A DNA stretch of 64,000 nt from an uncultured Planctomycetaceae bacterium (lineage in GTDB: Bacteria; Planctomycetota; Planctomycetia; Planctomycetales; Planctomycetaceae): the NCBI GenBank assembly GCA_963815195.1, contig CAWFGE010000018.1, forward strand, positions 32,001 through 96,000. The letters run 5' to 3'. The position numbers and the translations under genes are program-made. The notes under the pieces are model-generated. The model saw only the letters and a program-made list of their open reading frames with translations, searched no databases and was not told the origin of the DNA. Positions 1 through 64,000 of the stretch are shown here, piece after piece. Each line of letters opens with the position of its first letter. The first letter of the stretch is position 1.

Positions 1-721
1 CTTCTCTCCAAAACACTTCGCCCGCATAAAGGCCCGAAACTTGGCGCCGGGGAATCTTCAAATTTTTCTTGGCCAGGAACGTCAAGACTTTTTGAATCGT
101 GCCCAACTCCACGAACTTGTCGAACACCAAATGCAATCGCTTTTGAATGCTCAGATCGGGATCGAGCATCACCGTCTTGTCCAGATTGCGGACCAAGCCC
201 GTCGGCAAGTTTTGCACCAACTCGCCCCGCGCGGCCTTCGACAATCGACCCGCGTCCAATCGCAATCGGAGGCTATGGAGCTCTGCCGAAGACATCGTGC
301 CCTTCAAGCCTAAGAGGAGCCTGTCGTTGAAATCCCGTGGATGATACAACCCATCCACATCACCGATGAGTGTGTCAAAGATCGCACACAATTCCAACAG
401 TCGATGCCAATCCACATCGTTGCGGGAAAGCCGTGAAACTTCATAGCCCAGAATGATGCCAACCTTACCCAAGCCGACGTCGGCGACCATCTGTTGAAAG
501 GCCCCGCGTCCCGCCGTTTGCGTGGCCGATTGCCCTTGATCATCCTCCAGGATGCTGACTTGTTCCGGCTTCCACCCCAACTCCAACAACCGGGTTTTCA
601 AGGCTCGCTGGTTGTGGGCACTCTCTTGGTTTTTCTCGACCTGCTTCGTCGTGCTCTGACGAAGATATACGATCCCGCGGCGATTCAAATGGCTGGTGCT
701 GACTTTCATCGATCCGTTCAT
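1..721 (-). CDS. Large serine recombinase (recombinase family protein), N-terminal part; runs off the window
   Basis: Not in the ORF track. Manual translation from the ATG at 721 gives MNGSMKVSTSHLNRRGIVYLRQSTTKQV...EDDQGQSA...GRGAFQQMV...EVSRLSRN...NDRLLLGLKGTMSSAEL, with the resolvase catalytic YxRxS motif and SRLSR motif. Confidence 0.9.
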   Translation of the reverse strand, partial: MNGSMKVSTSHLNRRGIVYLRQSTTKQVEKNQESAHNQRALKTRLLELGWKPEQVSILEDDQGQSATQTAGRGAFQQMVADVGLGKVGIILGYEVSRLSRNDVDWHRLLELCAIFDTLIGDVDGLYHPRDFNDRLLLGLKGTMSSAELHSLRLRLDAGRLSKAARGELVQNLPTGLVRNLDKTVMLDPDLSIQKRLHLVFDKFVELGTIQKVLTFLAKKNLKIPRRQVSGLYAGEVFWRE

Positions 722-824
722 GCTCCAGTTCCTCCGTTAGAATGACGACGATTTGCTGGATGATCCGCTGCTGCTCTGGAAGAGTCAGACGGTTCCACAC
801 CTGGTCCGTGGCAATGGGTGACAT
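540..824 (-). CDS. Possible second small accessory ORF upstream of the recombinase
   Basis: The WNRLTLPEQQRIIQQIVVIL helix resembles small ORFs found before such recombinases. The ORF overlaps the recombinase start heavily. Confidence 0.3.
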   Translation of the reverse strand: MSPIATDQVWNRLTLPEQQRIIQQIVVILTEELEHERIDESQHQPFESPRDRISSSEHDEAGREKPRECPQPASLENPVVGVGVEAGTSQHPGG

Positions 825-1117
825 CGGCTTCCCTCCGAGAAAGAATATCCCGAAAGGTAGTCACCAAATCCTGGAGCGCGTCCAGGGTCAGACAGGAAGT
901 TTTTTGGGGAGGAGCGGTGGAAAGGTTCGTGCTGCTGACGTCGATGTAGGTCATCTCGTCAGGAAAAATCTCGACTTGATAATACTGACGATAACCTGGC
1001 AGGCGGGCTAAGCCGAACAAATCAAATGTTCGGCCATAAAGCGGATGGGCCGGATCGGTGACGGTGATCTCACCGCGCGATAACTGAGTGACCAGAGGGG
1101 TCTTGTGATGGTCGGAC
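718..1117 (-). CDS. Small accessory ORF of the recombinase element (DUF5372/Y4bD-like)
   Basis: Frame 718..1020 stays open up to the element junction (...GEITVTDPAHPLYGRTFDLFGL...). Its TGA overlaps the recombinase ATG (ATGA coupling, preceded by GGAG). Confidence 0.55.
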
Positions 1118-1450
1118 CTTCCCAGTTCCGGGCGGACCGAGCAGCAAAATGTCGGCGGCTTCGCGAATAAACTTCCCCGTCGCCAGGTCCATGATTCGGC
1201 GTTTGGGGAGAGTGGGGTTGAAGGAAAAATCGAGTTGGTCGAGGGTCTTCATCTCGCGGAACTGGGCCAGCTTCAATCGCCGATCGATCGCCCGTTGGCG
1301 ACGGATTGCCAACTCATCGCTTAACACCAGTTCCAAGAACTCGGCATGCGACAAGCCGTTGCCGATGGCTTCTTGCAGCCTGACTTCCAAGGATTCGATC
1401 AGGCCGCTCAAGCGGAGTTGCTTCAGCATCTGCATTAAATTTCCATTCAT
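1118..1450 (-). pseudogene. istB: IS21 helper ATPase IstB, truncated at Walker A
   Basis: MLKQLRLSG...RRLKLAQF..KTLDQLDFSFNP...LLLGPPGTGK, followed by unrelated sequence and a stop at 1070. Confidence 0.9.
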
Positions 1451-3030
1451 CGGTTTTGCTCCTTTCGAAGAGCGGCTTTGACAAACTCGGAATAACTCAC
1501 CAGCGGCCGAATGACCGGGTGTTCGTCTAAAAACTCAAACTGGGCTTGCACGGGGGCGTTGCGGTCGATCAGCTTGCGAACGGTCCTCAGTCGGTAGGCT
1601 CCATACGAGTGGGCGGTGCGGCACGCGCGTTCGATGTCCTCGCGCGAATGCTTGTCGGCCAGTTGCTTGAGGCCCATCAACACCCGCACGCCCTCAATGC
1701 CGCGTGCTCCCAGCATGGCCGCGGACCAATCCCTGGTTTCCGGGCCGATTTCGCTGACTTTCGCCAGCCACCAGGTGGCTCCGCGTTCCACGCCGGAGAT
1801 TTTCCTCGCGTGCAAATGGGTGTTCTGCGTGCTGAACTTTCCCGGTTCTTGACGGGCATGCAAGGCGATCTGTTCCAGCTTGGCATTGAAGATGCGCACC
1901 AGCCGCGCATCCCAGCGCACCCAGACTTTCCTTCCCAGAAATTCCGGCGGCACGGAGTAATACGCCTTGTCCACGGAAATGTGCCCATCGCGATGCACGC
2001 TCCGCAGGGCTTCATGGAAAAACGGAAATCGTTCCAACGGCAACGGCAACGGAAACAGTGCTGACCGTTCCCGTTCGCGAAACGCCTTGCCCACTTGCTC
2101 TCTGGTCGTTCCATGAATCCGCGTATCGGCCACGGTGGATTCCCAGGCCCACAAGTGTTCGTTCTGTTCGCGCAGGCTTCGGAACGTCCGCCCTTTGAGT
2201 GCGTTTTCTTGGGCGTAGTCCACGCCGCGTTCGACCTTGCCTTTGTGTCGGGGCGTGCGAACCCGCGTGGGCAAAAACACCGTGCCGTAGTGCGCGGCGA
2301 ACGATTGAATCTTGGGGTTCAGTTCCGGGTCGAACCAATCCGCCTTGCTCACGGCGGCGCGCAAGTTATCGATGATCAGAGTCTTGGGCACACCTCCAAA
2401 ATGCCAGAACGCACTCTCCAGACACCGAATGAAGTTGTCGGTGGTCTGGCGATCGATCGCTTCCGTGTAGCCTTTACGGCTGTGGCTCAGCACGACCCGC
2501 AACACGTGTGGCCGGCGACGACGGCCGTTCTCATCCACGACGGCCGCGGCTTGGCCAAAGTCCACTTGAGCTTCCGCGCCGGGTGCGCATTCCAATCGAC
2601 GAAACGGCAACTCCTTCGAAGACCGCAACTGCCGCACGAAGCGTTTCACGCTGTCGTCACCATGGGGAAAATCATGGTCATTCGACAGGTCCTGGAAAAT
2701 TCGCTGCGCGGAAAGTCCCTGGCCGAGCTTTTCTAAAATGACATCCCGCCAAGGCTCGCAGCGGCTCCGCGAAAGTTCCGACTCGTCCTTCTCAGAATCG
2801 TCTTCAAGGGCCTCACGAAGGTCCTCCGACCCGGCGGGCAGTTGGCCCTCGGACCCGGTGGGCACTTTGGCCTCGGACCCGGTGGGCACTTTGGCCGGTT
2901 TTGAAGCGAGATGGGCGGCCACCGTTGAACGGTGAATGCCCAATTCGCGGGCAATCTTGCGCAAAGACCAGCCTTGAGCGCGCAAAGTGTGAATGGCTTG
3001 AACCGTGTCCATCGAGAGCTGATTCGACAT
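1447..3030 (-). CDS. istA: IS21 family transposase IstA
   Basis: N-terminal HTH (SLRKIARELGIHRSTV), AQVDFG, FGGVPKTLIIDN, KGKVERGV, RIHGTT, YYSVP. Overlaps the istB start. Confidence 0.95.
   Translation of the reverse strand: MSNQLSMDTVQAIHTLRAQGWSLRKIARELGIHRSTVAAHLASKPAKVPTGSEAKVPTGSEGQLPAGSEDLREALEDDSEKDESELSRSRCEPWRDVILEKLGQGLSAQRIFQDLSNDHDFPHGDDSVKRFVRQLRSSKELPFRRLECAPGAEAQVDFGQAAAVVDENGRRRRPHVLRVVLSHSRKGYTEAIDRQTTDNFIRCLESAFWHFGGVPKTLIIDNLRAAVSKADWFDPELNPKIQSFAAHYGTVFLPTRVRTPRHKGKVERGVDYAQENALKGRTFRSLREQNEHLWAWESTVADTRIHGTTREQVGKAFRERERSALFPLPLPLERFPFFHEALRSVHRDGHISVDKAYYSVPPEFLGRKVWVRWDARLVRIFNAKLEQIALHARQEPGKFSTQNTHLHARKISGVERGATWWLAKVSEIGPETRDWSAAMLGARGIEGVRVLMGLKQLADKHSREDIERACRTAHSYGAYRLRTVRKLIDRNAPVQAQFEFLDEHPVIRPLVSYSEFVKAALRKEQNR
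2848..2895. repeat. 24-bp tandem duplication in istA (AKVPTGSE x2, plus a degenerate third copy)
   Basis: ctcggacccggtgggcactttggc occurs twice in direct succession. Confidence 0.9.
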
Positions 3031-3144
3031 CGCTTGTTTTCCTCTGAGAAAACTCAAAGGAGAACAAAATGTCGAATCCCTTTCCTCTCAAAATGGCCGG
3101 TTTTGAACTGCCCACAAGTGGCCGGTTTTCACTGCCCGGTGACA

Positions 3145-3903
3145 GCGGCGATCGTCGACTATTTTGACCAGCATCCCTTGGAAGGCTATCGCCGGCTGAC
3201 GTTCATGATGCTCGATGATGACATCGTCGCCACAAGCCCGGCGACGGTGTATCGCGTGCTCAAAGCGAACCGGCGATTGGACCGCAGGAAGTTCTCGCCG
3301 TCCAAGAAAGGCACAGGCTTCGTGCAGCCCTTAAAACCCCACGAACACTGGCACATCGACGTGTCTTACATCAACGTGGAAGGCACGTTTTACTACCTGA
3401 CCAGCGTCTTGGATGGCTGCAGCCGGGCCATTTTGCACTGGGACCTCAAGGAGTCGATGACCGAACAGGACGTGGAAGTTATTCTGCAAAAAGCGATCGA
3501 GACCTACCCCGGCGAATCGCCGCGGATCATCTCGGACAACGGGCCGCAGTTCATCGCGCGGGACTTCAAAGAGTTCATCCGCCTCGTGGGCGCCACACAC
3601 GTGCGGACCAGTCCGTACTATCCCCAATCGAACGGCAAGATCGAACGTTGGCACGGAAGTTTGAAGTCCGAATGTATCCGGCCGAGTTGTCCGGCCAACG
3701 TCGAGGAAGCCCGGCGAAAGATTCAAAGCTATGTGGATCATTACAATAATGTGCGGCTGCATTCGGCCATCGGCTATGTGACGCCCGCCGATAAACTGGC
3801 GGGCATCGAACAGGAGATCTTCACCGAACGCGACCGCAAGTTGGAAACCGCCCGAACGCGCCGTCAGGCCGCCCGGCAATTCGCGCGACAGGAGGTTGCT
3901 TGA
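3145..3903 (+). pseudogene. IS3 family transposase (rve integrase), 5' part separated by the IS21 insertion
   Basis: GYRRLT, WHIDVSY, IISDNGPQF, SNGKIERWHGSLKSE, YNNVRLHSAIGYVTP. The ORF-track N-terminus (2932-3144) is IS21 end sequence. Confidence 0.9.
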
Positions 3904-4167
3904 TGACAAGCCGCATGGCACAATCGAATGCGACCTGGGCGGAGGATACGGCTCTGCTGAGGAGCACCCGGAGCGCCGCCCCAGGGGCCAAGACCGGAGG
4001 CGGGATCAAGCCCCTTCCCTTGATCCCGCCCGTTTCGAAAACCCTCCGGGATTGGCACCAAAGCGAAAAACCTTCGCGGCAGGATGCCGCGAAATCCGCG
4101 ACAGGAGGTCACCTTCCACTGACTAACACCAACACGCCCAAATTCCACTTACCGCTGAACCAGGACA
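3145..4167 (+). mobile_element. Right part of an IS3 family element, probable IRR ending ...CCGCTGAACCAGGACA
   Basis: Ends in CA at 4166-4167 downstream of the transposase. The matching IRL is not in the window. Confidence 0.55.
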
Positions 4168-4218
4168 GAATGATCGCGCTCTCTGGTACTGCGTAAAACC
4201 AAAAACGTGTGGTTGAAC

Positions 4219-4381
4219 AAATCAGTCGCAGAGCGCTAGCCCCGGTTTTTCTGGCTGATCCAGCTTCTGGGCATTTACAATGCACTCGTGGATTGTCAAT
4301 CCTAAAAAGTGGGCTCGGGTGCAACGTGCTAACATCCACTTCGCCCACGAAAACCGGGGCTAGCGCCCTGCGGCTAATTTT
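4219..4381. repeat. REP/REPIN-like inverted pair, family A (AAATCAGYCGCAGRGCGCTAGCCCCGGTT)
   Basis: Arm 4219-4250 and its reverse complement at 4350-4381. The same unit recurs, interrupted, at 53474-53495/55563-55641. Confidence 0.85.
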
Positions 4382-4509
4382 TGGGTCTGCGAAACCGTTC
4401 ACGAAAAAAAACCGCAAAGGAAGCTCTTGCCGGACCGGGCGGGGGCCGATAGGATTTTGGAGGCCCGGCGCCGCGTTGATGGGCTTTGAATATCGGCGCA
4501 CCACTCTCT

Positions 4510-5613
4510 ATGGCGAATGAAAAACTTCGGCGGCAGATCGTGTTCGAAGCCGCCCGCTTGATGTACCATCGCTACGAAACCGAGTATTACCGGGCCAAGA
4601 TGAAGGCGGCCCGCAAAGTCTGCCAAGGTTGGGTCAAGCCGTCCGACCTCCCCAGCAACCGGGAAATCCGCGCGGAGATTCAGCGGTTCGCCTACCTGCA
4701 CGAAGGCGACTCCCGCCACGACAATCTGCAGGACATGCGGATCGAAGCCCTGCGGATGCTCCGGCTGCTCCAATCGTTCAAGCCCCGGCTCATCGGCAGC
4801 ACGCTCACCGGGCACATCCGGCAGGGGTCGGACATCGACATCCACGTGTTCTCCAGCAGCGTGGAAGCCGTCACCGGCGTGCTCGATTACGAGGGTATGG
4901 TTTACGATGTCGAGCACAAGCGCGTGCGAAAGCACGGCGAAGAGCGGCTCTTCACGCACATCCACATCCAAGACCGTTTTCCCATCGAACTCACGCTCTA
5001 CCCTCCCGATAAAGCCCATTACGTTTTCAAAAGTTCGATCACCGGCAAAGGCATCGAGCGGGCGTCCCTCGCCGAGTTCGAAAGCCTGTTGCAGCAGGAA
5101 TATCCCGCCCTGTCGCTCGATGAGGCCTTGATCGAAGCCGAGAGCAAGATCGACCGGTTTCAAGTCTATCGTTCGCTGCTGCTGCCTTTGGAGGGGGTGA
5201 AACAGCCTCGGAAATATCACCCCGAAGGCGATGCGCTCTATCACAGTCTGCAAGTGTTCGATCTCGCCCGCGATGAGCTGCCTTATGACGAGGAGTTTCT
5301 GCTCGCGGCGCTCCTCCATGATGTAGGCAAGGCAATTGATCCCGCCGACCATGTCAAGGCCGCGCTCGAATCGCTTGAAGGCTTTTGCACCGAGCGGACA
5401 CTGTGGCTGATCGAGCATCACATGGAGGCCCACGCGATTAACGAGGGCACCATCGGAGCCCGCGCCCGCCGGCGGCTCCATCAGAACGAGAACTTTGAGG
5501 AACTGCTCCTGCTCGGCGAGTGCGATCGCGCCGGGCGCGTGGCCGGGGTGGACGTGCCCGACGTGGACGAAGCCCTCGACGATCTCCGCGAGTTGTCGCG
5601 GTTGTGCGGCTGA
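4510..5613 (+). CDS. Nucleotidyltransferase (pol-beta type) + HD domain protein
   Basis: GSTLTG...SDIDIHVF NTase motif. The YHPEGD...HSLQV...LLHDVGK HD domain resembles the HD module of CCA-adding enzymes. Confidence 0.8.
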   Translation: MANEKLRRQIVFEAARLMYHRYETEYYRAKMKAARKVCQGWVKPSDLPSNREIRAEIQRFAYLHEGDSRHDNLQDMRIEALRMLRLLQSFKPRLIGSTLTGHIRQGSDIDIHVFSSSVEAVTGVLDYEGMVYDVEHKRVRKHGEERLFTHIHIQDRFPIELTLYPPDKAHYVFKSSITGKGIERASLAEFESLLQQEYPALSLDEALIEAESKIDRFQVYRSLLLPLEGVKQPRKYHPEGDALYHSLQVFDLARDELPYDEEFLLAALLHDVGKAIDPADHVKAALESLEGFCTERTLWLIEHHMEAHAINEGTIGARARRRLHQNENFEELLLLGECDRAGRVAGVDVPDVDEALDDLRELSRLCG

Positions 5614-5794
5614 AAACGGTTCTGCCCATCGAATCGTTTGCGCAATCGCCGTCGGATGCTGGCAGTGAAGGGGCGCGCGGCCGCGGGAGTTTCTGAGTTT
5701 TTCGATCGAATCTGTCGGCCCGTCCGCGCTCCTGCCCATGTACGTGTTAGGTTTGATTGAGAGACTTCCGCACGTTCCATGAAGGAATTCTAAG

Positions 5795-6565
5795 ATGATT
5801 CGAATCAGCGGCCTGGTGGCGGGATTGGTTTTGCTTGTGGTGATGTCGCAATGCGTCTCGCCCGCCTCGGCTTGGGACCACGATGACGACGACGGCTTTT
5901 CCCGGGGAGGCTTCAAACACAATCGTCATTCAGGGTTTTTCGGTGTCGGCGGCCGGCGGTCCGGATTTGGTCCGGGGATCCTGCTTCCCGGCGCATTGGG
6001 CGGGCGGAATTATTATTCCCGAGGATTTGCCGGCCCGCAGCCAGTGCTCATTCAGCAACAGCCAGTGCTGATTCAGCAACAGCCGGCTCAGTTCCCGCAG
6101 CAGCCGATTGTTCCTCCGCCGTTGCCTCCCTCGGCCTTTCAGCAAAACACTCAAGCGTATCCGCCCGCACCGGCGTATCCGTCCAATCCCACTTATCCGC
6201 CCGCTCCGTCGTATCCGCCCCAATCCAATCTACTGACCCCGCCCCAACCGAGCCCGCCGCCGGCGCCGGTTCCTCAAGGACAGCCGGGCCAATTCGTGCC
6301 CGAGGCCGTGCCTTTGTATCCGTACGTGCAAGTCAAAGATGCGAACAAGGTGCCGGCGTTTGCAGTTCAGAGGATTCTCGCCGTCGCGAGTCCCGACCCG
6401 TTGCGGTTTCCGGGGTGCGTCTACGTGCCAGTTTCCGTGCCGCCGACGCCCTGCCAAGGCGTCAAAGTCAAAGACGGCGGCGCGAAGACCGTGCTGAACT
6501 ACGGCGAGTTCGAGGTCGAAGTCACGTCCAACCGGGGCGTGGTGACTGTTGACTACGACGATTGA
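5795..6565 (+). CDS. Secreted proline/glutamine-rich hypothetical protein
   Basis: Signal peptide ending ASA, PxYP repeats and a small globular C-terminal domain. Confidence 0.7.
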   Translation: MIRISGLVAGLVLLVVMSQCVSPASAWDHDDDDGFSRGGFKHNRHSGFFGVGGRRSGFGPGILLPGALGGRNYYSRGFAGPQPVLIQQQPVLIQQQPAQFPQQPIVPPPLPPSAFQQNTQAYPPAPAYPSNPTYPPAPSYPPQSNLLTPPQPSPPPAPVPQGQPGQFVPEAVPLYPYVQVKDANKVPAFAVQRILAVASPDPLRFPGCVYVPVSVPPTPCQGVKVKDGGAKTVLNYGEFEVEVTSNRGVVTVDYDD

Positions 6566-6602
6566 GAGACTTCGCAAATAGGAGCGGCAGGGCGCGCACT
6601 TT

Positions 6603-9431
6603 CTACTCACGGCCCTTGGCGGCCGGTTTGCGGAGAAATCTTGCCTCGGCGAGGCGGAATTCGCGCATCACGTGTTCGGGGTCGGCGGTGCCCGCCGCGA
6701 AAGTGACCTTGGTGAGTTTGGTGTTGGGATAGATCTCCAGCTTGCGAAGATCGATCCAATACCCGCGAAGCTCCTCGGTCGGCAGCAGCGGGAGGATGGT
6801 CTCCTTGATGTGATCCTCGCCGTCGATGTCGCAATGGAACGTCACCGAGATATTGTGGAAGTCGCGGTCCGGCCGGGTTAACGCGCACTTCACGTAGAAG
6901 TGGGAATAATCCCGCGCCCAAATCTCGAAGGGTTTGTGGTAATCGATCCAGGAAACGCCCGAAGTCACGCTCCAGCCCAAGGGGTCGGTTCCGCTGCGTT
7001 TAACATGCTCCTCGGGAAACCACCAGAGGTCGTGGCTCATTTCGAGCACGTGATCGCGGTCGCTGAAAGCCGGATGGTTTTCGGCCAACGTATTGGACGG
7101 GGCGATCGCAGCGGCCGACGGCGGCGGGGCTTTCTTGAGGTGCATCTGAATCTGCGGTGCCCGCCACACCGCGGTTTGATTCGTCTCGCCTTCGCAGCTC
7201 AATGTCAGCCGGACCGTTTGACTGGCGTATTGCTCCAGGGAAACCTCGCAGGTTTGCCACCCGCTGCTCCGGTTTTCGTCGCCGCTGGTCCACACGACTT
7301 CTGGAGGGTTGGGACCGGCCGCAATGCTCACCCGGCACGTCGCAAGCCGATCTGATTTGCGGACCATGGCCACGGCGGTGTGGAACACGGCTTTCGTGGT
7401 TTCCGCGGGAACGGCCACGTCCCAGGTGATGGCATTCGGGGCGGCCAACCGCAAGTTCAGCCGGCGGTACGTGGTGAAATCGACGGCTTCGGGACTTTGG
7501 TCCTCGATCCAAATGGTCGGGGAAGCCTGCGGGTCTTCCTGGAGGGCGACATTGTCCAATCCGAAGTCGCCTTGCAGAAGGTAAAGCCGGTTTCTGCCGA
7601 ACACAGACCAGCCGTGCTTCTCCAAAAGGGCGGCATACTTGATGTAGAACGGATGGTTCACCCGCCAGATGCGGTAAGGATAAAACGCGTAGCCGGTCGG
7701 CGCGGTCCGAAATTCGCGGAGAGCCGACATCGCCACGGGCGCGCGGGACGTGAGGAACACATCTTTCCCATCGGCGGTGCGGTTTCCCGGAGCCAGCAGT
7801 CCCGCCGTGAGCATAACCGCCGCGAGCGACATCCACTCGAACCCCTTAGGCCGATAAAAACAGGAAGGGGCGAGCCGGCCGTACCGCGCCGAGCGGCCGA
7901 GCAAGAACGCAAAGCCGAGAAACCCCATCCACACGAAGGCGTCATGCACGCTGTACCATGCCGCGATCTGGTCGCCGCCGTAACTGATCAGCCAGAACGT
8001 CCACAGCGGAAACACCAGCACCATCGTCGCCGGGGCCAGTTCTTTTCGCTCCGTCTTCCAATAGCGAACGTAGGCGAACGTCACAAACACCGCCCCGAAC
8101 ACCAGGCCGGCGAAGCCCGTCATGGTCCATAAGCGGATGGTTTTCGTCATCTCGGCCATGGTGAAGAACGGCAGCGTCAAGCTCTGGACCCACAAATGAA
8201 AGGGGAACAGGTTATGCGACATCTCCCGCTTGAGACCCACGTCCAAAACGCGGTAGAGCACGTAAGGCGAGGCCGAGAGGCCCGCCGTCAGAAACCAGCC
8301 CAAATACGTCCGCCAGCCCCGCACGCCGAGGAGCAACATGCCCACGAGATAAGTCGGCCAGCCGAACAGCCCGCTGCCGTAGGAGAACGAAGAGCACAGC
8401 CCGCACAGCAGCATCCCCGCCGTCCAGCCCCGGGGTTGCCGAACCAGAAACCAGCAGCCCGCGAGGAAGAAGGCGTCGGCGAGTTGCTGGTTCATCGCCG
8501 CGGGACCGAATTGAAAACTTTCAAAATGTCCCAGCGTGAATGTCAGGCCGGAGACGATCGCGAACAGCCAGGCTTTGCCGAAGAGGTTCCAGCCTCTCCC
8601 CAACAGGCTCACCAGAAGCAGCACCTTGACGGCTGCAAACAGAACGCCCAGCGCGATTTCGTAGTTTTGGTTCCAGTCGGTGTAGACAATGATCGGCACC
8701 CTGAGGAGCCGGGGGATGATCAGACAATGCGAGCCGCCGGTGACGAACGAATCGAACGGCAGGTCCAGCCAGTTGTAATTTCCGCTGAACATCTTGTCGA
8801 AATGCTCGATGTAATAGATGAAGTCGTATCCCAGCGTGTTCTCGCCAACTCGGGAAAGTTCAAACCCCATCCGCACGGGAAACAGGATCCCGAGGGCGAT
8901 GGCGGCGAAGATCATCGCCCCCGCGAACCAGCGCTCTGGGCGCGTCGGATGCGCGGCCAGAGGCTCGGCATCGATCGCCAACGTGGCGGCGGACAGCCAT
9001 TGCCACAACCGCGGCAGCCCGAACAGCCCCGCCGTCAACACGCCGTCCACAACAACCACCGTGCGGGGAATTGCGTGAAGGAAACTGGCGAAGACCGTTC
9101 TGTTCGCCACATAAACCAAGACGCTCGCGATCGCGCTTGCCACGGCAATCCTTCGCAGGTCGGCCGCGGATTGTTCTCCGCTCGCAAACAGGCTCGCGCC
9201 GGCGAGCGGGAAGACCAGCGATTTGATCGCGACGACAATCGGCAGCGTCATCCAGATCCAGCGTTGAACTTCGGGGGACGGATAGAAATGCGTCCGGAGC
9301 AGAAACGCCAGTCCATAACAGATGGCAAACCCCGCCGCGTGCAGGGCGAAATGCATCAAACCCGAAAGCCCCCGCGCGTCCGAAGCGGACTCGACAGGAT
9401 GAAGGATTTGGCTCGAATCGAAACTTCCCAT
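6603..9431 (-). CDS. Large polytopic membrane protein (N-terminal sugar-transferase/CapD-like TM segment, GT-C-like membrane core, soluble C-terminal region)
   Basis: 942 aa with many hydrophobic segments. The N-terminal YGLAFLLR...DLRRIAVA...IPRTVVVVD pattern resembles the TM region of polysaccharide biosynthesis proteins. Confidence 0.6.
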   Translation of the reverse strand: MGSFDSSQILHPVESASDARGLSGLMHFALHAAGFAICYGLAFLLRTHFYPSPEVQRWIWMTLPIVVAIKSLVFPLAGASLFASGEQSAADLRRIAVASAIASVLVYVANRTVFASFLHAIPRTVVVVDGVLTAGLFGLPRLWQWLSAATLAIDAEPLAAHPTRPERWFAGAMIFAAIALGILFPVRMGFELSRVGENTLGYDFIYYIEHFDKMFSGNYNWLDLPFDSFVTGGSHCLIIPRLLRVPIIVYTDWNQNYEIALGVLFAAVKVLLLVSLLGRGWNLFGKAWLFAIVSGLTFTLGHFESFQFGPAAMNQQLADAFFLAGCWFLVRQPRGWTAGMLLCGLCSSFSYGSGLFGWPTYLVGMLLLGVRGWRTYLGWFLTAGLSASPYVLYRVLDVGLKREMSHNLFPFHLWVQSLTLPFFTMAEMTKTIRLWTMTGFAGLVFGAVFVTFAYVRYWKTERKELAPATMVLVFPLWTFWLISYGGDQIAAWYSVHDAFVWMGFLGFAFLLGRSARYGRLAPSCFYRPKGFEWMSLAAVMLTAGLLAPGNRTADGKDVFLTSRAPVAMSALREFRTAPTGYAFYPYRIWRVNHPFYIKYAALLEKHGWSVFGRNRLYLLQGDFGLDNVALQEDPQASPTIWIEDQSPEAVDFTTYRRLNLRLAAPNAITWDVAVPAETTKAVFHTAVAMVRKSDRLATCRVSIAAGPNPPEVVWTSGDENRSSGWQTCEVSLEQYASQTVRLTLSCEGETNQTAVWRAPQIQMHLKKAPPPSAAAIAPSNTLAENHPAFSDRDHVLEMSHDLWWFPEEHVKRSGTDPLGWSVTSGVSWIDYHKPFEIWARDYSHFYVKCALTRPDRDFHNISVTFHCDIDGEDHIKETILPLLPTEELRGYWIDLRKLEIYPNTKLTKVTFAAGTADPEHVMREFRLAEARFLRKPAAKGRE

Positions 9432-9954
9432 CTTTATTACCTGCTAATCCCTCGAGATTGCCGCCATCCGTGGGATTTCCGCCGATGGGCGGGCGCGGCA
9501 TCAGAATTCGAGGGGGCAAGCTACTGAATCTCCCTGCATAGGTCCAGACGGCTTTTTAGGGAGGCGGGTTTCACATTTTAATGGATTTTTGTACAGAAAT
9601 TCGTGCCCCATCGGACGGCGCAAATCCGCCGCCTGACGGAATTTCTCCGTTCCCCTTCTTGAAAAAAAATCCCCCCGCGCGCAAAAATGGAGGTCTGACA
9701 TGCCCGGATTTGTTCCTGGGCCTGGTTCACCTCTCGATTTCTCTCTTTCCAGCGCGGGCGATTCTCTTCACCTTTCCTTACATTCATGTATTGGCCTGTG
9801 CGGAATCACGGTTTCTTGTTCACTCTTTCAATCCCTTCGGGCCAGGGGCCGGTTTGCTTGCCGGGTCCCGGGGCCGACGTTTAGAAATCCATCTCCGCGC
9901 TGGCGGCGGGGCATGGACCGCACGATTGACTTTTAATCTTCTGGAGCACAACTC

Positions 9955-11651
9955 ATGGCTGGCGATTGGCTGCAAAAACTTGTCGACGACGGGGTGATTA
10001 GCCAGGAACAACTCGAGGAAGCCGAATCGATGGCGGGCCGCCACGGCACCACCGTGGACGAGATCCTCGTCAAGATGGGCTACGTCGATCAGGAAGTCGT
10101 CGCCGCGGCGAAGGCGTCCGGCTTCGGATACTCCTCCATCAATCTCGACGAACTGGAGATTCCGGCCAACGTCATCAGCATGGTCCCGGAATCCATGGCG
10201 CGTGAGAACACCGTCATCCCCCTGGAGTTCGAAGGGGGCGTGCTGAAAGTCGCCTTTCACGACCCGATGGCCTTCGATGTTCTGGACAAAGTTCGCTTTA
10301 TGGTGGACAAGGAAATAGAAATGGTCGTCGCTCCCAAACCGTCCATTCAGCGCTGCATCGATCGGCACTACGGGCAATCGGAAACCGAATCGGTGGACTC
10401 GATGATCGCCGAGTTTACGGACACCCAGATCGACGTGACGGAAATCGAGGTCTCCGGCAGCGGGGTGGTGGAGGAAAATGAGAATGCGCCCGTCATCAAA
10501 CTGGTCAACCTGGTGATCGAAGAAGCCGTCAAGATGCGGGCCAGCGACATCCACATCGAGCCCTTCGAGGACCGGATTCGCATCCGCTACCGGATCGACG
10601 GCGGCCTGGTCGAACGCGACACCCCCCCCCGGCGGTTGCTCGGCAGCGATCGTATCAGCGCATCAAAATTATGGTGCGCATCGATATTGCGGAGAAACGC
10701 CGACCCCAGGACGGCCGGATCAAAACCCGCGTGGGCACGTCGGACTATGACCTTCGGATTAGTATTCTTCCGACCAATCATGGACAGGCGATAGTGATGC
10801 GGATTCTGGATCGCGAGAACATCAAGATCGGGATTCGGAACTTAGGTTTCAGTGAAGAAAAGTACAGAACATTCCAAAACATCATCCGCCGGCCGAACGG
10901 GATTTTCCTGGTGACGGGCCCGACCGGGAGCGGGAAAACGACAACTCTGTACAGTGCGCTCGGTGAACTGAACCGTCCCGACCGGAAGATCATCACTGCG
11001 GAAGACCCGGTGGAGTATTATCTGCCGGGGATCAACCAGGTGGAAGTGCGTTCAGAAATCGGGTTCAAATTCGCGCGGATTATTCGCGCGATGTTGCGGC
11101 AGGCCCCCAATGTGATTCTGGTGGGGGAGATTCGCGATTTGGAGACAGCAGACATGGCTATCCAGGCGAGTTTAACAGGACACTTGGTTTTCAGTACGCT
11201 TCACACGAACGATGCGCCCGGTTCTATTACACGCCTGATCGATATGGATGTCCAGCCATTTCTCGTCGCCAGCTCGGTGATGGCCGTCATGGCCCAGCGG
11301 TTGGTGCGGACGATTTGCCCCAAATGCAGAGAATCATACAAGCCCGATGCGAGCGAATTGCAACACTTTAACATAACGCCTGAACAGGCAGCGGCCGCAA
11401 CGTTCGCGCGGGGCCGGGGCTGCAATCATTGCCAGCACACAGGCTATCGCGGCCGCAAAGCCGTGTTCGAATTGATGACCATGAACTCCACCCTCCGGGA
11501 AATGACCTTCAAGAGCGAGCCGACGCAGGCCATTCGCCGGCAAGCCCGGCTGTTCGGCATGAAAACGCTGGTCGATGATGCGAAAGACAAGGCGATGCAA
11601 GGAGTTACAACGCTCGCTGAGGTTTACAAACTCGAATCGAGCCGGGATTGA
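9955..11651 (+). CDS. pilB: PilB/GspE-type assembly ATPase 1 (frameshift near 10650)
   Basis: MshEN-like N-terminus, [48 protein letters not shown], CxxC...CxxC. Spans ORFs 9955..10794 and 10671..11651. Confidence 0.9.
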
Positions 11652-12002
11652 GATTCCCAAGCCCAAACCGGATGGCCCGACGACCGCTTCGGCTTTCTGG
11701 CGGGAGAACTTGGCGGTTCCACCCACTCCTTGAGCGAAAGTCCGCTCACCCCTGCGGTGGAACCTTCAATGACCGCAACCACAAAATAACACCAAAAGCC
11801 GTCGCGAGGTGTTGCATTTTGCAACAGACCAACAGGGTCAAAGAAGGTCAGGGGTTTTCACAGGTTCTTCACGTCTTTTCCGCCACGCTTGGCTGTAACT
11901 CGGCGGAATCCCAGTTGTTAGGATTTCGTGCCGATTTGAGATTTTTTTGATATTTGTTTCCGGTCACTCCATAATTCCCCAACTTTCGAGGACCATCATC
12001 AC

Positions 12003-13137
12003 ATGCCCAACATTCAAATTGACAAGTTGCTGGAAACCGTTGTCCGGGAGAAAGTCAGCGATTTGCATATTTCCTGCTACCAGCCGCCGGTGGTGCGGTC
12101 GGGTGGCCGGATGGTGAAATTGGAGACGAAATCTCTGGAGCCCGACGATATGTGTCTCGCTGATGAAGAGCATCACGCCGGAACGCAATCAGCAGGAACT
12201 CCAGGAAGTGGGCGGGACCGACTTCGGTTTCGCGTTTGGAGATAAAGCCCGGTTTCGCGTGGCGGTGTTCAAGCAGCGCGGGCATGATCGGCATGGTGCT
12301 GCGGCGGATTCCGAACGAGTTTCTCACGTTCGAGCAACTCGGCCTGCCTCCGGTGATCGAGGAATTGATCCAGCGCCCGCGGGGCCTGTTTCTGGTGACC
12401 GGGCCGACGGGGAGCGGCAAGACCACCAGTCTGGCGAGCATGATCAACTGGATGAATCACAACATGGACCACCACATCATCACGCTGGAAGACCCGATCG
12501 AGTATTACCACAAGCACAAGAAGTCGCACGATCAATCAGCGGGAAATCGGCGTGGACGTGCCCGAGCTTCCCCGAAGCCCTTCGCCGGGCTTTGCGGATG
12601 GATCCCGACGTGATTCTCGTGGGGGAAATGCGGGACCTGGAAACGATTTCCGCGGCCATCACCGCGGCGGAAACGGGGCACGTCGTGTTCGGCACCCTGC
12701 ACACCACCGGGGCCCAGGGCACGGTCGACCGGATCATCGACGTGTTCCCCACCAACCAGCAGGAGCAGATCCGCACGCAGTTGTCCGTGGCCATCATCGG
12801 GATTCTCAGCCAGGCCCTCTTGCCGAGAAAGCCCAAAGGCCTCGTCGCGGCTTACGAAATGCTGGTCGTGACGCCCGCGATCGCCAACCTGATTCGCGAA
12901 GCCAAGACCTACCGCATCAACTCGTCGATTCAAACCGGGCGGAAATACGGCATGCAACTGCTCGACGATGCCCTGTTCAACCTCTGGAAAGACGGGCTCT
13001 GCGAAGAGAAAGACGTGATTTTCAAATCCAATCGCCCCGGCGAACTCAAAGTCCGCATCGAACGGGCCAAGCGCGGCTTGTTCGAGGAAGAAATGGGCGG
13101 CGAGGACGACGACGACGAAGAGTGGGACGATGAATAA
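12003..13137 (+). CDS. pilT: Type IV pilus retraction ATPase PilT (several frameshifts)
   Basis: [69 protein letters not shown], distributed over three frames. Confidence 0.9.
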
Positions 13138-13145
13138 GCCGAGCC

Positions 13146-13192
13146 CAAGCCGACGCTTTCGCGCCGGTCCGCCGGCAAGCCGGCGGCTTGGG
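13146..13192. repeat. REP-like palindrome, family B (CCCAAGCCGACGCTTTCGCGCCGGTCCGCCGGCAAGCCGGCGGCTTGGG)
   Basis: Directly after the pilT stop. A reverse-complement copy lies at 16584-16632. Confidence 0.85.
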
Positions 13193-13350
13193 TTTTCGAT
13201 GCGACGATACAGACGACGCAAGACAATTCAAAAAAGCGGGCCGGGTTCTGACGGTTCGATTCGCTAGTCAGCGGTTTAACAATTCATTCGGGGACCTCGC
13301 TTTTTCGCGTGTTGCGGGAGATGCTTCCCAATAAACCGGAATTCAATTCG

Positions 13351-15058
13351 ATGCCACAACGCAAACTGGGCCAGATTCTGGTCGATCTGGGGTATCTCAC
13401 CGAAGATCAGCTTTGGGACGTGCTGGAAGAGCAGAAGCAGAGTCCCGGCGAGATCATCGGGCAGGTGGCGATCCGCATGGGCCTGGTGACGGACGACCAG
13501 GTCACGGAAGCCCTCGCCGAGCAGTGGGGCATGCCGGTCGTCAATCTCGCCGAGACCAACATTCCGCCCAAGGTGCTGGAACTCGTCCCGCAGACGATGG
13601 CCGAGATCTACAAGATCATGCCCATCTCGGTGAAAGACGACGTGCTCACGGTGGCGATGGCCGACCCGCAGAACGTCGGAGCCTTGGACGATCTGCGGAA
13701 CTTTCTGGGCTACGACGTGCGGGGCGCGGTGTCGAATCCGCAGGACGTCGAAAACGCGATCCAGGCCAACTATGCCGACAAGCAGGACAGCATCGAGGAC
13801 GTCATCAGCGGCCTGGAAGAGGAACTCGAAGAGGACGCAGGCGGCAAAGGCTACAGCCTGGACGAGGAGATGGAATCGGGCAACACCGCGCCGATTCGCA
13901 AGCTGCTCAACATGGTGCTGCTGCTCGCGATCAAAGACCAGGCGCGCGACATTCACTTCGAGCCGTTCGAGGACGAGTTCAAGATCCGCGTGCGGGCGGA
14001 CGGCGTGCTTTACGAAATGGTCCCGCCGCCGCGGCACCTGGCGAACGCGATCGTCTCCCGGATCAAGGTCATGGCCGACCTGGACATCGCCGAGCGCCGG
14101 CTGCCGCAGGACGGGCGGATCGAACTCAACGTGGGCGGGAATCCGGTGGACCTGCGGGTGAGCGTTCTGCCCACCATGTTCGGCGAAGCCGTCGTCATGC
14201 GGGTGCTGGACCGCACCGTGGTGCAACTCGACCTCAACAAGATCGGCATGGACGCGGGCACGCTGGGCAAGTTCCGGCAGATCATCAAGGCCCCCAACGG
14301 CATCGTGCTCGTGACGGGTCCGACGGGCAGCGGCAAGACGACCACGCTCTATTCCGCCCTCAACGAACTGAACGACATCGAAACCAAAATCATCACCACG
14401 GAAGACCCGATCGAATACGACATCGACGGCATCGTCCAGGTGCCCGTCAACCCGGACATCGACGTGACCTTCGCCAACGTGCTGCGGGCGATTCTGCGGC
14501 ACGATCCGGACGACATCCTCGTCGGGGAAATCCGCGACTACGAAACGGCGGAAATCGCCATCCAAAGTCGCCCTGACGGGGCACCTCGTGTTCAGCACGC
14601 TGCACACGAACGACGCCCCGAGTTCCATCACCCGCTTGTTGGACATGGGCGTGCCGCCGTTTCTGATCACGGCGACGGTCGAGGCGATTCTGGCGCAGCG
14701 GCTGGTCCGCCGGATTTGCAGCGAATGCCGGACCGAGTTCGAGCCGAGCGACGATCTGCTGATGGAACTGCAACTGCCCATCGAGCAGGCCCGCAGATAC
14801 AAGTTTTACTACGGCAAAGGCTGCGCCCGCTGCAACAACGGGGGCTACAAAGGCCGCAGCGGGATTTACGAGTTGCTCATCATGACCGACGAGATTCGCG
14901 ACATGATTTCCAGCAACGCGAACGTGGACGAAATCCGCAACTACGCCCGCACGCAGGGCATGACCACCCTCCGCGAAGCCGGGCTGAAACTGATCTTCGA
15001 CGGCGTCACGACCATCGATGAAGTCGTCCGCGAAACCATCTCGGAAGACGTGGAATGA
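13351..15058 (+). CDS. pilB: PilB/GspE-type assembly ATPase 2 (frameshift near 14570)
   Basis: [11 protein letters not shown]shEN motif, [21 protein letters not shown], then [10 protein letters not shown] and CSEC/CARC in the shifted frame. Confidence 0.9.
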
Positions 15059-15087
15059 CAACCGAAAGTGACGACCGAGTTTTTGAC

Positions 15088-15254
15088 AAATCCGAATCTC
15101 GAAATCCGAAACAAATCCCAATGTTCCAATTTTCAAATTCCAAACCGGCAACATCGGCAGCCTGTCGAGGCGACGGAGACTCGGCCGGGTTTGGAACATT
15201 CGGATTTGGGATTTTGAATTTGTTTCGGATTTCGAGATTCGTGCTTCGGATTTC
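15088..15254. repeat. Long imperfect inverted repeat built from AAATCCG/AAATTCC-like heptamers
   Basis: aaatccgaatctcgaaatccgaaacaaat... mirrored by ...atttgtttcggatttcgagattcg...ttcggattt, between pilB2 and pilC. Confidence 0.8.
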
Positions 15255-15322
15255 CAGTAGATAACATACGGATCGAGAATTAACTTCAGGGGTTTCCCTT
15301 CCTTTACTGGCGGAGAGAGTCG

Positions 15323-16570
15323 ATGCCTGTTTTCCAATATGAGGCCATGGACAACACGGGCCTAGAGATCAAAGAAACGATCGAAGCCGCGAACGAAGCG
15401 GAAGCCCAGCAGAAGATCCGCGACAAAGGCTTTTTCGTCACGAAGATTCAAGAACGCGCGAAGGCCAAGAAAAAGAAAAAAGCCGCGGAGAAAAAGCCCG
15501 GCGGCAAGAAGAAAAAGGGCGGGTTCTCCTTCGGGAGGGTCAAGGCGAAAAAGCTGTGCACCTTCACCCGGCAGCTTTCCACGCTCCAGGATGCGGGCCT
15601 GCCCATTTTGCGGTCGCTCCGGATTCTCGAAGGCCAATCCAAGCCCGGCCCGCTCAAAAATTCGCTGATCGACGTCATCGAAGACATCGAAGGCGGGAGC
15701 ACGCTCTCCGAAGCGATGGCCAAGCAGCCCAAGGCCTTCGACAACCTCTACGTCAACATGGTCAAAGCCGGGGAAGCCGGCGGGGCCTTGGAAGTCATTC
15801 TGCAGCGGCTCGCGGAGTTCAAAGAGCGTTCCCAGAGCCTGAAGCGCAAAGTCCAGGGGGCCATGATTTATCCGTGCGCGGTGATCTTCGTCGCCACGTC
15901 CATCGTGGGCTTCATCATGTACTACATCATTCCGAAGTTCAAAAAGATCTTCGAGGACTTCGGGACCGAGCTGCCGGGCATCACCATGCTGCTCATCAGC
16001 ATTAGCGACATGGTCGTGAGCTACTTCTACCTGGGGCCGGCGATCCCGATCGGGTTCTATCTGATGATCAAGCTTATCAAAAAGAACAAGCACGGCGAGT
16101 ACGCGGTGGACTGGCTGGCGCTGCGGATCCCGTTACTGGGGAAGATTCTGCAGAAGTCGATCACGGCCCGCGTGGCCCGGACGCTGGGAACGCTGATTGC
16201 CTCCGGGGTGCCGATTTTGGAGGCGTTGATTATCGCCCGGGACACGGCGGGCAACGCGGTGTTCCGGAAGGCGTTCGACCAGATCTACGCGGCGATCCGC
16301 GAAGGGGAATCGATGGCCGTGCCCCTCAAGGAGACCCGCATCGTGGACGACATGGTGGTCAACATGGTGGACGTGGGCGAAGAGACCGGAGCCTTGGACG
16401 AGATGCTCTACAAAGTCGCCGACGTGTACGACGAAGAAGTCGCCGTCTTGGTGGAAGGGCTGATCAGCATGCTGGAACCGTTGATGGTGGTGGTCCTCGG
16501 CTTGATCGTGGGCTTCATCGTCATCGCCTTGTTCATGCCGCTGATTAAACTGCTGAACGATTTGTCATAG
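15323..16570 (+). CDS. pilC: PilC/GspF inner-membrane platform protein
   Basis: FTRQLSTLQDAGLPI, LYVNMVKAGEAGGAL, AMIYP, VGEETGAL, LEPL...LFMPL. Confidence 0.95.
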   Translation: MPVFQYEAMDNTGLEIKETIEAANEAEAQQKIRDKGFFVTKIQERAKAKKKKKAAEKKPGGKKKKGGFSFGRVKAKKLCTFTRQLSTLQDAGLPILRSLRILEGQSKPGPLKNSLIDVIEDIEGGSTLSEAMAKQPKAFDNLYVNMVKAGEAGGALEVILQRLAEFKERSQSLKRKVQGAMIYPCAVIFVATSIVGFIMYYIIPKFKKIFEDFGTELPGITMLLISISDMVVSYFYLGPAIPIGFYLMIKLIKKNKHGEYAVDWLALRIPLLGKILQKSITARVARTLGTLIASGVPILEALIIARDTAGNAVFRKAFDQIYAAIREGESMAVPLKETRIVDDMVVNMVDVGEETGALDEMLYKVADVYDEEVAVLVEGLISMLEPLMVVVLGLIVGFIVIALFMPLIKLLNDLS

Positions 16571-16583
16571 TGATTCTCCACGT

Positions 16584-16632
16584 CCCAAGCCGCCGGCTTG
16601 CCGGCGGACCGGCGCGAAAGCGTCGGCTTGGG
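16584..16632. repeat. REP-like palindrome, family B (inverted copy)
   Basis: Reverse complement of the copy after pilT. Confidence 0.85.
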
Positions 16633-16694
16633 CAAAACCCATCCGAGTTTCACTCACTTGGAAACAAAGTCCCTCGAGAAGGAGAGACAGCGAG

Positions 16695-17570
16695 ATGCGT
16701 CCTTCCCCGAATCCAAATCCGACCCCCACCCAGAATAGGTTTCGCCGGGCGGGTTTTACGCTCGTCGAATTGATGATCGTGATGTCGATCATCGCCCTGT
16801 TGATCGGTTTGCTGGTGCCGGTGCTCGCGCACGTCAGGCAGAACGCGACGATCGTCCAGGTCAGAACGGAAATCGACGGCTTTACGGGGTCGATCACGCA
16901 GTTCAAGTCGAAGTTCGGCATCGAGCCGCCCAGCCGGATCACGATTTACAACAACGCCGCCGGCTGGAAAAGCGATCCGCGGAGCACACAATTGATCCGC
17001 AAGATCTTTCCGCAGTTTAATTTCGCCGGGTCCGGCGGGTTGCCGGCGGGGCTCAGTTACCCCGTGACGCTGGACGGCCCGGAATGCCTGGTGTTCTTCT
17101 TAGGCGGCGTGCAGGATTCGAGCGGCGCGCTCATCGGCTTCTCGAACAACCCGGCCTTGCCCTTTCTCACCAGCGGCAAATCGCGGATCGGGCCGTATTT
17201 TTCGTTCGATCTCGGCCGGCTTCAAGACGCGGACGGCGACAAGTTCGTGGAATACCGCGATCCCATCTCGGGACAATCCGAGCCCTTCATCTACCTGAGC
17301 AGCTATGACGGGGCCGGCTACAACACGGCGGACCTCGGCACCCTGTCCGGCGGAACGAGCCCGGCCCGGATGGCGAACATCTATGTCCAAAGCTCCGGCG
17401 GCGCCGCTTGGAAGCCGAAGTCCTTCCAAATCATCTCGCCGGGCTTTGACTTCGCTTACGGTCCGGGAGGCGTGTATTCCACATCGACGGCCGACACGGC
17501 TCTCGCCGGACCCCGCGAAGCCGAGCGCGACAACATCACCAACTTCTCGAGCGGCCTGCTCGCCCCGTAA
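16695..17570 (+). CDS. Prepilin-type N-terminal cleavage/methylation protein
   Basis: RRAG|FTLVELMIV with E5, a DADGDKFVE Ca-type loop and a C-terminal FQIISPGFD..YG motif. Confidence 0.9.
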   Translation: MRPSPNPNPTPTQNRFRRAGFTLVELMIVMSIIALLIGLLVPVLAHVRQNATIVQVRTEIDGFTGSITQFKSKFGIEPPSRITIYNNAAGWKSDPRSTQLIRKIFPQFNFAGSGGLPAGLSYPVTLDGPECLVFFLGGVQDSSGALIGFSNNPALPFLTSGKSRIGPYFSFDLGRLQDADGDKFVEYRDPISGQSEPFIYLSSYDGAGYNTADLGTLSGGTSPARMANIYVQSSGGAAWKPKSFQIISPGFDFAYGPGGVYSTSTADTALAGPREAERDNITNFSSGLLAP

Positions 17571-17580
17571 GTTGGAAAAA

Positions 17581-17619
17581 CCCCCTCACCCTAACCCTCT
17601 CCCCCAAGGGGAGAGGGGA
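17581..17619. repeat. REP-like hairpin CCCCTCACCCTAACCCTCTCCCCCAAGGGGAGAGGGGA
   Basis: Widespread type of intergenic palindrome with a CCTCTCCCC/GGGGAGAGG stem. Confidence 0.75.
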
Positions 17620-17652
17620 CAAAACCGATGGCCCGAACCGGGAAGAATCGAC

Positions 17653-18745
17653 ATGAGACGCAATCCAGTCCAGAACCAATCCGCAGCCAGGCCCCGGCCG
17701 GTTTCGACGGGCTTTACGCTGCTCGAACTCTTGGTGGTGATGGGGATCATTGTGTTCCTGGTGTCGTTATCGGCCGTGGTGATGCGGAATTTCATCACCA
17801 CGTCCCGCGAAGCCAAGACCAAAACCATGCTCACCAAGCTCAACGGGATGATCACCAAGCGGGTGAACGATGTGAACATGGCCATCCAGGCCCAGGACCG
17901 CTCCGGCTCGAAGTATTTGTACGATCCATCCTTGTACAACGGGGTGTCGCCGCTGGTGCTCGCGGGCAATTACGCGCCGCGGGCCAAAGTTTTGGGACAG
18001 AAGGCCCTCTTCCGCAACGCGTTTCCGCAGACGCTCGCCGAGGCGAAAAACGCGGGGATCACCTTACCCTCGAACTACATACCGGCGAATGACAATCCCG
18101 TGACGCAGAGTTCGGAAGCGCTGTATCTGACCTTGACGCAGGGGGCGTCCTTCGGCCCGCCGCCGGTGGATTTGGATGCCTTCAAATCGGACGAGATCGA
18201 CGATACCGACGGCGATAAGTTGATGGAGTTCGTGGACGGCTGGGGCCAGCCGATCCGGTTTTACCGCTGGCCGACCCGCCTGGTCCGCCCGGCTCCCCAA
18301 GGCAGCGAAACGACCGCCCAAAGTCTGGACAAGAACGGGAACTATGTTTACGGCGTCAACATCAAGGACTATTCGGCCGGTAATCCCGGCTCCGGATACA
18401 GCCCAGTTGTTCTTCGGTCCGAGCATTCCCACCACGGAACTGAATAAGGATCCCGACGACAAGCTGGGGATGACGAACCGGGCCAGTTGGATGTTCGTCA
18501 CCAACTCCGGCAAGATGCAGATGACGCCCGCCTTGTTCGAGACGACGTATCCCAAGACGACCCCCGACACGTGGTCGCTGCCCCTGGTGATCTCGGCCGG
18601 CTTGGACGGTGAAATGGGGATTTACGAACCTTACGACACGGCCCACTTCGGCCATTTGGCGCAGCCGCAATACGTGGACGCCAGCGGCAACGCCGTCTTG
18701 GAAGCGATGCTGGACAACTTTTCGAATCGAATCGTAAAGCCATGA
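17653..18745 (+). CDS. Prepilin-type protein (frameshift near 18400)
   Basis: G|FTLLELLVV, DTDGDKLMEFVDGWGQPIRF, then PLVISAGLDG in the next frame. Confidence 0.85.
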
Positions 18746-19730
18746 TGAGATCGGCAATGGTGACCTGTCGGCGAAAGCCTCAAAACAATCCGGATCCGCC
18801 CCGGCCGGGTTTCACGCTTGTGGAACTTCTGGTGGTGATCGGCATATTGATTGTGCTGACCACGCTGACGGTCAGCATGGTCAACATCACGCAGGACGAG
18901 GACCGCGTCCGCGCCGGGGCCGCCCAGGTGCAATCGTACCTGGAAGGCGCCGCGACCGCGCGATCCATGCCAAGGAACCCCGCGGCGTGCGGCTTCTGAT
19001 GGATCCCAACATCCCCAACACCGTCAGCAGCCTGATCTACATCGGCCCGCCGGAACGGTATAAATTGGGCACGATCGCGATCAACAAACAGAACGGGCAG
19101 GTCTTCCCCGCGGGGAACGCCGGCTGGAACAACCTGCTCGCCCGCGGGCTGATCTCCAGCGGGGCGGTGCTCCGCATCGGCGAGAACGAAGCGTTCTACA
19201 CGATCCGCGTGAATTATCGCGACAATAACCCGAACAACTTCAGCCCCAACAACGTGCAGTTCTTCCTGACGAAGCAATACAACGGCCAGCAATACAGCGG
19301 GCTCGAATACGTGCTGCAACTCAATCCCACCGTGCTCCCCAACCAGGAGCCCCGCCAGTTTCCGCGGGACGTGGTCATCGATTTGAACAACAGCCGGCTG
19401 CCCGTGTCCTGGGGCACGTCGGGGGCTTACGCTCCCAACATGGACGTGCTGTTTTCGCCGCAGGGCACGGTGACGGGACTGGTGGCCTCGACCGGGGTGT
19501 TGAATTTCGTCCTGGCCGATGCCGCGGATGTCGCCCAGGGGCTCCCGGTCGGTTCGCCGAACAAGGAAGGCCAAGAGCGGGTGGTGGCGCTCCGCACGCA
19601 GACCGGGAACATCTCGGTGCATTTCGTGGATCCCACGGACAACGTCAACAACTCCAACGGGAACGCCGGCGCGGACGGGAACGCCGACGATCCCTTCCAT
19701 TTTGCCGCGATCGGAGAGGTGGCCCAATGA
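18742..19730 (+). CDS. Prepilin-type FimT/GspH-like protein (frameshift near 18950)
   Basis: G|FTLVELLVV...VQSYLEGA(RDRA), continuing in ORF 18987..19730 with a DVLFSPQG motif. Confidence 0.8.
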
Positions 19731-20917
19731 AACGACGACAGCCTCGCCCGAACACTCCCTTGCCCCGCCGGGGCGGGACGACGCTCACCGAAGTGCTGAT
19801 GGCCTTATTGTGCATGGGCATCGGCGTGGTCGCGGTGGCCTCGCTGTTTCCGATCGCGCTGTTGCGGTCGGTGCAGGCCACCCAACTCACCCAGGGCACC
19901 GTCCTCCGCTACAACGCGGAAACGCTGATCGACGTGTACGACGCGATTCCCGGTCCGGGGGATACGTATCCCGCGAATGCCGCGAAATTCCGCAACCTCG
20001 TGTTGAATCCCAACTACGACGGGAATTTCTCCGAGCACTTCATCAATCCGACCGTCACAGGCAATCCGAACGTCAATCCTTACCTCGTCGATCCGTTGGG
20101 GTGGAGCATCATCAATTCGGACGGGGTCGGCACGCCCGGTTACGTCGGCAACCTCGCGCGGTACAATTTCACCATCACCACCGAAGCGGCGGCGACCAGT
20201 TTTGTCACGCTGCCCGATAGTTGGAACACGATGTACGACGCCACGTCCAATATCGCCGCTCCCTTCGCCAACACCGCGACGTCGATCACGATCCCGCCGA
20301 GTGCGGGGGTGGATCTCGCGGATGTGACCAACATCGTCGGCAGCGGCGGCTCGGTGCGGATTGTGCTGTTCAATCAGAACTTCCGGATGAGCGAAGTCCG
20401 GCCCTTGGCGCTCGCGTCCCAGATCAGCGGCAACACGATCAGTTGGACCAATCCGCTGCCGAATAACGGGCTGTATTACAACGGCACGAACGGCAACGGC
20501 CAGGTCACGCGGATTCGGATCGAGCTACAAGAGCGGCGGTATACCTGGCTGCTCACCGTGCGAAACTTTACGCCGAGCAGCGCCAGCGACGCCGCCCAAG
20601 CCCAGGCGAGCGTGGACGTGGTGATTTTTTTCAACCGGGCCCCCTCGGCTTTGGAAGAGACCGTTTTTGGTTTGAGCAAGACCGATGCCGGCGGCAATCC
20701 GCTGCCGGTCCGCGTGTACCGCGTCATCGGCACCAATCCATTTCTGAAGAAGGGCGGGTATCTGTTGGACACGGTCAACGGGACCTGGCATCGCCTGCAA
20801 AGCGTGGATGACATGAACCAGCTCATCACGCTGGAGAAGAACGCGGCGAACCCGCTGACGAAGGGCGTGTTTATGAAGGGCGTCATCGAAGTTTATCACC
20901 TGGGGACCAAGCCATGA
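19727..20917 (+). CDS. PilV/GspI-like minor pilin
   Basis: RRGG|TTLTEVLMA...VASLFPIA. ATGA-coupled to its neighbours. Confidence 0.8.
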   Translation: MKRRQPRPNTPLPRRGGTTLTEVLMALLCMGIGVVAVASLFPIALLRSVQATQLTQGTVLRYNAETLIDVYDAIPGPGDTYPANAAKFRNLVLNPNYDGNFSEHFINPTVTGNPNVNPYLVDPLGWSIINSDGVGTPGYVGNLARYNFTITTEAAATSFVTLPDSWNTMYDATSNIAAPFANTATSITIPPSAGVDLADVTNIVGSGGSVRIVLFNQNFRMSEVRPLALASQISGNTISWTNPLPNNGLYYNGTNGNGQVTRIRIELQERRYTWLLTVRNFTPSSASDAAQAQASVDVVIFFNRAPSALEETVFGLSKTDAGGNPLPVRVYRVIGTNPFLKKGGYLLDTVNGTWHRLQSVDDMNQLITLEKNAANPLTKGVFMKGVIEVYHLGTKP

Positions 20918-22563
20918 ATCGGGTTTCGCGACGCCATCTGAAAACCCGCCGGCCCGAGCCTCTGGGCTTTACGCTGGTCGAGATGCTGGTCGCCACCGCG
21001 CTGGTGGTGGTGATGATGCTCCTGTTCGCGCAGGTGTTCCAGACGGCGAGCGGGCTGATCTCGAACCAGAAAGGCATGGCGGAGCTCGATCAGAACGTCC
21101 GCACGATGACCACGCTGCTCCGCGGCGACATCGGCCAGCGGACGTTCCGCGACATCGTCCCGTTTCCGTCCGGGCCCGGGGTCGACACCAACACGCATCC
21201 CGAGCTTATGCCTCTCCGCCGGGGATTTTTCTACATCGCCGAGAACGACTTCGACAACCCCGCCGACGATGTGCTGCACTTGACGATCAAAGTCGACGAA
21301 GGCGAAGTCCACCAGGGGGCGGCGCAATTGCCGTTCTCCGGCAAAGCGGTTCTGCTCAGACGGCCTCAGAACGCGACGCCGCCCGGCCCGCTGAATTCCG
21401 CCATCGACACCCTCGTCGAACGGAACAACTACCTTTACGGCACCAATACCCAGCCTTCGAGCCTCAACCAGCCCGAGTTCGACGATGGGCAGCTTACGAT
21501 CAACGGCACGGGGAGTTCGCGGTATGCGGAGGTCTGCTGGTTCTTGCGGAACGGCACGCTGTACCGCCGGATGATGTTGATCCGCGAACCCTACGTCACC
21601 AATCCGGGCGGCACCGAGCAACCCGAAGACGCGAACAAGAACCGCATGATCGCCGCCGATGCGACCTTCTTAGGGAGTTATACCGCGGCGAATCTCCCGC
21701 CGATCCCCGACAGCAACGGAAGCTATTGGCAAGATGCGGTCGGCCGATTCTGGTACGACTTTGATTATTCGGCCTTTCACGACCCCGTCGCGTTTGGCGG
21801 GAACGGACTGACATTTCACACCGTGACGGATGCCTTGGACAATTCCACCTCGTCGAAGAGCCTGGGCGCGTTTCCGGGCATTCCGCCGAGCTTGGGCATT
21901 CCCTGCCTGCGGTTTGGCAATTCGATCCGCCGGGCCAAGCCCACGAACAACGCCGCCGTCCCGCCGCGGGAGTTTCTCGTGGGGACGAGTCCCGGCAATT
22001 ACAACCCCGCGACCTTCATCGGCCGGTTCACGCTCCAGGAAACCGCCCATTCGAACTTCACCTATCCGAGCATCGATCCCGGCGCGACGGGCGGGCCGTT
22101 CCAAGATAGCACCGTGCTGACGCTGGGGGCGAACGGGCTCGTTTCTCAGTATTCCAACCAAGCCGGCCGGCGGGGGGAAGACATTGTGATGACCAATGTG
22201 CATTCCTTCGACATCCAAGTCTGGGACGATGGGCTTTCCATACCGGCTTGGGTGAACCTGGGCAACAACAGCGGTGCCGGATATTACAGCGCCAGCGCGA
22301 ATAAGAACCGCGCCACGTACGGCAACCGCTACGACACGTGGAACCCGAACCTGGACTTCAATCTGTCGGGCAATCCACCGTATCGGCCGGTTCCGGTAAA
22401 TCCGGTGGATGTTAACGGAGACGGTACGATTACGAACGCCGATCTGGACTTCGGTTCTGTGAACGAAGTTCCCCTCAAGGCAATTCGGATTCACATTCGG
22501 TTTTACGACCAGGGCAGCGATCAGATGCGGGATATGACGTTTACGTTTCCGCTCGCGGACTGA
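20914..22563 (+). CDS. PilW/GspJ-like minor pilin
   Basis: G|FTLVEMLVA, LLRGD, GTLYRR, NVHSFDIQVWD, LKAIRIHIRFYD. Confidence 0.85.
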   Translation: MNRVSRRHLKTRRPEPLGFTLVEMLVATALVVVMMLLFAQVFQTASGLISNQKGMAELDQNVRTMTTLLRGDIGQRTFRDIVPFPSGPGVDTNTHPELMPLRRGFFYIAENDFDNPADDVLHLTIKVDEGEVHQGAAQLPFSGKAVLLRRPQNATPPGPLNSAIDTLVERNNYLYGTNTQPSSLNQPEFDDGQLTINGTGSSRYAEVCWFLRNGTLYRRMMLIREPYVTNPGGTEQPEDANKNRMIAADATFLGSYTAANLPPIPDSNGSYWQDAVGRFWYDFDYSAFHDPVAFGGNGLTFHTVTDALDNSTSSKSLGAFPGIPPSLGIPCLRFGNSIRRAKPTNNAAVPPREFLVGTSPGNYNPATFIGRFTLQETAHSNFTYPSIDPGATGGPFQDSTVLTLGANGLVSQYSNQAGRRGEDIVMTNVHSFDIQVWDDGLSIPAWVNLGNNSGAGYYSASANKNRATYGNRYDTWNPNLDFNLSGNPPYRPVPVNPVDVNGDGTITNADLDFGSVNEVPLKAIRIHIRFYDQGSDQMRDMTFTFPLAD

Positions 22564-22701
22564 TTTGAAGCAAGAGGGCGGTTGATATTTCCGCCGGTTT
22601 GCGTTTGCTCGGATAAACACACAAACAACAAACAAAAAATTTCCTTTTTCCTGTGCCGGGTCGGGCCACGGCCAAAGGCAACGAAGCAGGAGCAACTCAC
22701 C

Positions 22702-25700
22702 ATGAAACGTTTTTGTTGGAACCCGCTCGCCAGGCAGACCGCGTCCGGGCCGAGGCCCAAGCACCGCGGGCGGCACGACCGCAACGGCTCGACGATTGTG
22801 GTGGTGATCGCGCTCCTGTTGGCCCTCACGTTTTTGGGGATCGTGGGTTACACCATCGGCACCCAGGAGCAGGGCAACGCCGAGTATTTCTCCGACGCCT
22901 CCCAAGCGTCGGACTTCGGCAAGTTCGGACCCGATCCCGAGGTGCTGTTCAACTGGGGCCTCCGGCAGTTCCTCACGGGCACCCGGCAGGAAGAGCGGCA
23001 AAGCGTGTTTCACGGCGGGCACTTGTCGCTCTTGGCCACGATGTACGGCCGGGACCTTGCGCCGTTTTCCGGCGAAGGCGTGCATCTGTGGACGACGCCC
23101 ACGAATGGGATCGTGGTCGATCAAAGCCATAACAACAACGGCAACTCGTCGGGGAACCCGGCGCTCATCAACATCAACCGCTCGCCCGCCGCCCAAGGGG
23201 CCGGGGGCGTCGCGCTCGATCAGTCCAACTATCCCGCCCCCGACGTGGGCTACAACTATTGGGACGTCAACAGCCCCTATCTCGCCCACGTCAACAATCC
23301 CGACCCGGCCCATTCCGCCGAATGGCGGGTGGTGGGCAACGTGGGCCAGACCGCGCCGGTCAACCTGCCTTCGTTCCACCGGCCGCAGTATCTCCGCTCC
23401 ACCGGCGTCTCGCCCGATCAGTGGTACATCGATCCGAGCACGCAGACGCGGACACTCCGGCCGCACGTCGAGCACCGCGTCGTTGCGCCCAACGGCGTGG
23501 TCACGAACATTCGCCGCTTCGTGAGCCCTCAATACCCGCAGCCCGGGACTGAACCCGTTCCCGTTCAACGCCAACACCGGCCCGCAATTGAACACCGACA
23601 ACAACCCTCTGAACGACGGCGTCTGGGACGGGGTCTGGGCGGACCCGATGAGCGTGCAGAACGTCAGCTACGATGCCGACCCCGACGGCGACGGCTTCAA
23701 CGAAGCCATCTGGCTCGATTTGGGCTTCCCGGTGCAAATCCGCGAGAACCCCGACGGCACGGTCACCAAGTTCGTGCCCATGTTCGCCATGACGATCACA
23801 GACGCCGACGCCCTGTTGAACCTCAACGCCCACGGCAACGTGTACGGCGTGACGGCGTTCAACAACGCCTTCGGGACGTTCGGCCCGCTCGGACCGGGAC
23901 CGGACGGCCAATACGGCACGCCGGACGACGACCTGCGGTACGCGTCGCAGTCGAACCAGGGCGTGGCCGCTTCCGAAGTCAACCCGCAATGGGGGATGAC
24001 GGCGAACACCGGCGAAGGTCCCACGGCTCAGCACCAGAGGTTCTATGGGAATGCTCCGCAGAGTACCATCGAACTGGCCAACATGGAGTGGTGGTGGCTC
24101 ACGGCGGGCCGGGCCGACTTGGACGCGACGAACAACATCCAAAACCTCTACGAAGGTCGGTTTGGCGAAGTCGATCAGTTGAACGCTTCCATCGGGTCGG
24201 CCAATCCCTTCCAATTTCCCTCGGCCGGAAGTTCCTTCGGATTGTACCCCAGCCCGGGCAACTTCAACGTGTCGAATCCGAATCATCTGCTGACGGACGA
24301 CAACCTCACGGCCCAAACGGGCGGGACCTACAACGGGCTGGGGATTCTCTTCCCGGCCGCGTTGACGTTCCCCAGTTGGCAGCAGCCCTTGGACCTGCAC
24401 GGCAGCGGCCGCTTCACCGCGACCATGAACCGCAACAACCCCAGCCAGGCGGTTCTCTTGGGAAAGAAACGCCTGACCAGCAACGCCGGCCAGCACATCT
24501 GGCCCGCGTATGGGAATTATCAAGACACCCACGAAGTCGGGTTGTACGCGAACGCGAGCACGCGGTTTCTGCTGCCGAACTACACGCTCCGCTACGATGT
24601 GGACGAACCGGAAGAAACGATTCTCGAGCCGGAGTATGCCCGCAGCGATTACGATTCGATTTACGGGGCCGGCGAATTCGCGACGCTGCATCTCGCGCAG
24701 CCCGATCAGGACATCCTGGGGCTGAGCGGCCGGTTGCGGGACCTGGCTCCGCTCAACTTCGACGGGGCCAACGTGACCCAGACGGAAGAACGCCGCCGCC
24801 GCTTCACCCCGGCCAGTTGGGACCTCAAAGCCTTCGGGATGACGAGTTACAACACCGGGTTCGCTCCCAATGCGGCCCGGACTTGGGAGTTCCCGACAAA
24901 TGGAACTTTCCCGCCCGCGTCCGCCCTCGGATTGTTTCGTGGCCCCGTGCAACAATTGCTAAGGGGCGAAGCGCCTACGAATCCGAATAACTTACATAAC
25001 CTGAACATGCGGAAGCTGAGCATCAATCATCTTTGCGACTTCGATTATCCCGCCTCGGCCCAGCCGAACGTGATCTTCCGCCCGCTCACCCCGCATCCGG
25101 CCGGATTGGGGCCTGCCCCGGTCAACAACCAGACCGGCATGACGATCAATTCCCGGCCCATCAATATCAGCACGCCCTACGATCAGGAATGGTTCGCCCG
25201 CCGGGATCGGCAGCAACTCGCCCGGGACATTTACACGCTCCTGTATCTCTTCGGCGGCGGCAACGATGCCATGAATTATGCGAACACGCCGAATCCCTAC
25301 AGCACGGCTCCGGATCTCAACGGCGACAACATCCCGGACATCCTCAAAGACATGGCCCAGTTCGCCGTCAACGCCGTGGACCGCATGGATCAGGACAACG
25401 TGGTGACGATGTTCGAATTCGACATCAACCTCGCCAACGGTTGGAACCTGGACGATGATCCCTACACGAACTCCACCACCAGCCCGACGCCCGGCTATCC
25501 CTCGACCGATGCCCCGAACGCCGGGATAGCCAGCGGACAGCGGGGCGTGGTTTACGGCGTGGAAGAGCAGGAAATGGCGCTCAACGAAGCGCAAATCATC
25601 TTTGCCAAGCGGGTGCTCGAAGCCGGCAATCCCAAAAACCACGACGCTACGGAATGGGACGACTCGCAAAACCGCGATTTCACCTACATCGAATTGGAAA

Positions 25701-27718
25701 ACACCTCGCGGCAGAACGTCAACTTCAACAACGAAAGCTGGCAGATCGTCGTCCGCCCGCCCGCGACCGCCACGACGAACAGCGGCTCGGCGATCACGGG
25801 CGAAGAACGCCGATTGACCTTCACGGCGAATCATCCCGGCATTCCCTGGGGTGTGAACGCGAACTACCTCGTGGGCACCGCGGGCGACAACCAGAACATG
25901 GGCAGCCCGCCCGGGATGTCGGTGGTGGAAAGCGAATTCCGCGTCAACCGGAACTATAAGACCGGGATCTCGGATCCGATGGACCCCGAATACGACTCGA
26001 ACCCGCAGGCGTCCACCACGGTTCGCCACCAGCGAATCTCGCCCCGCGACGGGATCGACATGGACCTGATTCTGACGAACCAAAGCTTCTACCGCATCAA
26101 TCAGCCGGGCGGGGCCAACAACTACGGCGAAGGCCCAAAGATCACGTCGACGCCCGCCGGCAGCGACTTGTTCCATCTGAACGAGCCCCCGAATGGGGAC
26201 GATCTTTCCGAGTTGGACGACCGCGCGCAGACGCTCAACGTGGAGATCGAACTCCGCCGCCGGTTGAATCCCTTAAGGCAGCCGGTGACGACCTACACCT
26301 CGAACGCGATGACCCACGAGCAGGAAACGCGGGACAACCCGTGGATCATCGTGGACAAGGTCACCGTGCCGCTGGACGTGTTCACGCTGAACTCGACGGA
26401 TCAATACATGAAAATCCGCGCCCAATTGGACACGATGCGGACCATCGAACGCCAAGAGCCGTTGATCCGCCAGAACAGCACCGGCCTCGTATCTAAGACG
26501 CCGATCCCGTTCATCCAGACGATTCCCTCACCACTGACCGGGCATTGGGTTAACAACAGCCTGGGCTATCCGAACATCCTCGGGAAGCCGGCTTACATTC
26601 CGCCGGGGGCGACTTATCAACAGTTTACGCAGTACCAGCCGCTGTTCAACCGGGAATACGGCTCGGCGATGGAGCTGCTTTCCCTGCCTCTCTATGGGCC
26701 GGACGACACCACGCAGTACCTGGCCCAAAGCGAATACGGACCGGGCGGCATCGGACCGGCGGCGCGGCCGGTGATCGCGGCGAATCTGTTTACTAATCCC
26801 CAGTTCCCCAACACCGGCCAAGTGGAAACCGGGAACCGCTGGTATCGGTTGTTCGAGTTTGTGGAAGTGCCGGACCGCTCGCATCGGCATCCGGAATTGA
26901 ACGCGGCCGGGAACCTGATCCGCGAGCCGTTCGTCCAGAGCGTGGGGAATCGGTTCACCAATCCCGAACGCTTCTACCGCCGGCCGGGGCGGATCAATTT
27001 GAACACGCTCCGCCATGCCGAAGTCCTGGGCGGCCTGCTCGACGATCCGGAAGTCGTGCAACTGAACCTCGGGAACCCCAACCAGTTTCTCCCGGACCAG
27101 AGCGCGGGCACCGGCAGCGGATCGGCCCGCGACTGGTGGGTGCAGTTTGTACAGGCCCGCGATGGGGTCGATCCGGTCTCGGGCATGATCCTGCCGGGAC
27201 TTCCCGCGTCTTCGAATCCCCAATTTGGATCCCGGCCGTTCCTCCCGTTCAGCTATTCCGCCGACGGCGTGACCAGCGTCCAAAACACGATCTTCCGCAC
27301 GCTGCCCTTGGACAACGGCCAGCCCAATCCCCGCACGCTGTTCGAGCTGGGCAACCAAACCCAACAGGTGGACCACTCGGTGAAGTACCGCATGCTGGAA
27401 AAGGTGGCGAACAACTCGACCATCCGCAGCAACGTGTTCATCATGTTCATCCAGGTGGACTTCTTCCAGGCGGTGGAAGTCCTGGATCCGAACACGGGGT
27501 TCAACGTGGCCCGCGTGGGGGCGAAGCTCACGGACTCTCCGGGCTATCGGGGCTTCTACGTGATCGACCGCTCCAAGGCGAGAAACGTGATGTCCTCGCA
27601 GGATTTCCAATACCAGAGTTTCACCGACCCGGTGGACGGGAACAACAAAACCAACTTCAGTTTCGATCCCAACTTCGATTTCAACTCGCTGATCCTGCAT
27701 CGGCAGACGATCAACTGA
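22702..27718 (+). CDS. Giant PilX/GspK-like protein, ~1670 aa (frameshift near 23540)
   Basis: RNG|STIVVVIALLLAL leader lacks E5, typical of PilX/GspK. Continues in ORF 23588..27718 with D..ALLNLN, GRINLNT and TIRSNVF motifs. Confidence 0.8.
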
Positions 27719-28055
27719 CCGGGGGAACCCTGAAAAAAATCCCCAAAACTGGCGTGCAAATTGCGAATTTTTGTTAAGATGAAAGGAGAGAACCTTGAAA
27801 TATGCCGCTCACTTTTAGAACATGAAATCCCCATCCTAAGAGAAATTCAACCGACGTGGGTGGTCCAGCCCGGACCGCCTTCCCCAAGTCGCAATCAAAT
27901 CCAGGGCCAGCGTTGAAGGGCGATTGCGGACGTCACCTGTTTTCCCAGGGCCGTTGTTTCGTCTCCCGTGTTGAGAGCGAAACAGTTCCACCTTCGAACC
28001 AACACGAAAGACGCATCGAACTCACCCCGCATTTCCTAGCTGAACGAGGATCATC

Positions 28056-29089
28056 ATGAAGGCTTGTCGCAAATCCATTCGTCCCCAACGCCAATCCTCC
28101 CGCCGGGGATTCACGCTGATCGAACTCTTGGTGGTGATTTCGATCATCGCCGTCATCATGTCGCTGATTCTGCCGAGCATCCAGGCGGCCCGCGAAAACG
28201 CCCGCCGGCTGCAATGCATGAACAACATGAAAAATATGGGGATCGCCTTCGAGGGCTTCGCCACCAGCCACGACGGGCAATTCCCGTTTATGAATGACGC
28301 CGTGACCACTCCCCCGGTCAGTGCCACAAATACGACGCAATTGGCGACCGGTTGGCCCGTGCAGATCTTGAATGCCCTGGATGAAACGGCCTTAGACCGG
28401 CAAACCAACACCAATGCCCAAAACGGAGTGAATCCGCCGGTCCCCTTGGTCCAGCTACCCGTTTACCAATGCCCGGACGACCAGAACAACTTCTCGGTAC
28501 CGGGCGGCTTGAGCTATCAGGTCAACGGCGGGCTGTTCAGCAGCAACAGCGCCGCGCGCCGGGCAATCCCGCGGCCGCGTCCACGGCGATTGGCGCCGCA
28601 TCCCCTTCCGCCGCGCTCGGGTATAAACTCGGCGTAATGTTTCAACGAATTAGTGCGGGCAAAAATTTAGTTACATTGGACCGTCTCCACAATGGCGACG
28701 GCGTGGGCGCGACGATTCTTATGGCGGAAAACTCTGGGAATACTCCTGCCCGGTTGTTTAACTCGACCTCTGCTTCGCAACTTGCATTTGGCGTGGACGT
28801 CACACAAGTCACGCCGTCATTCTCGGGCGGCAACTTGAGCAATGTCAGTACGATCAGCACCCTGGGGGCGTCCAAACCCAACGTCAACAGTGTCTCGGGC
28901 ACGGCGATTACAACAGCTCAGCAGAGCAATCGCCCGTCATCGAATCACCCGGACCTGATCGTCGTCGTCATGTGCGACGGCACGGCGCGCACGGTCAATG
29001 AGTCCATTAATTCCTCGGTTTGGGTCCGGTTGCTGACCTCCGACGGTGGTCGGCTGGGTGAAGGCATTCTCGACAAGGGCAGCTTCTAA
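28056..29089 (+). CDS. DUF1559 family prepilin protein with H-X9-DG motif (frameshift near 28560)
   Basis: [16 protein letters not shown]...[17 protein letters not shown]...YQCPDD; C-terminal [14 protein letters not shown]. Confidence 0.9.
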
Positions 29090-29116
29090 GAGTTTGATCG
29101 CGGTCTTTCGTGAACA

Positions 29117-29160
29117 AAAACCCCCGGCTTGCGGTTTCGCAACGCCGGGGGTTTGGTTTT
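29117..29160. terminator. Hairpin between convergent genes (possible bidirectional terminator or REP)
   Basis: aaaaacccccggc ttgcggtttcgcaac gccgggggtttggtttt. Confidence 0.55.
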
Positions 29161-29289
29161 GCGCGGAAACAGTCGAGCGAATTATTCGAAAGCGATGAGC
29201 ATGGCACCCATCAAAAAAGATCAATCCACTTTCGTTTCGGTTTAATAACTCCCTCGCTTGCGCTGCGGGCGAATCCGGCGAATCCTTGC

Positions 29290-32046
29290 TTAGGATTTGG
29301 CCAGGTCGCGGAGGACTTTGTGCAGGATGCCGCCGTTTCTGTAGTATTCGATCTCGATGGGGGTGTCGATGCGGCACTTCGTGGTGAAGCGGGTTTCGCT
29401 GCCGTCGGCTTTGGTGGCGGTGACTTCGACCGCCTGGCCGGGCTTCAAGTCGTCGGAAAGGGCGATGTCGAAGGTTTCGGTGCCGTCGAGTTCCAGCACC
29501 TCGCGGTTCTCGCCTTCGCGGAACTGCAGCGGCAACACGCCCATGCCCACCAGGTTCGAGCGGTGGATGCGTTCGTAAGACGCCGCGAGCACGGCTTTGA
29601 TCCCCAGGAGATAAGTGCCCTTGGCGGCCCAATCGCGCGAGGAGCCGGTGCCATATTCGGCCCCCGCCAAAACGACCAGCGGCGTGCCGGCCTGTTGGTA
29701 TTTCATCGCGGCATCGTAGATCGAAGTCTGCTCGCTGGTGGGAAGATATTGCGTCACGCTGCCTTCGGTGCCGGGGCAGAGCTGGTTCTTGAGGCGGATG
29801 TTGGCGAAAGTGCCGCGGGTCATCACGCGGTCGTTGCCCCGCCGGCTGCCGTAACTGTTGAAGTCCACCGGCTCGACGCCCCGCTCCTGGAGATATTTCC
29901 CGGCCGGCGAATCGGGCTTGATCGCTCCCGCGGGGCTGATGTGGTCCGTGGTCACCGAATCCCCCACCATCACCAACACGCGGGCCTCCGAGATGGACGA
30001 AATCGGCTGAGGCTCCGCCGGCATGTCGACGAAGAACGGCGGCTCTTGCACGTAGGTGCTCGATTCCTGCCAGTCGTAGAGGTCGCCCGTGCTGCTTTGG
30101 ATGCTCTGCCATTCCGGCGGGCCCTCGGTGGCTTTGGAGTATTCCGTGTGGAACATCTCCGGCGACATCGAGGAGGCGACCGTCTCGGCGATTTCCTTCT
30201 GTGACGGCCAGATGTCGGACAGGTACACGTCGTTCCCGGCGGCGTCCTGGCCCAGCGGCTCGTGCGTCAGGTCGATGTCCGTGGTGCCCGCGAGCGCATA
30301 GGCGACGACCAAGGGCGGGCTGGCGAGATAGTTCGCTTTGACCTGCTGGTTGATCCGGCCTTCAAAGTTCCGGTTCCCCGAGAGCACCGCCGAGACGACG
30401 AGATCGTGCTCGGCGACGGCTTGGGAGACGGGATCGGGCAAGGGGCCGCTGTTGCCGATGCAGGTCGTGCAGCCGTAGCCGACGGTTTGAAACCCCAGCG
30501 CGTCGAGCGACTTGTCGAGCCCCGACCGCTTGAGGTAATCGGTGACAACCCGGCTGCCGGGGGCCAGGCTGGATTTGACCCAGGGCTTCCGCTTTAGGCC
30601 TTTGGCGACGGCATTCCGCGCGACGAGACCCGCACCGATCATCACGGAAGGATTGCTGGTGTTCGTGCAGCTGGTGATGGCCGCGATCACGACCGCCCCG
30701 TGCTTGAGCAAGCCTTGTTCGCCGTCGATTTCGATCGGCACGCCTTCCAAGCCGGGGTCATCGGCCACAGCAACGGTTTCGCCGTTGGGCAACCCGCCCT
30801 CGGCCGTCATCGACTCCGTGGTGGAATCTTTCGCGGGCGTGCTCTTGCCGAACAGGTTCCTGAGGTCCTGCTCCCATTGGCTCTTCATGGCGGAGAGCAC
30901 GATCCGGTCCTGCGGGCGTTTGGGGCCGGCCATTGAAGGCTCGACGGTGGACATGTCCAATCCCAAGCGGCTCGAGAACCGCGGCTCGGGAGAATCGGCC
31001 GTGCGGAACAGCCCCTGCTCTTTGTAATACCGCTCGACCAGATCGACCTGCTCGGGCTTGCGTCCGGTCTTGCGGAGGTAGGTCAGCGTTTCCTCATCGA
31101 CGGGGAAGAAGCCCATCGTCGCCCCGTATTCGGGAGCCATGTTCGCGAGCGTCGCCCGGTCGGCAAGGGTCATGTGACCGAGGCCGGGGCCGAAGAATTC
31201 CACGAACTTCCCGACGACGCCGTGGGCCCGGAGCATTTGCGTCACGGTGAGGACGAGGTCCGTCGCGGTCGCGCCTTCGGGCAGTTCGCCGGTGAGTTTG
31301 AAGCCCACGACTTCGGGCGTGAGCATGTAAATCGGCTGGCCGAGCATCACCGCCTCGGCTTCGATCCCGCCCACGCCCCAGCCGACCACGCCGAGGCCGT
31401 TGATCATCGTGGTATGGCTGTCGGTGCCGACGAGGCTGTCGGGATACGCGACGCCGTCGGTCGTGAGCACGACCTGGGCGAGGTATTCGAGGTTTACCTG
31501 GTGCACGATCCCCGTCGCCGGCGGCACGACGCGGAAGTTGTCGAACGCCTGCTGCCCCCACCGCAGGAATTGATACCGCTCCTGGTTCCGCTCGAATTCT
31601 TTTTGCACGTTGAACCCGAGGGCTTCGAGCGAAGCGAATTGATCGACCTGCACCGAGTGGTCGATCACCAGGTCGCAGGGGACGAGGGGATTGATCTTTT
31701 TGGGATCGCCGCCCATCCGCACCATCGCGCTTCTGAGCGCCGCGAGGTCGACCACCGCGGGGACGCCGGTGAAATCCTGCAAAACGACCCGGCCCGGCTT
31801 GAAGGGCACTTCGACTTGTTTTGGAGCCTTGGCGTTCCACTCGGCGAGGTTGACGACGTCTTCCTCGTTCACCACAAACCCGTCCACGTTCCGCAGGCAG
31901 GCTTCCAAGAGCACGCGGATGGAATAAGGCAGCGTGGGAATGTCGCCGACGTTCTGATCGATCAGGGACTTCAGCCGGTAAATCGTCACGTCGCCTTGGG
32001 AGGTGGACAGAGTTCCTTGGGCACCAAAGGGGTTGGAGGAAGACAT
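29290..32046 (-). CDS. acnA: Aconitate hydratase A
   Basis: [77 protein letters not shown]. Confidence 0.98.
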
Positions 32047-32224
32047 AAGGCGACCTTTTTCCAGAAATTGCCGGGGCGAACCACAAAACGCTGCTTCAGT
32101 GCGCATGCTAGCAATTGACCGTTTTGATGAGAAGCGCCCCGCCCGGGGAACTCCGCTTTCGCTCCTGGATCGGATTCGCGTCTTGGCATATCATGGGACC
32201 CTTCCCCACGAAGGCAGGCAGGCA

Positions 32225-32570
32225 ACCACGAAGACACGAAGAGCGTCACAGCAATCTTCAAGCTGTAAGAGGATGAACCACGAAACACACGAAAAGAAGT
32301 CGAGAGGCTTCGGTTTGGGTGAGGCAGTTCCTGTGGTCGCAATCGGTAGGTCAAACAGTTTTGAACCGCGGATCACGCGGATTTTCGCGGATAAAGGCCT
32401 AAGCGGCCACTACGCTTCTCGCGGGGAAATGGGAATGCATGAAGCAAAAGATTTCCTTGGATTGCTCCGCGAAATCCGCTGTGCTCGAGTGCTCTCAGTC
32501 CTGCAGCGGGAGGCGAGAAGATTTCAATAAATCCTGCGATTTTTCGTGTCATTCGTGTGTTTCGTGGTTA
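32225..32570. repeat. Cluster of AACCACGAA(A)CACACGAA-type repeats with an inverted partner
   Basis: aaccacgaagacacgaa (~32225), aaccacgaaacacacgaaa (~32276) and reverse ttcgtgtcattcgtgtgtttcgtggtt (~32543-32569). The same unit occurs at 63097-63124. Confidence 0.75.
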
Positions 32571-32634
32571 AAAGCCTTTACAGTTTGACTTGAATCGTTG
32601 TTTTGGATTTCATTATTTCGAAAGCGGTGGCTCG

Positions 32635-34656
32635 ATGATGGGGCGGTTATTGGCGGTTGTTTGCGTTGTGGTGGTTTCGGGGGATCGGCTTCGGGCGGAC
32701 GATGAAAAAGACGATCCGCAGCGGCCGCCCGCGGTGCAGACCGAAAACGTGCCGGCCGTTCCGAAAGAACTCCTGGAGCGGTTGCGGCAGTATCAAAACA
32801 TGCGGTCGGCGGAGTTTCGCGGCTGGTCGCCCGACGGCCGGGGTATTCTGATCCGCACGCGGTTCGGGGACACGTCGCAATTGCACCGCGTGTACGAACC
32901 GGGCGGCCGGCGCGAGCAGGTCACGTTCTTCGAGGAGCCCGCCGACGGCGAATTTCTGAACAAAGCCGCCGACGGCACGCTGCTCTTGTCCATGAGCTCG
33001 GGCGGGAACGAGAATTATCAGGTGTATTCGCTCGACCGCCGGTCGGGGCGGGCATTGATGCTCACCGACGGCAAGTCGCGGAACCTGCTCCAAGCCGTGC
33101 ATCCCGACGGCAACCGCATCGCCGTCGCGAGCAACCTCCGCAACGGGAAAGACACCGACCTCTACATCGCCAACCCCCGAAGGGCCGGCTCGCTCAAATG
33201 CATCCTGGAAACGAAGGACGAGTTCTGGTCCGTGTCCGATTGGTCGAGCGACGACTTCACGCTGCTCGTCAACCGCTATGTCTCGATCAACGAAACCTAT
33301 CCCGCCCTGTTGGACATCGTCAGTGGCGAGAAGCGGGCGATCCCGATCCCCGGCGACAAACAAGCCGCGTTCGGGGCGATGAAGTTCTCGCCCGACGGCA
33401 AACTCGCCTACGTCTCCAGCGACGCCAACGGCGAGTTCCGGCAGCTCGCGGTGATCGAGCTTCAAACCTTCCGCTACCAATGGCTCACCGCCGACATCCC
33501 CTGGGATGTGGACGAAATCGAAATCGGCCCGGAGATCGGCGGCAAATACACCGTCGCATTTACCGTGAACGAAAACGGCGCGAGCCGCCTGTATCTGCTG
33601 TTCGTCGGCCGCAATGAAAAGACCGGGGCGATGATGTTTTACCGGGCGATCGAAAAGGCCAGCCTGCCTTTGGGTATTGTCGATTCGCTCAACTTCTCGC
33701 CCGACGGCGGGCAGTTGGGGTTCACGCTGTCCCGGCCCGATGCGCCTGCGGATGCATATTCGATCCGGTTGGATTTCTACGACGGCCCGCGGCCGGAAGG
33801 CGCAAAGCCGGATGCGCCCAAGCTCACCCGCTGGACCTACAGCGAGACCGGCGGTTTGAGCCCCGAGCAGTTCCTCGCCCCGGAGCGGATCGAGTTTGCT
33901 TCGTTCGACGGCCGAAAGATCCCCGCGTATTATTTCAAGCCGCCCGCCTCGTCCGGGGACCGGCCGGTGCCCGTGGTCGTCAGCATCCACGGCGGACCGG
34001 AAAGCCAATACCGCCCCTACTTCAGCAGCCTCGATCAGTTCTTTCTGAAGGAAATGGGCTATGCGGTGATCCGCCCCAACGTCCGCGGCTCGGCGGGGTA
34101 TGGGAAATCTTATTTGCTTCTGGACAACGCCGAGAAGCGCGAGGACAGCGTGAAGGACATCGGGGGCCTGTTGGATTGGATCGCCAGGCAGCCCGAACTC
34201 GACAAAGACCGCGTGGCGGTGATGGGCGGCTCGTACGGCGGATACATGGTGCTCGGGTCTCTGGTGAACTTCAGCGGCCGGCTGAAGGCGGGGATCGACA
34301 TTGTGGGGATTGCGAGCTTCACGACGTTCCTCAAAAACACGAGCGAATACCGCCGGGATCTCCGCCGGGCCGAATACGGCGATGAGCGCGATCCCAAGAT
34401 GCAGGCCGTGTTCGACAAGATCAACCCCGCGAACAATGCCGAGAAGATCAAGTCCGCCCTGATGGTGGCCCACGGCCGGAACGACCCCCGCGTGCCGTTT
34501 TCCGAAGCCGTGCAAATTGTGGAGAACGTCCGCAAGAACGGCAAACCCGTCTGGACGGTCTACGCCGACAACGAAGGCCACGGCTTCGCCAAGAAAGCCA
34601 ACCGCGATTACCTTTACGCCGCGATGGCGCTGTTCCTAGAGCAGCAGTTCAAGTGA
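32635..34656 (+). CDS. S9 family peptidase (prolyl oligopeptidase/acylaminoacyl peptidase), secreted
   Basis: Beta-propeller SPDG repeats, IHGGP, GGSYGG nucleophile, NDPRV, EGHGF. Confidence 0.95.
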   Translation: MMGRLLAVVCVVVVSGDRLRADDEKDDPQRPPAVQTENVPAVPKELLERLRQYQNMRSAEFRGWSPDGRGILIRTRFGDTSQLHRVYEPGGRREQVTFFEEPADGEFLNKAADGTLLLSMSSGGNENYQVYSLDRRSGRALMLTDGKSRNLLQAVHPDGNRIAVASNLRNGKDTDLYIANPRRAGSLKCILETKDEFWSVSDWSSDDFTLLVNRYVSINETYPALLDIVSGEKRAIPIPGDKQAAFGAMKFSPDGKLAYVSSDANGEFRQLAVIELQTFRYQWLTADIPWDVDEIEIGPEIGGKYTVAFTVNENGASRLYLLFVGRNEKTGAMMFYRAIEKASLPLGIVDSLNFSPDGGQLGFTLSRPDAPADAYSIRLDFYDGPRPEGAKPDAPKLTRWTYSETGGLSPEQFLAPERIEFASFDGRKIPAYYFKPPASSGDRPVPVVVSIHGGPESQYRPYFSSLDQFFLKEMGYAVIRPNVRGSAGYGKSYLLLDNAEKREDSVKDIGGLLDWIARQPELDKDRVAVMGGSYGGYMVLGSLVNFSGRLKAGIDIVGIASFTTFLKNTSEYRRDLRRAEYGDERDPKMQAVFDKINPANNAEKIKSALMVAHGRNDPRVPFSEAVQIVENVRKNGKPVWTVYADNEGHGFAKKANRDYLYAAMALFLEQQFK

Positions 34657-34740
34657 CGGGCGGAAAACGATTGTTCGTCGATTGATCGAAATGTTACCAT
34701 AGCGGATGGACGAACATTCAACTTTCAGGGAGTTGACCCG

Positions 34741-35302
34741 ATGAGCACGATCGCCCGATTCACAGTGGAGGAATACGACCGCATGATCGCATGCGGCGCA
34801 GTTCGATCCGCGCCGCGAGCGCCGCATCGAACTGATTCGAGGAGAACTTCGCGAAATGAATCCCCCCGGCCCCATGCACGAAGATTTGATCGATTGGCTG
34901 GCACGATGGAGCATGGAAAACACCAAAAAGGACGAGGTCCGGGTGCGGGTGCAGAATTCGATTGGGTTGCCGGACACCTACAGCGCCCCGCAGCCGGACA
35001 TTGCCTGGGTCAAACCCCAGAATTACCGCGACGCTCGACCGCTGGTCGCGGATGTGCTGTTGGTCATCGAAATCTCGAATAGCAGCCTCGATTACGATCA
35101 GCACGACAAAGCTCGCCTCTATGCCGAAGCCGGGATCAAGGATTATTGGATCGTCAATGTTCCGTTTTGGTGCGTGGACGTTTATCGCGAGCCGCAGGGT
35201 GAAACGTTTCAGTCTATGACGCGGTATGACCAGACAGCCGATGTTTCGCCGCTGGCCTTTCCTGAAGTAGGGCTCTCGGTGCGGGAACTGTTTCACGTGT
35301 GA
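34741..35302 (+). CDS. Uma2 family (DUF820) PD-(D/E)xK endonuclease-like protein (frameshift near 34800)
   Basis: RFTVEEYDRM, PQPD, LVIEISNSSLDYD..KARLYAEAGIKDYWIVN. Confidence 0.9.
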
Positions 35303-35352
35303 ATGGTTCCGGAGAATCCCCGCGGCATTTCCCTTTCCTTGGAGAAGCAATC

Positions 35353-36302
35353 ATGTCAGGACGTCGGAATCTGTTGGTGATGTTGGCGGCGATTCTTTTG
35401 CCGGCCGGAATGGCCCAGGCCCAGAATGGGGTATTGTTGCGGTATAAGTTTTCCAAGGAGGAGCCCGCCGTGTTTCGCACGACGACCGAAATGAACCAGA
35501 CCATGCAGGTCGCGGGGCAATCGTTCGAGCAAAAGGTCACCCAAACCGAAGTGAACTCGATCTCCCTGGCCGAGTTGACCAAGGAAGACAATCTCAAGCT
35601 CCGCTACGCGAACAAGCGGCTGTCCGCGAAAGCCGACATGGGCCCGGCCGGCACTTACGCGTTCGATTCGGAATCGAGCGAGCGCAAAAAGGGACCGCGC
35701 TGAGCAATGCCCTCAATCCGGTGTATCAAACCTTGAGCGGCGTCGAGTATTTCGTCACCATCACGCCCCGCGGTAAGGTCGAAGCGCTCGAAGGCTACAA
35801 GGAAGTCCTGGAGAACCTGACCAAGGACAATCCCATCGCGGCCAAGTTCACGGGCGGCGGCAGCGAGAACGCCCAAAAAGAAAGCCTCGCCGAAATCTTC
35901 TTCGTGCTCGCCGAGAAGCCCGTCCAACCCGGCGACACCTGGGAAGAGCCGATCGAAATGGACTTCCCCCAAATCGGCAAGGCCAAGGGCAAACGCGTCT
36001 ATAAATTCGAAGGCCCCGCGAAAAAAGACGACGACAAAATCGTGAAGATTTCCATGAGCTTGGAGATGTCCTTCGATTTCGACCTTAAGACCGAAGCGGC
36101 CAAAGTCACCGGCAACATCGGCACCGACTCCTCGAAGGGCGAGATCCGCTTCGACACCGAGACAGGCCAGGTCGTCTCGGCGAACCTCGAATACATGCTG
36201 TCCGGGAACATCAACACCGTCATCGGCGATCGGATTTTGAAAACCACAATCAAACAAAAACAAACCCGCACCACCACCCGCCTCACGGACTTGCCCAAAT
36301 AA
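35353..36302 (+). CDS. Secreted hypothetical protein (DUF6263-like; frameshift near 35695)
   Basis: Signal peptide AQA, LRYKF, VQPGDTW and FDTETG motifs, split over ORFs 35299..35703 and 35721..36302. Confidence 0.6.
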
Positions 36303-36335
36303 CGGCGGTCGAAAACCAACTCCGCCGGCAACGGG

Positions 36336-36492
36336 TTTAACGCAAAGGCGCAAAGAGGAGACGCAAAGGAAAATACGCCTCAGCTTCACCCCGGGCAGGC
36401 TGAACCGAAAACCGCTCCATTTCCGCAAAGCCTTTCTTGCAGACGAACAAATCTTTGCGCTCTTGGCGTCTTTTCTTTGCGTCTCTGCGTTC
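36336..36492. repeat. AACGCAAAG/GACGCAAAG repeats with inverted CTTTGCG partners
   Basis: aacgcaaaggcgcaaagaggagacgcaaag ... ctttgcgctcttggcgtc...ctttgcgtctctgcgtt. Confidence 0.7.
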
Positions 36493-36616
36493 AACGCTCT
36501 TTTCTTGCGTTGGGGTCATTCGGGGGAGGCGGATTGTCAGAGGCTGGGGGCTGCGATACAGTTTTGAGAAGCGTCTGCCCGTTTTTGCAGCCTATTGATG
36601 AAGGAGCCGGCCGCCG

Positions 36617-37318
36617 ATGTTGGGGCAAGTCAATCCCACTCCGTTCGATCTCTATTTTCCGCTATTCGGGATCCAAGTGCGAGTCACGCCCTGGTTCTGG
36701 CTCGCGGGAGTGCTCACCGGCTATTCGCTACTGCGGGATGCGCATTACGATCTGCTGTTGGTGTGGATCGCCTGCCTGTTTGTGTCGATCCTCATTCATG
36801 AACTAGGCCATGCCATCGCGGGGCGGTGTTTCGGCTGGCCCTCGGACGTGATTCTCTACCACTTCGGCGGCGTGACGCGGTTTGCCCATCAGGCCAGCTT
36901 TTCGACTGGGCGTTCGGTCGTCGTCTCCTTCGCCGGCCCCTGGGCCGGGTTTCTGCTGTATGGGGTCGTCATTGGCCTCGAATACCTGCTGTTTCATGAG
37001 GGGATGCCGTTCGAGTCCACACAGGCGAACCGGTACGCGCTGTTCGCCATCCTGCAGTTGAAGTGGGTCAACCTGTATTGGGGACTTATCAATCTGCTCC
37101 CCGTGCTGCCTTTGGACGGCGGGCATATTTCGGAAAGCATGCTCGAACGCTACCGCCCGCGGGATCGCGCGCTGTGGTGCCTCAGGATCAGCACGGCGGT
37201 GGGGGCAATGGCGGCGGCGGGTTTCTTCCTGACCGGCTACCGCTACGCCGGGATCTTGTTCGCGCTCTTGGCCGTGGACAATTTCCAACGCCTCGAACAA
37301 CACCGCGGCGGTTGGTGA
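36617..37318 (+). CDS. Site-2 protease (M50 metalloprotease)
   Basis: HELGH zinc motif, AGP, NLLPVLPLDGG. Confidence 0.93.
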   Translation: MLGQVNPTPFDLYFPLFGIQVRVTPWFWLAGVLTGYSLLRDAHYDLLLVWIACLFVSILIHELGHAIAGRCFGWPSDVILYHFGGVTRFAHQASFSTGRSVVVSFAGPWAGFLLYGVVIGLEYLLFHEGMPFESTQANRYALFAILQLKWVNLYWGLINLLPVLPLDGGHISESMLERYRPRDRALWCLRISTAVGAMAAAGFFLTGYRYAGILFALLAVDNFQRLEQHRGGW

Positions 37319-37409
37319 CCACTGCGGTTTCCGATACAGTGGAGAGGAAACGCCGGTCGAAGTGTTCGCCGGCGGGACAGGCCTCTCCTCATTTCGCCGA
37401 AAACCTTCC

Positions 37410-38354
37410 ATGCCGACGTTTGCCGAGATTCAGGGCGCCCACGAGCGGATTCGTCCCCACATTCATCGGACGCCGGTGTTTTCGTCCGCGTTCCTCAGCG
37501 GCGAGTTGGGCGCGGAGGTCGTGTTCAAGTGCGAGAACCTGCAGAAGGCGGGGGCATTCAAATCCCGCGGGGCGTGTAATGCCGTGTTTTCATTGAGCGA
37601 GGAGGAAGCCGGGCGGGGAGTGATTACGCATTCCTCGGGCAATCACGCCGCGGCCCTCGCGCGGGCGGCGGGACTTCGCGGCATCGCGGCCTACATCGTG
37701 ATGCCCAAAAACGCCCCCGCGGTGAAGGTCGCCGCGGTCCGGCATTACGGCGGGCAGATCACGTTCTGCGAACCGACGCAAGCCGACCGGGAAGCGACCG
37801 CCGAGCGGATTCGGCAAGAAACCGGCGCCCAGATGGTGCACCCTTACAATGATGAGCGGATCATCGCCGGCCAGGGCACGGCCGCGGTGGAGTTGTTGGA
37901 GGACCGGCCCGATTTGGATGTGATCCTCGCACCCGTGGGCGGCGGCGGCTTGCTTTCCGGAACCGCGATCGCCGCCAAATCGATCCAGCCCGCGATTCAA
38001 GTCTTCGGCGGCGAACCGGAACGATTGAACGACGCCTGGCAAAGTTTGCAGACCGGGCGGATCGAACCGGCGACCGGAGCTGAGAGTCTGGCGGATGGCC
38101 TCAAAACCAGCCTGGGCACGTTGACGTTTCCCATCCTCCGCGAATGGGTCGATGGGATTCTGCTCACGGACGAAAGGACGATCATCGAAGCCATGCGGTG
38201 GGTGTTCGAGCGAATGAAACTGGTTGTCGAACCGTCCGCCGTGGCGCCGCTCGCGGCGCTCTTTCTCGCCCGCAGCGAGTTCGCCGGGCGGAAGGTGGGC
38301 GTGATTTTATCGGGCGGCAATGTCGATCTGGCTCATCTTCCTTTTGCCGAGTGA
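37410..38354 (+). CDS. PLP-dependent serine racemase/threonine dehydratase family enzyme
   Basis: KCENLQKAGAFKSRGA, SSGNHA, GQGT, PVGGGGL, SGGN. No ACT domain. Confidence 0.92.
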   Translation: MPTFAEIQGAHERIRPHIHRTPVFSSAFLSGELGAEVVFKCENLQKAGAFKSRGACNAVFSLSEEEAGRGVITHSSGNHAAALARAAGLRGIAAYIVMPKNAPAVKVAAVRHYGGQITFCEPTQADREATAERIRQETGAQMVHPYNDERIIAGQGTAAVELLEDRPDLDVILAPVGGGGLLSGTAIAAKSIQPAIQVFGGEPERLNDAWQSLQTGRIEPATGAESLADGLKTSLGTLTFPILREWVDGILLTDERTIIEAMRWVFERMKLVVEPSAVAPLAALFLARSEFAGRKVGVILSGGNVDLAHLPFAE

Positions 38355-38366
38355 GCGAGCCTGCCC

Positions 38367-39382
38367 GTGACCGATTCGCTGCTCGCTGAACTGGATGCAC
38401 TCATTCGCCGGGACCCGGCGATGCGGGGCTTGATTTCCTCCGAGGCGAAGTTCGGCCCCGTCTGCAAAGGCCATTTCGCGGCCGCCGCGAGAAGCCTGGC
38501 GGAACCGGACCTCAAAGTGGCGATCGTCACCGGTTTTTATGTGCCAAAAGCCAACCCGCCCGCCGCCGAAACCGACGGCCCGCCCGGTGCGGTTCGTCTG
38601 GCTCTCGCGTTGGAAGCGATCGGGCATCAGGTGCTGTTGGTTACCGATGCCTGGTGCGCCCCGCGCTCCGAGTCGCGGCCGAGGTCATGGGCTTTCCTTC
38701 CGAAAAGGTTCTCACGTTTCCCGGCGATGCGGAAGCGGATTCTTGGATGGAAGCCTTCTTCACGAACGGATTCGGCCGCCGGTTGTCTCATCTGATCGCG
38801 ATTGAGCGCGTGGGACCGAGCCATACGGTGGAATCGTTAAGAAAGCAAACTGACGATTCCGCCATCATCGAAGCCTTTCTCGCGGAGGTGCCGCCGGAAT
38901 CTCGCGGACATTGCCACAACATGCGCGGGGAAATTCTGGATGAGTGGACCGGCGGCGTGCATCGGCTGTTCGATTGGGTGGAGACACATTGCCCCGGCGT
39001 TCGGACGATTGGCATCGCCGACGGGGGCAACGAGATCGGCATGGGCTGCCTGCGGTGGGATGACATCGCCCGGCGGCTGTTGGGACCGCACGCCGCCCGC
39101 ATTCCCTGCCGAGTTGCCACAACGTGGAACATCATCGCGGGCATCAGCAACTGGGGCGGCTATGCCCTCGCCGCGGGCGTGATGACTCTCCGCGATCAGA
39201 CCGACGTCATCGCCCCTTGGACCAGTGAGCGGGAACAGCAAGTCTTAGAACACCTCGTCACCCAAGGTCCGGCCGTGGATGGCGTGACCCGCCTTCCCGA
39301 ACCCACCGTCGATGGCTTACCGTTCCTCACGTACATCCAAACCTGGTCCGCCATCCGCCGCCGCCTGGGCTATGAAGATTGA
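38367..39382 (+). CDS. DUF4392 / D-glutamate cyclase domain protein (frameshift near 38665)
   Basis: IVTGF..ETDGPPGA, IAIERVGP, HNMRG, GIADGGNEIGMG, AGISNWGGY. Confidence 0.85.
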
Positions 39383-39387
39383 ACCCC

Positions 39388-39702
39388 CTACAATGGCACA
39401 TAAACCACTTCAAATTCGGGACCAAGTTCCAAACGCACCAAAGTTAAAACCTTCGATGCAGCCTCCTCAAATTGCTCGTTCTCGGCCGACGTCCAAGGAC
39501 TGGGATCAGGAGGATATTCTTGGTTGAGTTTGCTGTCGTGCCACTCGGATAATCTGGCCAGTTGCTCGCGGGTGCTTGGCGATAATGGGAGCGAATCCTC
39601 GCACGGCCCAACGTTATATTGAGAGCGAGCGGCATCATTCCCACACCACAGGCAGCCACCGCCCCATTCGAACATCAATCGCACAACGTACCTTGCCGCC
39701 AT
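39388..39702 (-). CDS. Hypothetical protein
   Basis: 104-aa ORF (RLMFEWGGGCLW...LPLS...W...F) directly downstream of glnA, with lower GC. Confidence 0.65.
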   Translation of the reverse strand: MAARYVVRLMFEWGGGCLWCGNDAARSQYNVGPCEDSLPLSPSTREQLARLSEWHDSKLNQEYPPDPSPWTSAENEQFEEAASKVLTLVRLELGPEFEVVYVPL

Positions 39703-39735
39703 CGCCTTTCCCTTTGCCCCTTTGCTCCTTCAAAT

Positions 39736-41145
39736 TCAAATATCATAATACATCGAAAACTCAAACGGATGCGGCCGTTCTCTGAGGGCGGCGACTTCGT
39801 GGGTGGTCTTGTACCAGATCCAGGTGTCGATCACATCTTCGGTAAAGACATCTCCGCGGGTGAGGAACTCGTGGTCCTTGCGGAGGGCGTTGAGGGACTC
39901 TTCCAAGGTGACCGGCGTTTTGGGGACGGTTTCCATTTCTTCGGGGTCGAGATCGTAAATGTCCTTGTCCAACGGCGAGCCGGGGTCGATGCGGTTTTGG
40001 ATGCCGTCGAGCGCGGCCATCAGCACGGCGGACATCGCCAGGTACGGGTTCGACGAAGAATCGGGGCAGCGAAACTCGAAGCGTTTGCTGTCGGGCGTCG
40101 GCGTGTGGACGGGAATCCGAATCGCCGCCGAGCGGTTGCGGTAGCTGTAGGTCAAATTGACCGGCGCCTCGAAGCCGGGGATCAGCCGCTTGTAGCTGTT
40201 GGTCGTCGGGCAGCAAAATGCAAGCACGGCCGAAGCGTGCTTCAAGATGCCGCCCATCGCGAACACGGCCATGTCGCTCAATCCCCCGTAGCCGCTGCCG
40301 GCGAACAAAGGCGTGCCCTTCTTCCACAGCGAGAAGTGCAGGTGCATGCCGGAGCCGTTGTCGTTCCAGATCGGCTTGGGCATGAAGGTCGCGGTCTTTC
40401 CGTGCCGGGCCGCGACGCATTTGACGACGTATTTATAGCGGAGCAGATGGTCGGCCACTTTCATCAACGGGCCGAACTTCATATCGATCTCGCATTGCCC
40501 GGCGGTGGCGACTTCGTGGTGCTGGGCTTCGACCTCGACGCCACATTCCATCAGCGTCAGCATCATCTCCGTGCGGAGGTCCTGAAGCGTATCCGTCGGC
40601 GGGACGGAGAGATAGCCTTCCTTGTTCCGCACACGATAGCCCGCCCGGCCGCGGCCGGCTTCGCCCCGCGTCCACACCCCTTCGATGCTGTCGATGTGAT
40701 AATAGGCCTCGTGCTGGTTCTCGTCGAACCGCACATCGTCGAACACAAAAAACTCCGCTTCCGGGCCGATCATCGCGGCATCGGCGAAGCCGGTGGACTT
40801 CATGTAGGCTTCTGCTTTTCGGGCAACATTGCGCGGATCTTTGGCATACTCCTCCCGCGTGATCGGATCGTGAATGTTGCAGGTGATCGCCAGGGTCTGC
40901 TGCATGAAGGGATCGACAATCGCCGTCTCCGGTTGCGGCAGGACGAGCATGTCGCTCTCGTTGATGGCCTGCCAGCCGCGCAGCGACGAGCCGTCGATCC
41001 CAAACCCTTCCTCGAAACTGCGTTCCGTCAACGCCTGCACCGGGATCGTAAAATGTTTCTGGGTGCCGGGGAAATCCATAAACCGCAAATCCACGGCCCG
41101 GATCTCCCGCGATCGGCACAGGGCGAGCACTTCCTTCGGCGTCAT
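39736..41145 (-). CDS. glnA: Glutamine synthetase type I
   Basis: DGSS, HHEVATAGQCEI, TFMPKP, GSGMH, NSYKRLIPGFEAP, NRSAAIRIP, DKDIYDL, PHPFEF. Confidence 0.97.
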   Translation of the reverse strand: MTPKEVLALCRSREIRAVDLRFMDFPGTQKHFTIPVQALTERSFEEGFGIDGSSLRGWQAINESDMLVLPQPETAIVDPFMQQTLAITCNIHDPITREEYAKDPRNVARKAEAYMKSTGFADAAMIGPEAEFFVFDDVRFDENQHEAYYHIDSIEGVWTRGEAGRGRAGYRVRNKEGYLSVPPTDTLQDLRTEMMLTLMECGVEVEAQHHEVATAGQCEIDMKFGPLMKVADHLLRYKYVVKCVAARHGKTATFMPKPIWNDNGSGMHLHFSLWKKGTPLFAGSGYGGLSDMAVFAMGGILKHASAVLAFCCPTTNSYKRLIPGFEAPVNLTYSYRNRSAAIRIPVHTPTPDSKRFEFRCPDSSSNPYLAMSAVLMAALDGIQNRIDPGSPLDKDIYDLDPEEMETVPKTPVTLEESLNALRKDHEFLTRGDVFTEDVIDTWIWYKTTHEVAALRERPHPFEFSMYYDI

Positions 41146-41338
41146 CGGAGTTTGGTTCCTGTCAATTGAGAGCTGTCCTTTGTACCGGCAGACCTGCCTC
41201 AAAAATGGGCAAGTCTCTCAGATTATACACCTGAGCAAAATCCGCACCAGAGTGGGAGATTTGTGAGTTGAGTGTTGTCGGCAAATCGTGTTATAAGCCA
41301 ACGCGAGATAACTCGATTTTCCAATCGCGGAGAAATTG

Positions 41339-41839
41339 ATGGCCAAGCAGAAAACCACAGGCAGGACGCAGTATTGGTTGTTCAAGTCGGAACCGACTTC
41401 GTATTCCATCGATGACCTGGCGAACGAGCCGACCAAGACCACGCATTGGGACGGGGTGCGGAATTATCAGGCGCGGAACATGCTGCGGGATGAGGTTCAG
41501 GTGGGCGACCGGGTGTTTTTCTATCACTCGAACGCCAAGCCGCCGGCGATCATGGGGACGGCGGAAGTGGTGCAGGCGGGTTATGCCGACCACACGCAGT
41601 TCGATCCGAACGATCATCATTACGACGAGAAAGCCGACCCGGACGATCCCACGTGGTTTATGGTGGACATCAAGTTTTTACAGAAGTTCCCAGAACCCGT
41701 GGACCGCGAGCAGCTTGGCGGGGACGAGGCGACCCAGAGCATGGGCGTGTTGGCCCGCGGGTCCCGGCTGTCCATTCAGCCGGTGACGGCAGCCGAATGG
41801 AAAGCCGTCCACAAGCTCGCGGGCGTCAAAGAGAAATGA
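41339..41839 (+). CDS. EVE domain protein
   Basis: YWLFKSEP, WDGVRNYQARN, FFYHS, RLSIQPV. Confidence 0.95.
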   Translation: MAKQKTTGRTQYWLFKSEPTSYSIDDLANEPTKTTHWDGVRNYQARNMLRDEVQVGDRVFFYHSNAKPPAIMGTAEVVQAGYADHTQFDPNDHHYDEKADPDDPTWFMVDIKFLQKFPEPVDREQLGGDEATQSMGVLARGSRLSIQPVTAAEWKAVHKLAGVKEK

Positions 41840-41936
41840 GGCGAGCGTGGGGCGTAGGCCCGGGCGTAGGCCCCATGATTTCATGGATTGTTCAAGAGCG
41901 TCCTTTTCGGGGATCGACGAACAAAGGCGCAAACCA

Positions 41937-41987
41937 ACCCAAGCGCTCGCGAGCGATCAGCCGGCTTACGCCGGCCGCTCGCCAAGA
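41937..41987. repeat. REP-like element, family C
   Basis: cccaagcgctcgcgagcgatcagccggcttacgccggccgctcgccaaga. A near-identical reverse complement lies at ~44108-44158. Confidence 0.8.
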
Positions 41988-42015
41988 ACCACAAGTCAAC
42001 AAGCCGGGTTCGGGT

Positions 42016-42651
42016 TTAATCCAACCCCGCGCCGAAGGGGTCTTCGTCGTCGTCGGTTTTGCTGGCGACGCTTTCCCAGTCGTGGCCGTTCTTGCGGGCG
42101 CTTGCGCGGTGGTGCGGCGTGCCCGGCTGGCCGGCCGGTTCGATGCGATGGCTCGTGTCCTTCGAGCTGCGGAAGACCATCGGCATCGCGGTGTCCGAGT
42201 AATCGTCCACCTCGTCCTGAAGAGCAGCGTAGTTGTCCTCGCCGTAGTCGTCGTAAGTGCAGACGTAATCCGGCTGCTGGGCGAGGACCAACTCCTCTTC
42301 AAAGGATTTGATCACATGCTCCTGGATCAACTCCCGGCATTCGGAATTGATCGGGTGGGCGATGTCGGCGTAGAGCTTGGCCCGGCCGTCGGTGTCCTTG
42401 ATGGCCCGCTCATCGTCCAGCTTGGCTCCGCACTGGTTGCAGTGCAGGGCCCGCAAGTGGTTTTTGCACTGGCACTTGGGGCAGCGGTCTGTGAGCTTGC
42501 GGCTGGGCATGGCCACGAACGGCCCCTTCGCGCCCTGGATGATTTTCAGGTCGCGGATGACGAAACAGCCATCGAAGGTGATCGAACAAAAGGCCTGAAG
42601 CCGATCATGGGGATCATCCATGAGCTTGATCCGAACTTCGGTGATTTCCAC
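42016..42651 (-). CDS. spoVG: SpoVG family protein with zinc-ribbon-like insertion and acidic tail
   Basis: GTG start; [35 protein letters not shown]-[CPKC..CNQC]-YADIAHPIN. Confidence 0.9.
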
Positions 42652-42677
42652 GGCCGTCCTCCTTCTCGGTGCAGCGT

Positions 42678-43625
42678 TTAGAATTGACTCCGTGCCACGA
42701 CGACGCGTCCGATGCGCCGGGATGACAACCGGGCGGCGACTGTTTCGGCGTGCCGGCGCTGGCCGCACACTCCGAAATAGGCGGTTCCGCTTCCGCTCAT
42801 CATGTGGCCTAAAACAGGCTCTTTCGAGAATACTTCCCGCAGCCGCGGAATGTCCGCGTTGAGCTGTTCCGCGGGTCGCTGTAACGCATTAAACAAGGTT
42901 TGGCCCAGAAGGGCCGAGGGCCCGCGGGAAAGTTCCTGGATCAAAGGCATCGCCGACCGGCAGGCACCGGCGGATCGCCAACGGCGAAAGACTTCGGGAG
43001 TGGACAGCCCGCTCTCGGGTTTGACCACCACGAAATAGAGCCCCAAGGGCAATGCCAACGGTTCGATGATTTCTCCGCGGCCCCGGCACAATGCCGCCCG
43101 CGCTGGACTGAGGAAAAACGGCACATCGCTGCCCAGTTTCGCCGCGAGGGACGAGAGCTCCTCAGGTGTGAGATTCAATTTCCACAGACGGTTGAGGCCG
43201 GCCAACGCGGCGGCGGCATCGCTGGATCCGCCCGCCAAGCCGGCCTCGGCCGGGATCCGTTTCCACAATTCGATTTCCGCCCCGCCCTCGAATCCCGTGT
43301 GCTGTTTGAGTAGCAAAGCCGCTTTGACGACCAAGTTTTCCGGGCCCGCGGGAATCGCGGACTTCTTTTCCGCATCGCCCGTCTGAGCCTGGGGGGAATT
43401 CACAGAAAACACACGCAATTTGATGGCGGAGTCGGTTGCTTTTGCGTCGGCATTCGGGATACTGCTGAGCCGGAGCGTGTCATAAATCCCGATCATCACC
43501 ATCACGGTTTCCAGTTCGTGGAATCCGTCGGGGCGTTTGTTCAGAACCTCCAAAAACAAATTGAGTTTCGCTGGAGTGTGAACGACAAGAGATGATTGAT
43601 CCCATCGAACGAGCATCGGCTTCAC
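42678..43625 (-). CDS. ispE: 4-diphosphocytidyl-2-C-methyl-D-erythritol kinase
   Basis: [48 protein letters not shown]. Confidence 0.95.
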
Positions 43626-43994
43626 ATCCTGTGAACCAGTGCGACCCGATTCGTCAAAAATGGAGTTGAGAACTCAACTCGGGAAAACAACGACCGGAAC
43701 CGAAAGCCGGCCAATTCCCGCGCATACTTTCGGCTATACCGATCATTCGTATCTAGTCATGGATGCTAGCGGGATCGGCGAAACGCGTCAAGATGAGTCT
43801 GGCAGATTTGTTGTTTGCTGGTGCACTGGGATCTCGACTGTGGCGATTCCACAGAATCGTGGTTCACAATCATTGTTTTGTCAAAGGCACCAAATTCCGC
43901 AACGCGGGGGAATGCGCCGGCATCTGCGCAAAAGCCGACGCGCCCCTGGCCCTAAGCATTTCGGCGTTTTACCTAGCTTGACTGGGGCTTTGTC

Positions 43995-44003
43995 TGCTAT
44001 AGT
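43995..44003 (+). promoter_or_regulatory. Possible extended -10 promoter (TGcTATAGT) upstream of the rpsA leader
   Basis: TGn + TATAGT. A TTGACT at 43978 is only 14 bp away. Confidence 0.35.
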
Positions 44004-44107
44004 CCCGTAATTCCCCTCTTTGATTTCTGAGCCGATCGCGTGGATTGGTCCAATACGGGGGACCGGTCTTTTTTAGCGTTCGAATTTGGTTGTGCGGCCA
44101 AGGGCGA

Positions 44108-44158
44108 TCTTGGCGAGCGGCCGGCGTCAGCCGGCTGATCACTCCCGAGAGCTTGGGT
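44108..44158. repeat. REP-like element, family C (inverted copy)
   Basis: tcttggcgagcggccggcgtcagccggctgatcactcccgagagcttggg. Confidence 0.8.
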
Positions 44159-44305
44159 TGGGTTACCTTTTCATTTGAGAACTTTGTTTTCGATGGTTGC
44201 TGAGAGATTTGGCGAAATCATGGGGTTGACGCCCCACGCTCGCCTTCACGGAACCCAGGCAACAACGGCGCCACTTCTTCGGGCGGAAACGGACACGAAA
44301 CGGTT

Positions 44306-46186
44306 ATGGTTGATCGGAACTTGATTCGGCAATTTAACGTCCAGGATGATGAACTCGCCGTCATCCTGCAGGAACTGGGAGAAGCGCAGGAAGACATCGA
44401 TTACAAAGTCGGCGACGCCCCCGATGTCAACACCATCGTCGAAGGGCGGATCCTCCGCATCGAAGGCGACGAAGTCCTCGTCGACATCGGCTACAAGAGC
44501 GAAGGCGTGGTGCCGCTCGATGAATGGTCGGAAGACCCCAACCCGCCCGAGCCCGGCCAGGTCTGCGAAGTGCTCCTGGAAGAAGTCGAGGACGACTTCG
44601 GCCTGATCCTGCTCTCCAAGCGGAAAGCCGACCGCATCCGCGAGTGGGAAGAAATCATCAACAAGCACCAGGAGGGGGATGTGGTCACCGGGACCGTGGT
44701 CCGCAAAATCAAGGGCGGGCTCCTGGTCAACATCGGCGTCAACGTGTTTCTCCCCGCCAGCCAGGTGGATATCCGCCGGCCCCGCGACATCGCGGACTAC
44801 ATCGGCAAAGACATCGAATGCGTGATTCTCAAAATCGACGAGTCCCGCCGGAACATCGTCGTCTCCCGCCGCAAGCTCATCGAAGACAAACGCGAGACGC
44901 AAAAACAGAAACTGCTCTCGGAGATCAAAGAAGGCGACGTGCGGAAGGGCGTGGTCAAGAATATCGCCGACTTCGGGGCCTTCGTGGACCTGGGCGGCAT
45001 CGATGGCCTGCTCCACATCACGGACATGAGTTGGGGCCGGATCAACCACCCGTCCGAAAAGGTCAAAATCGACGAATCCGTCGAGGTGAAAATCCTCAAC
45101 ATCGACCGCGAGAAGGAAAAAATCGCCCTGGGGATGAAGCAACTCACCCCCAGCCCCTGGGAGCAGGTCGAAGCCAAGTATCCGGTGGGCACCAAGATCA
45201 AAGGCGAAGTCGTCAACGTCATGTCCTACGGGGCGTTCGTCAAGCTGGAAGACGGCATCGAAGGCCTGGTGCACATCAGCGAGATGTCCTGGGTCAAGCG
45301 GATCAACCATCCCAGCGAACTCGTCAACATCGGCGATGAGGTCGAAGTCGTCGTCCTGGGCATCAACCAGGACAAGCAGGAAATCTCCCTGGGCATGAAG
45401 CAGACCCAGCCCAACCCCTGGGACCACGTGGCCGAGAAATACCCGCCCGGCACCAAAATCCAAGGCACCGTGCGGAACCTCACCAACTACGGGGCCTTCA
45501 TCGAATTGGAAGAAGGGGTGGATGGGCTCCTCCACGTCAGCGACATGTCCCACACCCGCAAAATCTCCCACGCCAACGAAATGCTCAAGCGGGGCGACGT
45601 CGTCACCTGCCAGGTGCTCTCCGTCGATGAGGACCGCAAACGCATCGCGTTGGGCCTCAAGCAACTGACCGACGATCCGTGGGAAACCACGATCCCGGCG
45701 AAATACCAGCCGGGTTCGCTCGTCAAAGGCAAAGTCACCAAGATCACCAACTTCGGCGTGTTCGTCGAGTTGGAAGACGATCTCGAAGGCCTGTTGCACA
45801 TTTCCGAACTGGCCGACCACAAAGTCGAAAACCCGGAAGAAGTGGTGCAGGTCGGGCAGGAACTCGAAGTCCGCATTCTTCGTGTGGACACCGACGACCG
45901 CAAAATCGGCCTGAGCCGGAAACTCGAAGCGGAATTCGAGGCTCCCGAAGAAGAAGCGGAACCCGGCAAAGCCCCCAGCACCCCGAAGGAACTCAAAGGC
46001 GGCACCGGCGGCGAAAGCGGCCCGCTGTTCAGCCTGGGCGGCCCCGCGGAAGCCGCCGCGGAGGAAGAAAGCCCGTCCGAGGAGGAAGCCGCTATGCAGG
46101 AAACTCCCGCCGCCGAGGAAACAGCCGCCGAAGAAACGGCCGAAGTCTCGTCTCCGGAAGAAGCCCAAGAGAAGACGGAAGAATAA
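44306..46186 (+). CDS. rpsA: 30S ribosomal protein S1
   Basis: Six S1 repeats (DIGYKSEG, FLPASQ, FGAFVDLGGIDGLLH, EGLVHISE and others) and an acidic tail. Confidence 0.98.
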   Translation: MVDRNLIRQFNVQDDELAVILQELGEAQEDIDYKVGDAPDVNTIVEGRILRIEGDEVLVDIGYKSEGVVPLDEWSEDPNPPEPGQVCEVLLEEVEDDFGLILLSKRKADRIREWEEIINKHQEGDVVTGTVVRKIKGGLLVNIGVNVFLPASQVDIRRPRDIADYIGKDIECVILKIDESRRNIVVSRRKLIEDKRETQKQKLLSEIKEGDVRKGVVKNIADFGAFVDLGGIDGLLHITDMSWGRINHPSEKVKIDESVEVKILNIDREKEKIALGMKQLTPSPWEQVEAKYPVGTKIKGEVVNVMSYGAFVKLEDGIEGLVHISEMSWVKRINHPSELVNIGDEVEVVVLGINQDKQEISLGMKQTQPNPWDHVAEKYPPGTKIQGTVRNLTNYGAFIELEEGVDGLLHVSDMSHTRKISHANEMLKRGDVVTCQVLSVDEDRKRIALGLKQLTDDPWETTIPAKYQPGSLVKGKVTKITNFGVFVELEDDLEGLLHISELADHKVENPEEVVQVGQELEVRILRVDTDDRKIGLSRKLEAEFEAPEEEAEPGKAPSTPKELKGGTGGESGPLFSLGGPAEAAAEEESPSEEEAAMQETPAAEETAAEETAEVSSPEEAQEKTEE

Positions 46187-46218
46187 TCTCCGGCGAACGG
46201 GCTCGCACAACTTTGAAC

Positions 46219-46262
46219 CACCGGCTGTCCAACGATCGAGTTGGGCAGCCGGTGTTTTTTTT
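46219..46262 (+). terminator. Rho-independent terminator after rpsA
   Basis: caccggctgtccaac-gatcga-gttgggcagccggtg followed by 8 T. Confidence 0.85.
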
Positions 46263-46535
46263 GGACGGTTTTCAATCGGCCGTCACCCGTCTCCGGCCGG
46301 ACGTGGTGGGCATGAACAATTACGGTCTTGCGAATTTACAGGGGGAATTTGCCGGCGTCGATGCCCCGCTCGATGCCTTCGCCGGTTCGGTTCAGCACGG
46401 TCAGGTAACAGGAAATCGGCTCGCCACGAATCAACACGGTTCCGGATTCCAAAACCAGTTGGAGCGGCGCGAATCGAGGTTGGTTCTCCACAACGAGGTT
46501 CTTTAACGCTTTGTTTTCTGGTTGGAGCATTAAGT

Positions 46536-46972
46536 TCATCTTTCACAGGCCCGACTTGGCAGCGAACCCCTCGTTGAGTGCGAACGAGCGAATTCGGAAA
46601 GCAAGAAACAGAAGTCCATACGCGGTGCGACATCCATATCGGGACATTCCCTATTATATACCTCCCGCATTCCCCGTATGCAAATCGTCAGGCCACGGGA
46701 TCGACGCGAATTCTCAAATAATTCATCCATCCGGGCGACGGCGATGTTGGCTGACGCGGTGTCGAAATCGACGTCAAGCAGCCGGGCTTCCGGAAACTGC
46801 CGCATGCGCGACCGAAAGTCGTCCGTCCGTTCCCGGATGAACAACCCCGTCACCGGCAGCCTGAGCGGATGAGCCTCGTCGAAGTGGTCGTCCTTCGGCG
46901 GTTCCTCGGCGACCGCCGGTGCGACGGGGCGGACGGCGGGGGAAGCGAAGTCTGGAACCGCGCGGGTGATTC
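46536..46972 (-). other. Possible degraded or frameshifted small protein gene (HMA-like fold?)
   Basis: The segment VTGLFIRERTDDFRSRMRQFPEARLLDVDFDTASANIAV is protein-like, but its boundaries are unclear. Confidence 0.3.
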
Positions 46973-47143
46973 AACATTTTCGCGGGATCGGCCCCTGAGA
47001 ATTGCCGAGCTTCCGGCGAAAGTTACGCTGAAAGCCTGCGGGCTGGGGGATTTTCCGAGAGACGACGATTGATTGCGCATTGCCCAGCGGATAACGTGGG
47101 GGTTGATCCGGCAAGCCATCACCCGCCGCTTTTAGAGACCGTC

Positions 47144-48742
47144 ATGGCCCTACGTTCGACCGGCAAACCTGTTGACAGCTCGTTTTCCATGACGGGCGTG
47201 CTGGCGATGTTGTGCGGCGGCGGGGTGCTGTTTTTTTATTGGAAGTTCGCCCGGCCCAGCGGCGAACTGACGCGGGCGGCGCGAATCATCCTGCCGCTCA
47301 CCTCCGTGATCTTGCTGTTTTGGGGCGCGGAGCAAATCTTTGGGGATCTGATTCCCGGTTTGCGGTTCCGCCGTCGGCCTCCGAAGTCCGAAGAAAAACC
47401 GCCCCTCGAGATTTCCTGGATGGGCATTCTGTTGATGTTCATGGGGCTGCAACTGTTTTTCCTCGTGGGAAATTTCAGCGGCCGGACCGTGCGGTTGTTT
47501 CTGGTGATGCTCGGCGTCCTGGTGGAGTTCTGGGGCATTCGCGAAGTCGCCTTGAAAATGATGATCGCCTCCCCCATCGAGCGCGTGCAGCGGCGGGTCG
47601 CGCTGCCGCCTTCGGGACTCGCCTATCTGGTCATCATGATCGTGCTGTTCGTCGGTTCGCAGGTCGGCCAGTCGAACATGCTGATGCTGGTGTTCTCTTT
47701 GATGGCGGGGCCGTTCGTCATCAACGGCTCGGTCATCGTCATTATGCTGCAGAAGCTCCGCGTCCAGCGGGTGATGCCGGAGTCCGCGTTCGCGGGCGAG
47801 TTGATCGCGGTCGAGTTGGTGCTCAAGAACGAGAAGTCGGTGTTTTCGTCTTCGCTGATGGCGGTGACCGACACGATCGCCAACGACCGCGAGCGGCTGC
47901 AGTCGGGCGTGTTGATCGCCCGCGTCCCGCCCAAAGATGAACGCAGCGCGCGGTATCAAATCACGCTGATGCAGCGGGGGCGGTATCGCTTCGGCCCGGT
48001 GTATGTCGGTTCGCGGTTCCCTTTGGGCATCGTCGAACGGGGACTGGTGTTCGATCTGCCCGGCGAGATTCTGATCGCGCCCCGCTTGGGCCGGCTCACG
48101 CCTCGCTGGCAGCGAGAGCATGGTCTCGCCGATGAATTGGTGCACCGCCCCGACACGCGGGCCGGCATCTTCGAGGACGAGTTCCACCGGATCCGCGAAT
48201 ACCGGCCTGGCGACAATCCGCGGATGATCCACTGGCGATCCTCGGCCCGGCAGAACGAATTGATGGTCCGCGAGTTTCATCAAAGCCGGAACCAAAGCCT
48301 GATCGTGCTTTTGGATCTCTGGCTCTCCGACGATCCGACACCCTCCGAGGAAGACCGCGTAGAACTCGCGGTGAGCTTCGCCGCCACCATTTGCCACGCC
48401 CAGATGCGGCAAAGCCGGGACGCGAATTTGTTCGTGGCCTCGGCGGGGGACCGGGTCTTGGAATGGTCGGGCAAAACGGGAGCCGCGAGCCAGGAGTCCT
48501 TGATGAAGTTTTTCGCCCGCCTCGAAGCCGGCCCGTCGCCTCGCGTGGATCGGATTGTGGATTCGGCGCTCAACGAGCGAGGCGTGGGCACGCGGACGGT
48601 GGTGATTTCCACGCGGAAGCGCGTCAAAGGCCGCCTGCCGGTGCTGGAGCAACTCAAAACCGCCGCCGAGTTGGGCAAGGACGTGACGGTCTTCACCACG
48701 GATGCTGAAGAACTGGAGCCGTACTTTTATCTGCCGCAATAA
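47144..48742 (+). CDS. DUF58 domain membrane protein
   Basis: RGRYRFG..SRFPLG, FHRIREYRPGD..IHWRSSAR..LMVREF, LIVLLD; extended N-terminal TM region. Confidence 0.92.
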   Translation: MALRSTGKPVDSSFSMTGVLAMLCGGGVLFFYWKFARPSGELTRAARIILPLTSVILLFWGAEQIFGDLIPGLRFRRRPPKSEEKPPLEISWMGILLMFMGLQLFFLVGNFSGRTVRLFLVMLGVLVEFWGIREVALKMMIASPIERVQRRVALPPSGLAYLVIMIVLFVGSQVGQSNMLMLVFSLMAGPFVINGSVIVIMLQKLRVQRVMPESAFAGELIAVELVLKNEKSVFSSSLMAVTDTIANDRERLQSGVLIARVPPKDERSARYQITLMQRGRYRFGPVYVGSRFPLGIVERGLVFDLPGEILIAPRLGRLTPRWQREHGLADELVHRPDTRAGIFEDEFHRIREYRPGDNPRMIHWRSSARQNELMVREFHQSRNQSLIVLLDLWLSDDPTPSEEDRVELAVSFAATICHAQMRQSRDANLFVASAGDRVLEWSGKTGAASQESLMKFFARLEAGPSPRVDRIVDSALNERGVGTRTVVISTRKRVKGRLPVLEQLKTAAELGKDVTVFTTDAEELEPYFYLPQ

Positions 48743-48760
48743 CGAGCGGGAGGTTTTTCG

Positions 48761-51700
48761 ATGCGATTTTCGTTGGCGATTTCTTTTGCAATGCTGCTCG
48801 GCGGTGCGGGGCCGGCGATTCCGGCCGACGATGCCGCGGGCGTTTTTTTTGAGAAGTCCGTGCGGCCGGTGTTGGTTCGGCGATGCTTGAAATGTCACGG
48901 GGAAAAAGCGTCGGGCGGTCTGCGGCTGGATTCGCGAGCCGGTCTCGTGAAGGGCGGCGAGTCGGGGCCGGCGATTGTTCCAAAGAACGCCGGCGAGAGT
49001 TTGCTGTTTCAAGCGGTGAAGCGCGAGGGCGGATACGAAATGCCGCCCGACGAAAAACTCTCCGCGGCCGAAGTCGGCGTGTTCGAGCGCTGGATTGAGC
49101 TCGGCGCGCCCTGGCCGGACGCGAAGATTCTCAAACCCGAACAACAGGCGGACAAAGCGAAAACCCACTGGGCGTTTCAGCCGGTCGGAAAACCTGCGGT
49201 CCCGAACGTCAACGAGGCCTGGGTGCGAACGCCGATCGATGCATTCGTTCTGAAGACGCTCAAGGAGCAGGGCCTAAAACCTTCGCCCGCAGCGGACCGG
49301 CGGACGTTGATCCGCCGGGCGACCTACACGCTGACCGGATTGCCGCCGACGCCTGAGGAAGTCGAGGCGTTTGTCCGCGATCCGGATCCGCTCGCTTACG
49401 AGAAGTTGGTGGATCGTCTGTTGGAATCGCCGCACTACGGGGAGCACGGGGCCAGGCAATGGCTGGACCTGGCCCGCTATTCGGACACCAAGGGCTACGT
49501 TTACGCCCGCGAGGAACGGTTTTGGGTCCATGCCTGGGCGTACCGCGATTGGGTCGTCAGGGCCCTCAATGAGGATCTGGCGTACGACCGGTTTTTGCTG
49601 TTGCAGCTCGCGGCCGATCAAGTCCAGGACAAAAAACCGGGCGACCTGGCGGCGATGGGGTTTTTGACCTTGGGCCGGCGGTTCTTGGGCGTGACGCACG
49701 ACATCATCGACGACCGCATCGACGTCGTTTGCCGGGGCACGATGGCGCTCACCGTCGGTTGTGCCCGCTGTCACGATCACAAATACGACCCGATCCCCAC
49801 GGGCGATTACTATTCGCTCTACGGGGTCTTTGACAGTTGTGCCGAGCGGATGGTCCCGTTGTCTCCAGGGCCGACGGGCGATGGAAACTATCAAAAGGAA
49901 CTCGCGGCCAGAAAGCAAAACCTCGCCGACAAACTCGCGGCCGCCCGCTTGGAATCGGCGAACCGCGTGCGCGAGCGGATTGCGGATTATCTCCACGCTC
50001 AAACGGAACTGGAGAAATATCCCTCGCAGGGCTTCGATCAGATTTTTGAAAAGTCGGACATCCTGCCCGCGTTCGTCAGACGCTGGGCGGCCCATCTGCG
50101 CGACGCCGACCGGCGGAAGAATCCCGTCTTCCGGCACTGGCACGCGTACAAGGCGATCCCGCGCGAAGAGTTCTCCGAACAGGCGGCAAAAATCACCCAG
50201 CAACTTGCCGAGCAGAAACCGGACAAAGTCAATCGTCTCGTCGCGGAGGCTTTTCAAGAACCGCCTGCCACGTTTGACGAGGTCATCGGCCGCTATGCGA
50301 AACTGTTTGCTCAAGTCGACGGCGAGTGGAAGAGCCTCCTCGCCAAAGCGAATGAGAACGGCGGCGACCCGCCCGCGTATTTGCCGGACGCCGACGCGGA
50401 AAGCCTGCGGCGGGTGTTGTACGGGCCGGGGGCTCCGTGCGAAGTGCCCGACGAGCCGATCGTGCATACGGAAATGGACTTCGACTCCGGGACCTGCACC
50501 GCGCTTTGGAAACTGCAAGGCGAAGTGGACCGCTGGATCATCCGTTCGAAATACGATGTGCCTTATGCATTGACCTTGGTGGATCGGCCCGCGCCCCGGG
50601 AACCGCGAATCTTCAAGCGAGGCGATCCCGCGAACAAAGGCGAAGAAGTGCCCCGGCATTTCCTGTCGCTGTTTTCCGCATCGAACCCCGAGCCGTTCCA
50701 GCGGGGCAGCGGGCGGCTCGAACTTGCGAAAGCGATCATCGATCCCGCCAATCCGCTGACCGCGCGGGTGATCGTCAACCGCGTGTGGGCCTGGCATTTC
50801 GGCGAAGGGCTGGTGACGACAACCAGCGACTTCGGACTGCGGGCCGATCCGCCTTCGCATCCGGAACTTTTGGATTGGCTCACGCGGGACTTCCTCGAAA
50901 ACGGCTGGAGCCTCAAGTCGCTGCACCGCAGGATTTTGCTCTCGGCCGCATATCGGCAGTCGTCGCGGGGGCCGGGCGACGCTGCTTTGAAAGCCAAGGC
51001 CAAGCGGCTCGACCCGGCCAACCGGCTGCTCTGGCGGATGAATTCGCACCGCTTGACGTTCGAGGAATTCCGCGATTCGCTGCTCGCGGTCACTGGCCAA
51101 CTGAACCCCGAAGTCGGCGGCAAGCCCGTCGACTTGTTGAAACCCCCGTTTTCCGATCGGCGGACGCTGTATGGCCTGGTGGATCGGCAATTTTTTCCCA
51201 GCACGTTTCGCGTCTTCGACGTGGCCAATCCCGATTTGCACATCGCCGAGCGCAGCGAAACCACCGTGCCGCAACAGTCGCTGTTCTTTTTGAACCATCC
51301 GCTCGTCCTGGCCCGTGCGCGGGAACTGGCGAAACGCATTTCACCGAGCGAACCGCAAGCGGACGTTCGGTCACTGTTCCAAAGCGTGCTCGAACGCGAA
51401 CCAACGGAACAGGAACTCGCGGAGGCCGTCGCGTTTCTCGAAATCACGGAGCCCGCTCCGCATGCCGCCGGCCCGCCGGTCGCGGCGAAGGATTGGCAGT
51501 ACGGGTTTGGTTTTTATGACGAGGAGAAGCAGCGGGTTGCGGGGTTCCAGAATTTGCCGCACTTCACAGGCTCGGCATGGCAAGGCGGGGCAAGTTGGCC
51601 GGATGCGAAACTGGGTTGGGTGCAGCTCACCGCGGCGGGCGGGCATCCGGGGAACGATCGCCAACATGCCGCGGTCCGGCGGTGGACCGCGCCGGGCGAC

Positions 51701-52072
51701 ATGACGATCCAAATCCGCTCCAAGCTCGTCCACGAACCGGAAGCGGGCGACGGCGTCCGGGCGTTCGTGGTGAGTTCGTCTTCGGGGTTGTTGAAGTCGC
51801 TGGCGATCCATCAATCGTCGATCGACTTGAACGTGGACTCCCTTAGGGTGAAAGCGGGCGAGACGATTGACTTCGTCGTCGATATCGGCAAGGTCCTAAA
51901 CAGCGACCAATACCTGTGGACCGCCGAGGTTCAGGAACTCGCAGCGGCCGGCTCGTTGAAGGCGTGGAATTCGAAAACCGACTTCCCGCAGCACCGGCCG
52001 CAAAAGCTTACGCCCTGGGAACAACTCGCCCAGGTCCTGTTGTGCTCGAACGAGTTTTTGTTCGTGGATTGA
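48761..52072 (+). CDS. Planctomycete cytochrome c / DUF1549 / DUF1553 (PSD1) protein
   Basis: CLKCH, HWAFQP, PIDAF, WLDLARYSD, CARCHDHKYDP, NPLTARVIVNRVW, PSHPELLDWL, LLCSNEFLFVD. Confidence 0.95.
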   Translation: MRFSLAISFAMLLGGAGPAIPADDAAGVFFEKSVRPVLVRRCLKCHGEKASGGLRLDSRAGLVKGGESGPAIVPKNAGESLLFQAVKREGGYEMPPDEKLSAAEVGVFERWIELGAPWPDAKILKPEQQADKAKTHWAFQPVGKPAVPNVNEAWVRTPIDAFVLKTLKEQGLKPSPAADRRTLIRRATYTLTGLPPTPEEVEAFVRDPDPLAYEKLVDRLLESPHYGEHGARQWLDLARYSDTKGYVYAREERFWVHAWAYRDWVVRALNEDLAYDRFLLLQLAADQVQDKKPGDLAAMGFLTLGRRFLGVTHDIIDDRIDVVCRGTMALTVGCARCHDHKYDPIPTGDYYSLYGVFDSCAERMVPLSPGPTGDGNYQKELAARKQNLADKLAAARLESANRVRERIADYLHAQTELEKYPSQGFDQIFEKSDILPAFVRRWAAHLRDADRRKNPVFRHWHAYKAIPREEFSEQAAKITQQLAEQKPDKVNRLVAEAFQEPPATFDEVIGRYAKLFAQVDGEWKSLLAKANENGGDPPAYLPDADAESLRRVLYGPGAPCEVPDEPIVHTEMDFDSGTCTALWKLQGEVDRWIIRSKYDVPYALTLVDRPAPREPRIFKRGDPANKGEEVPRHFLSLFSASNPEPFQRGSGRLELAKAIIDPANPLTARVIVNRVWAWHFGEGLVTTTSDFGLRADPPSHPELLDWLTRDFLENGWSLKSLHRRILLSAAYRQSSRGPGDAALKAKAKRLDPANRLLWRMNSHRLTFEEFRDSLLAVTGQLNPEVGGKPVDLLKPPFSDRRTLYGLVDRQFFPSTFRVFDVANPDLHIAERSETTVPQQSLFFLNHPLVLARARELAKRISPSEPQADVRSLFQSVLEREPTEQELAEAVAFLEITEPAPHAAGPPVAAKDWQYGFGFYDEEKQRVAGFQNLPHFTGSAWQGGASWPDAKLGWVQLTAAGGHPGNDRQHAAVRRWTAPGDMTIQIRSKLVHEPEAGDGVRAFVVSSSSGLLKSLAIHQSSIDLNVDSLRVKAGETIDFVVDIGKVLNSDQYLWTAEVQELAAAGSLKAWNSKTDFPQHRPQKLTPWEQLAQVLLCSNEFLFVD

Positions 52073-52084
52073 CCGCGGCGGCGA

Positions 52085-52507
52085 CTATTCGAACGTCGAG
52101 AACCACACGGGGACCGTGTGCTCGTACCACCAGGAGTGGTCCGTGCGGTTGTCGGGACGCAGGGCGGATCGCCCTGCCCATTTCCGCATTTGAATCCGCC
52201 GCGTGCGCTGCTGGGCTTCAAACACCGCCCGCTGGTGGATGTACCGCTGAGCCGGCGTGCGAACATTTCGCACGTTGGTGTTTTGGGATCGGTTTTTCAC
52301 ATTCGCCGGGATGAAGGTCGTGCGGGAAGTCTTCGGCGCCTGGGTTTGGATGATCGGCGGCTCGGTCTGGCGTTGCGGGGCCTCCAGAATGATCGTGCCC
52401 GAATTGTTCGCGGGAAGTTCGCCCGGGCGAAAGCCGTCCTGAGCCACCACGGTCCCGTTGGCCCCAATCAGCAATCCCAGGCCCAAACCACTCATCCACT
52501 TCCTCAT
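52085..52507 (-). CDS. Secreted hypothetical protein
   Basis: Signal-peptide-like N-terminus and a RAVFEAQQRTRRI..RKWAG.S..RP motif. Confidence 0.65.
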   Translation of the reverse strand: MRKWMSGLGLGLLIGANGTVVAQDGFRPGELPANNSGTIILEAPQRQTEPPIIQTQAPKTSRTTFIPANVKNRSQNTNVRNVRTPAQRYIHQRAVFEAQQRTRRIQMRKWAGRSALRPDNRTDHSWWYEHTVPVWFSTFE

Positions 52508-53040
52508 TGCATCATCTCCTAAGGGGCCGAGTGTCGCCAATCTGAACATCGAAACGAACAACCGAGTGCGGTCAAACCGCGACCAGCGACCGATGGTTCG
52601 CCGGTTTTTCTCCTATCGGCTCAAGCGGCCTTGCGGTTTGAGCGGAATCTGCCGATTGCAGCGATTTTGTGGAGTTACGCCCACTTATCACAGGATCATG
52701 GTTTACCGCATCATGATTTTGTGAACCATGATTTTGTTCAATTCGCCACACCGACGACTGGCGATGACACCTGGGAATTTCTTTAGAGAATTTTGGGGGA
52801 TTTGCCTAAATTCCGGGAACTCTATTTGCGGAACACGCATCTTAACTTTCACACACCTCGTCAACTACGCACACAACCCGCCGACATTTGCTCGAGGTGT
52901 GATCGCCTTCGCGATCGGCGGGAACTCTGATTCTCAACAACTCATACCTTGGTTGGGCCGCGTTTTTGCGGGGCATCAACGGGGATGAGCCAAGTTCGTC
53001 GCGGGCTAGATTGGCCGACTTCGGCCCTCAAGGAGAAGCG

Positions 53041-53442
53041 ATGAATTTGCACACGGTTCAATGGGACGAGGAAAGTGCGCTCTGGCGGACTCGCGTGATC
53101 CGCGATGTCGATCCCCGCGAGCCCCTCGTCAAACAAAATCGCCAGGGAGAGCCCTGGCTGGCGTGGAATACGCCGGGACGTGAAGACGGCCTGGTGGAGT
53201 TCGTGGAGCTGGAAAGCGTGGCGGCGTGGATTCCGCCCGAGGGAGAAATCCTCTTGTTCTACCGCCCGGCTTTGGAGTATTGGCAAACGGTGAATCTTCA
53301 AGCCGCCTGCCACGTCGAATGGCTCGAGCGTGAATGGCCGACCTTCGGCGAAGTGGCCCTCGAACAACTGAACACGATCGCCCAAGCCATCCAACAAGAA
53401 TCCCGCCCCGGCCGGTCGATGACGCTGGAGACCTGGGAGTAA
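53041..53442 (+). CDS. Hypothetical protein
   Basis: AAGGAG RBS before the ATG at 53041; 133-aa ORF. Confidence 0.65.
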   Translation: MNLHTVQWDEESALWRTRVIRDVDPREPLVKQNRQGEPWLAWNTPGREDGLVEFVELESVAAWIPPEGEILLFYRPALEYWQTVNLQAACHVEWLEREWPTFGEVALEQLNTIAQAIQQESRPGRSMTLETWE

Positions 53443-53582
53443 GGCGATCGCGTTTCCAACAAAAGATGTTGTCAAAATCAGCCGCAGGGCGCTAGGCTGG
53501 GCTGTTAAGAAATTGGTATTGAAGTCTAAAAACGCGGGTTCTGGCTTGCGCCACCTTTGTTCTCGTTTTTTTGGAAAGCATT

Positions 53583-53780
53583 AGGGCCGAAGGCCCGGCT
53601 CTCTGTCAGCCCAGGGCCAGCGCAGCGCCGCCCTGGGTTACGGATGTAATGAAACGCAAGCCCCAAGGGGGCGGCCCACGTGGCTCTCGCCACGGAACAA
53701 GGCATTGCGGATTTCCGAATTCGGGCCGCCCCGTTGGGGCTTCGGCATTTTGTTCGTTCCCGTTCCCAGGGCTGCGCCCT
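53583..53780. repeat. REP family D (AGGGCCGAAGGCCCGG..CCCAGGG..CCCTGGG), left part; continues at 55440-55470
   Basis: Arm agggccgaaggcccggctctctgtcagcccag is mirrored by ctgggctgacagagggccggaccttcggtcct after the IS110. Inner agccccaa..ggggcggccc / gggccgccccgttggggct stem. Confidence 0.85.
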
Positions 53781-53794
53781 TATAGGATTTGCTG

Positions 53795-54097
53795 AGGGAT
53801 GGATCGGCCGCGGGAGAGGGCGGGGGGACGCAAGTCTCTCCCCACGGACTCTTCCGCGCCGGAGCCGATCCAGCGCCGTTTTTTTCCTGTTTTTCCAGCC
53901 CCAACTTTGAGAGGATCAAAATCAGGCACGCGTCGCCCCGCTACGAATCGTGCGCCCCATCGCTTCAACGATTGAGCCCAGACTTTCGAGCGGGACGATG
54001 CTCTTGGGAACCAACGAATCACTCCAGATGATGACGCCAAAACGTCTCGGACTATAAGGTTTTCGCCCGCTCCCAAGATCGCGTGCCCTTTTTGATT
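53795..54097 (+). ncRNA. Predicted IS110 bridge RNA (5' hairpin + target-binding loop + donor-binding loop)
   Basis: Guides TGCGCCC (53951-57) and AGCCCAG (53975-81) match the target TGCGCC-CT-GGGCT. Guides CAGATG (54025-30) and CTATAAG (54052-58) match the donor CAGATGT-CT-TATAG. Each pair lies in an internal loop closed by stems. Confidence 0.85.
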
Positions 54098-54127
54098 GTG
54101 TTTCACTTTAACAGGAGACGATCCCCC

Positions 54128-55411
54128 ATGCACTCGAATTTGCTCGACCCCAATGCCTGTGTGCTGATCGGCCTCGATTGGGCCGACCGCGAACATGCCG
54201 TCTGCCGGCTGCTTCCCGACGGCGGAACCGAACACCGGCAACTCGAACACACGCCCGAAGCGATTGCCGACTGGCTCGCCGGCCTGCGGAAGCAATTCCC
54301 CGGTCGCCCGATTCGGATCGCGTTGGAGCAAAGCCGCGGCGCGCTGATGAACGCGCTCCGCCGTTTCGCCGACCTGGAACTCGAACTGTATCCCATCAAT
54401 CCCAAGCAGCTGGCCCGCTATCGGGACGCGATTCATCCTTCGGGAGCGAAATCCGATCCAGACGATGCGCAGCTCTTGGCCCGCTTTCTGCAAAACCATC
54501 AGGAGCAACTCCTCCCGTTCGTGGCGGACGATCCCGAAACCCGCCGCCTGGCCGAGTTGTCCGAACTTCGCCGCAAGCTGGTCGATGACCGCAAAACCCT
54601 TGTGCAGAAGCTCGAAGGCACGCTCAAGCTGTATTTTCCGCAACTGCTCGAATGGTGTGCCGGCAAGAGTCGCCAACCCCTGTTGCTCGCCGTGCTTCGC
54701 CGCTGGCCGAGCTTGGGCGATCTTAAGCGGGCTCATCCCAAAACGCTGCGCACGTTCCTCGCCGAGCATGGCCTGCGGAACCCCGACCAGCAAACCGAGT
54801 GGATCGACAACGTCCGCCCCGCCACCCCGTTGACCGAGGATGCCAGTTTGATCGAACCCCGCGCGATGTACGCCCAAAGTCTCGGCCGGCAAATCGAGGA
54901 ACTGAACGAGGCCATTGCCAAATTCGAGAAGCAACTGGACGAGGCGACCGCCGCGCATCCCGACCACGAACTGTTCCGCTCGCTGCCCGGTGCCGGCGAC
55001 GTCCTCACGCCGCGACTCATCGTGGCGATGGGCTCCGACCGGGACCGCTACCAAGACGCCGGGGACGTGCAATCCAAAAGCGGCATCGCCCCGATCACCA
55101 AGCAAAGCGGGAAGACCCGGCTCGTGTTGTCGCGAATCGCCTGCCCCAAATTTCTCCGGCAGACATTCCACGAGTTCGCCGACCAGGCCCGCCGCTGGAG
55201 CGATTGGTCCCGAGCGTTCTATCAAATGAAACGCGCGGCCGGCATGAGCCACCACGCCGCGGTCCGCGCCTTGGCCTTCAAATGGATTCGCATCATCTTT
55301 CGGATGTGGCAAACCGGCACCCCTTACTCGGAAATGAAGTACCAGGAACAACTCACAATCAGAAACAGCCCCGTCTGGAATTTATTGGAAACAACAACAG
55401 AAACCACCTGA
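54128..55411 (+). CDS. IS110 family transposase/recombinase (DEDD RuvC + Tnp20 domain)
   Basis: IGLDW, IALEQ, KSDPDDA, SLPGAG, GIAPITKQSGK (catalytic Ser motif), AVRALAFKWIRII. AGGAG RBS. Confidence 0.96.
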   Translation: MHSNLLDPNACVLIGLDWADREHAVCRLLPDGGTEHRQLEHTPEAIADWLAGLRKQFPGRPIRIALEQSRGALMNALRRFADLELELYPINPKQLARYRDAIHPSGAKSDPDDAQLLARFLQNHQEQLLPFVADDPETRRLAELSELRRKLVDDRKTLVQKLEGTLKLYFPQLLEWCAGKSRQPLLLAVLRRWPSLGDLKRAHPKTLRTFLAEHGLRNPDQQTEWIDNVRPATPLTEDASLIEPRAMYAQSLGRQIEELNEAIAKFEKQLDEATAAHPDHELFRSLPGAGDVLTPRLIVAMGSDRDRYQDAGDVQSKSGIAPITKQSGKTRLVLSRIACPKFLRQTFHEFADQARRWSDWSRAFYQMKRAAGMSHHAAVRALAFKWIRIIFRMWQTGTPYSEMKYQEQLTIRNSPVWNLLETTTETT

Positions 55412-55418
55412 AACCCAC

Positions 55419-55424
55419 TTGAAA
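55419..55424 (+). promoter_or_regulatory. Outward-facing -35 box (TTGAAA) of the IS110 circle-junction promoter
   Basis: In the circular form it lies exactly 17 bp from TAGGAT (53783-53788). Confidence 0.75.
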
Positions 55425-55658
55425 AAACCTCAGATGTCTGGGCTGACAGAGGGCCGGACCTTCGGTCCTTATTTCTCAAATTTGAAACAGTTGAATTTAC
55501 GAACGGTCGAAAAGCTCCGCAAAGACAAATCGTCGTCAACACCAAATTTTTAACGGCCCAGCGCTAGCCCCGGTTCATCGCGCAGGGCGCGTAGTCCCGG
55601 TTCATCGCTGCGCGAACCGGACGCTAGCACATACCGGCTGAGGGACCTTGGATGCCGA

Positions 55659-56770
<1,112 letters not shown>

Positions 56771-56943
56771 TGCGGTGTTCCTTGCGGTGGGAGTTGAATT
56801 GTTATTTGTGCCGGTGACCATGTCCCTCTCCTTGTGTGAAATGCTCCAAAAGAAACAAACGAATAGTATGTTCCTTTACGACTTAACACAAGTGGACATT
56901 CTGGACAAAATTCAAGTTTTTTTGAGAATTCCAAAAAAACCGC

Positions 56944-57496
56944 TCACCCTTTTTCCAAGACCAGCGTGAGATAAGACCGGCGTTCGGAGTTTTCCAGGTT
57001 CCAATGCCTGGCGAGGGACAAAATCGCTTCCTGGGCTTTTTTGCGGTCATTGTCGCCCGCCAGGGTTTCGATTTCCAGGTACCAGCCCAAGCTCTCCACA
57101 TCATCCAGCGTGACTTCCATGTCCCGGCCTTGCCAAGAGAGATGGTAGGGCGTGCGGGTTTTCTTGACGGAGCGGACTTCTGTAAACCCCAGGGCCTCAA
57201 GGAGTTCCGCCATTTGTTCCGCGGTGGCTTGGCCGTCGGCCAGGGAAAGTTCGATCTCGCGGCGGGTTTTGGTGGCCTGATCCAAGACCGGGCCTTTGTA
57301 AGTCAGGCGGGTTTGCTCGCCGGATTGCCTGATCCGAAACGCCTCGTGCGTCTGGCCGAAATCCCGCGCGGGGTGATTGAAATACCGGTCGCACTGCTGG
57401 AGAACCGGCTGCTCCTCGGCCCCGATTTCTTTGAGGGCCGCGAGCAACCGGTCTTTATCCGCCAAGGGAAATTTGAGACTCGATTTCGTAACTCAT
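56944..57496 (-). CDS. cyaB: CYTH domain / class IV adenylate cyclase (1-bp frameshift near the start)
   Basis: MSYEIE(L)KF ExExK motif after removing one base; DRYF, FRIR, LTYKGP, KTRREIE, LEIE, RRSYL. Confidence 0.85.
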
Positions 57497-57846
57497 AAGG
57501 GTTCCGTTTCCGAGGGAGCGGGGGGAGATTCATCCACGGTCACGGCGGGATCGTTCGCCAACCGCCGCAAATGGTCCCAGGTATAAAGACCGGTCTGGTG
57601 GCCGTCGTTCCAGAAAATCTTGAGGGCATAATTCCCGGAGAACTCCAGGTGCATCGGGCGGACTTGCTCGGGGATCTGATCGGTGTCCAACCTGCGGATG
57701 CCGGTGTCTTCATCGACGCACTCCGCGCACGGGCACCGTCCCCGTAGAAATTTGTACGGATAATGATGAGCCGGCCCGTCGGACCAGCGGATTTCCAAGA
57801 AACCCTCATCCTGGTGAGCACGCACTGCGGTGGGGATCGTTGTCAT
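57493..57846 (-). CDS. DUF971 / GBBH-like N-terminal domain protein
   Basis: LEIRWSDG..LRGRCPCAEC..GNYALKIFWNDGHQTGLYTWDHL. Confidence 0.92.
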   Translation of the reverse strand: MTTIPTAVRAHQDEGFLEIRWSDGPAHHYPYKFLRGRCPCAECVDEDTGIRRLDTDQIPEQVRPMHLEFSGNYALKIFWNDGHQTGLYTWDHLRRLANDPAVTVDESPPAPSETEPL

Positions 57847-57850
57847 GGAA

Positions 57851-59440
57851 TCAATCGCGCCAGGGGTGTTTGACTTTGTCCCAATAGGTGTCGAATTCGA
57901 ACTTCGGGCTGTTCTCGTAGTCGTGGCATTTGACGCAGAGGTGGTCCTTGGCGGCGGCTTTGGTGAGTTGGATCTGTTTGCGGGCGGCGATGAGTTTGTC
58001 GTTGTCGACGCTCTCGCGGTCCTTGGCCCAGAGCCGTTCGAGATCGACATGCCCGCTGCCGGGGCCGTGGCAGTTCTCGCATTGCTGGCCTTGCAGCTTG
58101 TGGAACAGTTGCGGCCGGCTCCGCGCGTCGGCCAATTCTTGCGGAAGAAAACCCGAGTCGTAGCGGGTGACTTCCTGGGGGTTCCAGCCGGCGACGTGGC
58201 AGCACAGGCATTCGGGGTCGTGAATCCGCGAAATCGGCCGGCTGTATTGCCCCTTCCGGCCGGTCTTCAACGTTTCATACGCGTGGGCGTGCTTGGTGGA
58301 TTTCCATTTTTCGTAGGCTTTTTTGTGGCATTCCCCGCAGGTGGCGGCTCCGACGTAGGTGCTGTCCGCTCCGCTCACGCCGTCCAGTTGTGCGAAGATC
58401 TCCGCCGCGTTTTGTTTGAGATCTTTTTGATACTCGATCAGAATCGGCTCGATGGATTTCGCGTTCTCGAAGTTCTTATTGTCCAATTCGACGAGTTCGT
58501 ACTGAAACCTTTTCGCCGGCTCCTTCTGGCCGGGAAAGTAAGCCAGGACGCCGACGTATTTGCCTTTCCAGCCGACCTGGATGACCTGCGACTTCCCGAC
58601 GGTTTTGGAATCGTCTTTGCCTTCATCGCCGCCCGCTTCGCAGAGGGCGATTTCGAATTGAGGAAACTGTTTCAAGAGGTCTGCGGTCTCCTCGAAGGTG
58701 GCGTGGGAGAGGAGCACGTTGAAGTCGGTCTTTTCCTCGGCGAGTTCCTGGACGATGCCGGGCAGCACGAGGGCGGGGTTTTTGATGTCCACATCGGCGG
58801 CGGCATTGTCGCCCAGAAGCTTTGCTCTGACCGATTGCCCGACGACCGCCACCACGCCGATCTTCACCGCCCCGACTTCGATGACCTGCCGGCGGACGGG
58901 CATGTCGGGGATTTCGAAGATGGAGACATTCGCCCCCGCCAAGACGGGCCGCACGTCTTCGCCTTGGGGGTTGAGGTAGGTTTGATAGCGGCTGAGCAGC
59001 GTGCCGCCCCTCAGCCGGAGTTCCTCATACCCCAAAGCCATCGTGCGGTAGTCCATTTCGTGGAGGGCTTTCAAGATGGCATCGAACTTGAGCTGGCTTT
59101 GCAGGTTGTCGCGTTTGAGGTCGCCGCCCAGATCGAGCCCCGCGACGGGCCAACCGAGCTTTTTCATCATTTGCATCAAATCGGCCCGGCGGGCCAGGCC
59201 GCCCGATTGGGTTTCCGAGCAGCCGCAGGGTTCGATGTAGCCGTGCTGCTCGCCGGAGAACACCAGCGCGGCGGCGGGTCTTTTCCATTCTTTGAATTTG
59301 AGGGCCGGCGGCTTGGGCGGAGCGGGCGGATCGACGGCGACTTCGTCTTTCCCGCAGCCGGAAACAAACAGCCAGATTCCCGCAGCGCCCGCGACGAGCA
59401 AACCGACCAACGCGAAGACTTTCGACTTTTTTTCCGACAT
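57851..59440 (-). CDS. Multiheme c-type cytochrome (c554-like, 4 CxxCH) fused to an UshA/5'-nucleotidase-like domain
   Basis: GEQHGYIEPCGC..GGLARR, DLGGD, LLSH; heme motifs CGECH, CLCCH, CENCH, CVKCH. Confidence 0.85.
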   Translation of the reverse strand: MSEKKSKVFALVGLLVAGAAGIWLFVSGCGKDEVAVDPPAPPKPPALKFKEWKRPAAALVFSGEQHGYIEPCGCSETQSGGLARRADLMQMMKKLGWPVAGLDLGGDLKRDNLQSQLKFDAILKALHEMDYRTMALGYEELRLRGGTLLSRYQTYLNPQGEDVRPVLAGANVSIFEIPDMPVRRQVIEVGAVKIGVVAVVGQSVRAKLLGDNAAADVDIKNPALVLPGIVQELAEEKTDFNVLLSHATFEETADLLKQFPQFEIALCEAGGDEGKDDSKTVGKSQVIQVGWKGKYVGVLAYFPGQKEPAKRFQYELVELDNKNFENAKSIEPILIEYQKDLKQNAAEIFAQLDGVSGADSTYVGAATCGECHKKAYEKWKSTKHAHAYETLKTGRKGQYSRPISRIHDPECLCCHVAGWNPQEVTRYDSGFLPQELADARSRPQLFHKLQGQQCENCHGPGSGHVDLERLWAKDRESVDNDKLIAARKQIQLTKAAAKDHLCVKCHDYENSPKFEFDTYWDKVKHPWRD

Positions 59441-59630
59441 GCTGACGATCCTTCTTGCTGCCTGACGGGGCCGCCGAGGAAAGGCGGCGTCGCCTCTCCG
59501 TGGCTCAGGCGGTTTGTGCTTGGGGAACAAGGAAGCGGGCGTGTTTCGAAAATTCAGCGCATTGTAGCGGCATCGGCCCCGCTGCGGGAGAGCGATCCCC
59601 GCCGGAACCCCGGTTTTCGCGATTGCCCGT

Positions 59631-60821
59631 TCAGTTCTCGAATGTGGAGACGTACTCGACGTAGAATTTGATTTCCGGCGCGTTCGGGTGATTGGTTTTC
59701 AGGATCACCCGGGCGGCGTTTTTTTGAAGGTGGGATGCCGGCGGACTGCCGGGCTTCACCTGGAAGGTGACCAAAAACGCTTTGTGCGAACTGTTCGAGC
59801 GCGACTCTTGCGGGGCGACCGAAACGCTGAGCGAATCCACGCTGGGTTCGATCTTCTCCACGTGGAATTCCTGACCCTTGGGCATATCGCCGACGACCAT
59901 CGTGTACCAGCCCTCGGCTCCTTTGGCCGCGGGGAACTTGCCCAGGTCGATCGCCATCAAATCGGTCGTCCAGTGGATGCCGGGGTTTGCGGCCCCCTTG
60001 GGAATGAACGGGAAGAGCTGGATCGAGCCCAAAAACGTTCCCGTGATGTCGAGAGGGATCTCTTTGGAGCTTTCGAGATTCGTGTGCACCACGATCTTTT
60101 CCGCGATTTTCCCGACTTTCATGTCCTTCGAATGCAGCGACACGGACACGTGATAGCCGCACTTCGCCCGCCATTCCGCCAACTCGGCGTCCGTCATCGG
60201 CCGGAATGTGGGCTCGACGGCGGGGCTCGACGCATCGATCGATTGGATTTCAAACTTGTCCAGAATCTGGGAATAAATCTCGCCCGTGAGGGTTTCGTTT
60301 TCGCCCCGGCCGATGCTGGGCCGGTTCCAGCCGCTTTCGGGGTGGATCGTCAACAACTCGTGGACGGGACCGGTGACCGTCAAGCGGATGAGCTTGTTGT
60401 CGGGATCGTTCGTGTGGATGGACGCCTCCTGCGTAAAGTCGGGGCCGGAGGATTTCGGGGTCCAGGTGAGTTCCACCTCGGCCTGGGCTCCCTGGGGAAT
60501 CGAGTCCTTCGCGAGATCGCTCAAGGTGCATTTGCAGGTGGTCTCGCCCTTTTTCAGCCGCAGCGGAGCCTCCCCTTCGTTCTTGATGATAAACGTATGC
60601 GACTGCGACGCCCCGACCGACATCGGCTCGAAATGATAGGTTGTTTCGGGGACCACCGCTTTGGGGTAAGGTCCCGTCGCAGAGATTTCCAGGCCTTCCG
60701 AATCCGTTGTCGACTTGGGCGGCGTCACCTGGACCTGGTCCACGCCCCCGGCAATCCAGACAATTCCCCCCACACACGCCCCCGCCACCACGAGAGCCAA
60801 TAACAGCGTGCCCATTTTCAT
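59631..60821 (-). CDS. DUF1573 domain protein
   Basis: N-terminal anchor, HTFIIKNEGEAPL..TTCKCT, IHTNDPDN, LKTNHP. Confidence 0.85.
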   Translation of the reverse strand: MKMGTLLLALVVAGACVGGIVWIAGGVDQVQVTPPKSTTDSEGLEISATGPYPKAVVPETTYHFEPMSVGASQSHTFIIKNEGEAPLRLKKGETTCKCTLSDLAKDSIPQGAQAEVELTWTPKSSGPDFTQEASIHTNDPDNKLIRLTVTGPVHELLTIHPESGWNRPSIGRGENETLTGEIYSQILDKFEIQSIDASSPAVEPTFRPMTDAELAEWRAKCGYHVSVSLHSKDMKVGKIAEKIVVHTNLESSKEIPLDITGTFLGSIQLFPFIPKGAANPGIHWTTDLMAIDLGKFPAAKGAEGWYTMVVGDMPKGQEFHVEKIEPSVDSLSVSVAPQESRSNSSHKAFLVTFQVKPGSPPASHLQKNAARVILKTNHPNAPEIKFYVEYVSTFEN

Positions 60822-61021
60822 GGCAACCCCCACTTTGAAATGAAATCCGCAAGATAGGATGATTCCTTCATTGTAAACAGCAGTCCGCTCCAATCAATCG
60901 CCAGGCCGCGGGGAACTCGCGGAATCGAAAATCCACGCTGCGAATTTCCCACGGGTGGCAATCCGCGGAACCGGCGATAGAATCGAGTTGGTTGATGATT
61001 TCCAAGCAGCGGAGGTTGGCC

Positions 61022-61786
61022 ATGCAAATCGAGGGACGGGCGTTTCTGATCGCGGGCGGGAGTTCCGGTTTGGGAGCCGCCTGCGTTCGGCGGTTGGCGG
61101 AGTCCGGCGGAAAGGTCGTCATCGCCGACGTCAATCCCGCGGGAGAGGCCCTGGCGGAGGAACTGGGCGAGAACGTTCATTTCGAGCAAACCGATGTCAC
61201 AGTGGAATCCGACGTCCGCCGGGCAATCGAAGCCGGCTGCGAGCGGTTCGGCTCGCTGCACGGGGCGGTGATCTGTGCCGGGATCATCCACGCTGAGCGC
61301 ACCGTGGGCCGAAATGGATCCCACGACCTGGACGCCTTCCGCCGAGTCATCGAGGTCAACCTCATCGGCACGTTCAATGTCTGCCGGCTCGCGGCGGAAC
61401 GGCTGTCGAGAGAAGAACCCCAAGAGCACGGCGAGCGGGGCGTGATCGTTATGACCTCCTCGGTGGCCGCGTTCGACGGGCAAATCGGGCAGGCGGCCTA
61501 CGCGGCGTCCAAAGGCGGCGTGGCCAGTCTCGCGCTCCCCTTGGCGCGGGATCTCAGCAAAGTCGGCATCCGCGTCGTCGCGATTGCGCCGGGCGTGTTT
61601 GAAACGCCGATGATGTCCGCCGTCAGCGAGGAGTACCGAAAATCCCTCGCCGAGAACGTGCCCTTTCCCGCCCGTTTGGGTTACCCCAGCGAGTTCGCCG
61701 CGCTCGCGGCCCACATCATCGAAAACCACTATCTCAACGGCGAAACCATCCGCCTCGACGCCGCCCTCCGCATGCCCCCCCGCTGA
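61022..61786 (+). CDS. SDR oxidoreductase (3-hydroxyacyl-CoA dehydrogenase type 2-like)
   Basis: [48 protein letters not shown]. Confidence 0.93.
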
Positions 61787-61827
61787 CCGAACTTGGCGAC
61801 CCCCGCTGGTGTCACTACACTTAAACA

Positions 61828-61961
61828 GAGGCCAGGGATCGGAGGCCGGAGGTCAGTTTTTTTTCATCAGCAATTCAGTGGAATTTCAGAGGTTGATTGC
61901 GAACAGAAACCAGGTTTCCTTCAAAACTCCCTGACCTCTGGCCCCCGACCTCTGATCTCTG
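61828..61961. repeat. Heptamer-type inverted repeat (AGAGGCC/GGAGGTCAG ... CTGACCTCTG)
   Basis: agaggccagggatcggaggccggaggtcag mirrored by ctgacctctggcccccgacctctgatctctg. Confidence 0.6.
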
Positions 61962-61988
61962 AAATTGGTCATTGGGATTTTCAACAAA

Positions 61989-63092
61989 ATGCGTGTCGTA
62001 CTGGCGATGAGCGGCGGCGTGGACAGTTCCGCGTCGGCGTATCTTCTCAAACAGCAGGGTTACGAGGTCATCGGACTGTTTATGCGGTCGGGTGCCCACG
62101 AAGAGACCGCGTGCGCGACGCCGGACAACCCTCTCGCCATTATCAATTCAAAGAGCCACAAGCAGGGTTGTTGCAGCGCCTCCGATGCCGCCGATGCCCG
62201 CCGCGTCGCCGATGCCTTGGACATTCCGTTTCATGCATTGAACTTTCAGGATGCCTTCGGGCGGATCAAAGATTACTTCGCCGATGAATACCTCGCCGGC
62301 CGCACGCCCAACCCCTGCGTGATGTGCAACAACTGGCTCAAATTCGGCAAGCTGTGGGACTTCGCCCGCCAGGTCGGAGCCGAGCGAATCGCCACCGGGC
62401 ATTATGCGAGATTGATTCCAATGGAAGGCGAAGATCAGCCGGCGTTAATGCGGGGCGAGGATTTGACGAAGGACCAGTCCTACGTGCTGTTTGGAATCCG
62501 CCGGGAACTTTTGAGCAAAATCATCTTCCCCGTCGGCGAAACACGCAAACGCGATCTCCGCGAAATGGCCCGGCAAGTGGGAATCCAAACCGCCGAGAAA
62601 AAAGACAGCCAGGAAATCTGCTTCATTCCCGACCAGGATTACGTCGGCTTCATCAACCGCTACCGCGGCCCCCAGGAAACCGCCGGGGAAATGGTCGACA
62701 CCAGAGGCGAAGTCGTCGGCCATCACGCAGGCTACGAAAACTTTACGATTGGCCAGCGTAAAGGATTGGGAGTGGCCTTTGGTTCCCCCCGGTACGTCGT
62801 CGCCATCGAACCCGAAACCCGCCGCGTGGTCATCGGCGAAAAAGAAGACCTGGCCCAAAGCCACTTGGAAGCCGACCGTCTGAATTGGTTGGTCCCCGAA
62901 GTCCCCCACCGCTTCCGGGCCCTCGCCAAAATCCGCTACCGCCACGACCCCGCGCCCGCCGAAGTTGAACTCTTGAATGACGATAAAATCCGCGTGGAAT
63001 TCGACGCCCCCCAATTCGGCATCGCCCCCGGCCAGGCTGTCGTCTTGTATGATGAAAATCGCGTCCTGGGAGGCGGCTGGATTCTGAATTGA
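61989..63092 (+). CDS. mnmA: tRNA 2-thiouridylase MnmA
   Basis: AMSGGVDSS, GRTPNPCVMCN, IATGHY, KDQSY, DSQEICF, TIGQRKG, APGQAVV. Confidence 0.97.
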   Translation: MRVVLAMSGGVDSSASAYLLKQQGYEVIGLFMRSGAHEETACATPDNPLAIINSKSHKQGCCSASDAADARRVADALDIPFHALNFQDAFGRIKDYFADEYLAGRTPNPCVMCNNWLKFGKLWDFARQVGAERIATGHYARLIPMEGEDQPALMRGEDLTKDQSYVLFGIRRELLSKIIFPVGETRKRDLREMARQVGIQTAEKKDSQEICFIPDQDYVGFINRYRGPQETAGEMVDTRGEVVGHHAGYENFTIGQRKGLGVAFGSPRYVVAIEPETRRVVIGEKEDLAQSHLEADRLNWLVPEVPHRFRALAKIRYRHDPAPAEVELLNDDKIRVEFDAPQFGIAPGQAVVLYDENRVLGGGWILN

Positions 63093-63290
63093 ATGGAACC
63101 ACGAAACACACGAAAAACACGAAAGGCGTTGGGTCCGCTGTGCGGGCCATTTTGCGTTTCGGTCCGCACGGCGGACCCTTCATTATTGCTGCTGGTCGGC
63201 CGAATTTTCGTAGGGTCCGCGTGAGTCAATAAGTCAAAACGGCTGAACCGGTCGTAGCGTGTCGTTTCGCCAACAAATTGAGCCGGACAG

Positions 63291-63740
63291 ATGCCTTTAC
63301 CACAGTTGACGAGTTCCGGGGAATTGCCGTTGGGCGTGCATTCGGCCTCGTTGAAGGAGATCCTCGATCGATTTGGCGGGGGACTCCCTCAAAGGGTTGC
63401 GGTCGGCAAACGATTGGAGCGAATCTACAATTTGGTCAAAGCCACCGGAGAGCTCGCTCGATTCGTCGTTTTTGGCTCATTTGTCACCGACAAAACGGAA
63501 CCAAACGACGTCGATGTATTGATCGTCATGGAGGATGCGTTCGATGCCGGAACTCTCCAAGGCGAAACGGCGTTGGTTTTCGATCACGCCGCTGCAGATG
63601 CGCATTTCGGTGCCAGTGTGTTTTGGGTGCGCCGGTTAGCAGCTTTTGGAGGTGAACAAGCTATGATAGAATACTGGCAAGTGAAACGTGGCGGCGGGAA
63701 GCGCGGCATTGTCGAAATCGTTGAGGAACCCGATGATTAA
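63291..63740 (+). CDS. DUF6932-like minimal nucleotidyltransferase
   Basis: GELPLGVH, FGSFVTDKTEPNDVDV, KRGIVEI. Confidence 0.8.
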   Translation: MPLPQLTSSGELPLGVHSASLKEILDRFGGGLPQRVAVGKRLERIYNLVKATGELARFVVFGSFVTDKTEPNDVDVLIVMEDAFDAGTLQGETALVFDHAAADAHFGASVFWVRRLAAFGGEQAMIEYWQVKRGGGKRGIVEIVEEPDD

Positions 63741-63938
63741 AACCGACCAGGAATTTCAAGCGACGCTCGAACGGATTCAGCAACTTCAATCGCAGTTGCG
63801 CATCTGCGAAAGACGGAAACCAACCCCGCGAATTATCGGTTGTCCGCCTCCGGGTTTCTTTCAGAAATCGACCGCATGCAATTGGAGGTTCGGGAGTATC
63901 TCAGTTCCCTTCCCGCGAAAACGGCCTCGTCCGCCTGA
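63733..63938 (+). CDS. Small helical protein coupled to the nucleotidyltransferase (frameshift near 63800)
   Basis: Manual translation: MIKTDQEFQATLERIQQLQSQL / HLRKTETNPANYRLSASGFLSEIDRMQLEVREYL. Its start overlaps the upstream stop. Confidence 0.65.
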
Positions 63939-64000
63939 GACTTCCCCACCGGTCCCGAATGCGGCGGAAGCGACAGAGTGGCGGGGGTCGATCTGCCGCT

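What the first reader, a model, noticed from the sequence alone, without database searches (positions are those of the whole stretch)
53795..54097. Complete two-loop bridge RNA readable in the IS110 left end, with all four guides matching target and donor
Seen in sequence: the reconstructed target is GCTGCGCC-CT-GGGCTG and the reconstructed circle junction (donor) is CTCAGATGT-CT-TATAGG. Loop 1 is closed by cgtc(gc)cccgct(a)cgaa 53931-47 / ttcgagcgggacg 53985-97, with inner hairpin atcg-cttcaa-cgat. It carries TGCGCCC (left target plus first core base) and AGCCCAG (reverse complement of CTGGGCT). Loop 2 is closed by tcttggga 54002-09 / tcccaaga 54071-78, with inner hairpin gacg-ccaaaa-cgtc. 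It carries CAGATG (left donor) and CTATAAG (reverse complement of CTTATAG). Both loops share the scaffold cgaatc...tttcg and are enclosed by ggcacgcg 53925-32 / cgcgtgcc 54080-87. Established: IS110 elements such as IS621 use a bispecific bridge RNA and a CT core for RNA-guided recombination. Inference: this is a planctomycete RNA-guided recombinase with its own RNA architecture and predictable, reprogrammable guides. I cannot tell whether this ortholog has been described.
Basis: partly seen in the sequence, partly recalled or inferred. Interest (0 to 1): 0.93.

Follow-up and report, generated by a model that had tools for sequence, protein, structure and literature searches.

The report
Planctomycete IS110 element with bridge RNA
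This is an RNA-guided jumping gene of the IS110 family whose own folded guide RNA spells out both its insertion site and its own ends; the evidence for it is strong, but it is a further example of a mechanism described in 2024, not a new one.

Summary
A 1.66-kb IS110-family element (CT cores at 53779-80 and 55438-39) carries a 427-aa DEDD/Ser recombinase gene. Its 347-nt left end holds a 163-nt RNA (53925-54087) with two internal-loop arms inside a closing stem. All four guides sit where the IS621 model puts them.

Three independent tests support function:
- The genome has five copies with identical RNA, all at TGCGCC-CT-GGGCT. Five of seven perfect sites are occupied, and none of 17 sites with one left-half mismatch.
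- A covariance model finds the RNA upstream of the recombinase gene in 84 of 88 sources (the window and 87 related loci), with 36 of 41 base pairs showing compensatory change.
- Across 47 distinct guide sets the target guides track the flanks (right guide 5/5 in 33), and 0 of 2000 permutations reach this.

Weak points:
- No RNA run was available.
- The left donor guide pairs only 6 nt.
- One sister-genome copy sits at a non-matching site.

The mechanism is known (Durrant 2024, Hiraizumi 2024), and this scan has already reported planctomycete bridge RNAs on other DNA. I file it as a new member of a known kind, of moderate interest.

The parts
53773..53780 (+). Left target half-site TGCGCC plus CT core (53779-80) at the left junction
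   Evidence: Identical in all 5 copies. Continuous with the right half in the empty paralogous site.
53781..55439 (+). IS110-group insertion sequence, 1659 bp counted with one CT core. Left non-coding end 347 nt, right non-coding end 28 nt.
   Evidence: Five near-identical copies with the same ends. The left end is much longer than the right end, as in the IS110 group (text).
53781..53788 (+). Left terminus: right-donor half-site TATAG and candidate -10 box (TATAGG 53781-86 or TAGGAT 53783-88) of a circle-junction promoter
   Evidence: Computed junction scan: window TTGAAA-N17-TAGGAT scores 9/12. 36 of 51 distinct orthologue junctions score >=8/12 with -35 in the right end and -10 at the left-end start.
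53800..53872 (+). Long 5' stem-loop in the left end, followed by a T-rich spacer (53878-53895)
   Evidence: MFE fold of 53795-54097. By position it is analogous to the 5' stem-loop of the IS621 RNA (text). Its function is not shown.
53925..54087 (+). [quoted passage not shown]
   Evidence: Folds. Model R1 scores 159.4 bits here. Helix 1 is 94.3% paired, and all 7 of its pairs show changes on both sides.
53932..53999 (+). Target-binding arm: basal helices, bulged A 53943, scaffold CGAA/TTCG, internal loop, inner hairpin 53959-72
   Evidence: helices 2-4 with compensatory changes.
53951..53957 (+). Left target guide TGCGCCC (same sense as the left target plus first core base)
   Evidence: Across 47 guide sets, mean 6.87 of 9 matches against 4.24 permuted; 0 of 2000 permutations reach it.
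53975..53981 (+). Right target guide AGCCCAG (reverse complement of CT+GGGCT)
   Evidence: 33 of 47 guide sets match 5/5 non-core bases. Mean 4.32 against 1.58 permuted; 0 of 2000.
53982..53983 (+). Handshake guide of the target loop, AC, complementary to donor positions 6-7 (GT, 55436-37) and not to the target's own CC
   Evidence: Rule taken from Hiraizumi 2024. The first base is complementary to donor position 7 in 44 of 47 guide sets, and to its own target in 2 of 47.
54002..54078 (+). Donor-binding arm: basal stem, scaffold CGAA/TTCG, internal loop, inner hairpin 54033-46
   Evidence: helices 5-7.
54025..54030 (+). Left donor guide CAGATG (same sense as right-end bases 55431-36). The next two RNA bases (AU) do not match donor T-C.
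   Evidence: In orthologues 8-9 of 9 positions match in 26 of 47 sets.
54052..54058 (+). Right donor guide CTATAAG (reverse complement of CT+TATAG at the left end)
   Evidence: It changes together with the left terminus in orthologues: CTGTAAG with TACAG in L011, CCATAAG with TATGG in L016.
54059..54060 (+). Handshake guide of the donor loop, GU. The G is complementary to target position 7 (C 53778).
   Evidence: The first base is complementary to target position 7 in 44 of 47 guide sets (permuted mean 23.1, maximum 32).
54128..55411 (+). IS110-family recombinase gene, 427 aa, preceded by AGGAG at 54113-17
   Evidence: Pfam PF01548 3.7e-25 and PF02371 8.8e-14. NF033542 171.9 bits. D17, E67, D110, D113 and S327 are invariant in 7 orthologues and align to the catalytic motifs of ISCro4.
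55419..55424 (+). TTGAAA, candidate -35 box in the right end that would face the left-end -10 only in the excised circle
   Evidence: A TTGAC/TTGCA-type box sits at the same place in the orthologues.
55431..55439 (+). Right terminus: left-donor half-site CAGATGT plus CT core (55438-39)
   Evidence: Identical in all 5 copies.
55440..55444 (+). Right target half-site GGCCT-equivalent bases GGGCT, in the terminal repeat of a REP/MITE-like module (hairpin GGACCTTCGGTCC 55456-68)

Best explanation
The stretch 53925-54087 most likely encodes the bridge RNA of an IS110-group insertion sequence (53781-55439).

Proposed working, modelled on IS621:
1. The element leaves the chromosome as a circle. This joins its right end (-35 box TTGAAA) to its left end (-10 at the first bases). 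The joined promoter transcribes the left end, and probably the recombinase gene after it.
2. The RNA folds into a three-way junction with two arms.
3. [quoted passage not shown]
4. In the donor arm, CAGATG and CTATAAG do the same on the circle junction.
5. The 427-aa DEDD/Ser recombinase, held by the RNA, exchanges strands at the shared CT.
6. The two bases after each 3' guide (AC, GU) are complementary to the other DNA partner. They stabilise the exchanged strands, as handshake guides do.

Shown here: the anatomy, the guide matches, structural and guide covariation, and site specificity in this genome.

Inferred: transcription, RNA-protein binding and catalysis.
For: Anatomy and guide matches are read directly. 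The fold is supported.

Recombinase:
- Family membership.
- Catalytic D17/E67/D110/D113/S327 are invariant. They align with the DEDD and Ser motifs of ISCro4.

Own genome:
- 5 copies, with 5 identical RNA genes.
- All left and right junctions are identical.
- 5 of 7 perfect 13-bp sites are occupied.
- 0 of 17 sites with one mismatch in the left half are occupied.
- 0 of 101 sites with a perfect left half and a mismatched right half are occupied.

Orthologues:
- Model R1 hits 84 of 88 sources. All but one weak hit lie on the recombinase strand, just upstream of the gene.
- 94.9% of cells are paired, and 36 of 41 pairs show changes on both sides, against about 20 when the partner column is slid.
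- Right target guide: 5/5 non-core bases in 33 of 47 guide sets and 4/5 in 7.
- Left target guide: mean 6.87 of 9.
- For both, 0 of 2000 permutations reach the observed value.
- Near-identical elements differ by single paired changes. Examples are CCCGAAG/CTTCGGG against CCCAAAG/CTTTGGG, and GGAATGG/CCATTCC against GGCATGG/CCATGCC.
- The core varies (CT 39, CC 6, GT 2) with matching guides.
- The handshake rule is met in 44 of 47 sets on each loop.
- A junction-spanning promoter scores >=8/12 in 36 of 51 distinct junctions.

The published model is cited from passages of Durrant 2024 and Hiraizumi 2024.
Against: - A 95%-identical copy in a sister genome (G070) has the same guides. It sits at GGCGCAAGC-CT-TATGGTC, which matches neither target guide.
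- In the window the left donor guide pairs only 6 nt. It mismatches donor position 7 and both core bases.
- The left target guide leaves the core T unpaired, here and in 29 of 47 guide sets.
- No sigma-70-like promoter was found in the integrated context.
- The window's junction promoter is only 9/12, with its -10 shifted by 2 nt relative to most orthologues.
- Three of the five copies have a damaged recombinase gene.
- Orthologue boundaries were located from the donor guides, so the donor-side matches there are circular.
- Alignment A3 is fitted to the model.
- The guide sets are related to each other, so the permutation figures overstate independence.
- 14 of 47 guide sets do not match the right flank perfectly, and 3 score 0/5.
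Confidence: 0.93

Rival explanations
1. The structured left end is only a cis-acting leader of the recombinase mRNA. It would act as a read-through terminator or translational control element, and the four matches to the flanks and ends would be incidental.
For: - The region lies directly upstream of the gene, and a T-run (54089-93) follows the closing stem.
- A long hairpin with a T-rich tail lies at 53800-53895.
- No promoter was found in the linear context.
Against: - A leader would have no reason to carry loop bases that change with the insertion site while the stems stay fixed. 33 of 47 guide sets match the right flank 5/5, and 0 of 2000 permutations reach this.
- The T-run after the closing stem is not conserved in L010, L011 or L012.
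- Only genomic sites matching both loop strings are occupied.
Confidence: 0.03
2. The matches exist because the left end carries a captured, decayed copy of the target repeat. They would be a relic of recombination with the REP-like module, not a functional guide.
For: The element always sits in one repeat family that occurs many times in the genome (CTGGGCTGACA at 57 places). The target itself is partly palindromic (CCCAGGGC-TGC-GCCCTGGG).
Against: - The two target strings are in opposite senses. They are split by a conserved hairpin and sit at fixed scaffold positions.
- Orthologues that target unrelated sequences keep the same scaffold with other strings.
- The donor loop has the same layout for the element's own ends.
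- The handshake bases follow the non-cognate rule in 44 of 47 sets, which a relic would not do.
Confidence: 0.01
3. It is a genuine bridge RNA gene, but the element is no longer mobile in this genome. Its weak left donor guide and weak junction promoter would have frozen it.
For: - The left donor guide pairs only 6 nt, with two mismatches next to the core.
- The junction promoter scores 9/12.
- Three of five copies carry frameshifts or a ~300-bp deletion.
- Two perfect sites remain empty.
Against: - The five copies differ at only 10 alignment columns outside the deletion, which points to recent spread.
- Two copies keep an intact 427-aa frame.
- The same CCAGATGA/CCAGATGC loop string, with its extra C, occurs in related elements (L010, L030, L043).
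Confidence: 0.15

Closest known systems
IS621 of Escherichia coli and its bridge RNA (IS110 group). Durrant et al. 2024, PMC11208160, passages read. Hiraizumi et al. 2024, PMC11208158, passages read. Structures 8wt6-9.
   Same: - DEDD plus Ser recombinase.
- RNA encoded in a long left end.
[quoted passage not shown]
- The 5' guide of each loop has the sense of the top strand, and the 3' guide is antisense.
- CT core included in the pairing.
- Two handshake bases after each 3' guide, complementary to the other partner.
- A promoter split across the circle junction.
- A REP-like target.
   Different: - The protein is only distantly similar: phmmer E 2e-7 over residues 251-404.
- It is about 100 aa longer (427 against a 328-residue chain), with roughly 80 extra residues between the two aligned blocks.
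- A conserved 7-bp closing stem encloses both arms. The IS621 description (target loop nt 34-98, linker, donor loop nt 110-177) does not include one.
- The right target guide is 7 nt (29 of 47 sets) against 4 nt.
- The left target guide usually stops at the first core base, whereas IS621 has 9 nt including both.
- 146 nt of leader lie before the RNA core.
ISCro4 bridge recombinase (structure 9t56). This is the bridge-recombinase system reported for human genome rearrangement (abstract listing seen, which names IS622). That it corresponds to ISCro4 is my recollection.
   Same: It is the best solved relative by sequence (E 2.1e-9). The alignment covers both the DEDD block and the Ser block.
   Different: It is as remote as IS621. 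I did not compare its RNA here.
ISPpu10 of Pseudomonas putida (Na et al. 2026 preprint, 10.64898/2026.03.19.712850; abstract read)
   Same: An IS110 element whose insertions all map to copies of one conserved intergenic repeat with a GC-rich stem-loop. Here the core lies in the 3' arm of the palindrome CCCAGGGC-TGC-GCCCTGGG, inside a repeat module.
   Different: I did not test whether the palindrome adds specificity here. One perfect 13-bp site outside the repeat (contig C13) is empty. That is compatible with such a second layer, but it is a single case.
IS1111-group elements with seekRNA / bridge RNA in the right end (named in Durrant 2024; Siddiquee et al. 2024 is recalled and was not read here)
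   Same: The same recombinase family and the same principle of RNA-guided target and donor reading.
   Different: Those elements carry the RNA downstream of the gene, in a long right end with long subterminal inverted repeats. Here the right end is 28 nt and the RNA lies upstream.

Membership tests
IS110 family recombinase | N-terminal RuvC-like DEDD domain | tested here: met
   PF01548, E 3.7e-25, residues 14-171. D17, E67, D110 and D113 are invariant in 7 orthologues and aligned with the ISCro4 motifs.
IS110 family recombinase | C-terminal Tnp domain with conserved catalytic serine | tested here: met
   PF02371, E 8.8e-14, residues 281-366. S327 is invariant and aligned to the SG motif of ISCro4.
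IS110 family recombinase | Curated whole-protein model score | tested here: met
   NF033542 'IS110 family RNA-guided transposase': 171.9 bits against a cutoff of 140.
IS110 group (as opposed to IS1111 group) | Left non-coding end much longer than the right; RNA in the left end | tested here: met
   Left end 347 nt (53781-54127). Right end 28 nt (55412-55439). RNA at 53925-54087. Criterion taken.
IS110 group | Insertion at a short shared core, with no terminal inverted repeats and no target duplication beyond the core | tested here: met
   CT is present at both junctions and once in the empty paralogous site. Only CT is shared between the two junctions.
Bridge RNA | Two stem-loops with internal loops, structurally conserved | tested here: met
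   7 helices, 94.9% of cells paired, 36 of 41 pairs with changes on both sides, on 64 distinct sequences. Caveat: the alignment is fitted to the model.
Bridge RNA | [quoted passage not shown] | tested here: met
   Window: 7 nt each. 47 guide sets: 0 of 2000 permutations reach the observed match for either guide. Own-genome occupancy follows both halves.
Bridge RNA | [quoted passage not shown] | tested here: met
   Window ends were fixed independently from 5 copies and an empty site. CTATAAG matches 7 nt and CAGATG matches 6 nt. In orthologues this test is circular, except where termini changed together with the guide (L011, L016, L017).
Bridge RNA | Handshake guides complementary to position 7 of the non-cognate DNA and not to the cognate DNA | tested here: met
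   Window: AC against donor GT, and G against target C. 44 of 47 sets on both loops. Cognate complementarity occurs in only 2 and 3 of 47. Rule.
Bridge RNA | Promoter reconstituted at the circle junction | tested here: inconclusive
   Consensus match only. Window 9/12; 36 of 51 distinct junctions >=8/12 with the boxes on either side of the core. No transcript data.
Bridge RNA | RNA is expressed, binds the recombinase and directs recombination | not testable with these tools
   This needs RNA-seq and recombination assays.
Rfam families | Match to a curated RNA model | tested here: not met
   In 53000-56000 the only match up to E=1 is RAGATH-31, at 24.1 bits against a gathering score of 71.8. 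It did not recur in 16 orthologous loci. No curated bridge-RNA family matched.

The most novel reading that the evidence does not exclude
This clade has 427-aa recombinases and is spread over Planctomycetota, Acidobacteriota, Verrucomicrobiota and Gemmatimonadota records. Its RNA may form a structurally distinct class of bridge RNA.

Features of the proposed class:
- A closed three-way junction that ties the target and donor loops together.
- A 7-nt right target guide.
- A left target guide that usually leaves the second core base unpaired.
- Handshake bases already set for the post-exchange state.
- Natural use of CT, CC and GT cores.

If the closing stem fixes the geometry of the two loops, the complex could differ from IS621 in stoichiometry, fidelity or insertion/excision balance.
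Probability: 0.2. Interest if true: 0.55.

Novelty: new member of a known kind. Interest (0 to 1): 0.35.

Why it matters
This is a clean natural case in which the target, the donor, all four guides and both handshake dinucleotides of a bridge recombinase can be read straight from the sequence. Occupied and empty sites in the same genome then check that reading.

The related loci give a ready set of 47 naturally reprogrammed guide sets on one scaffold, including non-CT cores. That set is useful for choosing new orthologues and for learning guide-length and handshake rules outside the IS621/ISCro4 branch.

It does not change the understanding of the mechanism.

Tried and rejected
- **RNA evidence.** The look-up of sequencing runs (kind rna) on 53700-55500 listed no RNA holder.
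- **Rfam.** There was only a sub-threshold RAGATH-31 match at 53815-53852. I asked whether the left-end 5' hairpin belongs to that family, but the match did not recur in 16 orthologous loci, so I dropped it.
- **Linear promoter scan.** It found no sigma-70-like site in 53500-55700. The terminator scan picked up only small hairpins, among them the REP hairpin at 55456-68.
- The first Pfam call failed because my coordinates were one base off. I corrected them.
- A script assertion failed on a stem search offset and was fixed.
- **G070 flanks.** I searched them against the window's genome to see whether that site is syntenic or repeat-borne. There was no hit at E <= 1e-3.
- **Earlier scan notes.** A look-up by place gave nothing for this window.
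- **Literature.**
  - 'bridge RNA' + 'Planctomycetota' gave 0 papers.
  - 'IS110' + 'Planctomycet' gave 12 papers, of which 10 were listed. None of those is about bridge RNAs, judged by title and abstract start.
  - The supplements of Durrant 2024, which list predicted orthologues, were not opened. They could contain this clade.
- **Not attempted.**
  - Structure prediction of the recombinase.
  - A direct RNA-level comparison with the IS621 left end. I held no IS621 sequence from a tool.

Full report
**What is there.** The window holds a 1659-bp element (53781-55439, counted with one core) bounded by CT at 53779-80 and 55438-39. It has three parts:
- a 347-nt non-coding left end;
- one gene (ATG 54128, stop at 55409-11, 427 aa, preceded by AGGAG);
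- a 28-nt right end.

The protein matches Pfam DEDD_Tnp_IS110 (3.7e-25) and Transposase_20 (8.8e-14). It also matches NCBIfam NF033542, 'IS110 family RNA-guided transposase', at 171.9 bits against a cutoff of 140. Its nearest solved relatives are the ISCro4 (E 2.1e-9) and IS621 (E 2e-7) recombinases, which are remote. The DEDD and SG motifs align. D17, E67, D110, D113 and S327 are invariant among seven orthologues.

**Checking the observation.**
- The fold of 53900-54100 returns the closing stem and the two arms: -68.5 kcal/mol, z -3.38, 0 of 200 shuffles as stable.
- The fold of the full 53795-54097 adds a long 5' hairpin at 53800-53872.
- The element ends were fixed independently of the RNA. 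The genome holds five copies with identical left junctions (TGCGCC-CT-TATAGG) and right junctions (CAGATGT-CT-GGGCT).
- A paralogous copy of the same repeat module on contig C12 carries the uninterrupted CCCAGGGCTGCGCCCTGGGCTGACA.
- The reconstructed target and circle junction are therefore correct.

The guides read as follows:
- TGCGCCC (53951-57) is the left target plus the first core base.
- AGCCCAG (53975-81) is the reverse complement of CT+GGGCT.
- CAGATG (54025-30) is the left donor.
- CTATAAG (54052-58) is the reverse complement of CT+TATAG.

In IS621, the two bases after each 3' guide are 'handshake guides'. They pair with positions 6-7 of the other DNA partner after strand exchange and must not pair with their own partner (Hiraizumi 2024, passages read).
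- Here the target loop has AC after AGCCCAG. AC is complementary to the donor's GT (55436-37), not to the target's CC.
- The donor loop has GU after CTATAAG. Its G is complementary to target position 7 (C 53778).
- The 3' guide plus handshake therefore reads the integrated junctions: GTCTGGGCT on the right and CCTTATAG on the left.

**Test 1, specificity inside this genome.**
- The RNA gene is identical in all five copies.
- Among 1318 genomic places with CT+GGGCT, 5 are occupied, and all 5 have a perfect left half.
- Two further perfect sites are empty.
- None of 17 sites with one left-half mismatch is occupied, and none of the 1294 sites with more mismatches.
- Conversely, of 108 places with TGCGCC+CT, the 5 occupied ones all have the perfect right half. 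None of 101 with a mismatched right half is occupied.
- Both halves are therefore needed, as a bispecific target loop predicts.

**Test 2, conservation of the fold.**
- The recombinase has relatives in 10 of 200 other genomes of the same family and in 78 loci of named public records. These come from Planctomycetota, Acidobacteriota, Verrucomicrobiota, Gemmatimonadota and others, at 37-57% identity.
- I built a covariance model from seven planctomycete sequences with the window's structure.
- It found the RNA in 84 of 88 sources (86 hits). All but one weak hit are on the recombinase strand, directly upstream of the gene.
- On the resulting alignment, 94.9% of cells pair. 36 of 41 pairs show changes on both sides, against 19-23 when partners are slid. 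This includes all 7 pairs of the closing stem.
- The alignment is fitted to the model, which favours the structure. An independent RNAalifold run on the MAFFT seed already gave 13 of 25 pairs with compensatory change.

**Test 3, guide covariation.**
- For each hit I located the ends from the donor guides only, then compared the target guides with the flanks.
- Of 86 rows, 3 were dropped for short segments. 67 rows had all four half-sites, and they comprise 47 distinct guide sets.
- The right target guide matches 5/5 non-core bases in 33 sets, 4/5 in 7, and fewer in 7. The mean is 4.32 against 1.58 permuted.
- The left target guide matches 6.87 of 9 on average, against 4.24 permuted.
- For both guides, 0 of 2000 permutations reach the observed value.
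- The representative of the window's own guide set in this count was the outlier copy from G070, so the figures are conservative.
- Near-identical elements differ by single paired changes.
- The core itself varies (CT 39, CC 6, GT 2), with matching guides.
- The handshake rule holds in 44 of 47 sets on each loop. Cognate complementarity occurs in only 2 and 3 sets.
- The guide sets are related to one another, so the permutation counts are not probabilities.

**Expression model.**
- No sigma-70-like promoter is seen in the integrated state.
- If right and left ends are joined as in the circle, a promoter-like pair appears. Its -35 lies in the right end and its -10 at the first bases of the left end.
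- It scores >=8/12 in 36 of 51 distinct junctions. The commonest form is TTGAC[AG]-N17-TATAGT.
- In the window it is TTGAAA-N17-TAGGAT, 9/12.
- This is the arrangement reported for IS621.
- It is a consensus match only. No RNA run was listed.

**Differences from IS621.**
- A conserved closing stem makes a three-way junction. IS621 is described as a 5' stem-loop, a target loop (nt 34-98), a linker and a donor loop (nt 110-177).
- The right target guide is 7 nt in 29 of 47 sets, against 4 nt in IS621. Durrant already noted longer guides in some orthologues.
- The left target guide usually stops at the first core base; the second is matched in 18 of 47 sets.
- The protein is about 100 aa longer.
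- These are variations within the family.

**Results against the reading.**
- The single full copy in a sister genome (G070) is 95% identical in DNA and has the same guides. It sits at GGCGCAAGC-CT-TATGGTC. That site fits neither target guide.
- The right half of that site can pair with the right donor guide with one G-U. This would fit the 'half-match' off-target insertions described for IS621 (Xie et al. 2026 preprint; abstract read). This explanation is an inference.
- In the window the left donor guide pairs only 6 nt, with two mismatches next to the core.
- Three of the five copies have a frameshift or a ~300-bp deletion in the gene. The single-base indels could also be assembly errors.

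**Novelty.**
- The mechanism was published in 2024.
- Two text searches found no paper on planctomycete bridge RNAs.
- Durrant 2024 predicted thousands of orthologues, and I did not open their supplements.
- This scan has already reported planctomycete IS110 bridge RNAs in other genomes.
- Verdict: a real, well-supported new member of a known kind.

Noticed in passing
window 55659-56821 (- strand): recA, 220 bp to the right of the element, is spread over three reading frames. The RecA profile matches at positions 3-100, 94-148 and 157-262 in three overlapping ORFs. That means two frameshifts: either a recA pseudogene or assembly indels.
   Followed up: partly
window 53584-53612 and 55438-55470; 57 places in the genome: The element sits in the right terminus of a REP/MITE-like module. 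The module is about 180-230 bp long, with inverted termini (CTGGGCTGACA..GGCCGGACCTTCGG hairpins). Pairs of inverted termini recur on many contigs. The left terminus in the window differs in the left half-site and is unoccupied.
   Followed up: partly
L011 1381-1426(-) and 3176-3223(+); L085 616-664(-); L048 620-652(-): Rfam Acido-Lenti-1 RNA (RF01687) matches flank the orthologous elements: 46.3 and 40.6 bits against a gathering score of 37, plus two lower matches. In L011 they lie in inverted orientation on both sides. This 'sRNA' family may be a REP-like repeat that serves as a landing pad for these elements.
   Followed up: no
L009/L106 (G070 contig C25): A sister-genome copy with identical guides lies at a non-cognate site. 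The right half of that site (CT-TATGG) can pair with the right donor guide. It is a possible natural half-match insertion.
   Followed up: partly
L007 (G000 C15:246467-246544) and L107 (G070 C30:325932-326073): Solitary fragments of the element's 3' end, with a right-end-like terminus (..CCTCAGATGT-CT/CC) and unrelated flanks. They look like remnants of older or related copies.
   Followed up: no
L065 994-1151 and 2725-2882: Two copies of the RNA gene lie 1.7 kb apart in one Bryobacterales locus, with the same left flank string. This indicates tandem insertions into repeated target units.
   Followed up: no
window 54088-54094: A T-run (CTTTTTG) directly follows the GC-rich closing stem and could end the RNA before the recombinase gene. 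It is present in the G070 copy but not in L010, L011 or L012.
   Followed up: partly
window 48761-52072 (+): A 1103-aa protein with PSCyt1, PSCyt2 and PSD1 domains (planctomycete cytochrome C family). This supports the planctomycete origin of the window.
   Followed up: yes
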